The position numbers and the translations under genes were made by a program. A stretch of 64,000 nucleotides of DNA from Clostridia bacterium. GTDB taxonomy: Bacteria; Bacillota; Clostridia; JAAYHZ01. Of the stretch, positions 1 through 64,000 are shown piece by piece. The stretch is from NCBI GenBank assembly GCA_050950825.1, contig JBMNIH010000003.1, positions 1 to 64,000 on the forward strand, in the 5' to 3' direction. Below the pieces are notes generated by a model that saw nothing but the letters and a program-made list of their open reading frames with translations, searched no databases and had not been told where the DNA came from. The stretch's first letter is position 1. Each line of letters starts with the position of its first letter.

Positions 1-655
1 CCGAATTCTTTCGATCCTTTCAAATAGGGGGATCGAATTTAAGAACTATTGTGCAAAAATTAAAATTCTAAAAATACATACGGTGACTGTCGCATAGGTT
101 ATTTGGCATAAATATTTTAAGCACAATGGACTAATATTTATTATGGCTATATTTTTTCAATTGGTAGTTTCCATTACCCTAATCATATCTAATTTATCCT
201 TGTTCGGAGAAGTTTTTCTTTTTCATTTTATCTCCGACAAGCAGTTTCGAACAGATAAATCTCATTTTTTTCAACGCATATAATCTACTATTATGCAAAG
301 GATAAGAAATTACCATACCAAAACCTTATACGAGTAATTTTAATATCATCTCTTATCAATGGCAGCAATGTGTAATTGTTTATCAATTGTCCCTTCTTTC
401 ATTTTATATCAAATCTGAATTTTCCACAATTTTTACTGAAAAATAGCATGATGCATTTATATTCTTGAAAAAATAAAAACAGCTATATTAAATTCGGAGT
501 AAAAGAATTATACTCAAACTTCGCAGTAAATTAATATAATAAATTCCTAGATAATTTAATATAAGCTTTTTAAGTAATATATGTAACTAAGCGACTTTTG
601 ACTTGGGTAATCTTAGTTTTAAATATTCAGGAAGTCTAGAAATGAAAATTCTAAG

Positions 656-2211
656 CATAGTGTAAAATAATTGTAGGACATTTTAAGGATAAAAAAACAA
701 GAGATCCTCACTTTTTGATACAATAGAATCACCATCAAAAACCTTTGAAAAGGAGGATCTCTTGTGAATACTATTGTAATACAAAACTGCAAAAATTTCA
801 TCCATAAAATCATGAATTTCATGAGCGAACCTAATGCTAAGAAACTAGAAGAACTGGAAACTGGACTAGAGACCATCACCTTTGACTTCATACTAAATAT
901 GATGAAAATCTACGTGGAAAACCTTGATAAGGAGATAAAAGCCGATAAGAAATGGCGAAGAAAAAACGGCATTGTAGTAGAGCGAAATAGTGATAAACGA
1001 GAAATCTTTACAAAGTTCGGAGTGCTCACATACCACAGGACCTACTTTTACGATAAGAAAAATGATACATATATATACCTAGTCGATACAGTCTTAGGAA
1101 TAGACCCCTATGATAGAATATCAACAGCGGTAGCAGCTGACATGGTAGAATACTCCGGCGATAACTCCTACGCTAAAAGCAGTCAATATACAACCGGTGG
1201 CCTGATAAGTCGGCAAACAGTAATGAACAAAACGAGAAAACTAAAGGAAGAAAAACTAAAGATGGAAGCTGAAGGGCCAAAGCGCAAAATGCAGGTTATA
1301 CACATAGATGCCGATGAAGACCATGTTGCTCTGCAGAATGGCAAAAACGCCATAGTTCCACTGATTACCATATACGAAGGCACAAAAAGAATAGGAAAAC
1401 GGGGAAAATGTATAAATCCCTACCACATACATGGATACGGTCAAAATCCTGAAGAAACATGGTTAAAAGTTGCCAACTACATTTATGACAGATATGACAT
1501 AGACTATTTAAAGCGCATCTATATTCACGGAGATGGTGCCCTTTGGATAAAAACCGGCCAAGAATGGTTACCCAAATCCAAAATGGTCCTAGACAAATAT
1601 CACCTAAACAAAGCCATCCTCAAAGCTACAGCAGGTCAAGAGCAATACAGAAAATCAATATACAGAAGTATTTACGAAGGCAATTGGATTGAATTTTGTA
1701 AACTAGTAACAGAGCTTAAGCATGGTGTTCAAAGCCCTAAAAAGCGAGAGAGAATACATGAATTTAGAACCTACATAAAAAACAACTGGGAAGCCATCAC
1801 TATATACAAAGAAGAAGGAGTAAGTGGCAGCTGCACAGAGGGTCATATTAGCCATATATTATCCAGCCGTTTTAGTTCTCGACCTATGGGCTGGAGCAAG
1901 AAAGGTCTAAAAACCATAGCAGATATAAGAATCTATTGCCAAAACGGTGGGAAGATAACTCCAAATCATTTTACAAAAGTAAATTTACAATACAAGATAA
2001 AAAAAGAAACCATAAAAAAGGGCAAAGAAGTATTTAGTAAAACTACACATGAGAAATTAAACAACATACCCGCTTTTAACATGGGTAAAAAAACTCCAAT
2101 ATCAACAATTTTAAAGGGCATACAACGCAGCGGGTATGTGATATAGCCCGTTGTATCAAAAAGATGGGGATACCTTTAAGTTTAATTATCCTACAACAAA
2201 TTGACACTATC
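656..2211 (+). mobile_element. ISLre2-family insertion sequence
   Basis: Imperfect IRs ATAGTGTAAAATAATTGTAGGA and reverse complement ATAGTGTCAATTTGTTGTAGGA; 9-bp target duplication AATTCTAAG at 647-655 and 2212-2220. Confidence 0.9.
764..2146 (+). CDS. ISLre2-family (UPF0236) transposase
   Basis: 460 aa; motifs IDADEDHV, IHGDGALWIK, LDKYHL, GSCTEGHISHILSSR..SRPMGWS; GGAGG RBS. Confidence 0.9.
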   Translation: MNTIVIQNCKNFIHKIMNFMSEPNAKKLEELETGLETITFDFILNMMKIYVENLDKEIKADKKWRRKNGIVVERNSDKREIFTKFGVLTYHRTYFYDKKNDTYIYLVDTVLGIDPYDRISTAVAADMVEYSGDNSYAKSSQYTTGGLISRQTVMNKTRKLKEEKLKMEAEGPKRKMQVIHIDADEDHVALQNGKNAIVPLITIYEGTKRIGKRGKCINPYHIHGYGQNPEETWLKVANYIYDRYDIDYLKRIYIHGDGALWIKTGQEWLPKSKMVLDKYHLNKAILKATAGQEQYRKSIYRSIYEGNWIEFCKLVTELKHGVQSPKKRERIHEFRTYIKNNWEAITIYKEEGVSGSCTEGHISHILSSRFSSRPMGWSKKGLKTIADIRIYCQNGGKITPNHFTKVNLQYKIKKETIKKGKEVFSKTTHEKLNNIPAFNMGKKTPISTILKGIQRSGYVI

Positions 2212-3698
2212 AATTCTAAGAAACCCATTTACTCGCCTTATCATCAATCATGAAATACTCCATTAAGCATTCTGACAGTATTTCGAGAATCAGTTGTATT
2301 ACTTCATCGAACTTTATGTCTTGCAATTCATCGTAGCATAAATAAAACAACTCACCTATAGTTCGATTATCCATATTGTTCCGATTTTCTATTGCCAGCA
2401 TGATATACCTACTGAGGACTACTGCGGTATGAGCCGTCATCATATCATATGACAAGCCTTGAAACTCTCTACCTAAATTGAGATATGTCTTGCACATTTT
2501 ATAGAAAACTTCTATATCCCAACGTTTGCCATACGTTTGAATTATTTGCTCTTCCGAAAGCGCCAAATCGGTTGAAATGATGGCTATCCATTTCTTCCTG
2601 TTATTCCGATCCCGTACGAATACAATGCGAGCATCCATAGTCTCTTCTTCTTTGTTGTGAATGGATACGACAACCGACAAAAGGTATTTGGAACGACCAC
2701 GTCTCTTTTTTGAGAATTATAGATTTCCTTAAGGGTCATTTTCTTTCCGTTAAAGGAATACTTGATATTAGGAGTATCTTTAAGCCGCCCGATGCTGTGA
2801 AGCTTCAACTTCGCAATGTCCATGAGTATTGCAGGATAGGAAAACCAACTGTCGAACAGCACGTGCTTTGCAGGTATGTGTTGCTCGACTGCTTGCCGAA
2901 GCATCGCTATCATTAAATCAGGGGCTTTCTGCATGGCTTGCATTCTTCGTTTGTATCCATTGGTGTTTTTATGGATATCATCTCTCATTTTACACAAATG
3001 TTTTTCAACTTTGCCGGATGTGAGCAAACAAAAATTAAACGGAATAAGTGTGTTGCCATCTGACCATGCAAGAGTAAGCAACCTGAATCCTTTTTTACAC
3101 TTGTTGTCGGTATGATCTCTGACAAACGAAAGCATCTCTACACATTTGCTTCGTAAACGGCCGTAGAAGGTATCATCTACAACAATGACATTAATACGGT
3201 CATCCGATGTCAAATCCTTTATATGGCTGTTTATAACCGTGGATGCCAATGTCATAACAAATGTCTGCCAGTTAATATATATAGAGTTTAGGAAACGATA
3301 TACAGTATCTTTTTTAAAATCGACATTTTTGTCTCTGTTGCTGTCTTTATTTTTTTATCAGGTTCATATACATACTTCTGTTTGTGAAAACCAATTGAAA
3401 ACAAATAGAGAAAAATTTGAATTACCGGTACACCTCTTTTTTTATAAGCATTGGCATGTTGCAGAGCTTGATAAATTTTAAACTTTCTAAAAAAAAGATT
3501 GATTCTATCGTTAAACTGCTTTTCTTCGATATAATTTTCCGGTATACTATTCATGGCAAGGGGCTCCTTCGTTGTGATATTATGTTTTATTTGTTAATTA
3601 ATATTATACCACAATCCAGGTCTCCTTGTCATACTTTTTTGCACTAAACTATTGAATTATCTAGGTTCGAACGCACTTTTTCAAGTGCGAAGTTTGAG

Positions 3699-4709
3699 TT
3701 ATATAGCTATTTGGTCTGTTTTCTTTATAATTTCAACGGTAACTCCTTTTGCTTTTGGATCTAATTCTAATAATTTTTCTGCTCCTGCCTTTATTAAGGC
3801 TTTCTTTGTTCTTTCAGGCTCTAAGGTTAAAGCTATAATGGTACCTCCTCCACCTGCGCCAGCTAATTTAGCTGCCAAAGCACCATTCTCCTTAGCTATT
3901 TTTATCATATACTCATTTTGCTCCCCGGAAAAAGCTAAACTGCTTTGAATTTTGTGATTTTGGTTCATAAGGTACGCAAGTTCTTCCCAATTTTGCTTAA
4001 TTAGAGCCTTTTTCCCTTCTCTTGCGATACATGCAATTTCTTTATAACCTTTTATGACAGCTTCATCACCATCAAGCCAACGTTCTCGTAAAGGTTTATG
4101 AAAATCTCCGGAATTATGCTTTATACCTGTATGTACAATCACAAACGGAAGATCTTTTACATAACTACTTATGTTTTCTACTACAGCATATATCTCTTCT
4201 AAATAATCTTTATAGTATTCCTTACCTCTAAAATCGAGATAGCATAATCCTCCGAATGTTGTCATATATGCATCTTGGTATCCGCATTGGCATTTTAAAT
4301 AGTTTAACTCAATAGTACGATTCATTTCGGCTAACTCATATTTATTTTTCTTAATACCAGTATAAGCTAATACTGCAGATAATACACAAGACAATAATGC
4401 TGTTGATCCAGCAAGACCAGCCTGAACGGGTATATTACTTTTAAAAGTAATCCTTGCTTTTAAGTTATATAATCTAAGGAATCGCAATACACAGCGGATA
4501 ATATCGAACTCATCCTGCTTATTCTCATAATCATTTCTCCAAATTAGTTCTTTCCTTCTATTTTCACTTTCTAAAATTAATCCTTTATCACTTTGGATAG
4601 TAACTTCCGCCCTGTTTTTTATAGAGCAAGAAATGAGTGATCCGCCATATCCATCCGTAGGATTTCCAATGATACCAGCTCTACCGGGTGCTGTTACCTT
4701 TATCATCAT
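3699..4709 (-). CDS. GHMP-family sugar kinase (glucuronokinase/heptose-kinase-like)
   Basis: APGRAGIIGNPTDGYGG, PVQAGLAGSTA ATP loop, AKLAGAGGGG. Confidence 0.85.
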   Translation of the reverse strand: MMIKVTAPGRAGIIGNPTDGYGGSLISCSIKNRAEVTIQSDKGLILESENRRKELIWRNDYENKQDEFDIIRCVLRFLRLYNLKARITFKSNIPVQAGLAGSTALLSCVLSAVLAYTGIKKNKYELAEMNRTIELNYLKCQCGYQDAYMTTFGGLCYLDFRGKEYYKDYLEEIYAVVENISSYVKDLPFVIVHTGIKHNSGDFHKPLRERWLDGDEAVIKGYKEIACIAREGKKALIKQNWEELAYLMNQNHKIQSSLAFSGEQNEYMIKIAKENGALAAKLAGAGGGGTIIALTLEPERTKKALIKAGAEKLLELDPKAKGVTVEIIKKTDQIAI

Positions 4710-4732
4710 TTTAGCCTCACTTCCTGTACCAA

Positions 4733-4811
4733 TTACAAGTTTAATTTATTAATAATGTATTGTTTTAGTTGATATCCAAATTTCTCGTCAGCTAAAGCAA
4801 AATCTACAAAA
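4733..4811 (-). pseudogene. 3' remnant of an upstream gene, possibly a GalU-like nucleotidyltransferase, cut by IS3
   Basis: Reads FVDFALADEKFGYQLKQYIINKLNL* just before the kinase RBS; resembles GalU C-termini. Confidence 0.4.
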
Positions 4812-6258
4812 TATAATGCCCCCCATTGTCAAGACAATTTTTCAGCTTTTCTAAGTTAGATCCTCCTTTCTCTAATTACTATTTTTTAACATTTGTTTAC
4901 TCTGTTGAAGGATGTCAAGGGCGAGCGCAAGCGAGTTCATCTTGACCCTTGACATCCAATACGCATACATCCTTTTGCTTTCCGGTCTGTCATGACAGAC
5001 CGGCTGCCTTCCGGCGAGGACGGGGTTTGAGGCTTAAGCCCCAAGCTTCTACACGACTGCCTGAAGCTGTTTGTAACCCCCAAAATAATACTCTGCTGGC
5101 GTTTTGTAGTCTAACGACTGATGAGGTCTCCGGTTGTTATAATATTCAACATAATCCCTAGTAATCTGCCGAAGTTGGTGCCCTGTTTCGCAATCCTCAA
5201 GATAAAGCTTTTCCCACTTGTAAGATCGAAAGAAGCGCTCTATCCTTTGGTTATCCAATGCTCTTCCTTTTCCATCCATAGATATTTTGATATTGTTATT
5301 TTTTAGTAGATTTATGTAATCATCACTGGTAAACTGTGAGCCTTGGTCGCTGTTCATAATTTCAGGCTTGCCGTGCCGTTTTATCGCCTTTTGGATTGCC
5401 TCTATGATAAATGTCCGATCCAGCGTGTTTGATAGCTCAAATCCAACAATGTATCGGGAATACCAGTCTATAATGGCTACCATGTACATGAAACCACGTT
5501 TCATCCGGCAGTAGGTCACGTCTATGGACCATACCTGATTGGGATGATCAATGTTCAAGCCTCTCAGCAGGTACGGATACAAGTACTTGTCATGTAGACG
5601 TTTACTAAGGTTGGGCCCAGGACAGAAGCCATGAATCCCCATTTCCCTCATGTAACGCCGGGTTCGCTTCCGATTGATGTGAATGTGATAATCCCGTTTC
5701 AGGATATTTGTCATCCTACGGTAACCATACTCCGGGTGAGCCGTGTAAATCTCATCGATGATCCGTTTAATCAGGTATTCCTCATCATTTACTGGGACCG
5801 GCTTGTAGTAAAGGCTTGTACGGTTAATTCCCAACAGTTCGGCTTGCCTGGTGATGCTCAGTTTCTTTTCTTCTCTGTCAATCATCTTCATGCGGTCTTC
5901 ACGGGAATTAGAGTCGGCCAGATTTTTTTTAAGCCAGGCAACCTCATAAGAAAGTTGCCCTATTTGCTTAAGCAGTTCGTCCTTCTCCTTTTCATACGAC
6001 TGTTTGACCTTCTCTACTTCATCAGTTTCCTTGCTGAATACCCTGCCTGCATTGCTTATGAATTCTGCCTTCCAGCGGCTTAGCTGATTCGGATGTATTT
6101 CATATTCGGCAGCGATCTCATTCAGCGTTTTTTCTTCCCTTAAGACCTCAATCACTATTTTTGCTTTTTCTTCCGGTGTAAAATGTCTTCTCTTTTCCAT
6201 AGTTCCATTCTAACTTATTTTAGCTGTTTTGTCTGTCTTAATTTCTGGTATCATTATA
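4812..6258 (-). mobile_element. IS3-family insertion sequence
   Basis: Imperfect IRs TATAATG..CC....AAGACA....CAGC at both ends; no matching target duplication. Confidence 0.8.
5049..6200 (-). CDS. IS3-family transposase, OrfA and OrfB in one frame
   Basis: N-terminal HTH; rve core WSIDVTY, NSDQGSQFTS, DNQRIERFF. Confidence 0.92.
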   Translation of the reverse strand: MEKRRHFTPEEKAKIVIEVLREEKTLNEIAAEYEIHPNQLSRWKAEFISNAGRVFSKETDEVEKVKQSYEKEKDELLKQIGQLSYEVAWLKKNLADSNSREDRMKMIDREEKKLSITRQAELLGINRTSLYYKPVPVNDEEYLIKRIIDEIYTAHPEYGYRRMTNILKRDYHIHINRKRTRRYMREMGIHGFCPGPNLSKRLHDKYLYPYLLRGLNIDHPNQVWSIDVTYCRMKRGFMYMVAIIDWYSRYIVGFELSNTLDRTFIIEAIQKAIKRHGKPEIMNSDQGSQFTSDDYINLLKNNNIKISMDGKGRALDNQRIERFFRSYKWEKLYLEDCETGHQLRQITRDYVEYYNNRRPHQSLDYKTPAEYYFGGYKQLQAVV

Positions 6259-7521
6259 AATCTTTACTTTTACTTTTACCAACTGTTGTATTGTCTGCAT
6301 TCTGACTCCCCAGGTTATGAGAAAACTTGCCGCAGTAGCTATGGACGCTCCAACAACACCAATGTTTTTTATTAAAACCAAATTTAAGATAACATTCACG
6401 GCGGCTCCGATAGCAACAGAAACAAATAGTTGTCCCGTCCTTTTATATGCACGGAACGCAGACGCTAAGAAGCCACATAAACATGAAAAGAACGCTGACA
6501 GCGTAAGAAAAGGTATATGTTGCCATGCTGAATAATAGCTTGGATCGAAAAGAATTGCTGATGCTATTTTTGAAAAAGGTATAATCAGCAAACAACCAAC
6601 AAGTGAAACAATGTGCATCGCCCCGTACATCTTGGTGTAGTAGTTCGATTCGTCCGAGTCGTTAACATTAGATATAGCAGATAGCTGCCATGCCTGTGTA
6701 AAAACAGACAATACTGCTGTTAATAAGGAAGGGATTTTGTTCGCCACGCTAAAGATACCAGATGCGCTGAGTCCCTCGCCAGCCGGTAATAGACCAATCA
6801 GCATGTACTTGTTTATGTACATATTGATCGACCAAGCGAGTAATGTAGGAATCATGGGAATACTGTATTTAAGCATTTCTCCAAGTAATTTCTTATCCAG
6901 CTTAAACGGAACAATATATTTGAACAAACCTCCGGCAAAAAACATCAAAACTGTTGGAACGGTAAGTCCGATGATAATGCTGAGTAAGTAACCTTGTAAT
7001 CCCGTTTTTACAATAAGCAAAAAATAAATGTTGCACAAAATAACCGTCACTGTTTGAACAATCCCCTGAACAGCAAACAGTTTTGTCTTTCCGATACCTT
7101 TCACAAAATTCGCAAAGCACAAGTGAAAATTGTACATTGCATAGGTTGCCACAAAATAACCCCAATACGCTGAAAGCTGAACTGTAATTTCAGAGTTCAT
7201 CATATTGATGACAGGATAAAATGAAATCAATAATAACAATGACGCAATTGTGATTACAATGGCATCTCCTAAAACAGCTCGCTTGGAGCAATTTTTATCT
7301 AACGAATACCGTAAAGTTGCATCAGCAATTGCCAGTGTAAGCACAGGATAAATTAAATTTACAGTCGTATTTATCAGATCAGCAACGCCATATTCCTCTG
7401 TTAATAAAACCGCTGTGTATAGAGGGGTAAGCAAAAACACCAGAATTTTTGAGCCAAATGTGCTAATGCCAAATAATATAGTATCAACTGCTAACTGTTT
7501 TGTTTTAGATGATGTTGACAT
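6238..7521 (-). pseudogene. wzx: Wzx-type polysaccharide flippase, C-terminus truncated by IS3
   Basis: Polytopic membrane protein with LLTPLYT..L..EEYG motif; last residues (YNDTRN*) are read from the IS end. Confidence 0.8.
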
Positions 7522-7524
7522 TAT

Positions 7525-7802
7525 TCACACCTTTCGTTCTTTTAGCATGACTGCCTTATTTCCGCCTAATTCTGTTCTTTGGTGTTCATTGGTTGTATTT
7601 GAAAGCTCTGGCATTTTTGTTGCATACAGCACATGGTATATGTATATCATCATGAACATATTGGAATAAAGAGGATTGCCGGATAACCCATAAACCAAGA
7701 ACATAGTCTGCACAAATATTGAAAGCGGGCATTTGTTCTTAAAAGCAATATAATAATTGTAAAGTAACATTATGTAATATGGAATCGATAAAAGGATTCC
7801 GT
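7525..7802 (-). pseudogene. 3' remnant of a membrane protein (probable Wzy polymerase) cut by IS3
   Basis: Hydrophobic C-terminal fragment (YGLSGNPLY) abutting the IS end; the ORF start lies inside the IS. Confidence 0.55.
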
Positions 7803-8049
7803 TGGAATTGTCAATATTTTTGCAGTCTGAAAACACACTAAATTTTAATACCGAAGATTTACAGGCATATTTTTAGATTTTGAACCGGAGGCAACCGTAG
7901 CCACCGCATTGGCGGCTTGCCCTTTACTACCGGCTTTGAAATCGGTATAATGTTCTTCCCGATGGGAATCAAGCAGGCATATTTTTGAGTTTCTTACCGT
8001 CGGCAAATTTTGAGCACCGATTTCAAAACCGGTTGTCAAGGGTGGCGAG

Positions 8050-8961
8050 CTATGCTGCTTTTTCTGCCATAGTTGCTGCTCTGTACACAGATGGCGGCAT
8101 TCCTCCCGGATTTGATGTATATATTCTTTGCCTGTTATAGTAAATCATAATATATCTGAATATTATAGTTTTCACATCGGTCTTTGTCAGCCTTTCGGTG
8201 TGAATCCTATAAAGCTTCTCCTTTTTTAATGTTGCGAAAAAGCTTTCCATCCTTGCGTTATCGTAGCAGCGTCCCGTGCCGCTCATGCTCTGGATTGCTC
8301 CATGCTTTGCAAGACTGTCCCGAAATGCTCCGCTTGTATATTGGCTCCCTCTGTCGCTGTGAAGTATCATACCGCTTGCGCCTGTCAGGCGGCACGCATT
8401 TTCAAACGCCTCAATGCATAATTCCTTGCGCATATGGTCATCAATTGTAAGTCCGACAATCTGACCGTCATAGCAGTCAAGTACGGGCGATACGTAAAGC
8501 TTGCCGTCACGGCACCCAACCTCGGTGATGTCTGTAAGCCACTTCTCATTCGGATTTTCAGCGCTGAAATCACGTCCAATAATATTCTCACTTTTCTGAG
8601 CCTCTTTGTCAGCCTTTGTTATTCCGTTGGAACTACGGCTTTTCTTATGTATAAACCCGGCTTTTTTCATAACCTTATAAATGCGCCTGCGCCCTGCTTT
8701 GATGCCGTTATTTAATATAGCCAGCTGCATTCGGTCAATGCCGTAGTTGTCGTTATCACTATGCTGTGCAAGTACTTTTTTGATTTCCGCCAAAAGAAGC
8801 TCGTTTTTATCAGGTTTATCCTTTGTCCTCAAGTGTCTGTAATATCCGGATTCACTGATATTTAACGCTTTGCACATTTGAGAAACTGGTTTGTGCTGCG
8901 TTGATATATAATCATAAATGAGACTTGGCTTTACTTCTTTCGGCGATCTACGAAAAAACAA
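8050..8961 (-). CDS. IS3 transposase OrfB (integrase core)
   Basis: WLTDITE, LHSDRGSQYTS, CYDNARMESFF. Confidence 0.92.
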   Translation of the reverse strand: MFFRRSPKEVKPSLIYDYISTQHKPVSQMCKALNISESGYYRHLRTKDKPDKNELLLAEIKKVLAQHSDNDNYGIDRMQLAILNNGIKAGRRRIYKVMKKAGFIHKKSRSSNGITKADKEAQKSENIIGRDFSAENPNEKWLTDITEVGCRDGKLYVSPVLDCYDGQIVGLTIDDHMRKELCIEAFENACRLTGASGMILHSDRGSQYTSGAFRDSLAKHGAIQSMSGTGRCYDNARMESFFATLKKEKLYRIHTERLTKTDVKTIIFRYIMIYYNRQRIYTSNPGGMPPSVYRAATMAEKAA

Positions 8962-9218
8962 AGCGCCTCTTGCAATATCTCATTTGCACGGCGAAGCTCA
9001 GCATTTTCACGTCTTAGCTCATCTTCAGCGGTTAAATTTGCGTTTGAACGCTTGCGTCCGCTAATGGAATAGGCGTTTTCTCCGTAAAGCTTTCGGTTCT
9101 TCCGCCATCCTGATAATGTGTGATATGGTATCCCCAATTGCTCGCATGCTCGCTTTGTCCCAATATCGTCTGATAGCTTTACCGCTTCCTCTTTAAATGT
9201 TTTGTCATATGGTTTCAT
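8931..9218 (-). CDS. IS3 transposase OrfA (HTH)
   Basis: YDKTFKEEAVKL, LRRENAELRRANEIL; overlaps orfB. Confidence 0.9.
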   Translation of the reverse strand: MKPYDKTFKEEAVKLSDDIGTKRACEQLGIPYHTLSGWRKNRKLYGENAYSISGRKRSNANLTAEDELRRENAELRRANEILQEALCFFVDRRKK

Positions 9219-9297
9219 TGTCGCTTTCTCACTTTCATTTTGATATTATATCAAATTTTAGTGCGTTTTGCGACTCTACTTTTATGATAACACTCCA

Positions 9298-9663
9298 AAC
9301 ACCAACAACACTATCTCGTTGCAGTTCAGGAATTTGGTCATAGTAATAATCCATCATTTTAAGTGCATCAGGAAGCAGATAATCATCAGAGTCGATTCTT
9401 GTTATAAACTGCCCGCAAGCATGTTGAACAGCAAAGTTCTGCGCTGTATGGATTCCACCGTTCTTTTTATGAAATATCCTGATATTTATTTTTGATAGAT
9501 CAAATTCAGAGACAACATCAGCAATATTATCCGTAGAACCATCGTCAATTATTAGCCACTCCCAATCATTTCTGGGGTAATCTATCTCAAGCATGTGTCC
9601 ATATAAGTCCTTCAACAAATCAGCGCGATTGAAAATTGGAGTAAAAACAGAATGCTTAATCAT
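9298..9663 (-). pseudogene. GT2 glycosyltransferase, N-terminal half, truncated by IS3
   Basis: SVFTPIFNR, IIDDGSTD, RIDSDD; frame runs into the IS end. Confidence 0.85.
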
Positions 9664-9724
9664 CGAGTTATTGCACGCCCCTTTCCTTGATCATAATAAA
9701 CATCGATGTGCTTCGACCCATTCC

Positions 9725-11212
9725 TTATCTCTTTTTTAAGCTTTTGACAATATTGATGCATGACGGATTTATGATATAATTTATCAGTATACCAACTGCG
9801 CTGAATACCACAAAAACTAAAGCCCCCTTCAGTATAAATTCACCGAAGGAATTGATAGAGATTGGGATATATCGCGAAGTGATGACAACCACTATAAATA
9901 GCAAAGCATTGGTTCCCAATATTGTTATTGTCTTTTTTAATGAACGCCGCAGAACCTTCCGTTCGGTTACATATGTGCAATAGATTACTTTAATCGGAAG
10001 TGCGATGACGGTTGCAAATAAAACGCCGCTGATTCCATATCTTCTGACAAGTATTACAGACAAAAATACATTGATAATGGCTTCGACAAGCGAAACATAA
10101 CTGGTCTGTTTTGCGAGTCCGGCAACAGAAGTCAAATTGCCGGATATATATCTGCTCCACGAAATAAGCTGCACTAAGCAGAACATCAGCGGAAGTTCTG
10201 AATAAATATAGTTTATATCGTTTACACCATCAGTGTATAAAGAAACGAAAGGTAAAGTCAATACATAGCAGCAGGACATCAGGATCGTTATCGCGCCAAA
10301 ATAAACGGAGTTAAAAGTGTCGTGTAAGGTTTTATATTTTTCAATATTTTCATGATAAGTGCGTCCAAGAATATAATTTGTGCTCACGAAAATTGAATTC
10401 AATATCCCGCTCAGATTGATAAACACCATATTGTAAACCGAATACACACTAGCCATCTTTGTGCTGACAAACGTCGAAAGTACTATTAAATCCGTCGCAG
10501 AAAAAATCGTCCAGGCAATTTCTGTAATGACATACGCATTTCTATCCTTTAATACACTTTTATCCTTAGAGGGTTTTAATGAAATCCATGCATAGTGTTT
10601 CTTAAAATAAAAACTATAGAAAAACGTTTGAATCAAGGCTACCAGGAAATATGAAATTTGCAGGATTACGATATCAATAGCATAATATGCCAACACAATC
10701 TTAAGCGTATAGCTGATAAGCGTATGTACCAAAGTAACGGAATTAATTACATACCCTTTACCTTCAATTCTAAGGATGATTAGCTTAGTTTGAATGAAGT
10801 AAAAACTTAACGCACCTGACAAGCCATGAAACAATACAACAAGTGAGACTGTTGTATTGTCAATATCAGAAATAATAACATATGGAGACACCACGGCAAG
10901 AAGTATCACACCAGCAATGTAAACAACAGAAACCCTTCTGAAATATGATTGCGATGCTGATGCAATATGTGATATTTCCCCTTTGTTTTTTTCTGCAAAT
11001 GGTTTATAAAGTGCATTTCTGGTAGCAGAACCGATCCCAGCTTCCAGCAGAGCCATATAGGTGAAAATTTGGGTAACTGTATTCAGAAGGCCATTTACAT
11101 CTGATCCATAAGATTTAATAACGACCCAAGGAACAACGATACCCAGAAGCGTTATGAGAAATTGTCCCCCAAACCCAAATATTGCGTTTTTAATTACTGT
11201 TTTACTATTCAT
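9725..11212 (-). CDS. wzx: Polysaccharide flippase / MATE-like exporter
   Basis: 495 aa polytopic protein; YGSDVNGL, LLEAGIG..ALYKP. Confidence 0.85.
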   Translation of the reverse strand: MNSKTVIKNAIFGFGGQFLITLLGIVVPWVVIKSYGSDVNGLLNTVTQIFTYMALLEAGIGSATRNALYKPFAEKNKGEISHIASASQSYFRRVSVVYIAGVILLAVVSPYVIISDIDNTTVSLVVLFHGLSGALSFYFIQTKLIILRIEGKGYVINSVTLVHTLISYTLKIVLAYYAIDIVILQISYFLVALIQTFFYSFYFKKHYAWISLKPSKDKSVLKDRNAYVITEIAWTIFSATDLIVLSTFVSTKMASVYSVYNMVFINLSGILNSIFVSTNYILGRTYHENIEKYKTLHDTFNSVYFGAITILMSCCYVLTLPFVSLYTDGVNDINYIYSELPLMFCLVQLISWSRYISGNLTSVAGLAKQTSYVSLVEAIINVFLSVILVRRYGISGVLFATVIALPIKVIYCTYVTERKVLRRSLKKTITILGTNALLFIVVVITSRYIPISINSFGEFILKGALVFVVFSAVGILINYIINPSCINIVKSLKKR

Positions 11213-11311
11213 ACATCTCTCTCAATTGTGTGGGGCACACCGTATTCAAGTGTTTACGCATCTTCCCAAAAGACAGAAACAGCGCTTTTTTTGCAAATCT
11301 TTCTATTCAGT

Positions 11312-13610
11312 TCATGTTCTTTTTATCGTCTTGTATACGCTATTCAATACCTTATTATTCTTGACTGTCCTTTTGATTTTCCACTTCAGAATCGCTTTAT
11401 CCCCGCACTCTGCATACCTTACTGCGACAGACCTCCAACCTCTGGATAAGTACAGCTTCCAGAAAACTGACTGCTTCACGTCCTTTTTCAAAGGGTGGAA
11501 CAGGTGAGGCTGCTTTTCCTCATGGATTGAACTTAACTCAGTTCTATACTTCTCCAATGATTCGATTTCACTAAGGACCTTTGCGCCTCGATTTGTGTTT
11601 GCCAATACCATAGAAATACCATCTGAAAGAAGCAGCTCTGGATGATCAATCTCAAGGCCCCAATAATCCGCTATTGTAATGTCGCTCACCCGGTCAAAGC
11701 TTGTAAACGGACAATTATAACAGGAGCTTCTGATCCCAAAATCAAGGTGGAAAATATTTTTGTATGCCTGTGTGACCGGATGTGTATGATCTTCCTTGCC
11801 ATTTTCAAACACAAACATCTCATGATGCGCCCAGCCGGATACTTTTGATCTGGGATAATATGCAACGACCTTCGATTTGAAATAATCCTCACAATAATGA
11901 ATTTGGTCGTGCAATAAAGAGGGGCTGGGAACACCGTGACAGATAAAATCACACAGAATCAAGATTGTCACGATTCTCTTTGCAGTACGATCTCACTGCG
12001 GCGACCTGGCAAGGCGTTCCCACAAAGAACACAGTCCGATTCTCCTGAAGTTTTTTTCTCACGGTCTCCAATATGCCGGTCATATCCGCCTGAACATATT
12101 TTGATCCGAGTAACGGTTCGATGTCCTGAATCCGTTCGATAACCGTATGCTTTAAGTGAAATTCATTATCAAAGGCAGCACCAAAGACAACTCCATTGTG
12201 TTCTAATACATACCTTGAGATTTCATAAAAAACACCACCCGAGGAGCTTTTCTTAACGACGTCTTTATCTTTGCTGAAGGCAGCATAAACTCCAAGCGGA
12301 AGGTGGTCGTTGGCTTCTTTTTCCTTCACCAAAAATGGGCATTCACGCACACATTTTCCGCAATTCACACACTTGTTGAAGTCTACCTTGGGACGCAAAA
12401 AACCCTTTTCATCATGAATCAGGTCAATTGCGTTTACGGGGCATATTTCGGAGCAATATGTACAGCCACAGCAATGATCTGATGCTATGGAAATAATAGA
12501 ATTCTGCTTCTTCTGTTTCTGTGGAACATACTCTCCAGCTAATACACCTGCAAGATAATTGTATGAATTCGTCCGGAGTTCATTCAGTTTTTCATTTACT
12601 GTATCGTATTCTATCCGATCTTCCTTCAGATTTTCGTCTCGTATAATTCTGTCTGACAAAGAAAAATCCGAAAGGATATCCGTGATTCTTGAATTTGCAT
12701 TTACACCTGCAGGCAACAGTTCAACCCAGAATTGCCTATTGAAATTGATAGAAAACGCAACCCCGTGAAACGAATTCGTAAAAACATACGCCGCATTTTG
12801 GAATAGAGACACCCATTCCTCAATGCCGCTGGTCGAGGCATCACTAAAGCCTTTAATCACTTTACCGCTGGAATTGATGCATACCACCGGCATGCCTGTC
12901 TTTTTAGCAAACATTCTGACACTACGAACCAGTGAATCGCTGTAAACAAGCATATATAATAGAATAAATTGCCCTTCAAATGCAGATACAGATTCTCCAA
13001 TTTGTTCATACTCGGCTTTTTCAAGCAGGAAAGTTGGATCTAAAACTCTAACAGCAGAAATCTGTATCTGCTCCTGCAAGGATTTACAAGCCGTTTTTTC
13101 ACGAACGCTTATAGCCCGAAAGTCATGGAGCAAGTTCCACATACTGCCCAGTCTGCTTTCGGGAAAGCTGTCAGAGCCAATACTTGCTGCATAAGAGCAT
13201 CTTTTTTCAGGAGGAACAAAATCGAGGAAATAATGGCTGTCCTCATTTGTTATTTTCTCGTTCCAAACCTGATCACTACCGCAGAATACCACATCATACT
13301 CTTTGGACGCATCGGCCAACTGTTCTTCAGCGATTGCTTCTGTTGTGTTCAGTTTAGAGGCACAGAAAGAAACAATTTTCTCAGCTTTTGCTAGGTTTCT
13401 TTGGTATATATCCAAGTCATTTCTGTATTTAAGCGGATTTCGATAATCCGTTCTTTTCGGCTCAACAAGGTTGGTTTTTACAGCAGGATTTGAATAATTT
13501 AGGATAGCAGCCTCACAGCCCATTTTGCGTAAAGCTTCCTGAAGTGCATAAGCTTGCAAAACTGCACCATAATTTAAAGCATTATGAAAAGTAAGAATGC
13601 CTGCTTTCAT
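11312..13610 (-). pseudogene. Polysaccharide pyruvyl transferase fused to 4Fe-4S and FrhB-like domains, split by a 1-nt frameshift near 11960
   Basis: NYGAVLQAYAL, GSDQVWN, TNSFHG; CCGCTYC..CP; SSSGG, GSKYVQ, VGTPCQV; continues as ILCDFICHGVPSP in another frame. Confidence 0.8.
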
Positions 13611-14623
13611 TCTGTAATTCCTTTCTTAACCTTCATGCCATAGGCGCAGAAGAATAAAAATAATGGCCAATTGAGTCTGCAATTCACGAGCGCCTTACAT
13701 ATCTTTAACTTCTTGTTTTTCTTCGCGTTAGCCAAATACTTCTTAATAGTATCATCCTGTTTAAACTGTAAGGCTGCTTTACTACGATTATCTTTTGCAG
13801 GCTTACTCGAATTAGCAAAATACCCGATTACACAGTTAAATAAAGCTCCATAATACGAGGAATACGCTTTTTGCATTGTATCGTCGTCCACACCAATATG
13901 CGAAAATCCATCAATCAGATATGAATAAACCTTTTTTGTTGTGTCGTATCTATCTACTCGGAATTTGTTAAATAGTGAATCCGTCCTGGCTCGATAATAG
14001 TAGTATCCTATGTAATCAATAGATTTAACTGTTTTTGCAACCTGCAGATATTTCAGAACAAATACTGTATCTTCGCCCAAACTGATATCTTCTGGAAAAC
14101 TCAATTGATGATCATCTATCAGTCTCTTTTTATATAATTTGCAACATGGCCCATTTATGCAAATGGGATCAAATGTTGTTTTATATCCCTTCAGAAAATC
14201 AGAGGTTTCAGTGCAACAATTATTTAATGCATATTTTTCAAGAAAAGAGTTATCATCTACAACTTGTATTCCCGAGATTATTAAATCTGCATCCTGGTTC
14301 TCGCAAACCATCTTCTCAATATAATCAGGGCTTATATAGTCATCGCTGTCTATGAAAGTGACATAATCACCAGTTGCATTTTTTATACCAGCATTCCTGG
14401 CTGAAGATACGCCGCCATTTTCCTTATGGATTACATTGAATCTGATGTCATTCATCTGTAACTGCTTGCATAAACGAAAAGATCCATCCGTAGAGCCGTC
14501 ATCAACCAGCCATATTTCTAAGTTTTCATATGTTTGAGTGGCAATAGAGTCACAGCACTTTATAATCGTGTGTTCTGCGTTATAAACTGGAACTATTATT
14601 GATACCTTTATGGAATTCAGCAT
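13607..14623 (-). CDS. GT2 glycosyltransferase
   Basis: VSIIVPVYN, VDDGSTD, NGGVSSARNAG, FIDSDD. Confidence 0.9.
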   Translation of the reverse strand: MLNSIKVSIIVPVYNAEHTIIKCCDSIATQTYENLEIWLVDDGSTDGSFRLCKQLQMNDIRFNVIHKENGGVSSARNAGIKNATGDYVTFIDSDDYISPDYIEKMVCENQDADLIISGIQVVDDNSFLEKYALNNCCTETSDFLKGYKTTFDPICINGPCCKLYKKRLIDDHQLSFPEDISLGEDTVFVLKYLQVAKTVKSIDYIGYYYYRARTDSLFNKFRVDRYDTTKKVYSYLIDGFSHIGVDDDTMQKAYSSYYGALFNCVIGYFANSSKPAKDNRSKAALQFKQDDTIKKYLANAKKNKKLKICKALVNCRLNWPLFLFFCAYGMKVKKGITE

Positions 14624-15809
14624 AAAATCTCCTATTCTCAGCGAAGCAAATTCCCCAGAAAACAAGCATAATGCCAAAGTAATTGTAATAAATTATTAAG
14701 TGACTGGTCATTGAAAACACAAACAATATAGCTAATGATGCGATAAAAGGCGCAGCATATTCTGCCTTGATTTTGACCGAAAGCAGTGCCTCCCGAACAA
14801 GTTTAACAATAAACGACGCATACATAACAAAACCTACGATACCATAATCATATAGCACCTCTAAAATGTCATTGTGTGCGCTAACAAATTCTCCTAAATA
14901 TCCATCTGTTGCAACCCTTGATGCCCAAACTCCATTATATCCGTACCCAAATATCCAATGAATAATGCTCGCCTTTTTCTGTGCTTCCCAAACCTGAGAA
15001 TAGATATAAAATCGATTAGATCCTTGATCCTCTCGAATCGCACTGATCGATAATGTTGATAACAAATTCGTACCATACCGCTGCATGATAGTTGTATAAC
15101 CAATAAGTAAACCAGCCGAGATTAAAACGCCCATGACAATCATTCGTAAATAATGTGGCTCTTTTTCAGTAATTGTTCTGTATAAATACAATACGAGCAA
15201 AAACAAAATATATGCCAAAAAAGCCGTTCGTTTCATGCTAACAACAATGAGAGTACCTATTACGCCGAACAGACTGTATCTAATAATTTTGTTCTTTAAG
15301 CATCCAACGAAAGGCAGGCATAGCGCAATATAATATACCGTGTTGTTATGAATCATCAAAGTGCCATAAACATTCTGACTCACTAATGCTATAAAAACCA
15401 AGGAAAACAGAACGATAAAGAAGTTTGACGTCTTAATTATTCTATCATATTCCAAACCTGTCGCACACCTATAGGACGTCACCAAACAGGCGACAAAACT
15501 AGACATATATATAATCTGTTTCCATAGAGGCCCATCTGCAGTATAATTCGCTATTATTGTGCTAATTACAGCCCAAACCTGAAAAGCACAGAAAATACTA
15601 ATTGCACCATTCTTATAACCACGCGGAAGTGTTACTGCTAATATAAATGCTAAATCAATTCCAAGATAGAAAATCAGTCTTCCGAGAGATGTAATGATTG
15701 GAACGTTAATCCTATAGTAAAATGATGAATAGTATATTAACAGGCATATCAGTGATGCCCAAAGAAGAACCAATATCGCATCTCTTCTTGTACATCTAAT
15801 TCTCAGCAT
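14580..15809 (-). CDS. wzy: Wzy polymerase / O-antigen ligase family
   Basis: Polytopic membrane protein; SMKRTA, IFGYG, SAHNDILEVLYDYGIVG. Confidence 0.8.
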   Translation of the reverse strand: MLRIRCTRRDAILVLLWASLICLLIYYSSFYYRINVPIITSLGRLIFYLGIDLAFILAVTLPRGYKNGAISIFCAFQVWAVISTIIANYTADGPLWKQIIYMSSFVACLVTSYRCATGLEYDRIIKTSNFFIVLFSLVFIALVSQNVYGTLMIHNNTVYYIALCLPFVGCLKNKIIRYSLFGVIGTLIVVSMKRTAFLAYILFLLVLYLYRTITEKEPHYLRMIVMGVLISAGLLIGYTTIMQRYGTNLLSTLSISAIREDQGSNRFYIYSQVWEAQKKASIIHWIFGYGYNGVWASRVATDGYLGEFVSAHNDILEVLYDYGIVGFVMYASFIVKLVREALLSVKIKAEYAAPFIASLAILFVFSMTSHLIIYYNYFGIMLVFWGICFAENRRFYAEFHKGINNSSSL

Positions 15810-15810
15810 A

Positions 15811-16776
15811 TTACTTTCCTTTGATTATACTAATTACTTTTCTTTTTATCTTACCAAATGGTTTTCTGATTCTCCAAGATAGTGGGTACAGAATGATCCT
15901 GTCAATTATTCTTTCGTATTCATAATCTATCAAAACAGTTTCTGGATGTTTCAAAGGGTAATCAAGCGGATATGATTCCATTCCACAGAAACGTTTCGTC
16001 ATTATATTATTGTAAGAATGACCTCCATGCTCAGAAAAAGCATCAACTCCAATATTTCTTATCTGATTGTATTTAGGGGAAATTCCCAGAAGGTCATTCG
16101 CTCGAATAGAAAAGCACATCTGAAAATCCCAAGATCCAAATCTTTCTCCATTCTGCATCCTGGTTCTTTCTCTATCTATGACTTCAAGCTGCTGTTTAAA
16201 GAGTGGTTTGCATCTGTATGTCTCTCTCATCCTAGAAACTACTATGTCATTATAATGCTCAAAGTACGCATCATAGTATTTGACAAACTTATTCTTCCAA
16301 GATGCCCAGCCACAGGGGAGCAGACTTTGGGTAAACATGTAGCTTTCGTTGCTTTCATTATTATATTTGCCTAGATAATTTGTTCCGCACACCCATAAAA
16401 CTCTGTCGTTATCTTTATAGCGATCAAGCATTTCCTTACAAAACTGAAAGAATGTCACTTCCGGTAAATTATCGTCTTCAAGAAAAATTGCAACATCTTC
16501 TTTCTCAAAAACTCGTAATGCGCCTAGCCCTATGTTTCCAAAAACACCTCTGTTTTCAGGCGCATAGTCCTTAATTACATCGCATTCCCAGTTTATAGCT
16601 TTCTCTACTGTTTCCCTACACAGAGAGACTCGCTTTTTCTCTTCCTCATTCCTACCCTGGTCACACATTAGATACAATCTCTTCGGTTTAACCTCCGATA
16701 GTCTTTCAATGATTCTCAAAACTGTATCAGATCTTTGAAAGAGAAACAGGCAAACCGGAATATCAAAACCTTCCAT
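15811..16776 (-). CDS. GT-A fold glycosyltransferase-like protein
   Basis: PVCLFLFQR, IFLEDD, PCGWASW, WDFQ, NQIRNIG. Confidence 0.7.
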   Translation of the reverse strand: MEGFDIPVCLFLFQRSDTVLRIIERLSEVKPKRLYLMCDQGRNEEEKKRVSLCRETVEKAINWECDVIKDYAPENRGVFGNIGLGALRVFEKEDVAIFLEDDNLPEVTFFQFCKEMLDRYKDNDRVLWVCGTNYLGKYNNESNESYMFTQSLLPCGWASWKNKFVKYYDAYFEHYNDIVVSRMRETYRCKPLFKQQLEVIDRERTRMQNGERFGSWDFQMCFSIRANDLLGISPKYNQIRNIGVDAFSEHGGHSYNNIMTKRFCGMESYPLDYPLKHPETVLIDYEYERIIDRIILYPLSWRIRKPFGKIKRKVISIIKGK

Positions 16777-17917
16777 AATTAGCTCCCTTTGCATTACATG
16801 CGTTTCTTAACACTGAATTGATCTGGTCTGCATATAATCTGAAATCGAAAAAAAGCTCCGCTGCTTTTCTGGCATTTGTCCTCATCTTTTGTCGTTCCTC
16901 AATGGTGGAACTTACGATTTCACGAAGGACTACTTCGATTGCATCAGCAGAATACTCTTTAACCAAATACCCATTAATTCCGTTTTCAAGAACTAAAGAA
17001 ATATCTCCTGTGTCGTTGCAAATGGCAGGAGTACCAAATGTCATGCACTCGCCCAGTTTTGTTGGAAAACCAGCATTCGCTGATCGCCTGTTCAATCTGA
17101 AAAAAACACTGAAATCAGAATCTCGGCAGGCTTTCTGCGCTTCTTCCTGAGCAACTCTTCCATGCAGAATGATATTGGTATGTCTTTGCAGAACGGAATA
17201 GCTATCTCCCATATGCTTTTTGACTTCAGTTTCTGAAGGGCCAAAAATATCTAACTGAAATCTGTTTCCTTGCGGGTCAACACGATCCATCGCTTCAACA
17301 AAGTATCTGATATTGTCCTTTGAGCTATCTAACTGACCTGAAAAAATGAATCTTATCCTGTTATTGGAAGTCTCAAGTCTCGGAGTGGTTTGTTCTGTAT
17401 CTGTAATCGTGGGGATTCTGATCACGTTCTTCAGATATGCCTTGTAATAGGATTCTATCATCCTTGAAATGGCAATAATCCCGTCAACCTTTGTAAAACA
17501 GTAACGCCACATGAAAAGAAATCGATAATATCTGGGATCCAGATATCCAAATCTCCAATTGCTTGCGTTATGCCATTCTACAGAATCCAGAACAAAAGGT
17601 ATTCCGTGTTTCTTTGCTGCTTCATGTATTTCACTGTAGTGACGTATCGAACTCTGACCGATGACAACATCTGGTCTTCGCTCAGACAGGATTTTGTCTA
17701 AACATTTTTCAAGTGACTCATTTTCATAGGCGAGATATGTCAGGCTTGGATACGCTTGCGACCACCAATCCTTCGTATAATCGTCAATATTAATCTTCGA
17801 GGCGATCACGGTAACTTCATTGCCGCATGAGGAAATCAGCTTTGATAATTGCATGGTACGGAAAATCGAAGCATTGCCGAATGGAAATGGCTCCGTCCTT
17901 ATGATTGCTACGTTCAT
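16763..17917 (-). CDS. GT4 glycosyltransferase
   Basis: AGFPTKLGECM..GTPAI.ND.GDI. Confidence 0.85.
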   Translation of the reverse strand: MNVAIIRTEPFPFGNASIFRTMQLSKLISSCGNEVTVIASKINIDDYTKDWWSQAYPSLTYLAYENESLEKCLDKILSERRPDVVIGQSSIRHYSEIHEAAKKHGIPFVLDSVEWHNASNWRFGYLDPRYYRFLFMWRYCFTKVDGIIAISRMIESYYKAYLKNVIRIPTITDTEQTTPRLETSNNRIRFIFSGQLDSSKDNIRYFVEAMDRVDPQGNRFQLDIFGPSETEVKKHMGDSYSVLQRHTNIILHGRVAQEEAQKACRDSDFSVFFRLNRRSANAGFPTKLGECMTFGTPAICNDTGDISLVLENGINGYLVKEYSADAIEVVLREIVSSTIEERQKMRTNARKAAELFFDFRLYADQINSVLRNACNAKGANYGRF

Positions 17918-17948
17918 GGTTAATACCTCATGTGAATGTCTTATGAGA

Positions 17949-19073
17949 TCAATGCATCAGAGACTTTAGCCCTTCTAAAACTAATTCCCTGTGTGTCTCA
18001 TCGTCGATCGTATTGATTATTTCCGCAATTCGCTTTTTCCCATACAGGTTTGCAACATTTATGCTTTTGTGAAAAAGCTTCTGCTTCACGCGGTTCAATC
18101 CCGAGCGGAAGGTTCCACCTAGGCTGTTCATATAAATTGGAAGTTTCTGTTCTGCGAGCTTTCGATATTCAGATTTAATAAAACCAGGTTGCTGAATCGC
18201 ACGGGATCTATTCATAAAACCGTTTAGAATTTCCTTGGCTTCCTCGTCGGTTGCTATGCGTACAGTGTTTCCGCGCTTTACTAACGGAATAAAGGAGATT
18301 TTCTTCACATCTTCCAACCTGATTAATAATCCCGTTTTCCAATACTCATTCTCGGACCGGTCAAATAAAAAATTGCCTTGACCATAAATGATCGATCCGG
18401 ATTCATATTCTTCCATACATCCGACACAATGTGAGTGTTGACAAATCACGACATCAGCGCCCGAGGAAATAAACTTACGGCAAATCCTTTGCAGCATCGG
18501 TGAAGGATATCTGTATAATTCATTTCCGCCATGATACAACACTATAAGATAGTCGCATTTCTCTTTTAAGTGTTTAACGTTGTCGAAAGACTCTAACGGA
18601 TCAAACGGATTCGCCCCTGACCGATTCTCCCCGGCTATTGAAAACTCATGTTCAACACATGCAAAAACGCCAACCCTCTTGCTATCTGAGGAAAAAACGA
18701 ACGGCTTGCTTGCTTCTTCAAGATTCTTCCCCGCTCCGACGTAAGAGATATGGTTTTCCGTTAGTGTTTTTAAGGTCATGAAGAGTCCTTGCTCTCCTTG
18801 ATCATAGATATGATTATTTGCGACAGTCAGAAGATCAGCTTTTGCAGCTAAGTATCCATTTATCGAGCAAACAGGCGCAATAAGATTAGGTCCACATTTC
18901 AAGATCGGATTTTTTACATCCGTCAAAGGTGTTTCCAGATTAAAAATGCGATAGTCCGCCTCATGCAATAGTTTTGCTAAATCCGCCCCAAACAGCGACT
19001 CTGTGTCTCCTTTAACAAACAAATCAATATTTGATCTTGTAGGAACAAAATCTGCGCCAACCAGTATATTCAT
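17949..19073 (-). CDS. CapA/PGA_cap-family metallophosphoesterase
   Basis: IFNLETP, ANNHIYDQG, YHGGNE, HSHC, YGQGNF. Confidence 0.88.
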   Translation of the reverse strand: MNILVGADFVPTRSNIDLFVKGDTESLFGADLAKLLHEADYRIFNLETPLTDVKNPILKCGPNLIAPVCSINGYLAAKADLLTVANNHIYDQGEQGLFMTLKTLTENHISYVGAGKNLEEASKPFVFSSDSKRVGVFACVEHEFSIAGENRSGANPFDPLESFDNVKHLKEKCDYLIVLYHGGNELYRYPSPMLQRICRKFISSGADVVICQHSHCVGCMEEYESGSIIYGQGNFLFDRSENEYWKTGLLIRLEDVKKISFIPLVKRGNTVRIATDEEAKEILNGFMNRSRAIQQPGFIKSEYRKLAEQKLPIYMNSLGGTFRSGLNRVKQKLFHKSINVANLYGKKRIAEIINTIDDETHRELVLEGLKSLMH

Positions 19074-19087
19074 GACATTTTCCTCTA

Positions 19088-19990
19088 TTACTTCTGTAGC
19101 TTAATCCACGAGCCCAGTATAGAATCCCATTCAGCAGGTTCAAACCGACCCATTCCCGAGGCGGGATAGAATGTTATTTCTCCGAAGTAGACACGAGAAT
19201 CGATATAATACAGATCAACGCGGACAAAACGAAGACCCTTTGCTAGGTTTTCAGCGATTTCTATCATTTTCTTCAAATCGCCTGGCATCTCCAGAGTGAC
19301 ATTTGGGTCAAACATATACCTTTTTTCGCCAAATGGAAGTAACACTCCATCGGGATCATAGTAATTTGCACGGTGCTTTACAAACCGATCAAAGTCTATT
19401 TTGAAGCACCTGACTTTCCCATCAAAGCAGAAAAATTTATAGTCCCGTAACTCATGGAGCTGCTTGTCCTCCATATATGCTTCTGCAATGATTCTCGGTT
19501 TAACGTTCTTATAAGGCCACTCTCTCTGCCCCCAATAGAAGTTATGTCGCAGACATCTATTGATTTTTCTTCTTGCCGCCGCCTTATCAAATGTGCTTTT
19601 ATCCTTACATATGATAAGCCCGCCACTGTCATGCGTACATTTCAGCACAAACTGAGCTGGTAATGCATCGAAATCAATTTCATCAAAAGAATCCCAGACT
19701 CCGAGTGTCGGAATGATGTAAGCCTCTCCTATCTTCTCCTTGACATATTCCTTGACCTCATATTTGTCAACCAACTTTGTATACAATGGGTTTCTGTCAT
19801 AAAGCTTCAGCCATTGTAGTTTTTCGTTAAATGTCGTCGGGTTGGTCAGATTCAGTTCTTTTCCAATCGTTATCTTATACGCTATCTTCAGATACTTCTC
19901 ATCACTCATCCAATTAAAAATACCACGTTGACCGAGCGTCATAAACAGCAATGATGGTTTCTTTAGTATTTTTTTATAACCCGAAGACAT
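19088..19990 (-). CDS. TupA-like ATP-grasp protein
   Basis: PTTFNEKLQWLKL, VDKYEVK, VLKCTHDSG, DYKFFCF, GEITFYP. Confidence 0.88.
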   Translation of the reverse strand: MSSGYKKILKKPSLLFMTLGQRGIFNWMSDEKYLKIAYKITIGKELNLTNPTTFNEKLQWLKLYDRNPLYTKLVDKYEVKEYVKEKIGEAYIIPTLGVWDSFDEIDFDALPAQFVLKCTHDSGGLIICKDKSTFDKAAARRKINRCLRHNFYWGQREWPYKNVKPRIIAEAYMEDKQLHELRDYKFFCFDGKVRCFKIDFDRFVKHRANYYDPDGVLLPFGEKRYMFDPNVTLEMPGDLKKMIEIAENLAKGLRFVRVDLYYIDSRVYFGEITFYPASGMGRFEPAEWDSILGSWIKLQK

Positions 19991-20004
19991 GACGTATTCC
20001 TCAC

Positions 20005-21138
20005 TTACTTTCCACTTTTGCCTGCTTCAGAAAGCGCACTATAAATGTTCTGATATTTCTGGCTATTCATTGTGGCACTCAGATTATCTTTCACCGTAAT
20101 GGCGGCCTCAGCGCCCATCGCTCTATAGTCTGCTTCTGTCAGTTTTTGCATGTTCTGTGCGAGATCATGATGATCTCCTTGGCGGTACACAAATCCGCAT
20201 TTTGGATCGGTATGATAAATTTCCAGATGCTGTTCTATGTCAGAGAGCACATAGGGAAGGCCTGTCGCCATGGCCTCCAGGACACCGTTGGGCATTCCTT
20301 CTGAGATACTTGTAGAGACATACGCATCACAGGCTTTTAAGTAGTCATTGACATTTAGTACATTTCCTCTGAAATCGACACCGTTGATACTGCCAAATCT
20401 GGTTTTTAATTCCTGAAGCATATTGCCATCCCCAAGAATCAAAAGATAGATGTTTGAAGCAGTGAGATATTTTTCAAATGCTTCCAGTAGAAATACCTGA
20501 TTTTTTCTCTGAATGATCTGACCGGAATACACGAAAACAAATTTATCCTCTGGCAGCTTTAACTCCTTCCGCAGCCTTTCCTTCTCATCCGGTACAGGTT
20601 CATGATAATTCTCGATATCAACACCATTCTGGATATAATCGAAGTCTAGTTTCAGTTTTTCCTTATAGATCTCTGCAAGGCTTGCGGAGCAGGTTACCGT
20701 CTTTGCTGCACGTTTGATTGCATACATATTCATATATGCTGCAAGCATGCTCTTGAGATATCCATACTTATCGAAGCCATCTGTAAAAATGTAGTTCCTC
20801 AGTGTGATGACCTGTTTGAATTTTTTCAGTCTAGCTATTGCAAAGTTGGGAAATGCACCTAATGTGTGAATTACATCTGGCTGAATCTCCTCCAGACATT
20901 TTCTCAACTTCTTATCTGTCCCAAGAAGAATTTCTTTTTTTCCCGTCGGAACATAATAGTGCTTGACGTAGGGAAGAAATTTTTCCAATTGACTGGAGCC
21001 ATCCGTCGCTTCCTCGTAAATAGTCAGAAGGATCGGGTCAAACTTTTCCCTATCCAGGTTCTTGATAATATTCAGTGTTTGCTGAATGGGGCCGCTCTTT
21101 TTACATGCAGTTACAAAAAAAACAATCTTCGATAACAT
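20005..21138 (-). CDS. GT4 glycosyltransferase
   Basis: NGVD, SEGMPNGVLEAMATGLP. Confidence 0.9.
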   Translation of the reverse strand: MLSKIVFFVTACKKSGPIQQTLNIIKNLDREKFDPILLTIYEEATDGSSQLEKFLPYVKHYYVPTGKKEILLGTDKKLRKCLEEIQPDVIHTLGAFPNFAIARLKKFKQVITLRNYIFTDGFDKYGYLKSMLAAYMNMYAIKRAAKTVTCSASLAEIYKEKLKLDFDYIQNGVDIENYHEPVPDEKERLRKELKLPEDKFVFVYSGQIIQRKNQVFLLEAFEKYLTASNIYLLILGDGNMLQELKTRFGSINGVDFRGNVLNVNDYLKACDAYVSTSISEGMPNGVLEAMATGLPYVLSDIEQHLEIYHTDPKCGFVYRQGDHHDLAQNMQKLTEADYRAMGAEAAITVKDNLSATMNSQKYQNIYSALSEAGKSGK

Positions 21139-21139
21139 T

Positions 21140-22402
21140 TTATGCTTCCTCCACCGGTACGATGTACAGGCCTCTGTGTCCTTCATAAACGCTGTCAAAG
21201 CAGATATATTTTCCATCCCTGCTCCATCTGGGATGCAGATCGCACCTTGTATCGTTATCATATTTGAATGGAGCAAACACTTTTGCTATCACTTTTTCCG
21301 GCTTCATCGGGTCTTTGTCGGAAAACAGTTTGATCTCCGCGATCCTTGCCCTATCCGGATAAGTGTCAGTTACGATCAGAGAAAGATCCGGAGAATAACT
21401 TGGATGGCCGTCAACAAAAGTCTTTGGAATCAGCTGTATATAATCATTCGTCTTATCTTGCATCAGATAATAACCCGGCCCAGTTTCTTTCTTTCCCTCG
21501 AAAGCCAGAATGTGCTCATCATCCTTCCAGCAGCAATGAGAAACCATATCATCATCATTCAGCAGATACATTTCCGTCCCATCTATGTTACAAGTGATCA
21601 GTCTGGAAAATTTTCTCGAGCCGTTAAACCATCTATACAGAACCATGAAGCGCTTCCCATTGGGGCTAAGCATAATATGATTCACCTTATGAACCGAACC
21701 TTCTGCCCTCATTTCCTCTCTAGGTTGAAAATTAGCAAAATCAGTATACTTGAGCAGCGGTTGGACATTACCTGTCTCTAAATCAATCTTCCAAATCGCA
21801 GTTGTATCTGGCAGAGCATTTCCCTTCGTCTTTTCTTCCACGTTATAGTAGCCATATCCAGGACGCAAATTGTACAGTCTACTGAAATCAAGCGTAAGTG
21901 CTGTTTTTCCGTCCTGCGATACAGTATAAGATGCCGCATTTATTACACTCTCCGTCCCGTCTGACACATTCTTGATTACTGTAACGTAGGCACCATCTCT
22001 GTAGTCGTTAAACAAAATCTTAGAAGAAAAGTCCGGGCCAAGCCACTGAAGCATACATCCCTGCTGCACGTTCCATGACCTCGTATCCGCCAGCTTTTTC
22101 ACATCGCCCGTTTTTGTGTCAATTAGAATAATATCCGCCTGTTCCTTCGGTGAAACATCACTCCATGTATCATTTGCTCTTAAGCAAATCATGTATCGAC
22201 CTGTAGCATCCCACGGAGATTTATCATAGTATCCAAAAAAGTATTCCTTTTTATCGTTAGGGGAAACCCGTATAATATTCCCTTCCGATTTTATTTTGGG
22301 AGAAATAGCATACATTCCCAACTGGTACAATCTTTTGACGATTACTTTTAAGTGCGGGGCATACTGATTCAAAACATGTGCAACATTCTGTTCTAAATTC
22401 AT
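21140..22402 (-). CDS. Beta-propeller protein (TolB/oligogalacturonate-lyase-like)
   Basis: YFFGYYDKSPW, DGHPSYSPD, RCDLHPRWSRDG. Confidence 0.6.
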   Translation of the reverse strand: MNLEQNVAHVLNQYAPHLKVIVKRLYQLGMYAISPKIKSEGNIIRVSPNDKKEYFFGYYDKSPWDATGRYMICLRANDTWSDVSPKEQADIILIDTKTGDVKKLADTRSWNVQQGCMLQWLGPDFSSKILFNDYRDGAYVTVIKNVSDGTESVINAASYTVSQDGKTALTLDFSRLYNLRPGYGYYNVEEKTKGNALPDTTAIWKIDLETGNVQPLLKYTDFANFQPREEMRAEGSVHKVNHIMLSPNGKRFMVLYRWFNGSRKFSRLITCNIDGTEMYLLNDDDMVSHCCWKDDEHILAFEGKKETGPGYYLMQDKTNDYIQLIPKTFVDGHPSYSPDLSLIVTDTYPDRARIAEIKLFSDKDPMKPEKVIAKVFAPFKYDNDTRCDLHPRWSRDGKYICFDSVYEGHRGLYIVPVEEA

Positions 22403-22408
22403 TTGTTT

Positions 22409-23233
22409 TTACCCCTTCTTAATGATCTTATATATTCTTTCATAAGCAGATACTGGGAGAATCATTGACACAATCATTGCAAGATCAATATATATTACAT
22501 CCCAAAGTGAGCATTGCTTTCTTTTAAATATTCTTTTCTGAATTATGATTCTAGCTTTACAGCTTTCCCGGCTTTTATTGCGTCTCATCATGTTTTCACC
22601 GGTACGGTAGTACAAAAGCACTTCCGGTAAATTACATGCAGCGTGTCCGTTATAAATGATCTTGGAAAACAAGTCATAGTCCTGGCTTCTTGTCAGAATC
22701 GGATCATATCCGCCGCATGCATCAACTACATCCTTTTTAAACATGACCGTTGGATGTCCAAATGGAGAATTCCTGCGTAATTCCTTAATTATTTCGCCTT
22801 CGGTGTACGGGTGGGCATGCACTGTGGGGGAAACATCCTCTATCGTTCTGGTAAAATATTGAGTGTCAGTACCTATCAGGGCTAAATCTGGCCGTTTTTC
22901 AAATTCTACTATTTGCCGTTCACACCTTTGGGGTAAGGAATAGTCATCACTATCCATTCTTGCAACAAGATTGTTCCGACAGACTTTCAAGCCCTCATTT
23001 AACGCAGTTGGTAAACCGCAATTCTTTTCGAGCTTTACTATCGTGAAGAGTCCAGGTGCTCTTTTACTGTATTCTTGTACAGTTCCTTCCAATTCGTCGG
23101 AAACTGGACCGTCAAATACAATTACAAACTGATCCGGTTTATGTGTTTGGTTAAGTATACTGTCAATACTTAAACAAAGGTAATCCTTACGATCCTTATA
23201 GTACACGGACATGAGAACGCTGTAATTAATCAT
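22409..23233 (-). CDS. GT2 glycosyltransferase (AmsE-like)
   Basis: YSVLMSVY, ARMDSDD, HPTVMF. Confidence 0.88.
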   Translation of the reverse strand: MINYSVLMSVYYKDRKDYLCLSIDSILNQTHKPDQFVIVFDGPVSDELEGTVQEYSKRAPGLFTIVKLEKNCGLPTALNEGLKVCRNNLVARMDSDDYSLPQRCERQIVEFEKRPDLALIGTDTQYFTRTIEDVSPTVHAHPYTEGEIIKELRRNSPFGHPTVMFKKDVVDACGGYDPILTRSQDYDLFSKIIYNGHAACNLPEVLLYYRTGENMMRRNKSRESCKARIIIQKRIFKRKQCSLWDVIYIDLAMIVSMILPVSAYERIYKIIKKG

Positions 23234-23757
23234 TTATTCATCCTTACCTGTGAACACAATTTATACACACCGTATGCTCCATCTGAATCAGCAACCATCT
23301 TATGACTCTTGTCATTGATATTTATTCGCATGATTAATTTGAACCCATTCTTTTCACTGGCTTTAATTGAGGGTATATTATTCAGCTCTATATAATCATA
23401 TGCATTTTCAAATGTGATGCCCGATTCGTTTAGCACATAATTCAGCAAGATATTGGAATAGCCTTTCCCTCTGTATTTTTTATCAATGTAATACGGTCCG
23501 ACTATAACATCATGCTTCCCAGCAAAAAAATAATGCGGGCTTTTTGCCGTTAGTATTAAGCAATATCCTATGTAATCATTTCTCTCTTTTAAGTAATATA
23601 TTCTATACCCCCCCCACAGGGCAATTTGGCTAAACAGTTTAATCTTCGTTGAAAAATAGACCTTTTTCATGTAAAACGGGAACAAGCGAAACAAAGTTGG
23701 GGTATATTCATAAAGCTCTAGTGCCTGATCTGAGTATACTAATTTCAAGGCAATCAA
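23230..23757 (-). CDS. GNAT-family acetyltransferase
   Basis: YRGKGYS acetyl-CoA loop; NIPSIKASEKNGF. Confidence 0.75.
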   Translation of the reverse strand: MIALKLVYSDQALELYEYTPTLFRLFPFYMKKVYFSTKIKLFSQIALWGGYRIYYLKERNDYIGYCLILTAKSPHYFFAGKHDVIVGPYYIDKKYRGKGYSNILLNYVLNESGITFENAYDYIELNNIPSIKASEKNGFKLIMRININDKSHKMVADSDGAYGVYKLCSQVRMNK

Positions 23758-24947
23758 CGCTCCCTTTTTTTCATTTCCTTTCTATACCTTCCAAGTGCTT
23801 GAAAAGAGAAAGCAAAGAAAGGCAGCGGATCAGCCCAAGACCATATCTGATCAGTAGTTCTTTTCAAACTGAACCATGAAGGATTGGCCTTAAATCGATC
23901 GGATGACTTTATAAACCACAACAAATCCGTGTGCAGGCAGCGAAGGCGAACATCATCTTTATATTCGTTCTCAGGTGTAACTTTTTCTTCGCGATACAAT
24001 TGAAGGATTTGTCTGGCAACATTTATTCCCGCTGCAAAGCAAATCTTAACGTTAGCAGATATTCTTGCGTTTATTTCTATGACCTTGACAACCCCATCCC
24101 TAGGGTCTTCCATAAGATCCAAATCACAGTATCCAACCCATCCAATGGTTTTTAAGAGCTTTTCACATGATGAAAGAATATCCTCATTATGAATTGTTCT
24201 ACATAATGTGCTGGCACCACCGTCCAAGGGAAACCATCGACACTTTTCTGTCAGGACAGCAGATTTAACATTGCTGTATCCATCCATTACAAAATGTGCA
24301 TTATATTGTCTCCCTGTTTGTGGAATGAACTCCTGTACCAACACATCCCCAAGGTTTTCTGAATGCACCTGGTCAATATATCGACCAAGGCACTCCCTGT
24401 TCTCAGCTATATGAAGACCTATAGATCCGCAGGAACTCCGTGGCTTCAGTAACACTGGGTATGATAATTCATATGGCACATCATCTATTGTTTCTATTGC
24501 ATCCAATGTCCGGGGGCATGGAATACCGTTTTTCATGCAAACCTTCATTGTATTGAGTTTATCAAACGCCTGCATGAACACGGGATAATCGTTAGTGGCA
24601 ATCCTGGTTCTGGATGCTTTTTCAACCTCTTCTTTATGCTTTGCAAAGATACCAGCTGAAAAATCTGAAAGTGGTATGACTAAATCGATTGATTCTCTCT
24701 TCAACAAATCCAAATAAAACTTTGTTGCGATCTCCTCGTTCGTATCAACACCTTCGACAACGTATTTCTTATCTGCATACCTTGTCTTATTTCCCAGATC
24801 TGATTTATGTTCCTGTACAGTAATTATACGGCATCCAAGCGCAGAAAGCTCTTTAGCCATAGGTAATACTTGTCTGCCTGATGCCTCTGGCAACAGAACA
24901 GTAAAACAATCTAAGGATTGCTTTTCATGCAAGCCTTCACTTCCCAT
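23754..24947 (-). CDS. ATP-grasp ligase
   Basis: DKLNTM, PVLLKPRSSCGSIG, VQEFIP, IEINARI. Confidence 0.85.
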   Translation of the reverse strand: MGSEGLHEKQSLDCFTVLLPEASGRQVLPMAKELSALGCRIITVQEHKSDLGNKTRYADKKYVVEGVDTNEEIATKFYLDLLKRESIDLVIPLSDFSAGIFAKHKEEVEKASRTRIATNDYPVFMQAFDKLNTMKVCMKNGIPCPRTLDAIETIDDVPYELSYPVLLKPRSSCGSIGLHIAENRECLGRYIDQVHSENLGDVLVQEFIPQTGRQYNAHFVMDGYSNVKSAVLTEKCRWFPLDGGASTLCRTIHNEDILSSCEKLLKTIGWVGYCDLDLMEDPRDGVVKVIEINARISANVKICFAAGINVARQILQLYREEKVTPENEYKDDVRLRCLHTDLLWFIKSSDRFKANPSWFSLKRTTDQIWSWADPLPFFAFSFQALGRYRKEMKKRER

Positions 24948-25564
24948 GGAATCTTTACCTCTTTCTTTGAAAGAACAGAATAAATAGTTATTACAGTCCT
25001 TATAATAATCTTTAAGTCATAAATCAAACTTTTATGATTGATATAATACAATTCAATATTTAACTTTTGGGGAACGAATTCTCTTTCATAATCTTCTTCA
25101 TTCTCATATCGTTCTCCAACAGCATAATCGTATAAGCTCGCAGGACTGCTCAGACCAGGCTTCACACTAAGTATCTCTTTATACTTCCCCACATACAGTT
25201 TATCTGCATTAACCTTATCCTCTGGACGTGGACCTATTACCGACATCTCGCCTTTAAGGATGTTAATTAGCTGGGGCGTCTCATCAAGTTTGCTATTTCT
25301 TAAGAAGGCACCGAACGGAAATATTCGTGGGTCGCCCCGTAAAGTTGTGGCATGGATTGCACCGCTATCTACTCGCATGGACCGAAACTTGTATAGTGTA
25401 AAGGTTTTTCCATCTTTGCCTACACGCTCAGGCTTGAAAATCACTGGTCCAGGAGATTGAATCTTTATTACTATGCTAATGATCAACCACGGAATCAGGA
25501 AGACCACAGTAGCCAAAAGCGCCGCGATAATATCGAAAACTCTCTTTACAACTCTATATCCCAT
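24911..25564 (-). CDS. Priming undecaprenyl-phosphate glycosyl-1-phosphate transferase (intact)
   Basis: KRVFDI, YKFRSM, LDETPQLINILKGEMSVIGPRP. Confidence 0.92.
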   Translation of the reverse strand: MGYRVVKRVFDIIAALLATVVFLIPWLIISIVIKIQSPGPVIFKPERVGKDGKTFTLYKFRSMRVDSGAIHATTLRGDPRIFPFGAFLRNSKLDETPQLINILKGEMSVIGPRPEDKVNADKLYVGKYKEILSVKPGLSSPASLYDYAVGERYENEEDYEREFVPQKLNIELYYINHKSLIYDLKIIIRTVITIYSVLSKKEVKIPWEVKACMKSNP

Positions 25565-25573
25565 ACAACCGTC

Positions 25574-26257
25574 CTACTCTATCGATCTAAGCAGAATAAA
25601 ACTCTCTGCCGATAACAACCCCACACGATTTCCTTCTGCAGTGTCAGCCGTCCTCAAATACTCGACGCTCCTTGGATGAGGGTACTCCCGAAGTTCTGTC
25701 TCATAGCATTCCATTGCTCTGTACTTTTTCTCAGCAAACTCCCCACTTATATCCTCATACCAGTTAGGCAGGAAAACATTTGTTGCGGTTTGTACATTCC
25801 ATTCAGTTGATGAGGGGACTGAGTAAAGAAAAAGCCGTTTTACACATTGTTCTGATACCGGTCTGCACGCAACTAATGTTGATTCATAAACCCTTCTGTG
25901 ATCCTTATTAACGTCACCTATAAAGTGAGTGAAAACCACAGAAGGTTGAAAATCATTGATGGCATTTTCGATTACCCTGTTTATCTCTATATGCGGGGTC
26001 ACGTCCAGTCTCATATCAGGAAGCTCACCGTAAAATACATGCTTCACGCCAAGCACAGCCGCGCAGTTGGACGTTTCCAGTTTCTTCTCTCTTATAATGT
26101 CCTGCAGTTTAGGATCATTCCGATACTGCGATGTGCTACCATCCGTAACAATGAGGACAGCAACTTCGTCACCGCGAGATGCATACTTTGCGATTGTTCC
26201 ACCCATCCCAAGTACTTCATCATCAGGATGTGCCGCTATAACTAAAACCTTTTCCAT
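25574..26257 (-). CDS. PIG-L/LmbE-family N-deacetylase
   Basis: AAHPDDE..GMGGT; DVNKDH. Confidence 0.9.
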   Translation of the reverse strand: MEKVLVIAAHPDDEVLGMGGTIAKYASRGDEVAVLIVTDGSTSQYRNDPKLQDIIREKKLETSNCAAVLGVKHVFYGELPDMRLDVTPHIEINRVIENAINDFQPSVVFTHFIGDVNKDHRRVYESTLVACRPVSEQCVKRLFLYSVPSSTEWNVQTATNVFLPNWYEDISGEFAEKKYRAMECYETELREYPHPRSVEYLRTADTAEGNRVGLLSAESFILLRSIE

Positions 26258-26272
26258 TATCGGGCTCCTAAA

Positions 26273-26515
26273 CTATAGTCTTTTTGATACTATCGAGTCT
26301 AATGATTCAACCGATCCTTTATTTATTGTTGTAACTGCGTCTTCAATGATGGTTGCAATATCATGCGGATTCTTCTTTGATTTCAGGAGCTTATCTTTTG
26401 TTCGGTGTGAAAGGCTTTGAGGTATCAATTCTTTTGCTCCACTGGGCAGATGCGCTTCTTCCCATATCCTTTCCCACAATTCTTCAAACGTCATTTTCGG
26501 TGCCCTCCATGGCAC
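26273..26515 (-). CDS. Small hypothetical protein
   Basis: ORF in operon orientation with GGAGG RBS before MTFEELW. Confidence 0.55.
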   Translation of the reverse strand: MPWRAPKMTFEELWERIWEEAHLPSGAKELIPQSLSHRTKDKLLKSKKNPHDIATIIEDAVTTINKGSVESLDSIVSKRL

Positions 26516-26916
26516 TAATACTTAGAATCCCGTTCAACATTTTTGCCTACTCCTAATGTAATCCAAAAACCAATCAGAGCCCCAACTGTATTGCAGATAA
26601 CATCATCGATTTCTGCCCACCCAAGGTTGAAATAAAACTGTGTGGCTTCAATTAGGCAGGAGAAAGAAACTGTGCTAAAAAGCACCCACAGCCATTTCCT
26701 TTTTGGAAATAAAAAGCCAAAGGGAATGAAGAACAAAACATTGTTGATGAACTGAATGAATTCCTGTTTTCCTTCTGGTTTTCCCTCTGCTAGTGCCTTA
26801 AATGCCCAGAATAGTTCGGGCTTGATAACCCGCGGTATTTGACGGGTGTCTCGACTTAATATTGTGTGCCAAAGGATAAATACACAGTAAGTTATGAAAA
26901 AGACTACCTCATTCAT
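26515..26916 (-). CDS. vanZ: VanZ-family membrane protein
   Basis: NVLFFIPFG, IEATQ, DDVICNTVG. Confidence 0.85.
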   Translation of the reverse strand: MNEVVFFITYCVFILWHTILSRDTRQIPRVIKPELFWAFKALAEGKPEGKQEFIQFINNVLFFIPFGFLFPKRKWLWVLFSTVSFSCLIEATQFYFNLGWAEIDDVICNTVGALIGFWITLGVGKNVERDSKY

Positions 26917-27133
26917 ATGCAGCAGATGCCAGATTTTCTATCTACGCACCTCATGCATATGCAGCAGATACATATCTACAACCCTGATGCATATCCAGCC
27001 GACATGGCATTTTCGTATCTACAAACCTCAGTCATATTCAACCGATGCAGATGTACAGACCTAATGCATGCTCTGCCGATACGGCTTCAAGCCGGTATCT
27101 CCCTATCTACGCCCTCAGTCATGCCCAACCAAC
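26904..27133. repeat. Degenerate tandem array of about six ~30-bp units with variable spacers
   Basis: Recurrent ATCTAC-N2/3-CCTCA.. CATAT.CAGC.GAT. Confidence 0.7.
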
Positions 27134-27134
27134 A

Positions 27135-28394
27135 TTACAAAAAACACCTATGAATAATCTCAATAATCCTATCCTGCTGCTCTTCCGTCATCTTGTTATC
27201 GCTGGGAAGACATAACCCTCTACGGAAAATATCAGCCCCTACGTCGATTCCAGAGCCCTTTATGTAAGCATTTGTACGGCCTCTGCCATTCCCCTCAACT
27301 GTGACAAACGGGTTGGTCCGGTATATCGGCTGCATATGCATGGGCTTCCAGATCGGTCTGCCTTCTGCATTATACTTTGCAAGTGTTTCAAGAATCTCCG
27401 TAGGACAAGTCTTGCCCTTTTCGGATATGTAAAGTGCCTTTGAGTCGTCTCTGACCTGCTTGCACATATAATCCTTGTCGATGATCATAGCAGACAGCCA
27501 ATAGTTCGGCTCAGTGCTGTCCATGATCGGATTCATCTGCACAGGTAAGTCCTTAAACCCGTCACGATAACGCTCATAGATTTCCTTTTTCTGTGCGATG
27601 TGTTCCTCCAAATAAGGATATTGACCACGCACAACACCAGCGATCACATTGCTCATGCGGTAGTTATAGCCGACTTCTTCATGCTGATACCAGGGGGCGT
27701 TTTCTCTTGCTTGTGTTGACCACTTGCGAGCTTTGTTTGCAACCTCAATATCATTGGTCAGCAAACAACCACCTGCAGAACCAGTAATGATCTTATTGCC
27801 ATTGTAGCTAATAGCCGAATAATCACCGAAAGAACCGCACTGTCTGCCATGAATGGTTGCTCCCATCGCTTCGGCTGCATCCTCAATCAGAAGCGCACCG
27901 TGCTTCTCGCAGATTTCCTTAATTAAATCCATGCGTCCGGGGAAACCGTAAAGTTCCGCAGAAACAACCAATTTTACATCGGGATACATTTCAAACGCTT
28001 TTTCAAGTGCCACAGGGTCCATATTCCATGATTCCGCTTCTGTGTCGATGAACACGGGAATACCGCCCTCATAAACAACAGGGTTTAATGTGGCATCAAA
28101 AGTCATGTCGGAGCAGAATACTCGCTTACCCTCTAAAGCTCCATGACTGATTGCAGGTTTGCCGTAAAGTGTTTCGCCTGCGTGTTTTACTGCTAAATGA
28201 AGTGCAGCAGTACAGCAGGACAGAGCAACGGCATATTTCATCTCTGCTTTTTCAGCAGCGATCCTTTCAACTTCGTTGATATTTTCGCCAACTGTACTCA
28301 TCCAGTTTGTATCATAAGCCTGCTGAACATATTTCATCTCATCACCGTGCATTGTCGGTGTAGCAAGCCAGACCTTTTTCTCAAACTTCTCCAT
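27135..28394 (-). CDS. DegT/DnrJ PLP sugar aminotransferase (PglE/EpsN-like), copy 2
   Basis: EDAAEAMG, SYNGNKIIT, GYNYRMSN, LCLPSD. Confidence 0.92.
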   Translation of the reverse strand: MEKFEKKVWLATPTMHGDEMKYVQQAYDTNWMSTVGENINEVERIAAEKAEMKYAVALSCCTAALHLAVKHAGETLYGKPAISHGALEGKRVFCSDMTFDATLNPVVYEGGIPVFIDTEAESWNMDPVALEKAFEMYPDVKLVVSAELYGFPGRMDLIKEICEKHGALLIEDAAEAMGATIHGRQCGSFGDYSAISYNGNKIITGSAGGCLLTNDIEVANKARKWSTQARENAPWYQHEEVGYNYRMSNVIAGVVRGQYPYLEEHIAQKKEIYERYRDGFKDLPVQMNPIMDSTEPNYWLSAMIIDKDYMCKQVRDDSKALYISEKGKTCPTEILETLAKYNAEGRPIWKPMHMQPIYRTNPFVTVEGNGRGRTNAYIKGSGIDVGADIFRRGLCLPSDNKMTEEQQDRIIEIIHRCFL

Positions 28395-28414
28395 ATATCA
28401 AATCCTCAAACTCA

Positions 28415-28978
28415 TCAGTTGTATGCTTCGCGGATTTTCTGTGCTTCTTCATAACTTTCAATGGTACGCCGCATCTCAACTACACAATGCGGTTCGACAT
28501 ATGCACCCGTTTTTATGATGCTATAGTTTTCACAGCAACATCCTTCTGCAACAACGCTGTTATGATTGATCAATGCCCCCATTTTGATGATGGAGCAGGC
28601 ACCGACTGAAACATTGGAATTAACTCCTGCAAGGGGTTCGATGATGCAACCTTGATTGATCTGTGCAGAGGGAGATACATATGCTTTAGGGGAAATCAGA
28701 GAAATAATCGCAAATCCGGATTCAATCAACTTGTCAGACCATGCCAATCGTGTATGCGAATCCCCAAATGCAGCAACGGCATAACTATATGTGCCCGCAA
28801 ATTTTTCGTAATCATCCAATTTGCCAATACTAATTTCGTGGTACTCTCCCTCAGCTTCCGGTATGCCAAAGTGCTGATTCAGCACATCAACTTTTTCAAA
28901 GCATCCCATCGACAAAGCAATCTCCTTGACCACCGTCCCGTAAGCACTATCACATAATATCAACAAGTTCTTGTTCAT
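28415..28978 (-). CDS. PglD-like hexapeptide-repeat sugar acetyltransferase
   Basis: LISPKAYVSPSAQI..GCIIEP hexapeptide repeats. Confidence 0.75.
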   Translation of the reverse strand: MNKNLLILCDSAYGTVVKEIALSMGCFEKVDVLNQHFGIPEAEGEYHEISIGKLDDYEKFAGTYSYAVAAFGDSHTRLAWSDKLIESGFAIISLISPKAYVSPSAQINQGCIIEPLAGVNSNVSVGACSIIKMGALINHNSVVAEGCCCENYSIIKTGAYVEPHCVVEMRRTIESYEEAQKIREAYN

Positions 28979-29006
28979 TTGATATTCCACCTTTCATAAT
29001 CGCTCT

Positions 29007-30797
29007 TTAATCATCTCTCGGCATACACCCATTACAGAGGTGTTCATCACCGCCCATATCGTCATACACAGTCCCGCAGAGTTCGCATACATAATGCTCA
29101 TTCTCATAACCGCAATAACAGCATTTTCCGATTGGTAATAAATCTTCGGTGATAGACACACCATCCTTGCCACATTCTTGGCAGGCAAAATCCGCAACAG
29201 GAGAAGTGCCGCCGTGTCTGCCGCATTCGTACTCCATAGCTGACACTTGTTTCACGTAAGGGTTCAAATCTTCTTCAATATACGCAATCAAATCTTCAAG
29301 GAAATCGTGAATCTCAGTATCGTCATATTCCGAATCGCTGTCAGCAACACAAAGACCTTCTTCGCCCTCGTGTCCTTCGCCGTTGTGGTAAGCACACTCA
29401 GCCTTTGCAATTACATCCTCACCGTGCTTCGCTTCAATGGTCAAATAACTTGATGTGTCCATGTCATCATCGACCACAATCGAAACGAAAAGGGTTAGCT
29501 TATCATCAGATGCATTGCTTGTTACCGTGAATACTTTAGTTGTTCCGTCTTTCACGGGCGTTTCCATATCGGAAACCTCAAAGCAAGGATCATAATGATA
29601 CCGATCCGAAACGGTATCATACAGCTCGGCTACAGTCTGACAAAGCAGTTCGTAAATTTCATCTTCATCACGGATTTCAACCCCCGTCTCTCCGAAGATA
29701 CGATCACGCCAATACTGTTCATCGTATTCGTCCTGCTCTTGCTCATACTGCCAAGTATCAAGAAGTTCCTCTGAAGCGTTCATTCGCTCAAACTGCTCAA
29801 GTGCTTGTGTTAGAGTAGTTTCAAAAACCGACAATTCATCGTGCATCTTCTTGAAAGCAAAGAATGTCAGTAGCTTGTTATGCGCTGTGTGATTACGAGC
29901 CTTGATAAACTGATTGAGCTGCTTCTTGAATTGCTCCGAATCAGCGAAATACTGTGAAAACACATCATTCCACAGATTGATTTTTGTCTCACGTTTTTTC
30001 TCTACAAATTCTTTTGCCGCTTGTTCGTTGCGCTTTTCCAAATACTGATACAATCTTGTGAGTTCAGCGGAAGTTAAAGTAGTATTTTCTTTATAGATTA
30101 CCGCTTTCAAAATAACCTTTGAAAGTGTTTCCAAGGTCATTGACAAGAGGGACGTATTGATGTTAGCGAACTGCGGAACAATCTGCTTGAACGAGTTTTC
30201 CATGCTGCATACAGAATCCTTGTACTGTTCCAGACCGGGACGGTCAAGCCAGTTCTGTCCCAAATGCTGGATAAGCACTTTGTTTGCATACGCACGGAAC
30301 TGATTTTCTATTTTGAAAAAACGATGATAGAGATCAGCTCCAAGCATTTCGGATTGATCATCAATCAACCATGTACAACCTTGCCAGTCTTTGCTGACCC
30401 GATCTTTCAAAGCAAGTTTCAACGCTTCCAAAGTCTTGTTGTACCTTGTCTCAAAATCGGGATTTTCTATAATAGGAGATTCAATTTCGATGTGCAGTTG
30501 GATGTTGTCATCCTCACGTTTGTCAAACACGAAGAAAACATCGTATGTCATGCCGCTTATTGTAAGTTGATACACTTCACGGGAAATACGTTCTCGGCAA
30601 CCAAGATACTTATATTCTGTAAATCCGGATAAGCAGGATTTCACATCAGCGAGAATCGCTTCGCTGTATTCCTTTGAACGCCTTATCTCCACTGTGATCG
30701 CATCTTCACCACCGAAAGGCGACTCTCCAACCTCATCCGTGCAAGCATACAGAAGGCTTGTATCATTGGGAGAATTGAACATAAATTTAATTGTCAT
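29007..30797 (-). CDS. HEPN-domain protein with acidic region and C-terminal Zn ribbons
   Basis: IENQFR and RNHTAH (RxxxxH); four CxxC pairs at the C-terminus; AGGAGG RBS. Confidence 0.65.
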   Translation of the reverse strand: MTIKFMFNSPNDTSLLYACTDEVGESPFGGEDAITVEIRRSKEYSEAILADVKSCLSGFTEYKYLGCRERISREVYQLTISGMTYDVFFVFDKREDDNIQLHIEIESPIIENPDFETRYNKTLEALKLALKDRVSKDWQGCTWLIDDQSEMLGADLYHRFFKIENQFRAYANKVLIQHLGQNWLDRPGLEQYKDSVCSMENSFKQIVPQFANINTSLLSMTLETLSKVILKAVIYKENTTLTSAELTRLYQYLEKRNEQAAKEFVEKKRETKINLWNDVFSQYFADSEQFKKQLNQFIKARNHTAHNKLLTFFAFKKMHDELSVFETTLTQALEQFERMNASEELLDTWQYEQEQDEYDEQYWRDRIFGETGVEIRDEDEIYELLCQTVAELYDTVSDRYHYDPCFEVSDMETPVKDGTTKVFTVTSNASDDKLTLFVSIVVDDDMDTSSYLTIEAKHGEDVIAKAECAYHNGEGHEGEEGLCVADSDSEYDDTEIHDFLEDLIAYIEEDLNPYVKQVSAMEYECGRHGGTSPVADFACQECGKDGVSITEDLLPIGKCCYCGYENEHYVCELCGTVYDDMGGDEHLCNGCMPRDD

Positions 30798-31194
30798 GAC
30801 CTGCCTCCTTCTTCTGACATTTTGTTTCGATATGAAACATCCAAACTATAATAAAAGTCTGGATACCTTCGTACCACAGACTACATAAACCTCTATTGCA
30901 TTGTATCTATCCGATAATCCGGTTTTTATGTAGTCATATCTTGTAACACATTTTCCTTTATAGCACGACGAATAGCCGAGTGATGATGCTCTCATCCTCG
31001 GCTAATTCAACCTCCTTATCAAATTTTGTGCGCTTATCAGATTGGGTCAAAATAAGCAATCAAGAAGCCATTTTGACTATTCAAAGGCTGTTTGCCGCCC
31101 TTTCCAATCTCGCACAAAACCTCATAGCGAAATTGAATTAACCGTGACAACCCTTGAAAAATCAGCATTATTCTTGGTTGTCTCTATTATACCT

Positions 31195-31562
31195 CTTTCT
31201 CCCTTGAGAATATTAAAAAGTTCAGGAAGTTCATCTAAGCTTGTACTTCTAAGAAATCTACCGAACTGAGTAAGTCTAACACTATCAGGAAGTAGCTCTC
31301 CTTGCTCATCTTTTTCATTTGTCATGGTTCTAAACTTATACAATGTAAATATTCTTTCATTAAGTCCTGGTCTCTTCTGTTTAAAGATAACAGGACTTCC
31401 AAGCTTAATTTTAACTAATATTGCTATTACCAACATAATAGGTGTAAGCAATATAATAGTAATAAATGACAAAACAACATCCATTAATCTTTTGAAATAT
31501 CTTCGGTATAGTCCACCTTTTATGTTTGAGCTACTTTTATTCGGTGTTATTTTGATTTTCAA
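31195..31562 (-). pseudogene. Resident priming glycosyltransferase, 5' half, interrupted at KGE|MS
   Basis: KRLMDV, QKRPG, YKFRTM, LDELPELFNILKGE, then unrelated sequence; GPRP half is missing. Confidence 0.88.
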
Positions 31563-31590
31563 TATTATCTCCTCACGCTTCAGTAGTTAA

Positions 31591-32697
31591 TCATAAATTT
31601 TTGATAATACTGCATACCCTTTCTAAATCATCATCTGTCATTTTAGTGTCACTAGGTAAGCATACACCATTTTCAAAGATCTTTTCAGATACACCTTTGC
31701 TAATGAAATCATAACTTGCAAACACAGGTTGCATATGCATAGGCTTCCATATAGGTCTTGATTCAATATTTTCTCTTTCAAGAGCTTCAATTATATCTAT
31801 CGGACTGACTTTTCCACTAAGTGTTATGCACGTAAGCCAGTAGTTAGGTTCATTCCATTCATTAATAGGCATAAACTTTATTCCTTTAAGTCCATTAAGT
31901 TCCCTCTTGTAAAACTCAAAGATATATTTTTTCTTTGCAATCCTTTGTTCTAATACTTTTAGTTGACCTCTACCTATTCCTGCAACTATATTGCTCATTC
32001 TATAGTTATAGCCTAGTTCGCTATGTTGGTAATGTCTTGCTTTGTCTCGTGCTTGTGTAGCCCAAAATCGTACTTTAGCAATTCTTTCTTCGTTATTGGA
32101 AACCAACATCCCTCCACCGGATGTAGTAATAATCTTATTTCCGTTAAAGCTAAATATTCCATAGTCCCCAAATGTGCCGGTATATTTACCTTTATAGGTG
32201 GTCCCAAGTGATTCTGCAGCATCTTCAATTAACGTCACATTATGTTTTTTGCATAATTCTATAATAGGATCCAAATCTGCAGAAAGGCCATACAGGTGAA
32301 CAACAATAACTGCCTTTACATTTGGATATTTCTCGAAAGCTTCCTCTAGAGCTTTCGGGTCCATATTCCATGTTTCATAATTACTATCTATAAAAACAGG
32401 AACTGCATTTTGATAAATAATCGGATTTGCCGTTGCAGAGAAAGTTAAGTCCTGACAGAAAACGATGTCACCTTGACTTACCCCGGCCGCCTTCAATGCC
32501 ATATGCATTGCAGCAGTTCCCGATACTAATGCTGCCGCATGTTTTGCTCCTATCTTAGAAGCAAGTTCTCTTTCGAAACCATCAACATTAGCTCCTAAAG
32601 GCGCTATCCAATTGGTATCAAACGCTTCTTTTATGTATTCTAATTCATATCCTTCATCGCTCATATGGGGTGATGAAAGCCATATTTTTGATGACAT
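31591..32697 (-). CDS. DegT/DnrJ PLP sugar aminotransferase (PglE/EpsN-like), copy 1
   Basis: IWLSSPHM, EDAAESLG, SFNGNKIITTSGGG. Confidence 0.92.
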   Translation of the reverse strand: MSSKIWLSSPHMSDEGYELEYIKEAFDTNWIAPLGANVDGFERELASKIGAKHAAALVSGTAAMHMALKAAGVSQGDIVFCQDLTFSATANPIIYQNAVPVFIDSNYETWNMDPKALEEAFEKYPNVKAVIVVHLYGLSADLDPIIELCKKHNVTLIEDAAESLGTTYKGKYTGTFGDYGIFSFNGNKIITTSGGGMLVSNNEERIAKVRFWATQARDKARHYQHSELGYNYRMSNIVAGIGRGQLKVLEQRIAKKKYIFEFYKRELNGLKGIKFMPINEWNEPNYWLTCITLSGKVSPIDIIEALERENIESRPIWKPMHMQPVFASYDFISKGVSEKIFENGVCLPSDTKMTDDDLERVCSIIKNL

Positions 32698-32949
32698 AAT
32701 ACTCCCCCTCAAAATAACTAATAACTATTGCTAATAAACATAGCTTCGCCCTTTTCGTCCGACATTATCTTTGTCGCACTATACAGGTTTAGCTATGCAT
32801 TCGCATATGAAAACAACCACGCTCTAGGCGGTGAGTCGTTCATATGGATTTTGTATTTAGTAAAAGATTTCTCCTTTATGAAAATCAATATGGTAAATAA
32901 ATAAATTATCTATTACTTAAACTTATAGCTAATAGCTAATATTTCATTT

Positions 32950-34812
32950 CTACACAACCTTTTCTACAGGTTGATGATATGTAGGAACCAGAGCTTGTAC
33001 CTTCTTCTTTATATCCTCAGCCTTAGGTTGTTTTTCTAATTCAATACGTAACTGTTCAAGCTTTTGTTTTAATAAGGCGAAGTCACAATATAGAGGCTTT
33101 GCTATGAATATCTTATTATTCTTCGTAGATTGCAAGCCTTCTTCGGCCATAAGTAGCTCTTCATAAAGCTTTTCTCCCGGTCTTAATCCGGTGATTTCTA
33201 TCTGAATATCTTCATAAGGCCTGTAACCGGAAAGTCTTATCATGTTTTTTGCTAAATCTATGATCTTCATAGGCTGTCCCATATCCAGAACGAAGATTTC
33301 TCCTCCTTTTGCCATGGCTGCCGCTTGAAGTACTAATGAGACTGCTTCCGGAATGGTCATAAAAAATCTCGTTACCTCAGGATGAGTAACGGTAACCGGT
33401 CCACCTTCTTCAATCTGCTTTTTGAATAAAGGTATCACACTGCCATTGCTTCCTAATACGTTACCAAATCTCACAGCTACATAATCCGTATTGCTGCGTT
33501 CGTTGAGCCCTTGAACTATCATCTCTGCAATACGTTTGGTAGCTCCCATCACGTTTGTGGGATTTACTGCTTTATCCGTAGAAATGAGTACAAATCTCTT
33601 TGTTCCATACTTATCAGCGCACATGGCAACGTTTAAAGTACCGAAAACATTGTTCTTAATGGCTTCACAAGGGTGATCTTCCATTAAAGGCACATGCTTG
33701 TGAGCTGCCGCATGATAAACAATATCCGGCCTATGGGTCTTGAATATCTGTTCCATTCTACTTAAGTCACGAATATTCGCTACAACTGCATCGATCTCAA
33801 GTTCCGGATGCTTTCTTTTCAGTTCACCATGGATCCAGAAAAGATTGTTTTCATAGTTGTCTAGAATAATTAATCTTTTAGGATTAAACGAAGCAATTTG
33901 GGTACATAGCTCGGAACCTATAGACCCGCCTCCTCCGGTTACCAAGATGGTTTGATTGGCTATATAACTGCAAATTTCCGCTAAATCCGTCACAATCGGT
34001 TCTCTTCCTAACAGGTCTTCTATATTAACATCCCTGACTTTGCTCATCATGACGGACCCGTCTATAAGCTGTGTAACGGAAGGCAGTATCCTAACTTTAC
34101 AGTGTTTACATTCAATGGAAGCACAGTGTTCATATATCTTATTCAATTCACTTGGTTTCGCAGAAGGAATAGCAATGATTATTTCATCTACTTTTTTCTT
34201 TAGAATGATCTCATTGATTTTTTCTAAGTTTCCCACTACCGGGATTCCGTTAATTACTTTACCTATCTTTTCAGGGTTTTCGTCAACAAATGCAACAGGT
34301 TTACTTTGAAGTTCCTTATGGGATAACATTTCTCGCGCTATGGTAACTCCCGCTTCACCGGCACCAATGATAAGTATTCTTTTTGCATTGTTTAAAGAAA
34401 GAGATTTGTTATCACGTAATCTTCTGCCGATACGAAAAGCAATCCTTGATCCTCCAATGAAAAATACATCCAGCATGGCAGTAATAATGAATATGCTTCT
34501 TGGAGAAATAGACCGGATAAAAAAGATATATATGAATAACAAACCATTGGATACGGCAGAAGCCATGATAACGGTTAAGAATTCATATATACTGGCATAC
34601 TTCCACAGATTATGATAAAGTTTGAAAAAAGAAAATACGAGTAATTTTAGAACAACATTAACAGTCAAAAGAATGGGTATGTACTCGAAGAATAAGTCCG
34701 GTATAGACTCCAAACCAAATTCAAAACGAATCGCATAGGCAAGTGAGAACGATATCGTCAATAAAAGGATGTCTAATAATACCAATAACGCTGATTTGAC
34801 TCTTTTCTTCAT
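32950..34812 (-). CDS. capD: Membrane-anchored UDP-GlcNAc 4,6-dehydratase (CapD/PglF/EpsC family)
   Basis: N-terminal TMs; VTGGGGSIGSEL, HAAAHKHVP, STDKAVNPTNVMGATK, RFGNVLGS. Confidence 0.92.
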   Translation of the reverse strand: MKKRVKSALLVLLDILLLTISFSLAYAIRFEFGLESIPDLFFEYIPILLTVNVVLKLLVFSFFKLYHNLWKYASIYEFLTVIMASAVSNGLLFIYIFFIRSISPRSIFIITAMLDVFFIGGSRIAFRIGRRLRDNKSLSLNNAKRILIIGAGEAGVTIAREMLSHKELQSKPVAFVDENPEKIGKVINGIPVVGNLEKINEIILKKKVDEIIIAIPSAKPSELNKIYEHCASIECKHCKVRILPSVTQLIDGSVMMSKVRDVNIEDLLGREPIVTDLAEICSYIANQTILVTGGGGSIGSELCTQIASFNPKRLIILDNYENNLFWIHGELKRKHPELEIDAVVANIRDLSRMEQIFKTHRPDIVYHAAAHKHVPLMEDHPCEAIKNNVFGTLNVAMCADKYGTKRFVLISTDKAVNPTNVMGATKRIAEMIVQGLNERSNTDYVAVRFGNVLGSNGSVIPLFKKQIEEGGPVTVTHPEVTRFFMTIPEAVSLVLQAAAMAKGGEIFVLDMGQPMKIIDLAKNMIRLSGYRPYEDIQIEITGLRPGEKLYEELLMAEEGLQSTKNNKIFIAKPLYCDFALLKQKLEQLRIELEKQPKAEDIKKKVQALVPTYHQPVEKVV

Positions 34813-35013
34813 AATTCTACACCAAACTAATTTTGTTTAAAAAATCAAATAATTTTAATCACTAGAAGATAAAATAATTTAATACAAATGTGATTGCTTT
34901 TAATCTCTCTTTATATCTATAATAACATATAAATTATGTCATCTATATATTTTTTCGATCTTTACTTTTTCTCGATCCCTCATTAACCTCCCTGAATTAA
35001 ATTAAACTTCTAC

Positions 35014-35805
35014 TTAACTATCATCGTTTTCATTATTGTAGTAGTAATAATTGTAGTTGTAGTTCTTGTAATAATAGTAGTATCCGCTCACACCTTTTTC
35101 GAGCTTGGTTATGACTACACCTAGAATCTTAGCATCTACATTAGTCAATGCTTGTTTGGCATGAAGAGCCATTTCAATTTCTGTCTCTCCGGATGACACA
35201 ACTAACACAACACCATTTGCCTGCTTACCTAAAATAGCCGCATCGGTTAAAGAAGCGACCGGAGGAGTGTCTAGTATCACCAAATCATATTCCTTCTGCA
35301 CTTGCTTTAAAAAGTTTTCCATCTTCTTAGAAGCAAGTACTTCCGTCGGATTCGGCGGTATAAACCCGCTGGTGATTACCCACAAGTTATCTATTAAAGG
35401 AACCTTCTTTACAAATTCAGTTGAAGGCATTCCTTCTACGATCATATCGTTTAATATATGGGTTAAACCGATGTCGTTGTTTAAACCGAAGTTTTTATGA
35501 AGCCTCGGCTTTCTCAGGTCGCAGTCAATCATTAAAACTTTCTTATCAATTTTTGCCATAGTAATGGCAAAATTGGATGCAACCGTGGTCTTCCCGTCAA
35601 ATGGCCCGGGGCTGGTTATCACCAGCATCTTTAAATCATGATCGATATCGGCAAAGCCGATATTCGTTCTCAGGCTTCGAAAGGCCTCCGCGGCAGGAGA
35701 TTTCGGGTCATGATATGTAATAAGGTTCGGACTGAGCTTTCCTAACCTACTTGCCGTTCGGTCGGAACGATAAGGATGCAATTGCTTTACGTTTACGACT
35801 TCCAT
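35014..35805 (-). CDS. cpsD: BY-kinase (CpsD/CapB)
   Basis: EAFRSLRTN, Walker A DGKTT, DCDLRKP, DTPP; Tyr-rich tail. Confidence 0.92.
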   Translation of the reverse strand: MEVVNVKQLHPYRSDRTASRLGKLSPNLITYHDPKSPAAEAFRSLRTNIGFADIDHDLKMLVITSPGPFDGKTTVASNFAITMAKIDKKVLMIDCDLRKPRLHKNFGLNNDIGLTHILNDMIVEGMPSTEFVKKVPLIDNLWVITSGFIPPNPTEVLASKKMENFLKQVQKEYDLVILDTPPVASLTDAAILGKQANGVVLVVSSGETEIEMALHAKQALTNVDAKILGVVITKLEKGVSGYYYYYKNYNYNYYYYNNENDDS

Positions 35806-36523
35806 TTTGACCTTGTCTCCTTTCACCTTCGAACGCCGGTATTTCACCTAATATACTAAGACCTAAATACTTTTGTACGTCTTCCGCATTTTTAATGGTG
35901 TTATCAAAATACTCTGCTGCAATTATAATACCTATACCTACCATTAATCCTATAACTCCTGCAATCGCAATGTTCATCTTTTTGTTCGGCTTAATCGGAC
36001 TTGTAGGAACTTCAGCATCATCTACCACTCTTACATTTTCTACATCAACTATCTCAGCAGCTTTAATAATGATTACTTGCGACATCTCATTGACAACATC
36101 AGCCGCAAATTCCGGGTCCGTAGACTCAAAGCTGATTTTAAACATTCGGGAGTTGCTGACGGTAGAAACATCTAACCTCTTCTGCAAATACTCCGGTTTT
36201 ACCTCTAGGTCCAAACGCTTAATCACTTCGTTAGCAGCCGTTCTGCTCTTGATGATTTCTCTGTAGTCCATCACCAATCTTTCGTTTACTTGCATTTGTG
36301 CAATGCTATAAGGATCATCTTCTTCTCCCGGTTCTTTACCTACAAACAGCAAAGCATTGGCGCTGTAGACAGGATCCGCTATCAAATAGGAATATATCGT
36401 AGCACCTATAACGGCAACGATAAAACATATGGCGATAATCCACCATTTTATTCTTAACAAATAAATGATTTCTCGTAGGTTAATATCTTGTTCGTACGTT
36501 ACTAATTGAGCATCATTTTCCAT
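35747..36523 (-). CDS. cpsC: Chain-length regulator (Wzz/CpsC/CapA)
   Basis: Two TMs; PxY motif; PIKPN, DNTIK. Confidence 0.88.
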   Translation of the reverse strand: MENDAQLVTYEQDINLREIIYLLRIKWWIIAICFIVAVIGATIYSYLIADPVYSANALLFVGKEPGEEDDPYSIAQMQVNERLVMDYREIIKSRTAANEVIKRLDLEVKPEYLQKRLDVSTVSNSRMFKISFESTDPEFAADVVNEMSQVIIIKAAEIVDVENVRVVDDAEVPTSPIKPNKKMNIAIAGVIGLMVGIGIIIAAEYFDNTIKNAEDVQKYLGLSILGEIPAFEGERRQGQNGSRKRKAIASLSFRPNGK

Positions 36524-36572
36524 ATGAATCTCCTAACCATAAAACCGGTTTAAAATAACTCGTTACTAAAAA

Positions 36573-37379
36573 TCAAAAATCCAAATGTTTTTTCCCGCCA
36601 CCTAAGAAGGGCAAAAAAGCAAAAGTTTTTGTTCGTGCAGGTGGTTCCGCTTTGTATTTTGGCAATAACTCTTCGTTTTGCAGGATCTTTTCTGCGTTTT
36701 CATCAAAAATCTCTTGGGCTTTCTTTTTCCCAACCCACTGCTCTGTCAATTCAAAAGCTTTGCTTAGTCGAGGTGCTCTCACTCTTTTGGAATGACAATC
36801 GGAACCAATAAAATGAACCCAATTCTTCTCCATAAACCGTTTTGTCAACTCCTGCATCTTCGTTCCCGTCATTCCGTTAACTGACAAGGCATTGACTTGC
36901 ACCAAACATCCCATTTCTATGTAGCGGTACAAAATTTCCGGTTCACGTTGTATGGGTCCATACCTTTCAGGATGAGCTAGAATCACCCGGTAGCCTTGTT
37001 CAAAAAGAGCGTAAAGCACATTCTCCGTATAGCTTGGCACTACATCCATCGGCAGTTCCACTAACACATAGTTGCTATCCGCTAAGGTCAAGCAATGTCC
37101 TTGCCGAAGGCTTGAAGACAAGTAATAATCCATGTACAACTCGTTCCCTGAGAACAATCGGATTTCCATTCCCTCATCTTCTATCAATGATTGAATTGTA
37201 TTTAATCTATTCTCAATATCTTCTTCATCATATTCCGTCGAGCCGTATATGTAATGGGGGGTTGTTATCATCTTTTTGATGCCGTCTTCTTCCGCTATAC
37301 GCAGCATCTCCAAGGTTTCTTCCAAATCTTCCGCCCCATCGTCAAGACCGTAGAGAATATGACTGTGTATATCGATCAT
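36573..37379 (-). CDS. cpsB: PHP-family tyrosine phosphatase (CpsB/CapC)
   Basis: MIDIHSHIL..DDG, TPH, AHPERY, SDCH. Confidence 0.92.
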   Translation of the reverse strand: MIDIHSHILYGLDDGAEDLEETLEMLRIAEEDGIKKMITTPHYIYGSTEYDEEDIENRLNTIQSLIEDEGMEIRLFSGNELYMDYYLSSSLRQGHCLTLADSNYVLVELPMDVVPSYTENVLYALFEQGYRVILAHPERYGPIQREPEILYRYIEMGCLVQVNALSVNGMTGTKMQELTKRFMEKNWVHFIGSDCHSKRVRAPRLSKAFELTEQWVGKKKAQEIFDENAEKILQNEELLPKYKAEPPARTKTFAFLPFLGGGKKHLDF

Positions 37380-37632
37380 ACATTCTCCCGCCTGTAAGGA
37401 CTAATGCAACCAATTATAAACATAACATCCGGCTACAGTTGCCATTTACTATGCGATCTAATAGTGTTTTAAGGGTAACACAAAAAAAGACAAATTGCAA
37501 GATAGATACAAGGATAAAAGTCAAAAATTGACCAAAATTTTGTATCAAAATTTTAAAAAAATTCGAAATTACTAAATTGTACCGTGCTTTATTTCGCTAT
37601 TGTATTATCGCTTTTATCCGATACATTGTTGT

Positions 37633-38409
37633 TTATTCTTCCTCGGTATAATATTCATAATTATAGTAATTATAATAACTTCCGGACTTTTTATTGATTT
37701 TCGTTAAGACCACTCCCAATATGTTCGCCTTTACATTCGTCAATGCTTGTTTTGCACTCAAAGCTCCTTGGATGCTGGTCTCACCGGATGCTAAAACCAA
37801 TAAAACCCCGTCTGCGAACTTCGAAATAATGGCAGCATCCGTCAGCTGTGCTACCGGAGGCGTGTCAATAACGATAATGTCGAAGTGTTTTTTTATTTGA
37901 TCCAATAGATTCTTAAATTTTTTCGAAGAAAGCATCTCTGTCGGATTCGGCGGAGTAAAACCGGCGGTTAAAACAAACAAATTTTCTACCTCCGGTATCG
38001 CTTTTATAATATTCAGCAACGACAGATCGTCAAAAACCATATCCGCCAAAATATGAGTCAGCCCTATATCATTGCCGATTCCAAAATTTCGGTGAACTCT
38101 CGGTTTTCTTAAATCGCATTCCATTAATAGAACCTTCTTGTTCACCTTCGCCATGGCGATGGCGAAGTTACTTGCTACGGTAGACTTTCCGTCGGTAGGT
38201 TCCGGGCTGGTAAAGACAATGGTTTTTAACTCATTATCAATACTCGCAAACCCTATATTCGTCCTTAATGTCCGAAAAGCTTCCGCAGCAGGAGATTTCG
38301 GATCATAATACGTAATGAGATTTTTCGAAAGCTCTCCTTTTCTCACACGTTTTTTTGAAACTACTTGCTCCATGTCAAATGTCCTTCTGTCCTTTACTAA
38401 ACTCATCAT
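37633..38409 (-). CDS. Second, stand-alone BY-kinase (CpsD/CapB)
   Basis: EAFRTLRTN, DGKST, DTPP; Tyr-rich tail. Confidence 0.9.
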   Translation of the reverse strand: MMSLVKDRRTFDMEQVVSKKRVRKGELSKNLITYYDPKSPAAEAFRTLRTNIGFASIDNELKTIVFTSPEPTDGKSTVASNFAIAMAKVNKKVLLMECDLRKPRVHRNFGIGNDIGLTHILADMVFDDLSLLNIIKAIPEVENLFVLTAGFTPPNPTEMLSSKKFKNLLDQIKKHFDIIVIDTPPVAQLTDAAIISKFADGVLLVLASGETSIQGALSAKQALTNVKANILGVVLTKINKKSGSYYNYYNYEYYTEEE

Positions 38410-39473
38410 TTTGTATGTATCTTTATCCCCCTGTTCCCTTTGTTAATCTATATATTTCGTTGATAATAACGTCCAAAAAGAAACCGGTCTTAAAACCGGC
38501 ATGAACTATTGTATAAAATTAGTTTGGCATATCTTACGTTATTAATACATACGGTTTTAATGGGTATAAGTGTTACAAAGCTTTTGTATGTTTCTTCGTC
38601 CTTTATGTGTTTAGACTAATAAACACTCCTTCGGCTGTACCGTTTTGTTTCAAATAGCCGATGTTGCCCTGTTTATATCATTCAGCCTACTTGACCCTTC
38701 TTGTGCCTTTCCAAATATCTTCAAAAGGTTGTCATTTTATTTATCGACTCCTCAGGACCAAAAAAACTCGGCTGATGATATATCGTTCATTTTCTTCGTA
38801 AACTTTAATATTATTTTTGTCAAAGATCATTTTTTTATTATCAACAGGATGCAAAAGGGATTTGTTTATAATTATTCGAATCATTTTTGTAGATTTTATG
38901 GTCATAGTTTAATTTTCTCTTAAATTCGTAGCAAAACCTAAAATTTATCCAAATCATTGTCAACTCTTTCATTGCAATCGCTAAAAAACGACAACATACG
39001 AAGTATGAATCCGGATTCTTCTTGCCTTCATTTCTTAGCTTTTGTCCGTTTATAATCAATTTTCCACTGCCTTTATACAACTCTTTGGTAATACCAATAT
39101 TAAAAAGGCTCAAAATCATCCTCTTCTTTCATTTCTTTATCCATGGCTCCCGTTAAAGAGAATAGCCATTCTATTCCCGGATCACATTGTTGACTTATCG
39201 TAAGCTGTCGTTTTTCTAATCGACTAAGGTTTTGATTATATATATTTTTTGACCTCGAATAGATAGATATGCCGGTATCCATACCGGATACCCTTCCGCT
39301 GTTTTATTTGCACTTGTTAATTCCATGATGTGATTGTCATAGGCCGGGTGCCGCCTCATGCAAAATATCCAAAAAAACAGGCCGGCATGGCCGGCCCTAA
39401 CCGTAAATAATATTATTACAGCTGCTACACCATCTAACAAAGATTAACGACGATACTTCGAATTGTAGGTATA

Positions 39474-39750
39474 TTACCTTAGCAATTGAAGAATCGTCCG
39501 GGGAGTTTGATTGGCTCGTGTTAACATAGCAGTAGCCGTGTACTTAAAATGTTGTTTTTCGTAAACACCATCATTTCATTTGCCATATCCACGCCACGAA
39601 TACGGCTTTCAACGGCTTGCCGGTTTTTCTTGCGAATGATCAGGCTGTTGATCATGTGCTCTAATCGGTTTTGATAAGCACCTTGATTTGTACATTCGGT
39701 AGAAACGGCATTAATGGAATTGTTAACGAAAATAATGGCTGCTTTAACAC
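39474..39750 (-). pseudogene. fliC: Flagellin C-terminal remnant
   Basis: GAYQNRLEH, ESRIRGVDMANEM..FTKNNIL, then frameshifted AMLTRANQTPRTILQLLR*. Confidence 0.85.
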
Positions 39751-40345
39751 TCATAAATGTCTTCCGGTGTCCTAGCCGCAATATTATGGCTAAAATTTCC
39801 GGTCAAATAAGTGTATTCGCAATATATATCGTGAAAAATGAATAAAACTATAGGAATAATACTTCCGGTCGCTCATATTGATAGGTATTTATGTATGATC
39901 CATTTTCTTTTTTCATTTTTACTTTCTATGATGGGTTTAAATAGGAGAAATAGACTTTCTTATAGCACGTCTTAAACTATTGGGATAAGAAGTACAGAGT
40001 TTTTTGCCTGAATTTTTGCAGCAAAGAAATGTATTTACCGGATTCACTGTTAAATAGTAGCATAATTAAATATACAAGTTGTGTAGATGAAAAAATAGTA
40101 AACAAATCCATATAAATAATGAGATATATTGAGAATAGTCGAGAAAAGATGAGTATTATGTATATAATTAAAAAATATGATTATTTATAAATTTTACGCA
40201 TAATAATTAATAATGATAAACTATGAACACCATATTTTGAATTCCTCTATACTATAGGCAGTTATGTCGATATTATATAAATTCTCACATTATTAACCCG
40301 GTTTTTCCGGTCGGCATACTACAATTTTTTTATGGAGGTATAATT

Positions 40346-42103
40346 ATGAAGAGATTAGCTTGTCTAATCATGGTCGTGGCATTGGTTCTGTCTTTTGCTT
40401 CGTGTGCAAAGGAAGAAAAAAAGCCTGAAGGAACAACAGCTACCGAAACACAAGAGAACCCCTTCAAAGAGCATTTCACAATTACTTATCTCATCGACTA
40501 TAACTACCAGTATGAAGGGGAAAGATGGGATGAACTGGAACTCGAAGAGAAGTTCAACATTGATTTGGTCGTACCGACGGTCGAATGGAACCAGCAGGGT
40601 TTAACAGAGCATTTGTTTGCCATGTTAGCCTCGGGAGATGTTCCGGATATGGCATGGTATCCTCCGGTTGACCGATATTGGGCGTACGAAGAAGGATTAC
40701 ACCGCTCGGTGAACATGGATATGGTCAAGGAGTATATGCCCTCTTACTACGCGCTTTTAGAGCAATACCCGGGAGCTTTTACCGTTAACCTAATCGAGGG
40801 CACCGAAAACGAATATGTCGGTCTTTCCATGGTAACCGGCTTAGCCGAATGGTGTTATTTCAATTACGGCCTCAGGTTAGACTGGCTCGAAAAGTTAGGC
40901 TATGAATTCAATGATCTTGTGGAATGGGTACCTCAATCCGCTTATGACGGAAAAGGAGATTTTGCAGGCAGAATGTACTTTTCTAACAGAAGATTTACAT
41001 ACGACGAATTCCTGCATATGAATCGTGCATTTACGGAGGATGACCCGGACGGTGACGGACAAGACAACACCTACTTCGCCATCGACCTCGGATTTCATAT
41101 GCACAGCTGGTTGACATTAGGTACATTTGGAATGGCCGGAAATAACCCAACCTATTTGTATAAAGACAAGCTAACCGGAGATATCGTTCCCTATTACGCT
41201 TTTGAAGGATATTGTGATTTTCTGCAATGGCGCAAGGAAGCATTGGAAAAAGGCTATATCCGAAAACTGCCCGGACAAGAGGCTTGGCTGTCTGAAAAGA
41301 AGATGATCAACAACATGGGAGTTCACGGATTCTACGAATTCGACAAGCAGTTCATATTCAGTGCGGATGTAGAAGTATCTTTGACCATCAATCCTCCGGG
41401 TCCCCTGTTGTTAAAAGACTCCGAAGCAAAGATCCTATTCTTCCCCGGTTTTGAAGGGCCCATGGGTATCGGCGGAAATTCCCGCTACCGTATGCACCCT
41501 GTAACAGGTGCATCATGGACATTCGGTGCCGGCGTATCCGATGAAAAGCTGATTCGTATTCTTCAATTTATGGAATACACTCATTTTGACAGCAGAGAAA
41601 CTTATCTGCGTTATCAATACGGAATCGAAGGAATCCATTGGAAATGGGAAGGCGAACCGTACAAGAGCTCTATTTTCCGATTTGGCGATGACCAGATACC
41701 GGAAGAATATCGGACTCCTGCCGTCATGTTCCGCTTTAATTCTAACAAGTTCTTGATGGACATGGAATTATTCACATCAGGAACCTACTTTAATAACTTC
41801 TATCAACGGTTTAAGGAAGCGAACAATTGGGACCAATACCTCATATGGCCTGATAAAATTATTGACCGTATGTGGATGACGGACGAAACATGGGAAGTCT
41901 ACGATAAATTGAACCAAGAATACAGCAGCAGTATAGACGCTGTTCGCAATGATTTTTATAATCGCGTCGACAAAGGACAAGTTGCGGACATTAACGCCGA
42001 ATGGCAAGCCTATATTGAAGCGTTGTATAGTGCAGGCTTAGGTGAAATTATCGAAAAAGTATTTAACAACGACGAAGGATTTGTGATCTTCCAACACGGA
42101 TAA
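40346..42103 (+). CDS. Extracellular solute-binding lipoprotein (carbohydrate ABC type)
   Basis: Lipobox FASC; MLASGDVPD, RLDWLEKLG, DPDGDG.D, YGIEGIHW. Confidence 0.85.
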   Translation: MKRLACLIMVVALVLSFASCAKEEKKPEGTTATETQENPFKEHFTITYLIDYNYQYEGERWDELELEEKFNIDLVVPTVEWNQQGLTEHLFAMLASGDVPDMAWYPPVDRYWAYEEGLHRSVNMDMVKEYMPSYYALLEQYPGAFTVNLIEGTENEYVGLSMVTGLAEWCYFNYGLRLDWLEKLGYEFNDLVEWVPQSAYDGKGDFAGRMYFSNRRFTYDEFLHMNRAFTEDDPDGDGQDNTYFAIDLGFHMHSWLTLGTFGMAGNNPTYLYKDKLTGDIVPYYAFEGYCDFLQWRKEALEKGYIRKLPGQEAWLSEKKMINNMGVHGFYEFDKQFIFSADVEVSLTINPPGPLLLKDSEAKILFFPGFEGPMGIGGNSRYRMHPVTGASWTFGAGVSDEKLIRILQFMEYTHFDSRETYLRYQYGIEGIHWKWEGEPYKSSIFRFGDDQIPEEYRTPAVMFRFNSNKFLMDMELFTSGTYFNNFYQRFKEANNWDQYLIWPDKIIDRMWMTDETWEVYDKLNQEYSSSIDAVRNDFYNRVDKGQVADINAEWQAYIEALYSAGLGEIIEKVFNNDEGFVIFQHG

Positions 42104-42129
42104 TAAGTTGATTATAAGATGATTATAAT

Positions 42130-42158
42130 GTGAAGGCGAACACGAGGTTCGCCTTCAC
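42130..42158. terminator. Stem-loop between convergent genes
   Basis: GTGAAGGCGAAC / GTTCGCCTTCAC. Confidence 0.7.
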
Positions 42159-43381
42159 ATTTCTTTTAAAAGTTCCAAAACATGAACAATACCTTTTGTA
42201 TGGTATTCTATAAATTCGTCTAATAAATCAAATGTCGTATTTCCATTGATACAACTACGTTCTCTTGCTTCATCTTTCACCGGACGAAACTCCATATCGA
42301 ATGCCGGAATCCGATATTTCTCATATGCATAAGCCGGTACGCTTCCTGCGGTACATCCGAAGACATAGCGGATACCTTCCTTTTCCACATCTCGGAAGCC
42401 TTTGGTATATGCGGTACAGAATTTTTTACCCAAATCATTAAAGGCAGAATCGTCTTTTGCCGATTTCGCCGTTAAAAAGCAATCCGAGCATATGGAGGCC
42501 AAACAATGTCCGTCGAAAATGACTTTCGGGCGGATATCGTCGATGAATGACATAACGGCTTGGGTTTCGTCTTCCGATCCGGGATAGGGTCCTCGATATG
42601 TAGCACTTCCTAAGATGGAGGTATTTAAACCGTATGTATAGTCGATTTCTTCCCAGCTAGCATCGAAGTTTCTATTTAAATCCACTTGGTTGGGATTGCA
42701 TCGGACATAATGAGGATATCCTAGAACCATATCCTCTCTACCATCGGCATTAACCGACGGTAAAACGGCAATACCAACCTCATCCAAAAGCTCGGGACAT
42801 TCCTTCACGATGTTTTCCATGGCACTTAAAAACAGTTCGGGACCGGATTCTCCGGCATGAACCGTGCCGATAAGTCCGACAACCTTTTCGGGATTTCCGA
42901 TCCTAAGTCCCGTAAGAGGTTTTTTCCTCGTGGATCGACCGTAAACCTTCATGCTTTTTTCACCGGGATAAGCATCATAAATTCTTTTTAACGTTTCTTG
43001 AATACGGCTAAACGACCACCAAACACGAGGATCACGAACAGAGACAACGGCGGGACCTGCAGGTACGTCATCTTCTTCATAAGCCGCCCAATAGGAATAG
43101 ACTTTTAAAAATTCTACATTGCTATCGGTAAAAACAAAATGAAACCGTTCTTTCCTTTCTACGGGACCCTCATAGATGAGTTCGGCTTCTTTCCAATCGA
43201 TGTTATCGAAATATTCTTGGTAGTCAAAACCTTGCAGATAATTGTCTTCTTGTTTTCGATAAATTCGAAAATTTAATTGATCCGACGTGGTATCTTTTAA
43301 CTGCTGCCCTCTTACGATGTAAAGATGAACTTGCCCGTCGATACATTCGATTCCGTTAATGCGGATGCTTTTTCGTGCCAT
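42155..43381 (-). CDS. M14 zinc carboxypeptidase-family protein
   Basis: HAGE, NADG, VDLNRNF, SEDET, DGH. Confidence 0.85.
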   Translation of the reverse strand: MARKSIRINGIECIDGQVHLYIVRGQQLKDTTSDQLNFRIYRKQEDNYLQGFDYQEYFDNIDWKEAELIYEGPVERKERFHFVFTDSNVEFLKVYSYWAAYEEDDVPAGPAVVSVRDPRVWWSFSRIQETLKRIYDAYPGEKSMKVYGRSTRKKPLTGLRIGNPEKVVGLIGTVHAGESGPELFLSAMENIVKECPELLDEVGIAVLPSVNADGREDMVLGYPHYVRCNPNQVDLNRNFDASWEEIDYTYGLNTSILGSATYRGPYPGSEDETQAVMSFIDDIRPKVIFDGHCLASICSDCFLTAKSAKDDSAFNDLGKKFCTAYTKGFRDVEKEGIRYVFGCTAGSVPAYAYEKYRIPAFDMEFRPVKDEARERSCINGNTTFDLLDEFIEYHTKGIVHVLELLKEM

Positions 43382-43449
43382 GGTTAACCTCCTTGAATGG
43401 TTATATTTTATTCAGGTTTATTTTACCACATCGGAGGATAGTTTCTACG

Positions 43450-44045
43450 TTATTCTTGCTTTATTGCTTTGTTTATGTAATCCCGTAGTACTGCAATACG
43501 AGCCCTTGGATCGGTTATACCTTTATTATTGCAAAACTTCCTCATCCATTCTACTTCATTTTTGTTATATGGGTTTATCCAAAAACGTTTTATAAATAGC
43601 TTCAACTTTGATAAAATGTCCCAAGGCAATTCGGATATAGCACAGATATTATCAAATACTTCCAATAATTCATTTTCTGACATTCTGGCTTCCAAATAGT
43701 CCGGAAACAAAATCTCATAAAACGTGAATGGAATAACTTCAGAATCCAGTGTCTTCATCAATGTATAATAAGGACCTCGTTCTTTTATATCATCAGTTAC
43801 AAGACAAGCACAACCTAGGGTTTTTGCCATAGCGATAGCACAGGCCTCACCAAGATCTCCTCCATCAAAAAGAATTCTTAATTCTTCCATGTGCTCTGAA
43901 AATATCTTATACATTCCTATACTTTTTAGATATTGTTTCGTGACAATTTCAATTTTGCCGTCCTCAACATCTTAATCAAATTGATCAATTACATTTTGCT
44001 CGGCATGTTTTTTCAACTCGGTATTTCGAATAAATTCATAAACCT
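43450..44045 (-). pseudogene. PIN-like domain protein, degraded at the 5' end
   Basis: DLGEACAIAMA...VTDD motif; frame extends upstream through an internal TAA near 43973. Confidence 0.55.
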
Positions 44046-44373
44046 TTAACTATTTAAATCGATTAAATAAAATAGTCTGAAGATTTGCCTTGTACAGATG
44101 GATTATAACATTCGCATCAAATACGGAAAGCTATTGAAATTCAATAATGACGCAGAATGGTTTTCAAGGTTTAAAGAGGGGGTCAGGAAACCGGTCAATA
44201 ACAATGGATTCAAGGATGTAAAGATAGGTATGGAGGAGAATATATCGAAAGACAAAGCCGTGATAATCCCTGTTCCATCAAACCAAATTTAAAAAAATGC
44301 AAATAAAAAAGAGAAGTTGCGTTATTACTTTCTTCTCCTTTTTCATTTGGCTTTTTTAAGTTGTGAATATCGT

Positions 44374-44610
44374 TTAATTATCTTTTTTGTCCTCTACTTT
44401 CTTTAACCCGTTTAAAGCGGAAAGAGAAGAAGAGACGGCTTCAAGGTTGGTTTGCTTTGTTTCTTCAAGAAGCTCCCCGCGGATGATATTGATCTCTCTC
44501 GGTGCGTCAATACCGATGCTGACCCGATCTTCACCGACATCCAAAATGGTAACCTTTATATTCTCACCGATTATGATATATTGACCTTTCTTTCTGGACA
44601 GCACGAGCAT
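44374..44610 (-). CDS. csrA: Carbon storage regulator CsrA
   Basis: MLVLSRKKGQ.I.IG, IGIDAPR.I.I.RGEL. Confidence 0.95.
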   Translation of the reverse strand: MLVLSRKKGQYIIIGENIKVTILDVGEDRVSIGIDAPREINIIRGELLEETKQTNLEAVSSSLSALNGLKKVEDKKDN

Positions 44611-45047
44611 GAGTCTTCACCACCGTTCCTTAATTTAATATAAGCTTGGTATAACGGCTCCCGTATGGAATAGCTTGTGCCATCCGGTATCACTTGTTTT
44701 CCGACTAACGTCTTTGTGTTTATAACAATGGGAGCAGCCAAGTTTACCGTCATTTTATGAATGTCCGAAGGAATGACGGCAACGTTTAGAATCAAGACGT
44801 CATCATCCTCGGCTATATTCAATTCTTCAAAATCTCTTTTTCCGATAGGAGCTTTGTAGTTTTCATCGATATCAAAAGGATTGATTACCGGAAGGAGAAT
44901 ACCGGGTTCCTTTACCGATTGAAGTATATAGATCGGATAAAGGTCATCGGGAGTTAAAAGAACATATTCATGAAGGTTTTCCAGTCCGGGTAATCCTTTT
45001 TTGAAAGAAATCACTTTTTCTTTATAAATCCTTTCGTCAAGTTCCAT
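44571..45047 (-). CDS. fliW: Flagellar assembly factor FliW
   Basis: F.KGLPG, LQS, NPF, TVNLAAPIVIN, GKQVI; adjacent to csrA. Confidence 0.92.
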   Translation of the reverse strand: MELDERIYKEKVISFKKGLPGLENLHEYVLLTPDDLYPIYILQSVKEPGILLPVINPFDIDENYKAPIGKRDFEELNIAEDDDVLILNVAVIPSDIHKMTVNLAAPIVINTKTLVGKQVIPDGTSYSIREPLYQAYIKLRNGGEDSCSCCPERKVNIS

Positions 45048-45079
45048 ATTTGTTCCTACCTCCGTATGTTATATCACGA

Positions 45080-45106
45080 TTATCGGCAACCATGCCATAA
45101 AATTTT
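45080..45106 (-). promoter_or_regulatory. Sigma-28-type promoter upstream of fliW
   Basis: AAAA-N15-GCCGATAA. Confidence 0.55.
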
Positions 45107-45344
45107 TGTTCATCATTTACACTTTCTTATCTATTTATTTTCTTTTTTTATCACAATTTTTCAATTCCGGCTTTGTCCATACGATCCGGGCTTTGGTCTA
45201 GGCGTTGACTAAATTTCTTTTGATATATCAAATTCGAAGATGTGGATCGGGTGATTTCCCGATACCGTATAGGTACCGTTTACGGCATCGTTCATTATCA
45301 CATAATCGATAATTTCATGAAATATTGAAAATCCTTTTTATGCT

Positions 45345-45632
45345 TTATGGACGTATTTTTTTGCTGTCCTTAATCATTTTTTCCGCTACGGCTTTGCTAT
45401 CCACTTTGTAAGTGCCGTTTTCAATCGCCTTTTTGATCTTTTCTACTTTTTCCGTCCGAATGTCTTCCCCTTGTGCTTTAGCCGCTTTCATAGCGGTCAA
45501 ATAGGCTTTTGCTTCATCCGAAAGCTCCAATTTGTCGCTTTCCCGAATCACATCCGGTTGCTTTTTTCCGGCTACGGAATTCATTTTGTACTTGGATACG
45601 ATATCCATGGGGTTAATCGGGTTAATTTTCAT
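45345..45632 (-). CDS. flgM: Anti-sigma-28 factor FlgM
   Basis: D.LELS.EA, IRTEKVE.IK.AIENGTYKVDS..VAEKM. Confidence 0.92.
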   Translation of the reverse strand: MKINPINPMDIVSKYKMNSVAGKKQPDVIRESDKLELSDEAKAYLTAMKAAKAQGEDIRTEKVEKIKKAIENGTYKVDSKAVAEKMIKDSKKIRP

Positions 45633-46141
45633 ACTCTCACTCCCCTCTTGTTAATTGCCGCGCCCTCTTCTCTCACACTTTCATATTCTGACAATCCATT
45701 CGTTCACCTTTTTTTTATTATAATACTATTCGTTATGCTTGATACATTCTTCGAGAGTATATCAACCATATCAACCGATTCGCCGCACCTACGTTGGAAG
45801 TTCCTAAAAATCCTTGCTTTACCTTAGAAGCTTCCGAGAAGAGGGCTTGCCCGGACACCTCGACAGTCGCTAATTATTACTTTCTGCAGATAAACATAAG
45901 GGGTTCAAAAACTTGAAGAAACCAAAAGAGGAAGCTACCTCGTCGGTGTCCGGTATGCGTATTCTGTTCATTTCATTTTTTAAATATAGTAACCCTCTTT
46001 TATGAGAAGGAAAATGTTTTCATCTACAAAAACGTGTACGTCTTCCGATAATAGGGTTATGGTTCTCGTTTTGCGGACTCCTTCCGGAAGTATTCACGAA
46101 TCATTTTTGCACGTTTATAATTTATAAATACCTTCGTTTAT

Positions 46142-46168
46142 TTATCGAGTATATATGAGAAATCTTTA
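46142..46168 (-). promoter_or_regulatory. Sigma-28-type promoter pointing toward flgM
   Basis: TAAA-N15-CTCGATAA. Confidence 0.5.
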
Positions 46169-46444
46169 GTACCAAGAATATATTTTAGACAATAACTTTA
46201 ACTAATATTTTTGACCATTTAAAACATGGAATGATTTTTATTAGAAAATCGGTATATTTATTGACATTATGTTATAATTATGCTTAATCAAATAGCAATT
46301 TGCTTGCATGATTTTTAAACTTAACATTTTGTCGGAAGAGTTTTATCAATTTACAACACGGACGTTGTAATGGGAGAAAGGAAGGAAACATATATTTAGC
46401 TAACGGTATACTTTGCTAAGCAGTATACGGAAAGGAGGATATTT

Positions 46445-46891
46445 ATGGAAATCACAATTGATCGTTTGGAGAAATACGCAAAAGCCAATTTTTATATCAC
46501 CGATATCCCTCAAGCGAAGCCCTTGTATTTTATGCTCAAGGAAGTAAACGAATTGTTTGATCCGAATAGTATAAAGGTAATTTATCCTAAAAATTTGTTT
46601 TTGAATGACAAACAAGTGGAGTTGTTCTTGTTTACCGATAAAAAGCAAATAATAAAAGTGACCTATGAAAAAGGAGAAGTTCATACCGACCTGTATTTTT
46701 CAAAAAATCTCAGTATGTATATTAATATCTCCGATTACTGCAGGTCACTCAACATCAGATTTATTGACGGTGATGAAATTGAATTCAACAGTAAAAATGA
46801 TACCGATCACGCCAATACCGGATCCTTTAACGACTTAATTGTCGCCATATGGAAAGTACTGCTTTCCGGTGATAAAACGGTTCGTGACTGA
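46445..46891 (+). CDS. Hypothetical protein (DUF3908-like)
   Basis: YPKNLF motif; AGGAGG RBS. Confidence 0.6.
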   Translation: MEITIDRLEKYAKANFYITDIPQAKPLYFMLKEVNELFDPNSIKVIYPKNLFLNDKQVELFLFTDKKQIIKVTYEKGEVHTDLYFSKNLSMYINISDYCRSLNIRFIDGDEIEFNSKNDTDHANTGSFNDLIVAIWKVLLSGDKTVRD

Positions 46892-47099
46892 ATCGATATG
46901 GTCTACATATTTTCTTTATCACGGATGTTATTTTACTTTTAAAGAATACAACTTTGAGAGTATTCTAATATCTACTGCATAATAATAATGACAGATAGCA
47001 TATAGAAAAAAGGTATATTCAGCTTTTTTTCTATTTTAGAGTGCTACTTTGTTCTAGTGCCACTTAGAAATGTTAATATAATTCTCTCCAAAAGTAATC

Positions 47100-47306
47100 T
47101 GAATTTTACAAATTCTGAAGGTTCTAACTCCTCTATCTGCTGTGCAAATTTACTTTTTCTATCCTTGACTATAAATGTAGGAGCTATTTCTAGTGTGTTT
47201 CTATTCTGAATTACAATAACCGGTCTTTTATCTTTTTCTGAAAAATTTTTTTCCTTTTCTCTAGATCCGCATAATATATATCTCCTCTTTTAACTACAAA
47301 ACTCAT
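47100..47306 (-). pseudogene. mazF: MazF/PemK toxin remnant
   Basis: MSFVVKRGDIYYADL, then frameshifted EKDKRPVIVIQN; 3' boundary approximate. Confidence 0.7.
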
Positions 47307-47338
47307 GTCATTCAACACCTCGGATATTTATCATATTC

Positions 47339-47755
47339 TTAGACATCAGGAATATCTTTTATTTCCGGAACCAGACTTGTTATAAAATTTCTAATCGCTT
47401 CTGCACATTCTATGGCTTGTTTTGCATCCTCTTCGTTTAACACTATCCCCAAAGGATATCTTGGCTCTACGCCGTAGGCTGTTAATTCCGAACATTGATC
47501 GGCTATATTATCAAAGCTTGATTCGATTTCTCTACATATTCGGTATAAGTGATCTAAATCATGGGTTTTTTCCGGTGTTATTCCATAAAAAACGAGATAT
47601 CCCTTAAGGTACTTTTCAGCCGATTGTTGACAATGGTAACACACATTTGATATTTGCATCTTACCAAGAACACTAAATAAAGTTTGAGCACATATCAAGT
47701 CTCTATAAGCAATCTGCCACCATTCTTGCGTAAGATCTTTATTATCACTAACCAT
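47339..47755 (-). CDS. HEPN-domain protein (partner of MNT)
   Basis: CYHCQQSAEKYLKG, KTHDL..L, RYP. Confidence 0.88.
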   Translation of the reverse strand: MVSDNKDLTQEWWQIAYRDLICAQTLFSVLGKMQISNVCYHCQQSAEKYLKGYLVFYGITPEKTHDLDHLYRICREIESSFDNIADQCSELTAYGVEPRYPLGIVLNEEDAKQAIECAEAIRNFITSLVPEIKDIPDV

Positions 47756-48083
47756 ATAATAACTTTCCATCCTTAATAACTTGTTGTTCGATAGTAGGGT
47801 ATGTTGTTCGCCGATAAAAATTATTTTCTTTGCTAACAATTATATCTACAGGCTTTGTTTTTTTATCTCTTATTGCTTTACGGATTTTCTTCATTACGTC
47901 TATTTCTCTAATCTCTATGTTATCAGATATAATTATATACAAATCAATATCTGAATCATCACGGTTAGTACCTTTAGCATATGAACCAAAAAGAAAAATT
48001 TTTCTTACCGGAACAGTATTTATAATCGTTTCTGTTAACAAATTCAATTGCTTCGATAAATCATCATGTGTTCTTTTAACCAT
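47748..48083 (-). CDS. Minimal nucleotidyltransferase (MNT) antitoxin
   Basis: LFGSYAKG...DSDIDL; overlaps HEPN gene. Confidence 0.9.
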   Translation of the reverse strand: MVKRTHDDLSKQLNLLTETIINTVPVRKIFLFGSYAKGTNRDDSDIDLYIIISDNIEIREIDVMKKIRKAIRDKKTKPVDIIVSKENNFYRRTTYPTIEQQVIKDGKLLYG

Positions 48084-48149
48084 ATTAACATCACATTCCT
48101 TTCGCTGTGCTCAAGGCACAAAATAGAATGAAAAATTTTTACTTAAGCC

Positions 48150-48350
48150 ACCCTCTGTAGTAAAATATAAGTGGGTATGCAGGTATACTACAGAGCACGG
48201 GGAGGTGAGTGTGACAACCAAACTTTGAGTTGTCCGTATATTAACATGTGCCGTTCGCTCTCTCAAGTACAAATAAGTGTGCCATCGAGCACGAACACTA
48301 ATCTTTGTTTTAAACAAAGCTCTTGTTTATATTGAGTGGACAGTCAATGC
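48150..48350 (+). ncRNA. Putative IS110 bridge RNA (boundaries approximate)
   Basis: Non-coding left end; internal loop holds CGGGGAGGTG (48198-48207) and ATATTAACA (48238-48246), matching the two halves of the insertion site. Confidence 0.75.
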
Positions 48351-48383
48351 CTGCATCCCTAAATATTTACAAGGGTGAGGTTG

Positions 48384-49649
48384 ATGCTTAAGATTGTCTA
48401 TCCCATCTGTTGTGGAATTGATGTCCACAAAAAGTTTGTAATTGCCACTATTGCCACCACCAATGATAAAAATGTTACTTCCTATCAAACACGTCGTTTT
48501 AATACTTTCAAAAATGATCTAATCGCTCTCAACAACTGGTTAGTAGAAAACAAGTGCAAAGATGTCTGTATGGAATCCACCGGAAAGTACTGGATTCCTG
48601 TTTTTAACGTGCTCGAGGATTTCTGCACTATTACCCTTGCAAACCCGAGATACGTTAAAAATATCCCAGGTAAGAAAACCGATAAGCGAGATTCAATTTG
48701 GCTTGCTGACTTACACAAGCATGCATTGGTAAAAGGTAGCTTTATCCCATCTAAGCCTATACGGGAGTTGCGGGATTTAATTCGGTACAAGTCTAAACTT
48801 ACCAACGTCTCTTCCAGTGAGAAAAACCGGGTGCAAAATTCGCTTACAGTTTCAAACATCATGCTTGCCAATGTTGTTTCCGACACCTTCGGCAAGTCTG
48901 CTTCCTCAATTATTAAGCACATGATAGAGAATCCTGATATCATCGACTTTGATTATTCTTCAATGCTCCACAAAAGTCTGAAGAAAAAATCGGATGAAAT
49001 TGAACAAGCCGTTGCTGGTAAATTCTCTAAGGAGCAAGCGGCAAAATTGTCTGTATGCTATGAGCACTATAACAGCGTTGAAAAATGCATCGAAATACTG
49101 GAAGCTACAATACTCGAGCTATCTTTACCTTTCAAAGAACAAATTGACATCATCGCTACTTTACCTGGTATTAAGCAGGCATCGGCTACAGCTATTCTTT
49201 CAGAAATCGGAACCGATATGTCCGTCTTCACCTCGGACAAGCATCTTTGTTCCTGGGCTGGCCTTACACCCCAGAGTAATGAAAGTGCCGGTAAGAAGAA
49301 AAGTGTCCGTATTAGCCGCGCCGGTGTCTACATTAAACCTTTACTTGTCCAGTGTGCTAATGCCGCTGTAAAGGACAAGTCCTGCACTGTTTTCAAAAAC
49401 CGCTATGAAGCGATTAAAAAACGTCGTGGTCACAAACGTGCTATTATTGCTACCGCAAGAATGATTTTAACCTGCATCTATCACATGCTCTCTAAAAATG
49501 AGCCATTCAATCCATTGCTGTATGATGACAATGCGAAATCTAAGAAGCGTAATCAGCAGGATTCTCTAAGTATTGAGCAGGCCATCGCATTTTTGCAAGC
49601 CAATGGGTATACTGTGAATATTTCTGATCTAGTGGCAATAACAAACTAA
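48384..49649 (+). CDS. IS110 DEDD recombinase/transposase
   Basis: GIDVHK, MESTGKYW, KTDKRDS, WAGLTP...ESAGK. Confidence 0.95.
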   Translation: MLKIVYPICCGIDVHKKFVIATIATTNDKNVTSYQTRRFNTFKNDLIALNNWLVENKCKDVCMESTGKYWIPVFNVLEDFCTITLANPRYVKNIPGKKTDKRDSIWLADLHKHALVKGSFIPSKPIRELRDLIRYKSKLTNVSSSEKNRVQNSLTVSNIMLANVVSDTFGKSASSIIKHMIENPDIIDFDYSSMLHKSLKKKSDEIEQAVAGKFSKEQAAKLSVCYEHYNSVEKCIEILEATILELSLPFKEQIDIIATLPGIKQASATAILSEIGTDMSVFTSDKHLCSWAGLTPQSNESAGKKKSVRISRAGVYIKPLLVQCANAAVKDKSCTVFKNRYEAIKKRRGHKRAIIATARMILTCIYHMLSKNEPFNPLLYDDNAKSKKRNQQDSLSIEQAIAFLQANGYTVNISDLVAITN

Positions 49650-50158
49650 TAGTGTAATTCCAGTTTCATCCACAGTCCTAGGTATTCCTTAAGGGCTTGC
49701 TTTGTTGCGGCCTTCGCGGGTCTTTTTTATTTTCACACTAACACCTCCTCGTTATAAGATTCTTTGACCGAAAATATGTTATTATCATTGCTACTTTTAT
49801 ATTCGCTTCTTTTTGTCCGCTCTACCCGGCCGGTGGACAAGTTGCCATTCTTGGCTACAGATTTTTAATTGATATTTCCTTAGCCCTGTTTCATAATAAT
49901 CTCGGAAAGTATTGTAAAATATACCTACCGCCTATTCTTATATTAATTATACCATAAACAAAAGTTTACAGCTCGATTCTTTACTAAAAACATCCAATAA
50001 TAAACATTCCTACAACTTATTATTTATGTTTTTATTTATTTACAGTTGCTGAAATTTTAAAACTATCAAGTGAAAATTCATTAAAGATTTAATAAAATTA
50101 TTACTTTGATAAACCGACTTATTAGTAAATAATTACATAGTACTATATAAATTCCATT

Positions 50159-51058
50159 TCACAAAATCTTATATTCATAAACCACGCTATCCTTTGGATC
50201 GGCATCCGATTCGAATCTGATCAAATGGCATCCTCGAACGTAGATGTTGTTGCTTGATCTTGCTTGGAATCGTATATGGGATAAGTCGCAATTGTTGAAT
50301 TTGATGTATTTGCTGTTTTCAATGAGGATATCACCGCAGTAAATGGGGCATCCGTTTATGAGAAAGCCGTAGGTTACGTTTTGGATAACAAAAGGCTTGT
50401 CGTTATGATTGATGCTGCAGCCGGTGATAACGCCGTGGCCGTGGTTATCCCCTTCGGTTATCATTATACCCGTCTTATTATCCGAAATAATGCAGCTTGA
50501 AATATTGGTGTTGCCGCCTTGGATCAGGATCGCCGTTTGGTTGGTATAGAAGGTGCATTGCGTCAGCTGGTTGTATTCTCCTCTTTCGAAAGCGGCAAAC
50601 CCGATTCGATTGTTTTTAAAAGAACACAGTTGGATTCGATTGCCTTGGTGACGGCCGACGGCTTTCGCATGTGATATGGCACAATGGCCGAACCCTTCAA
50701 ATGTACAATCGACGATGGAATTGTCCAAGGTGCTTCCCATATTAATGGCGCATTGCCTTTGATACTCTTTCTTATCTCGCTTTATCGCATAGAAGTTAAT
50801 GCCTTTAACATGGATTCCTCCCGTCTCAAACCGTATCGCTTCGATATCCCCGTCTACGTAAAGGTCGGCATTAAGGCTGAAAATATAGCATTTTCTCCTG
50901 ATGAAAACCGTGCTTGTTATGATTCCTTTTCCGACTAGGATCACGTTATTCGTATCTTCATCGTCAAGAATTTCTTGCAAATGGGTCGATACGTCGATAT
51001 CGTCCATGGTTACTACTTTCGCGTTATTGTATATGCTTTGAATCCAAATATCCGGCAT
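50159..51058 (-). CDS. Right-handed parallel beta-helix protein (pectin-lyase-like fold)
   Basis: Repeated I..C.F/I..N..G motifs; GGAGG RBS. Confidence 0.7.
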   Translation of the reverse strand: MPDIWIQSIYNNAKVVTMDDIDVSTHLQEILDDEDTNNVILVGKGIITSTVFIRRKCYIFSLNADLYVDGDIEAIRFETGGIHVKGINFYAIKRDKKEYQRQCAINMGSTLDNSIVDCTFEGFGHCAISHAKAVGRHQGNRIQLCSFKNNRIGFAAFERGEYNQLTQCTFYTNQTAILIQGGNTNISSCIISDNKTGIMITEGDNHGHGVITGCSINHNDKPFVIQNVTYGFLINGCPIYCGDILIENSKYIKFNNCDLSHIRFQARSSNNIYVRGCHLIRFESDADPKDSVVYEYKIL

Positions 51059-51138
51059 TGTGATTCCTCCTCATAACGATTGTTAGCATCCTAATATTAT
51101 GCCCCGGCCACTTGCTTATCTATGAAACGATTAATCCT

Positions 51139-51930
51139 TTATACCCATTTTCTATATTCCGCTTCTTTATCCTTTTCTTTTTCTTTTTTCTTATCTTCCT
51201 TGAGCTTTTGCTTGCTTGCGATTTTATTATTGATCCTTTTGTAACCGTTGCCAAGGGTCGATTTCACATCCTTTAAAAGAATCCTCTTGATTCCTTCATT
51301 AATATCCGCATACCCATGCTCGCTATAACTAATCTGCAACGTTTCATTTTTTGTCGTTATGCTCACACGGTTGGATTCCACGAAAACCGTAAGATCGGGA
51401 TCCGTTTCTTTTGCCTCTTTTACTTTCTCTAAGATAAGTAATCGCAACGGATTCTTATTCAGCTTGATTCTTGCTCGAATAAAGAGTATAAGACCGATGA
51501 TTACGGTGGGACCTACGGTCATTCCTCCGATTATGACGGGACCGAATAATACGGAATACCAAATCGTACTGCCTTTAACCCCATGGTACATGCTCGGAAA
51601 TGCAATAAGGGTAACAATCATGTACAGAAAAAACAATACACCTGCAATGGCACAAACGGCACCGAGTCTCTGCAGAAATGTTGATATTTTTTTTAGAACC
51701 CATCCCACAATTTCGGAAACGAAGACAATTAATATGACAACGATGGCTTCTTGGGGTTTGCCTTCCGTAAACAACATCGGCCACCCGGCAACAGCGCTGA
51801 AAGCAAATAAAGCGATAAAAATAAACGCCATGAATATTACAAAAAGATATGTACCGCATCCGTCCCCATAATAGGGTCGAACTTCAAAATCCCATCTGCC
51901 CGTAGAACCTTCTATCCAACCTTTTAGCAT
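51139..51930 (-). CDS. Hypothetical membrane protein
   Basis: About four hydrophobic segments and a Lys-rich tail. Confidence 0.65.
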   Translation of the reverse strand: MLKGWIEGSTGRWDFEVRPYYGDGCGTYLFVIFMAFIFIALFAFSAVAGWPMLFTEGKPQEAIVVILIVFVSEIVGWVLKKISTFLQRLGAVCAIAGVLFFLYMIVTLIAFPSMYHGVKGSTIWYSVLFGPVIIGGMTVGPTVIIGLILFIRARIKLNKNPLRLLILEKVKEAKETDPDLTVFVESNRVSITTKNETLQISYSEHGYADINEGIKRILLKDVKSTLGNGYKRINNKIASKQKLKEDKKKEKEKDKEAEYRKWV

Positions 51931-52057
51931 AAGTTCAACTCCCTGCAAGCATAATATGGATACAAAATCCACATCTTCACCCATTATATCCGAACAAGAT
52001 AATTTATGTCTATCATTTGCTTATAAAAGTCATAACCGTTGAACAGAGAAGGTTTAC

Positions 52058-52105
52058 ATGACAAAAAGCTCCTTCCGATATTTTTCGAAGGAGCTTTTTG
52101 TCATC
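52058..52105. terminator. Intrinsic terminator
   Basis: ATGACAAAAAGCTCCTTC / GAAGGAGCTTTTTGTCAT. Confidence 0.8.
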
Positions 52106-52126
52106 ATTCTTTACAACAGAAAACTC

Positions 52127-53200
52127 TTACGTATACAGCTCGGAAAGAGGGACTCTTTTTACTCGTAAGCCTAACCCTCCTCCTTCGTACCCTCCGATGA
52201 CACTATAGCCTAACAGCACCGCATCGTCCGTAAAGTGAATGGCCGTATAGCAGTAGCCGCAATGCTCGTCGTCATCGATCGTAAATAGCTTTTGCGGCCT
52301 TAGGTCGTTGTCCTTAAAGACGGTGCAGACCAAGGGTGTTCTGCCCCATCCTTTTGAAGTGACCCTTCCGTTGTATGCAGGGATGGGATTGTAAACGGCC
52401 AGCAAATCACGATCTTTGATGCGTTTTACCGACATAGGCGATAAGGGACTTGTAAACAAGGAGGGAACCGGAACAGTCCAAGTTCTGCCGTTATCATAGG
52501 AAAAGCATTGGTACTGGCATCCGCAGTCGGTTCGCGTCCACTGCCACAGACAGTTTTCATAAAGCTCGATCACTCCCGGTTCTTGAAGACCGCTTTTCGA
52601 ACCCGGTACGGATATGTAAGCGTAGTTATCCGATTCCTTCCACGTATAGCCGTCGTCGTCGGAATAGAAGATTACCGGGATTCCACGACCGTCAAATGAG
52701 TTCCACTTGCGGGTGTCGTTGCCCCTCATACGATGGTAAGCCGTAGGCAGGATGATTCTGCCGTTTTTCAACACCGTCACCCGGTCGTTGTTCAAAACAT
52801 AATAGCCGGGTCCGTAAACGCAACATACGGGGCTTTCCCACGTTTTACAGAGGTCCTTCGAACGGAATAAATGGGCGCGGGTATCATGCCACCCGTAGCG
52901 AAGAACAAAGAACAGTCCTACGTCTCCTCCCGGCAAATGGACCAAAGAAACGCTCATGATATTCACGGCGTTAAAATCGTCGGGAGAAAACACAATTTTA
53001 TCGTCGCTCCATGTCCATCCCCCGTCATGAGATTCTCTTAACGCGATGTAAGCTTTTGCATCGTCGTTGTCGGTTTCGCCCAAAAACCTGGAATACATAA
53101 AGATGATTCTGCCGTCCTCTAAAGTCAGAAAAGCTCCTTCGCTGTTCCTGGGGTTTTCTTTGGACGGCGCAATTTCCATGACGATTTTCCCTATTGCCAT
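52127..53200 (-). CDS. Sialidase-like BNR/Asp-box protein
   Basis: Asp boxes SHDGGWTW, SDDDGYTW, SYDNGRTW; RNSEG. Confidence 0.85.
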   Translation of the reverse strand: MAIGKIVMEIAPSKENPRNSEGAFLTLEDGRIIFMYSRFLGETDNDDAKAYIALRESHDGGWTWSDDKIVFSPDDFNAVNIMSVSLVHLPGGDVGLFFVLRYGWHDTRAHLFRSKDLCKTWESPVCCVYGPGYYVLNNDRVTVLKNGRIILPTAYHRMRGNDTRKWNSFDGRGIPVIFYSDDDGYTWKESDNYAYISVPGSKSGLQEPGVIELYENCLWQWTRTDCGCQYQCFSYDNGRTWTVPVPSLFTSPLSPMSVKRIKDRDLLAVYNPIPAYNGRVTSKGWGRTPLVCTVFKDNDLRPQKLFTIDDDEHCGYCYTAIHFTDDAVLLGYSVIGGYEGGGLGLRVKRVPLSELYT

Positions 53201-53295
53201 AATACAGCCCTCCCGTCTTGAAAAATTTAAATCCGTACGGTAACCAAACCTTTATTGGAAGATTCCTCTTAAAAACAATGTACTATACTATCGCC

Positions 53296-53344
53296 TTGGG
53301 AGCAACCTATCGCAGTAATTCTTTTTGCGATAGGTTGCTCCTAA
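53296..53344. terminator. Long stem-loop after solute-binding gene
   Basis: GGAGCAACCTATCGCA / TGCGATAGGTTGCTCC. Confidence 0.75.
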
Positions 53345-53386
53345 GATGCTCAAACAAAAGCTTGCATTCGAAATCTTGTAAAGGAT

Positions 53387-55186
53387 CTACCTTAAGTTTT
53401 TGTAATATTGATATGTTTTGACGTTATCGTCATTCCAAAATTCCACCCATTGGTCCAGGCCGTTTGCATAAAGCTGCTCGATATACAAAACCCATTCCGC
53501 ATTAAGGTCGGCAATCTGCCCCTCGTTTACTTTCTTCAAAAAGTCATTTCGTACATTTGTGATTTGATCGTTTGTTTCGTTTTGAATTTCTTTGAAACGG
53601 TCGAACTGCTCTTTCGTCATCGTCGCTTCGCTATAGAACTTGTCGGGTCGAATCCACAAATGATCGTTGAAATATCCGCCGTGATTTTCCCAATAGTCCA
53701 CCCATTGCATAAGGAACGCATCGTATTCGAAATATACGGTAATATCTTTGATGAAGTTTAAATTACCGAACTGTCCGAATATATTCGTACCGGTTCCCGC
53801 GTATTTGGCCGGGATTTTCTCCGGATCCGTCTTTATAATCGGGCTTTTGAAGGGTTCGCCGTACCATTTGTAATGAATATTCTCAATACCGAATTTATAC
53901 CGCATCCAATTTTCACCGAAGTAGGCATGCTCAAGGAGCCGGAATAAACGTATCAGTTTTTCGTCGGTTATATTACCGACGGTATAGTGCTGATCTCCGA
54001 TCCAACTGAAAAGAGAATACGGTACATACTTTCCGTATTCACCCGGGGCATGGGTGATAACAAAGGTGGCATCCGAATCCACGTTAAGCAAAATGGAAGC
54101 CGGCGGGAAATTGTCTCCGTCTCCGCCGTAGCCCAAGCCTAAAATACGAGGGGATCCTCGAGCCCTCATAAAACCGGTTTTACCGGTTCCCCAAATTTCT
54201 TGCTCGGGAACGCCGGGATTGCTTCTCATGTAGCCTTTTTGCGTAATATCCATGGAGAATTGCAAAGAATCTCTGTAAAGGGTATATGCAAAGAAGGGAA
54301 CATAATCGCCCGTTTCGGGGTCTTTGTAGAAATGGCTAGTGTTTGCGGAAAAACCGAACATCCACGTAACGTCAATGGCGTTGGTAGCGTAGGTATCATC
54401 CACGCCGTTGCCGTCCGGATCGTCTTCCGTAAAGGCTCGGAATATTTCCATTACATCGGCAATCGGGAATTTTGTCGTGGAAAAATACAGCTTGTTATTA
54501 AACAATTCCGGCCTTATGACGCTTTCCATGGGAACCAAGTCCTCGAGCTCGTATCCGATGTTTTCCAACCAATCCAACCGCCATAAGGCTACGTTAAAGG
54601 TATGATAAGCCAAAGGAGTATACAAGGCCAGTCCGTAATACTCGTCCTCTTTATCTTCCACCTTAAGAAAGCTTAAGCCTAAAGGGTCGTCCACCATTAA
54701 TTGATAGTAGCTCGGATAATACTGTTGTAACAACCGGAGGGGTATGGTTCTACCCATTCCGTTTTCCAGCAGATAACGGCCCGAAATCCGGTAATTCCCG
54801 TAGTCGGGAACATCTCCTGCCGCCAACATCATGCGAACTTGTTCCGCGTTAATAGGGTCGATGTTCCACATTTTCAAATCCACATTAAACAGCTCTTCCA
54901 ACTCCAGTTCGTCCCAGCGCCCTTCTTCGTACAAGTGCGACGTATAGTCCCCAACCAACCAAGTAATGGTCATTCTTTCGGCAAAGGGGTTTTCCACCTC
55001 GGTTGTCGCCGTCGTCACGGTTTCCTGTTTGGCGGTTGTCGTCACCTCTGCCTTTGTTGTCAGAGATGTTTGTGCTTGGGTCGTTGTCGTTGCATCCTGA
55101 TGTCCTTGGTCTTCCGATTGCGTACATGCCGTTATAAGGAACAACAGCACAACAATCATCCATAGAGCGAATAACCTTTTCACCAT
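53387..55186 (-). CDS. Extracellular solute-binding lipoprotein, paralogue 2
   Basis: Lipobox ITAC; Thr-rich linker; same motifs as 40346-42103. Confidence 0.85.
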   Translation of the reverse strand: MVKRLFALWMIVVLLFLITACTQSEDQGHQDATTTTQAQTSLTTKAEVTTTAKQETVTTATTEVENPFAERMTITWLVGDYTSHLYEEGRWDELELEELFNVDLKMWNIDPINAEQVRMMLAAGDVPDYGNYRISGRYLLENGMGRTIPLRLLQQYYPSYYQLMVDDPLGLSFLKVEDKEDEYYGLALYTPLAYHTFNVALWRLDWLENIGYELEDLVPMESVIRPELFNNKLYFSTTKFPIADVMEIFRAFTEDDPDGNGVDDTYATNAIDVTWMFGFSANTSHFYKDPETGDYVPFFAYTLYRDSLQFSMDITQKGYMRSNPGVPEQEIWGTGKTGFMRARGSPRILGLGYGGDGDNFPPASILLNVDSDATFVITHAPGEYGKYVPYSLFSWIGDQHYTVGNITDEKLIRLFRLLEHAYFGENWMRYKFGIENIHYKWYGEPFKSPIIKTDPEKIPAKYAGTGTNIFGQFGNLNFIKDITVYFEYDAFLMQWVDYWENHGGYFNDHLWIRPDKFYSEATMTKEQFDRFKEIQNETNDQITNVRNDFLKKVNEGQIADLNAEWVLYIEQLYANGLDQWVEFWNDDNVKTYQYYKNLR

Positions 55187-55790
55187 CACATAGCCCTCCT
55201 CGTCAATTTTAAATAAGTTTGAAAGCATAAGTTTTAGACCCTATTGCATTTCAAACAATTAATCCGGTTTAGCTGATGTTACGGCTTTTGTATTCTTCGG
55301 AATCTTTCGTTGGATCTATATACACTCTAAAGGTTCATGTCTTTTGCTTTATTCATTTTAAAAACAACAAGATAAGGAAAACGGTTAAACGGTTTTTACC
55401 CCGTATACTGCCATATCAAAATCGATTCCGTAATCGGACCGGCATATGCCGTAAAGCTAACATAGACAAAATAGGTCTATCATGAAAAAGACGGCTGCAC
55501 CGCAAATACCAAAACATGAAATGATAAAACCAAAGAGTTTTATTCAATTCGTCACTCGATCTTACTTAACCCATAATTTACATAATATATTATATAATAC
55601 AGAAGTTATTTATTCAACGGATTAGGTAATAAATCCAATTTAAGTAAATTAGTAAATTGTAGATTTAAGAATGACAAAAAGCGTGCAAATATTAACATAT
55701 TTCTTATACCCAACCGCTATAAGACATAAAAATAGTGCTATACTGTTCCTGTAGGTTAACACCAAATTTAAAACGAAGGGATGATACTGA

Positions 55791-58415
55791 ATGAAAAGAC
55801 TGTTTGTCATGATTGTTACTTTCGCTTTTCTTCTGTCCATCTTAGTACCGACAAGCGTTTCCGCGAAAGAACCTTTCACGTCCATTAACGTGCCGAAAGC
55901 CAATACGGCACCGGTTATCGACGGGAAGGTTTCCGACGGAGAATACAAATTGGTAGCCTCCTATGATAAGGACGATCCTGCTTGGAATCGCGATACCTTC
56001 GGTATCGACGGCAAGGATGTCCGTATGGATGTATATGCTACCTGGGACGAAGAATACTTCTATTTCGCCGTTATCGTGACAAACCTGGATCCAAACTATA
56101 CTCCGGGTCCCAACAAATACGTTTTTGAACAGCCGAGCCTTATGACCGGCATGCTTTATGACGACCCTACCCTTGCCAAGTTTGCCGAGCCTTCCGGTAA
56201 AGAAAACTGGGATTGGGGCGATGCCGCCGCCCAATCCTTTGCAAGAGAATGGACCGTAGGAACAACCAAAGAAGGTACGGATTTCATGAACGCATCCGGC
56301 TACAGCGGCGTCAACCACTTCGGAGCCGTAAGAAGCCATGCGGACTTCAAGGCTTCGGTAACCCACGGCGATGTAGATATCTATGAACAAGCCGTTCCTT
56401 GGGCGGCCATCGGAAAAACCGAAGGCATTGAAGTCGGCGGGAAAGCCGGTCTTGCCTTGTCCGCCTGCGTCTTATCGTCTACCTTGGATTTTGACGGCGG
56501 TTACATATGCTTTGCATCCGGTCTCAACGGAGGCAAAAGCTTTGAACGCTACGCACTCGTCAATTTGACCGCCAATGAGCCTTTCGACAACGTCAATCAA
56601 GAAACTTCCACATCATCGGCAAAAGAACCTTTCGCATCCATCAACGTACCGAAAGCCAAAACAGCGCCTGTAATCGACGGGATAATTTCCGACGAGGAAT
56701 ACAAGCGCGTGGCATCCTATGACAAGAACGACCCTGTTTGGAATCGAGACACTTATGGAGTCGAAGATTTGGATGTCAACATGGATATTTACGCAACATG
56801 GGACGAAGAATATTTTTATCTTGCCGTCGCCGTAACCAACCTGGATCCCGATTACACGCCGGGTCCCAACAAATATGTTTTCGAACAGCCGAGCCTTATG
56901 ACCGCCATGATCTACGACGATCCTACCCTGCCGCAGTTCGCCGAACCCTCCGGCAATGAAAGCTGGGATTGGGGTGCCGCCTATTCCCAACCCTTTGCAA
57001 AAGAGTGGACCGTAGGAACAACCAAAGACGGTACGGACTTTATGAATGCAGCCGGGTACAGCGGCGTAAACCATTTCGGTGCCGTACGAAGCCATGCGAA
57101 CTTTAAAGTATCCGTCTCCCACGGTAACGTCGATATCTATGAGCAAGCCATTCCTTGGGAAGCCATCGGAAAAACCGAAGGTATTGAAATCGGAGGAAAA
57201 GCCGGGCTAGCCTTAACCGCCCATGTACTATCCGCTACCGCCGATTCCGACGGCGCTTTCATCTGCTTTGCATCCGGCATCGAAGGAGGCAAAAGCTTTG
57301 AACGTTATGCTCTCGTCAATTTAACCGCCAACGAGCCTTTTGACAAAGCGGATCTTCAAGTTTTCAACCCGTCCGTAAAAGAACCTTTTACGTCCATCAA
57401 CGTACCGAAAGCCAAAACGGCCCCCGTTATTGACGGTAAAATTTCGGACGAAGAATACAAACGGGTAGCCGTCTATGATAAGGACGATCCCGCTTGGAAT
57501 CGAGACACCTTCGGAATCGATGAGGATGAGGTCAAGATGGAGGTTTTTGCAACTTGGGACGAAGAATATTTCTATCTTGCCGTCATTGTATCAAACTTGG
57601 AGCCCAATTATACGCCGGGTCCGAACACGTATGTTTTCGAACAACCGAGCCTTATGACCGGCATGCTTTTCGACGATCCTACCCTGCCTCAATTTGCCGA
57701 ACCCTCCGGCAATGATAGCTGGGATTGGAATGCCGCCTATTCCCAACCCTTTGCCCGAGAATGGACGGTAGGTACCACGAAGGACGGTATCGACTTTATG
57801 AAGGCCGCAGGCTACAGCAGCGTAAACCATTTCGGTGCCGTAAGAAGCGATCCTAACTTCAAAGTAGCGGTAACCCACGGCGATGCCGATATTTATGAAC
57901 AGGCTATCCCTTGGTCGGCTATCGGCAAAACCGAAGGAATCGAAATCGGCGGTAAAGCCGCTCTTGCCCTGTCCGCATGCGTGAAATCGGCTACCTTTAA
58001 AACCGACGGCGGCTATGTCTGCTTTGCATCCGGTATCAACGGCGGTAAAAGCTTTGAACGTTATGCCCGGGTGAACTTAACCGCCAACGAGCCTTTTGAC
58101 AAGGTTAATCTTGATGAATACAAGAAAGAAGAACCGGTGCCTGCGGAAACCACCCAAACCGTAACAACGAAGGAAGAAACCACAAAGGCGGAAACAACAA
58201 CCAAGGAGGAAACCACGACGAAGGCCGAGACCACAACGAAGGCGGAAACGACAACCAAAGCCGAAACCACCGACGGAAGCGCCGATAAAATCGATGACGG
58301 TGCACAAGGAACAGGCAATCGAGTTGTATTCTTCATTATCGCTCCTTTGTTGGTGATTATCGTGTTCGTTGCCGTGTACTTGATAAATAAAAAGCAGGCT
58401 AAAAATCCGAAATAA
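55791..58415 (+). CDS. Secreted, C-terminally anchored protein with three tandem CBM9/DOMON-like domains
   Basis: Signal peptide; 3x (APVIDG...ATWDEEYFY.AV...YEQA.PW); TTKAE repeats; C-terminal TM with basic tail. Confidence 0.75.
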   Translation: MKRLFVMIVTFAFLLSILVPTSVSAKEPFTSINVPKANTAPVIDGKVSDGEYKLVASYDKDDPAWNRDTFGIDGKDVRMDVYATWDEEYFYFAVIVTNLDPNYTPGPNKYVFEQPSLMTGMLYDDPTLAKFAEPSGKENWDWGDAAAQSFAREWTVGTTKEGTDFMNASGYSGVNHFGAVRSHADFKASVTHGDVDIYEQAVPWAAIGKTEGIEVGGKAGLALSACVLSSTLDFDGGYICFASGLNGGKSFERYALVNLTANEPFDNVNQETSTSSAKEPFASINVPKAKTAPVIDGIISDEEYKRVASYDKNDPVWNRDTYGVEDLDVNMDIYATWDEEYFYLAVAVTNLDPDYTPGPNKYVFEQPSLMTAMIYDDPTLPQFAEPSGNESWDWGAAYSQPFAKEWTVGTTKDGTDFMNAAGYSGVNHFGAVRSHANFKVSVSHGNVDIYEQAIPWEAIGKTEGIEIGGKAGLALTAHVLSATADSDGAFICFASGIEGGKSFERYALVNLTANEPFDKADLQVFNPSVKEPFTSINVPKAKTAPVIDGKISDEEYKRVAVYDKDDPAWNRDTFGIDEDEVKMEVFATWDEEYFYLAVIVSNLEPNYTPGPNTYVFEQPSLMTGMLFDDPTLPQFAEPSGNDSWDWNAAYSQPFAREWTVGTTKDGIDFMKAAGYSSVNHFGAVRSDPNFKVAVTHGDADIYEQAIPWSAIGKTEGIEIGGKAALALSACVKSATFKTDGGYVCFASGINGGKSFERYARVNLTANEPFDKVNLDEYKKEEPVPAETTQTVTTKEETTKAETTTKEETTTKAETTTKAETTTKAETTDGSADKIDDGAQGTGNRVVFFIIAPLLVIIVFVAVYLINKKQAKNPK
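58145..58275 (+). repeat. Coding repeat of Thr-rich (E)TTTKA/EE units
   Basis: ETTKAETTTKEETTTKAETTTKAETTTKAETT. Confidence 0.85.
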
Positions 58416-58470
58416 AGATTCGAAAGAAAGCTTGTAAAAAACTTTAAATGAATTTAAATGAATAAGAAAT

Positions 58471-58510
58471 AAGGACTGTAAAATCCGGTTCGCCGGATTT
58501 TACAGTCCTT
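58471..58510. terminator. Bidirectional terminator between convergent genes
   Basis: AAGGACTGTAAAATCCGG / CCGGATTTTACAGTCCTT. Confidence 0.85.
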
Positions 58511-58556
58511 TTCATATAACTATTCTCTTCATATAACTATTCTCGTTTTTCTTATG

Positions 58557-60836
58557 CTACTTTACAATATACGTTCTTCCCGCTTCTACCGGGAAAATTA
58601 ACAGCTCTTTCTCGATTCGGTACGGGATAAGGTTCTCGTCTTCGTCAAACACCTTATAAGATTTCCCTTTTAACAAGATTTTGCACTCCCCGTCCTTTTG
58701 CGCTTGTATAACCGCCTGTTTCAATACGCCTTTTTCCCATTCCATATTGACAAGAAATCCTCCCTGTCCCCTTAAGCCCTTAATCCTTCCATCGGGCCAG
58801 CATTCGGGAAGAGCGGGCAGAAAGTCCATTTCCCCGTGGTAGCTTTGAAAAAGCATCTCCAATATGGCGGCGGTTCCGCCTAGGTTGCCGTCAATTTGAA
58901 AGATTCTCGGAGGATGAAGGTCCAAAAGGCTGTCCGTTGCAAAGTCCTTGATCAATGCCTTCATGTGCTCCCAGGCTTCCTCCTTTTGTCCTAACCGAGC
59001 AAAGAAGCATGCCGTCCATGCACGGCTCCATCCGGTATGGCCTCCCCCCGCTTGAAGCCGTAATTCCAAGGATTTTTTTGCGGCTTCATAAAGCTTCGGA
59101 GTCTTATGTTTTGTTATGAGATCCCCGGGATACAAGCCGTAAAGATGGGACATATGACGGTGTCCGGGCTCCGCCTCGGGAAATTCCTGGTTCCATTCCA
59201 AAAGCTGCCCCTTGCTCCCGATTTGAAGCTTGGGAAGACGGTTCAGCATCTCTTGCCATCTCGCTCTTTTCTCCATGTCAACGTTCAGTATTTCCGCCGC
59301 TTCTATGCAATGTGTAAAGACTTCGGTTATGATCTGAATATCCATTGCGGAAGATACGCATAAGGTAACCGGCAAAGGACCTCCGCCGACAAATCGGTTT
59401 TCCGGCGATTGGGAAGGTACGACTTGAAGGATACCGTTTTCGTCTTCGATCAAATAGGATTCGTAAAAGGCGGCCGTTTCTTTTAGGAAAGGATACGCTC
59501 TGTTCTTTAAGAAATCAAGATCTTGGCCGTATTCATAATGCCGCCACATATGCTGCGCCAGCCAACCGGCGGCTCCGATCCAAACCGACCAGCCGTAAGA
59601 TTCCGGAGTGGACCTTCCCCAAGGATCCGTCTGCAGCGGAAAGTAGATGCCTTCGCATCCGTAAAGATCGTATGCCGCTTTTTTTGCATGAGGCACAAAA
59701 CGCTCCATGTAAGAAAAGAGTGCGTTCGCAGTCTCCGAAAGATTCCCCGCCTCCGCAGGCCAATAGCACATTTGAAGGTTTACGTCATTATGATAGTCGC
59801 ACTGCCAAGGCGGGTTTAAATCCTCGTTCCATTTTCCCTGCAGGTTAGGAGGAAGCTCCCCTAATACCGTCGACGAAAGAAGAAGGTATCTTCCGTAATT
59901 GAAATACAGCAAGGGCAATCCGGGATCCTCCGCACCTTGCCTGAAATCTTTTAATCGTTCATCCGTAGGAAGATTCTTTTCTTCAACGGAAAGGTCCAAA
60001 GAAAGCTTTCCGTAAATCCTTCGGTATTCTTGCACATGCCGATTCTTCAGCTCTCCCCAACCCAAGTTAGGTATCGGCCTTTTTTTACACTCGATTTCCG
60101 GTTTTTCTCCTTTTACCGATGTGCCGATATTGATAAATACGACAATCTCCTCTGCGTTTTCCACAACAAGAGTAATGTCTTCCTCAGCTTTAATATCACC
60201 GCCGTTTACGAAAAGGGTTGCTTCAACGCAAAACTCAATTCCTTCGACAAATCTTCCCTTCATAAAAATTGTGTTTTTGCAAAGCGTTTTTTCTAACGTG
60301 CAGTCCTTGTCCTCAACGCGGTCAAGCCAAAATCTGCCGCTTACCAATCCGCCCTCCCCTTTGATTCGGGTTACGATAAAATCTTCCGTAAAATGAGCAA
60401 GCGTCTCCCTTATTATCCTCATTCCGTCCGTTTCATAGGAAACGGTAACAACGGCGGTATCCAAATCCAACTCCCTTTTGTAGTTTTCCACCGCGCCGTG
60501 GCGGAGACAAAAATGAAAATCTCCGGCAGGCTGGTACGGGTCTACCCTGTTTTTCTCGCCGCTTACGCCGCCTTTCCCGCCAAAGGCGCGGTTGGCCAAG
60601 AGGGTTCCTTCCTCGTACTTTCCGTTTAATAAAAGCTCTCGCACCTTCGGAAGACGGTGAAACTGTGTTTCATTGTCCTTGTATCGATGGTTTCCCCGCC
60701 AAAGCCATTCATGGTTAAGAGCGATTCTTTCGGTATACGGATCGCCTATGACCATGCCCGCCAACCGTCCGTTACCGACGGGAAGACCTTCTTTCCATTC
60801 CTTTGCAGGACTTTTGTACCATAGCTTTCGGTTCAA
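58557..60836 (-). CDS. GH95 alpha-L-fucosidase-family glycoside hydrolase
   Basis: LPVGNGRL, YGRYLL, NLQGKWN, N.QM.YWP, HRHMSHL, GWSRAW, FQIDGN. Confidence 0.92.
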   Translation of the reverse strand: MNRKLWYKSPAKEWKEGLPVGNGRLAGMVIGDPYTERIALNHEWLWRGNHRYKDNETQFHRLPKVRELLLNGKYEEGTLLANRAFGGKGGVSGEKNRVDPYQPAGDFHFCLRHGAVENYKRELDLDTAVVTVSYETDGMRIIRETLAHFTEDFIVTRIKGEGGLVSGRFWLDRVEDKDCTLEKTLCKNTIFMKGRFVEGIEFCVEATLFVNGGDIKAEEDITLVVENAEEIVVFINIGTSVKGEKPEIECKKRPIPNLGWGELKNRHVQEYRRIYGKLSLDLSVEEKNLPTDERLKDFRQGAEDPGLPLLYFNYGRYLLLSSTVLGELPPNLQGKWNEDLNPPWQCDYHNDVNLQMCYWPAEAGNLSETANALFSYMERFVPHAKKAAYDLYGCEGIYFPLQTDPWGRSTPESYGWSVWIGAAGWLAQHMWRHYEYGQDLDFLKNRAYPFLKETAAFYESYLIEDENGILQVVPSQSPENRFVGGGPLPVTLCVSSAMDIQIITEVFTHCIEAAEILNVDMEKRARWQEMLNRLPKLQIGSKGQLLEWNQEFPEAEPGHRHMSHLYGLYPGDLITKHKTPKLYEAAKKSLELRLQAGGGHTGWSRAWTACFFARLGQKEEAWEHMKALIKDFATDSLLDLHPPRIFQIDGNLGGTAAILEMLFQSYHGEMDFLPALPECWPDGRIKGLRGQGGFLVNMEWEKGVLKQAVIQAQKDGECKILLKGKSYKVFDEDENLIPYRIEKELLIFPVEAGRTYIVK

Positions 60837-60901
60837 TGTATATCACCCGTACTTCAATATATTCTAGTTCCTTTATACCACATTTTTTGGATGAAAACCC
60901 T

Positions 60902-61645
60902 TTAAAACAAAGCGTAAAGCTTATTTATCGCTTTTAAGCTTACGATTTTCGAGTAGTGGTAGACTTTGCAAGCAAGCTTTCCTTCTTCATAGACGGGTGT
61001 AGGCGCTTCGATGACAAAATCGGCAAAATCCGATACGTTAAAAGCCACAAAAGCGAGGCTTATGGACTCCACCGGACGGCTATATACCTTTGATAAGTCG
61101 GGGAAAAGTACGGGTCCCGTATCTACTTGATAAAGGTTCTCGCTTTTTTTGATGTTCATGGTTTTCACGGGGTATTCCAACACGGCTCTTAACCCCGTTT
61201 CTTCGTTGAAGATTTCGGTTCTTGCTACAATAGGCTTTGCCTCGTTGGTAGCCGATATGATTTGCTCGTTGTTCCCAAGCTCTCCGTATTTATCGGAAAA
61301 GGACAAGTAATATTTTTGCGATTGCCACATATCGGAAAGCTCGTAGCAGATCTTGTAGCCGTCATTTAGATAGGCAAAGCGTCGAAAAATGCATCCGTTT
61401 TCCGAGCCGAAAACCGGTATAAAATCGTAGTTGTCGGCTTTGAAAAGATCCCTTTTTGCAAAGGTGTTCTCGCTTTTGCATGATCCGCATTGGTAAAAGT
61501 CCTGTTTTTCCCCGGTTCTTTCGTTGATAAACTGCATCCGTGATTCCACCCAAAACCGTACTTGGTTATCCTTATGGGTGCATTGGATAAAAGAGCGCCC
61601 GTAATCAATGGGCGCATCTTGTGTAAGTATAAAATGAATTGACAT
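60902..61645 (-). CDS. Hypothetical protein
   Basis: 247-aa ORF with GGAGG RBS; CGSCKSE motif. Confidence 0.7.
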   Translation of the reverse strand: MSIHFILTQDAPIDYGRSFIQCTHKDNQVRFWVESRMQFINERTGEKQDFYQCGSCKSENTFAKRDLFKADNYDFIPVFGSENGCIFRRFAYLNDGYKICYELSDMWQSQKYYLSFSDKYGELGNNEQIISATNEAKPIVARTEIFNEETGLRAVLEYPVKTMNIKKSENLYQVDTGPVLFPDLSKVYSRPVESISLAFVAFNVSDFADFVIEAPTPVYEEGKLACKVYHYSKIVSLKAINKLYALF

Positions 61646-61678
61646 GATTTCCTCCTATATATGAAGAAACAAGTTAGT

Positions 61679-62968
61679 TTACGAAAAGCTGATTATGTAT
61701 TTATAGGCGTCGGACCTCCACAAATCCCCTTTATAGCTTCCTAAGCGCGTCAGGCAGACTTCCAAATCCAAGGTTTCCCGATTTTCCAAAATGCTGAAGT
61801 TGGAAAGCTGCAATGATTCCGCATCCTTTTCAGGATCCCGATCGTCAATGATCGTAAAGGTGTCTTTCAATAAAAGGCCTTGGACTTGGTCCACTTCCAC
61901 GATAACCAAAGGATATCTCGGGGCATTTCCGTAAGCTTCGGGTCCCGTTATGTTTCCGATCCAATACAATTTGTTGTTTTTGGAGCTTCTGAAGAAATTC
62001 GATATGGTCGCAGGCGAATAGAAAACCTCTCCGTTGTTGTAATGCCAAGGAACGGGATCGGTAAAGGTTTTACCGCCGTCGTCGGAGTAGGTGTACCATT
62101 TATGAGCCGGTGTTCCTTTTTCGATTCTTGTGTTCCAATTCTTGCTTTGTACATTGGAGCCGCGAAATATGGCGACGATGCGGCCGGAATCCAATTGGTA
62201 AACGATGGGTTCATTAACGCTTCTTGAGGATTTAAGGTCGCTGATCACCACGGGTTTGGAGAAAGACAAGTCATATAGATTCTTTTCCTTGTTCCAAACG
62301 CCACGGCAGATTATAAGGCCTCTCATGATTTGCGGACAGGAAGGAAAGATATCCATCACGTCGATTCCTAAGATTCTGCAGCAGGACATAAGGCTTGCGT
62401 CAATGGCGAATAGAATGTCGCCGTTTGCCAAAACCTGCAGGTTGGTTCCCATATAAGCGTCGTTTTTCCATAAGTAATCCGGATCGTTCCAACGGTCTTC
62501 GTCGTAATCGGCTCCTTCTTCGTATTTGACCAATTGGCCTTTGCTCCAGTTCTTTCCGTCTTTCGATACGTACAAAAAGCAATGATCGTGGAAGGATTTT
62601 TTCGCTTCGCCCCAGAAAAGCTTGTAGGATTGGACATGGCCTCCGTCGAAAATCCTCTGCATCGTCAATGTTACAAAATGGTCATGGACCGGGTTGTAAT
62701 AGCCGTGGACAGGCTGACCCGTCATAATTTCATCGTCGCCCTTTTGTACGTATTCCGAACGATAGATGTCCTCCCATTCGCCCCACGTTTTTCCGTTATC
62801 CGGCGAGACTCTTCGGTATAACTCGTTGCTGAAATCCGATTCCGAAGTGACCGAACGGATATCCGCAAGCTCCAAGCCCTTGCCGATGTAGTAAAAATGC
62901 CTGCTTACGCAGCGATTCGGCCCCGGAGCCATTTCCACAATCTTTTTGGTGACAGTTATCTTGCTCAT
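61679..62968 (-). CDS. Sialidase-like BNR/Asp-box protein
   Basis: SPDNGKTW, SKDGKNW, SDDGGKTF. Confidence 0.75.
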   Translation of the reverse strand: MSKITVTKKIVEMAPGPNRCVSRHFYYIGKGLELADIRSVTSESDFSNELYRRVSPDNGKTWGEWEDIYRSEYVQKGDDEIMTGQPVHGYYNPVHDHFVTLTMQRIFDGGHVQSYKLFWGEAKKSFHDHCFLYVSKDGKNWSKGQLVKYEEGADYDEDRWNDPDYLWKNDAYMGTNLQVLANGDILFAIDASLMSCCRILGIDVMDIFPSCPQIMRGLIICRGVWNKEKNLYDLSFSKPVVISDLKSSRSVNEPIVYQLDSGRIVAIFRGSNVQSKNWNTRIEKGTPAHKWYTYSDDGGKTFTDPVPWHYNNGEVFYSPATISNFFRSSKNNKLYWIGNITGPEAYGNAPRYPLVIVEVDQVQGLLLKDTFTIIDDRDPEKDAESLQLSNFSILENRETLDLEVCLTRLGSYKGDLWRSDAYKYIISFS

Positions 62969-63007
62969 ATGCCCCTCCTGATATTAAATGAATGTTTCAT
63001 ATGAAAA

Positions 63008-63046
63008 GTTCGCTCGGCTAAAGCATAAGAATTAAGCCGAGCGAAC
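63008..63046. terminator. Stem-loop after solute-binding gene
   Basis: GTTCGCTCGGCT / AGCCGAGCGAAC. Confidence 0.7.
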
Positions 63047-63097
63047 AAATATATAAGTTTCTAGAGAATGAATACGCCGGTATATTTTATCATCTTT

Positions 63098-64000
63098 TTA
63101 TTTTCCTTGCGACGGTGACAAGCTTGCAAAGTAGTCGTAGGTTTTAACTTCATCTCTGTTCCAAATGTCAACCCATTGTTGCAGACCTGCGGCGTAAATC
63201 TGTTCAATGTATTGGGTCCATTCCGCATCAAAGTTGGAAATCTGTCCTGCGAAAGCTTTCTTTCGGAAATCGGAATGTACCGTATTAATTGAAGATGAGG
63301 TTTCGTCTCTCAACGTCTTAAATTCGTCAAACAATTCATCCGGCATGGTAAATGCGGAATAATATTTGTCCGGGCGAATCCACAGATTATCGCTCTTGTA
63401 GCCTCCGGGATTGTAGATGTTCCAGTAATCGATGAACTGGTTGTTGAATGCGTCAAAGCTGAAGTAAACCTTGTTGTCGCTGACAAAATTTCCGTTACCG
63501 AAATGGCCTACACCGATTTGGTTCTTACCTGCATACTGGGGAGGAATTTGTTCAGCCGGGGTCATCACTATGGGACTTGCGAAAGGCTCTCCCGTCCATT
63601 TGTAGTGAATACCTTCGATTCCCCATTTATACCGCAGCCAGTTTTCACCGAAGTAAGCATATTCGAGAATTTGGAAGAGTCTTGCCAGTTTCGCATCGTC
63701 GCAGTTATAACCGATAGGATAGGTATAGCCTTCACTCCAGTTAAAGGTCCAGTAAGGACGGAATTTTCCGTCTTCACCGGGTACCGGCGTTACCACGAAT
63801 TTTGCATCCGGATCCTTTTGGCATACGCTGGCAGGCGGCCATTCGTACATGTCGGTATATCCTAAAATTCTCGGTCCGCTCAGCATGCACATATATCCGG
63901 TTTTACCGGTAGCCCATGTCGCTTTTAACTCGTTCACGTAAGGCTCTAAGTTTGGATTACGGACATAATATCCTTTTTCCAGCATTTCCGTCACGTATTG
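63098..64000 (-). CDS. Solute-binding lipoprotein, paralogue 3 (5' part outside window)
   Basis: W.TGKTG, WGIEGIHYKW.GEPF, LWIRPDK, AEW..YIEQ shared with paralogue 2. Confidence 0.85.
   Translation of the reverse strand, partial: QYVTEMLEKGYYVRNPNLEPYVNELKATWATGKTGYMCMLSGPRILGYTDMYEWPPASVCQKDPDAKFVVTPVPGEDGKFRPYWTFNWSEGYTYPIGYNCDDAKLARLFQILEYAYFGENWLRYKWGIEGIHYKWTGEPFASPIVMTPAEQIPPQYAGKNQIGVGHFGNGNFVSDNKVYFSFDAFNNQFIDYWNIYNPGGYKSDNLWIRPDKYYSAFTMPDELFDEFKTLRDETSSSINTVHSDFRKKAFAGQISNFDAEWTQYIEQIYAAGLQQWVDIWNRDEVKTYDYFASLSPSQGK

What the first reader, a model, noticed from the sequence alone, without database searches (positions are those of the whole stretch)
48081..49752. IS110 element whose non-coding end carries guides for its own target, a ribosome-binding site
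Seen: removing the element restores CATATTAA-CA-CCTCCTCG, the RBS-spacer-ATG of the MNT gene on the minus strand. The ~290-bp non-coding left end has a stem (GAGCACGG / CCGTTCGCTC) and an inner hairpin (GACAAC / GTTGTC) framing two loop strands. One is CGGGGAGGTG, a 9/10 match to the target bottom strand CGAGGAGGTG. The other is ATATTAACA, a 9/9 match to the top strand. Both stop at the same CA/TG dinucleotide. Established: IS110 bridge RNAs (IS621 type) use left and right target guides that meet at a 2-nt core. Inference: this is an intact RNA-guided recombinase with a CA core, programmed to hit Shine-Dalgarno sequences. A donor loop is only partly visible (ACACTAA at 48295-48301 matches the right end).
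Basis: partly seen in the sequence, partly recalled or inferred. Interest (0 to 1): 0.85.

Follow-up and report, generated by a model that had tools for sequence, protein, structure and literature searches.

The report
Guide-RNA jumping gene targeting gene starts
This is an intact mobile element of the known RNA-guided IS110 family whose own guide RNA spells out a ribosome-binding site and a start codon, so it lands just upstream of gene starts; the case is instructive but is a further example of a system already described.

Summary
The finding is real in its essentials. The element is a 1653-bp IS110-family insertion sequence with three identical copies in this genome. A public contig carries the empty site: it skips exactly 1653 bases and restores the MNT gene's SD-spacer-ATG.

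Comparison with 80 related loci shows that the left non-coding end encodes a two-loop bridge RNA.
- **ATG-side guide.** The 3' strand of loop 1 (48237-47, TAT-ATT-AA-CAT) reads start codon, three variable letters, core, then the element's first letters. The three variable letters match the flank at 117 of 123 positions, against a shuffled mean of 59.
- **SD-side strand.** The 5' strand is a nearly invariant GGAGGTG.
- **Donor loop.** The 3' strand of loop 2 reads the right end, found in 58 of 59 loci.

- The core is AA (48087-88 and 49740-41), not CA.
- The proposed outer stem is not supported. GTTCGCTC pairs instead with 48334-41.
- The guide order is that reported for IS1111, not for IS621.
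- The SD strand shows no covariation, only enrichment.
- One of the three copies sits inside an ORF, at a site that matches only the ATG-side guide.

This is a known kind: bridge RNAs were described in 2024, and IS900 was reported in 1997 to target translation starts. This scan has found similar SD/ATG-targeting IS110 elements in other genomes.

The parts
48089..49741 (+). IS110-family element, 1653 bp counted with one copy of the core. Three identical copies exist in the genome.
   Evidence: copies L001-L003; a contig skips exactly 1653 bases
48087..48088 (.). Left copy of the AA core dinucleotide. The crossover lies within TAA at 48086-88.
   Evidence: guide core equals flank core in 40 of 41 family combinations (27 TA, 13 AA)
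49740..49741 (.). Right copy of the AA core.
48081..48086 (-). Flank left of the tnp-sense element: start codon of the MNT gene (CAT, 48081-83) plus the three letters upstream of it (ATT).
49742..49751 (-). Flank right of the element: CACCTCCTCG, the complement of the MNT gene's Shine-Dalgarno sequence.
48089..48105 (+). Left terminus of the element: CATCA (subfamily-specific) followed by CATTCCTTTCGC, which is conserved across the family.
48195..48251 (+). Target-binding loop, closed by GCAC (48195-98) with GTGC (48248-51).
   Evidence: helix 1: three pairs form in 56-57 of 57 sequences, with one compensatory AU to GC; the fourth pair forms in 35 of 57
48199..48212 (+). 5' strand of the target loop. 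GGAGGTG (48201-07) is complementary to the flank at 49742-48. It is followed by a conserved AGTG.
   Evidence: nearly invariant in the family; enrichment; no covariation
48213..48234 (+). Inner hairpin of the target loop (GACAAC / GTTGTC).
   Evidence: a hairpin of variable sequence sits here in relatives, judged by eye
48237..48247 (+). 3' strand of the target loop: TAT-ATT-AA-CAT. It reads start codon (U pairing with G by wobble), three variable letters, core, then the first three letters of the element (handshake).
   Evidence: 117 of 123 variable positions identical to the flank, 0 of 10000 shuffles reach this; handshake first letter matches in 41 of 41
48253..48341 (+). Donor-binding loop domain, closed by the long-range stem GTTCGCTC (48253-60) with GAGTGGAC (48334-41).
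   Evidence: 7 of 8 pairs show changes on both sides; 95.6% of cells pair
48264..48307 (+). Donor loop proper. Stem CAAG (48264-67) with TTTG (48304-07); 5' strand TACAAATAAG (48268-77); hairpin 48278-93; 3' strand 48294-48303.
   Evidence: helices 3 and 4
48295..48301 (+). 3' strand of the donor loop: ACACT-AA, identical to the right terminus plus core (49735-41).
   Evidence: the guide's first six letters locate the right end uniquely in 58 of 59 loci; non-self 7-mers are present in 10 of 531 tests
48384..49649 (+). Transposase/recombinase gene, 421 aa. It starts at the ATG that homologues use; the ORF list opens at a GTG at 48375.
49705..49729 (+). Terminator-like hairpin and T run after the transposase gene.
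   Evidence: consensus scan only
49730..49739 (+). Right terminus TTTTCACACT. The family motif is TTTCA-NNNT.
47748..48083 (-). Target gene: a minimal nucleotidyltransferase (MNT), cut off from its SD by the insertion.
47339..47839 (-). HEPN-domain gene overlapping the MNT gene (an MNT-HEPN pair).

Best explanation
The element is an intact, recently mobile IS110-family insertion sequence. Its left non-coding end encodes a bridge RNA on the transposase strand.

[quoted passage not shown] It reads the start codon of a gene on the opposite strand, the three letters upstream of that codon, the AA core, and then one to three letters of the element's own left terminus (a handshake). Its 5' strand (GGAGGUG) can pair with the SD complement CACCTCC on the other side of the core.

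**Loop 2 (donor loop).** Its 3' strand (ACACU-AA) reads the element's right terminus and core.

**Outcome.** The recombinase therefore inserts the element five letters upstream of an ATG, between SD and start codon, always antiparallel to the target gene and with no duplication beyond the core. Only three letters of the address are free to vary. SD and ATG are fixed across the whole clade.

**Shown here:** anatomy, copies, empty site, RNA helices, and covariation of the ATG-side and donor guides.
**Inferred:** that the RNA is made and bound, that the SD strand pairs with DNA, and the chemistry, which is taken by analogy with IS621.
For: **Recombinase.**
- Pfam DEDD_Tnp_IS110 and Transposase_20. 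NCBIfam NF033542, 'IS110 family RNA-guided transposase', 239 bits against a cut-off of 140.
- E64, D100, D103 and S301 align with the IS621 residues in the alignment. That they are IS621's E60, D102, D105 and S241, named catalytic in the passages, is my own mapping; it assumes a two-residue offset between chain and native numbering. All four, and D13, are invariant in 20 homologues.

**Mobility.**
- Three 100%-identical copies.
- An empty-site contig.
- A fourth left flank appears as a loose end in run X16.

**RNA structure.** On 57 relatives, 95.1% of cells pair against 81.7% in shuffles. There are 172 double changes against 41.7. Slid controls pair at 34-46%. G-U pairs are frequent (52 and 56 of 57 at two pairs), which fits the + strand only.

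**ATG-side guide.**
- CAT lies at the fixed place in 53 of 55 distinct left junctions.
- The variable triplet is identical at 117 of 123 positions, against a shuffled mean of 59.3 (sd 4.5); 0 of 10000 shuffles reach it.
- Guide core equals flank core in 40 of 41.
- The ATG frame is open for at least 60 codons in 52 of 57 flanks, against 5 of 114 for the other two frames.

**Donor guide.** The guide's first six letters locate the right end uniquely in 58 of 59 loci. The core type (TA or AA) agrees between the two loops in the alignment, judged by eye and not counted.

**SD side.**
- GGAGGTG is nearly invariant in the 5' strand.
- In this genome, 2 of 3 insertions lie at the 5 of 218 CATATTAA sites that have CCTCC within 6 letters (p = 0.0013).
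- In Terrisporobacter, 3 of 6 insertions lie at 25 of 971 such sites (p = 0.0003).
Against: - No covariation supports the SD strand. Of 25 junctions whose 5' strand deviates from GGAGGTG, the element's own strand fits the flank better in 4, ties in 11, and the canonical strand fits better in 10.
- The SD lies in a variable register. CCTCC with at most one mismatch starts 0-5 letters after the core in 48 of 58 junctions, at 7 in 1, and is absent in 9. Normal gene anatomy would give the same picture.
- Copy L003 lies inside a lipoprotein-like ORF with no SD.
- The 5' strand does not cover the core, as both IS621 guides do.
- No strand was found that reads the element's left terminus beyond the handshake letters. 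The 5' strand of loop 2 is conserved, and no complement of it was seen in the left terminus by eye.
- Transcription is not shown. Contigs from RNA libraries cover the element, but the tool says this does not prove transcription. Rfam has no matching family. No circle junction was seen. No convincing junction promoter was found (and by eye).
Confidence: 0.85

Rival explanations
1. Only the ATG-side guide directs insertion. The conserved GGAGGUG has some other role, such as RNA structure or protein contact. The SD sequences in the right flanks appear only because every gene start carries one at that distance.
For: - No covariation for this strand: own better in 4, tie in 11, canonical better in 10, of 25.
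- The SD lies in a variable register, 0-5 letters after the core.
- L003 inserted at a site with a perfect ATG-side match and no SD.
- A 2026 preprint title and abstract report 'half-match' recombination (seen only in the listing).
Against: - A 7-letter sequence that is the exact SD is kept in nearly all of 68 distinct relatives.
- Insertions are enriched at the few sites that carry an SD: p = 0.0013 and 0.0003 in two genomes. Selection after insertion could contribute to this.
- In the window copy the pairing abuts the core and runs 10 letters with one G-T.
Confidence: 0.12
2. One reading: an IS621-type bridge RNA with outer stem GAGCACGG/CCGTTCGCTC, and left and right target guides that both end on a CA core.
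For: In this one copy the letters CA follow the AA on both sides. Five letters (TAACA) are therefore shared by the two junctions, and the model fits this copy.
Against: - The sister copies have AA and CC instead of CA on the right.
- In the family, both guides carry TA or AA at the homologous place.
- The stem pairs in 65.8% of cells against 66.1% in shuffles, and its 3' half belongs to a strongly covarying long-range helix.
- The order of the two strands is the reverse of IS621.
Confidence: 0.02
3. There is no guide RNA. The conserved left end is a set of protein-binding DNA sites, and the matches to the flanks are terminal repeats of the element.
For: No direct evidence of the RNA in this organism.
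Against: - Compensatory changes in 12 of 21 pairs, and G-U pairs that would be mismatches on the other strand.
- The matched letters lie outside the element, as the empty site shows, and they vary between relatives together with the internal copy.
- Experimental work on family members shows RNA guides (passages read).
Confidence: 0.01

Closest known systems
IS621 and ISEc21 bridge RNA / seekRNA systems (IS110 group; Durrant 2024 PMC11208160, Hiraizumi 2024 PMC11208158, Siddiquee 2024 PMC11187229)
   Same: - DEDD plus Ser recombinase.
- A guide RNA encoded upstream of the gene in the left end.
- Two internal loops, one for the target and one for the element's own ends.
- Guides that pair with opposite strands on either side of a dinucleotide core.
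- A handshake extension 3' of the 3' strand.
- No target duplication.
   Different: - Sequence relation to IS621 is remote: E = 7e-10, two short stretches.
- The protein is 421 aa, against 315-385 aa for those branches (passage).
- The strand order is reversed. Here the 5' strand is complementary to the top strand of the far flank, and the 3' strand is identical to the top strand of the near flank.
- The 5' strand does not cover the core.
- The target is a gene start, not a REP or IS3 sequence.
IS1111-group seekRNAs (ISEc11, ISKpn4, ISPa11; Siddiquee 2024)
   Same: The order of the two target matches: the top-strand complement lies 5' of the bottom-strand complement (passages).
   Different: - In IS1111 the RNA lies downstream of the transposase gene; here it lies upstream.
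- IS1111 elements have subterminal inverted repeats of 7-17 bp. None is found here: the longest inverted match between the two 40-nt ends is 6 letters, reached by 721 of 2000 shuffles.
- IS1111 transposases are 330-350 aa.
IS900 of Mycobacterium avium subsp. paratuberculosis and its relatives (IS110 family)
   Same: IS900 is reported to target translation initiation signals. I saw only the title of Doran et al. 1997 in the reference list of PMC8141618, together with an introductory passage. My recollection, from no call here, is that it inserts between RBS and start codon in one orientation, and that the transposase is of similar size.
   Different: - IS900 carries a long antisense ORF (hed) said to span the element and to use the host signals. 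Here no antisense ORF starts at the right end.
- No paper in the searched library links IS900 to a bridge RNA (0 papers).
- I did not compare the sequences.
CazIS110-1 of Caloranaerobacter azorensis (preprint 10.1101/2025.10.25.684509)
   Same: - An IS110 element of a Clostridia host with about 10 copies.
[quoted passage not shown]
- Integration said to go mainly by top-strand insertion (abstract and section 5).
   Different: Its sequence and target are not given in the text I read, so I cannot say whether it belongs to this clade.

Membership tests
IS110-family RNA-guided (bridge RNA) insertion sequences | Recombinase with a RuvC-like DEDD domain and a Tnp domain carrying a catalytic Ser | tested here: met
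   - Pfam PF01548 (E = 1e-20) and PF02371 (E = 7.5e-18).
- NF033542, 239 bits against a cut-off of 140.
- E64, D100, D103 and S301 align with the IS621 residues that I take to be its catalytic ones, by my own mapping of chain to native numbering.
- They are invariant in alignment A1.
IS110-family RNA-guided (bridge RNA) insertion sequences | A structured non-coding RNA with two internal loops in the long non-coding end | tested here: met
   21 pairs in 4 helices. 95.1% of cells pair against 81.7% in shuffles. 12 pairs have double changes.
IS110-family RNA-guided (bridge RNA) insertion sequences | Target-loop strands complementary to the two flanks on opposite strands | tested here: inconclusive
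   - The 3' strand is met by covariation: 117 of 123 positions.
- The 5' strand is conserved and complementary to the SD, and SD sites are enriched, but it shows no covariation.
IS110-family RNA-guided (bridge RNA) insertion sequences | Donor-loop strands complementary to both element ends | tested here: inconclusive
   - The 3' strand reads the right end in 58 of 59 loci.
- No strand was found for the left end apart from the handshake letters of loop 1.
IS110-family RNA-guided (bridge RNA) insertion sequences | Simple insertion at a shared core with no target duplication | tested here: met
   The empty-site contig skips 1653 bases. The three copies share only TAA at both junctions.
IS110-family RNA-guided (bridge RNA) insertion sequences | A circular intermediate, and an RNA that is expressed and bound by the recombinase | not testable with these tools
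   No back-joint appears in four runs of contigs. Contigs cannot show transcripts.
IS621/ISEc21-type bridge RNA | [quoted passage not shown] | tested here: not met
   Here the strand identical to the near flank plus core is the 3' strand (48237-47). The 5' strand pairs with the far flank and is followed by AG, not the core. The rule is taken from passages.
IS1111 group | Non-coding RNA region downstream of the transposase gene, and subterminal inverted repeats of 7-17 bp | tested here: not met
   The RNA region is upstream. The longest inverted match between the two ends is 6 letters, which is chance level.
IS1111 group | The top-strand complement lies 5' of the bottom-strand complement in the guide RNA | tested here: met
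   GGAGGTG (48201-07), complementary to the top strand, precedes ATATTAACAT (48238-47), identical to the top strand. The rule is taken from passages.

The most novel reading that the evidence does not exclude
This large Bacillota clade may have a bridge-RNA architecture not yet characterised.
- The RNA gene lies upstream, as in IS110, but the guide order is that of IS1111. Relative to IS621's mechanistic left and right, the whole RNA-plus-recombinase cassette is therefore inverted.
- The address is a fixed two-part 'gene start' (SD plus ATG) with only three free letters.
- Natural junctions carry a one-sided record of the tolerant core position. The ATG-side junction always has the donor letter, and the SD-side junction often has a foreign one. 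This is what insertion through a single strand's lineage would leave in vivo.
Probability: 0.4. Interest if true: 0.6.

Novelty: new member of a known kind. Interest (0 to 1): 0.4.

Why it matters
- **Why it lands where it does.** The guide explains, letter by letter, why a widespread family of insertion sequences in anaerobic Bacillota sits exactly between ribosome-binding site and start codon. It thereby links the 1990s observation on IS900 to the RNA-guide mechanism described in 2024. I found no paper in the searched library that makes this link. The supplements of the 2024 papers, which I could not open, may already list this clade.
- **For engineering.** The clade offers natural examples of a guide with a fixed part and a three-letter programmable part, of tolerance to a half-site (copy L003), and of a strand order different from IS621.
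- **For annotation.** Such insertions silence the gene they precede. Here that gene is the MNT partner of an MNT-HEPN pair.

Tried and rejected
- **Rfam.** Only a chance snoRNA match at E = 0.08. No bridge-RNA family was matched.
- **Single-sequence folds.** The 293-nt fold had z = -3.5, but its pairs did not match the family structure. The 201-nt fold had z = -0.5. Single folds were not used.
- **Promoter scan.** It gave consensus matches only: an internal TTTACT-17-TAAAAT at 48138-66, and a minus-strand TTGAGA-17-TAATAT at 48266-38. The internal site is not at a conserved place in the Terrisporobacter element, judged by eye. I found no convincing promoter across the predicted circle junction.
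- **'The left 11 letters belong to the element' (my first idea).** All three copies share CCATATTAACA. The idea was rejected by the empty-site contig and by the variation of the triplet among relatives.
- **First regular expressions for guides and right ends.** They failed or were too strict (0 and 11 loci) and were replaced.
- **7-mer search for the right end.** It found only 30 of 59 loci. The 29 misses have a different second core letter, which became an observation in its own right.
- **Covariation test of the SD strand.** Negative.
- **Depth in RNA-library contigs.** X15 reads 17.9 on the element against 2.3 on the flank, and X16 reads 32-44 against 7.2. The DNA runs read 12-25 against 4-10. 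The tool says contigs cannot show expression, and the element has at least three copies, so I draw no conclusion. No circle junction was seen in the four runs.
- **Other ATATTAACAT sites in the window.** The sites at 34022, 47070 and 55689 are unrelated.
- **PMC4607514.** Nothing on IS900 targets.
- **Supplementary files.** They are closed. Those of PMC11208160 and PMC11187229 may already list this clade's targets or guide order.
Full report
**What is there.**
- Between 48089 and 49741 lies a 1653-bp element whose only long ORF is 48384-49649 (421 aa from the ATG that homologues use).
- The ORF matches Pfam DEDD_Tnp_IS110 and Transposase_20. It matches NCBIfam NF033542, 'IS110 family RNA-guided transposase', at 239 bits against a cut-off of 140.
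- It is only remotely related to the solved IS621 recombinase (E = 7e-10). Even so, E64, D100, D103 and S301 align with the IS621 residues that I take to be its catalytic ones. This rests on my own mapping of chain to native numbering. All four, and D13, are invariant in 20 homologues.
- To the left, on the minus strand, lie an MNT nucleotidyltransferase gene (47748-48083) and an overlapping HEPN gene.

**Checking the observation.**
- The genome holds three 100%-identical copies.
- All three have CCATATTAACA to the left of TCACATTCC. To the right of CACACTAA they read CACCTCCTCG, AACCTCCCGG and CCACTTCAAG.
- I first suspected that the shared left letters belong to the element. Two results rule that out:
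  - A 616-nt contig of run X15 joins 48085 to 49739. It skips exactly 1653 bases with no mismatch, and five letters (TAACA) fit either side. That is the empty site, CCATATTAACACCTCCTCG. The caveat is that only 30 letters lie right of the joint.
  - Among relatives the letters between CAT and the core vary from element to element.
- Run X16 also shows a fourth, different left flank abutting 48081.

**Family comparison.** The protein has thousands of relatives. From an alignment of 20 of them I fetched 80 loci in named genomes, mostly Clostridia and Bacilli at 56-65% identity. Their left ends align well.

*Left junctions.*
- In 53 of 55 distinct left junctions the flank reads CAT at a fixed distance from the conserved terminus CATTCCTTTCGC.
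- CAT is followed by three variable letters, then TA or AA, then four or five subfamily-specific letters.

*ATG-side guide (41 distinct guide/terminus combinations).*
- The 3' strand of the first internal loop repeats this string.
- The variable triplet is identical at 117 of 123 positions. The shuffled mean is 59.3 (sd 4.5), and 0 of 10000 shuffles reach the observed value.
- The core is identical in 40 of 41.
- The next letter equals the element's first letter in 41 of 41. Two letters agree in 27 of 41, and three in 8 of 41.

*The CAT is a real start codon.* Its frame stays open for at least 60 codons in 52 of 57 distinct flanks, against 5 of 114 for the other two frames.

*Multi-copy check.* Six copies in one Terrisporobacter genome show the same pattern. 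Five of the six abut an ORF start.

*Donor loop.*
- The 3' strand of the second loop carries five letters plus the same core type. These are ACACT-AA here and, for example, AGACT-TA elsewhere.
- Its first six letters locate a unique TTTCA-NNNT-type right end in 58 of 59 loci with enough flank.
- A full 7-mer is found in 30 of 59 loci. Non-self 7-mers are found in 10 of 531 tests.

**RNA structure.**
- RNAalifold on 57 distinct relatives, followed by a pair count on a structure I fixed, support four helices:
  - GCAC/GTGC, closing the target loop (48195-98 with 48248-51).
  - A long-range helix, 48253-60 with 48334-41. Seven of its eight pairs change on both sides.
  - CAAG/TTTG, closing the donor loop (48264-67 with 48304-07).
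  - A hairpin, 48278-82 with 48289-93.
- Overall, 95.1% of cells pair against 81.7% in shuffles. There are 172 double changes against 41.7. Slid controls pair at 34-46%.
- Two pairs are G-U in 52 and 56 of 57 sequences. The RNA is therefore read from the transposase strand.
Its 3' half is the 5' half of the long-range helix.

**The core.**
- In this copy the junctions share TAACA, which is why a CA core looked right.
- The sister copies share only TAA.
- In the family both loops carry TA or AA at the homologous place, and by eye the two loops agree with each other. Guide and flank agree there in 40 of 41 combinations.
- I therefore place the core at AA (48087-88 and 49740-41). The CAT that follows it in the guide is a handshake with the element's own first letters.
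- In the passages I read, IS621's handshake guide lies 3' of the 3' strand and pairs with donor letters after strand exchange. That matches the arrangement here.

**Strand order.**
[quoted passage not shown] That is the flank joined to the RNA-encoding end. The 3' strand (RTG) pairs with the top strand on the right. ISEc21 has the same order.
- Here the order is the other way round. The 5' strand GGAGGTG is complementary to the top strand of the far flank. The 3' strand is identical to the top strand of the near flank.
- Siddiquee et al. report this order for IS1111-type seekRNAs, whose RNA lies downstream of the gene.
- The element has no subterminal inverted repeat, and its protein is 421 aa. 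That size is in the range those authors give for the IS110-proper subgroup.
- If the RNA-protein architecture is conserved, the mechanistic top strand is the target gene's sense strand. This is inference.

**Does the SD strand guide?**

*For.*
- GGAGGTG is nearly invariant.
- In the window copy it pairs with 49742-51 right next to the core: 7 Watson-Crick pairs, one G-T, then 2 more.
- In this genome, 218 sites read CATATTAA and only 5 of them have, or had, CCTCC within 6 letters. Two of the three insertions used such a site (hypergeometric p = 0.0013).
- In Terrisporobacter the figures are 971 sites, 25 with CCYCC, and 3 of 6 insertions (p = 0.0003).

*Against.*
- Of 25 junctions whose 5' strand deviates from GGAGGTG, the element's own strand fits better in 4, ties in 11, and the canonical strand fits better in 10.
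- The SD starts 0-5 letters after the core in 48 of 58 junctions, at 7 in 1, and is absent in 9.
- Copy L003 interrupts a lipoprotein-like ORF at a site with a perfect ATG-side match and no SD.

I conclude that the ATG-side guide is the main determinant, and that the SD strand probably helps.

**What is known.**
- Bridge RNAs and seekRNAs of IS110 and IS1111 elements were described in 2024 (passages).
- That an IS110-family element targets translation initiation signals was reported for IS900 in 1997. I saw only the title, in the reference list of PMC8141618, and an introductory passage on its hed ORF. Further details of IS900's target are recalled, not seen.
- Three searches found no paper that joins the two ideas. 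'IS110' + 'bridge RNA' + 'Shine-Dalgarno' gave 1 paper, which is not on this point. 'bridge RNA' + 'IS900' gave 0 papers. 'IS110' + 'ribosome binding site' + 'start codon' + 'RNA-guided' from 2024 gave 4 papers, 2 listed, neither on this point by title and abstract.
- A 2026 preprint says that many bridge-RNA models deviate from IS621.
- Earlier reports of this scan describe SD/ATG-targeting IS110 clades in other genomes, and one cites IS900. I reached the same reading from my own loci.

**Verdict.**
- The core, the outer stem and the 'IS621 type' label need correcting.
- This is a new member of a known kind. The guide order, the fixed SD-plus-ATG address and the one-sided core record are the features that might deserve a specialist's look.

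Noticed in passing
family loci L004-L083; window 48087-88 and 49740-41: The two junctions treat the second core letter differently. At the right (SD-side) junction of TA-type elements it is A in 11, T in 11, C in 9 and G in 3 of 34. In AA-type elements it is A in 18, T in 4, C in 1 and G in 1 of 24; those 24 include 6 + 2 sister copies. The left junction carries the guide's core in 40 of 41. This one-sided pattern is what a single strand's lineage would leave. It recalls both the 'first core position tolerant' rule of IS621 and the top-strand insertion proposed for CazIS110-1.
   Followed up: partly
L003 (G000:C7:21902-23563, element on the minus strand): The third copy sits inside an ORF that begins with a lipoprotein-type signal peptide (137 aa up to the element), not at a gene start. 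The site matches the ATG-side guide perfectly and lacks an SD, so it is a natural half-site insertion. Pfam finds no family in the truncated product.
   Followed up: partly
L002 (G000:C10:49747-51414): The second copy separates the SD (CCGGGAGG) from the ATG of a 365-aa DUF6807 gene.
   Followed up: yes
window 47339-48083 (-): The interrupted gene is the MNT partner of an overlapping MNT-HEPN pair, the gene arrangement of a type VII toxin-antitoxin module (that label is from my own knowledge). The insertion detaches both genes from their SD and from whatever promoter lies beyond 49752.
   Followed up: no
window 48094-48105 (read on the minus strand) and the same place in the family: The conserved left terminus reads GCGAAAGGAATG on the target gene's strand. 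This places an AAGGA-like box 12-13 letters upstream of the displaced ATG. It could act as a weak substitute ribosome-binding site; this was not tested.
   Followed up: no
window 48238-48266 (-): A minus-strand promoter-like site, TTGAGA-17-TAATAT with TG before the -10 box, overlaps the target-loop guide and points toward the MNT gene. It is a consensus match only. In a TA-type relative the spacing I counted by eye is 14.
   Followed up: no
G000:C3:411209, C3:424929, C4:416405: Three unoccupied sites in the genome read CATATTAA followed by CCTCC after 1 or 4 letters. The two occupied SD sites have 2 letters there. This hints that register matters, but n is tiny.
   Followed up: no
run X16, records 9 and 8: Two contigs are of note. 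One matches only 48180-48211 with one difference and then diverges, so a related element is probably present in the same community. Another gives a fourth left flank abutting 48081. The runs that hold the element are labelled anaerobic digester, biogas fermenter, sludge and bioreactor metagenomes.
   Followed up: no
window 48268-48277 and the family: The 5' strand of the donor loop (TACAAATAAG) is almost invariant across the family, although the element's first 4-5 letters differ between subfamilies. I saw no complement of it in the left terminus by eye. What recognises the left end is therefore unexplained.
   Followed up: partly
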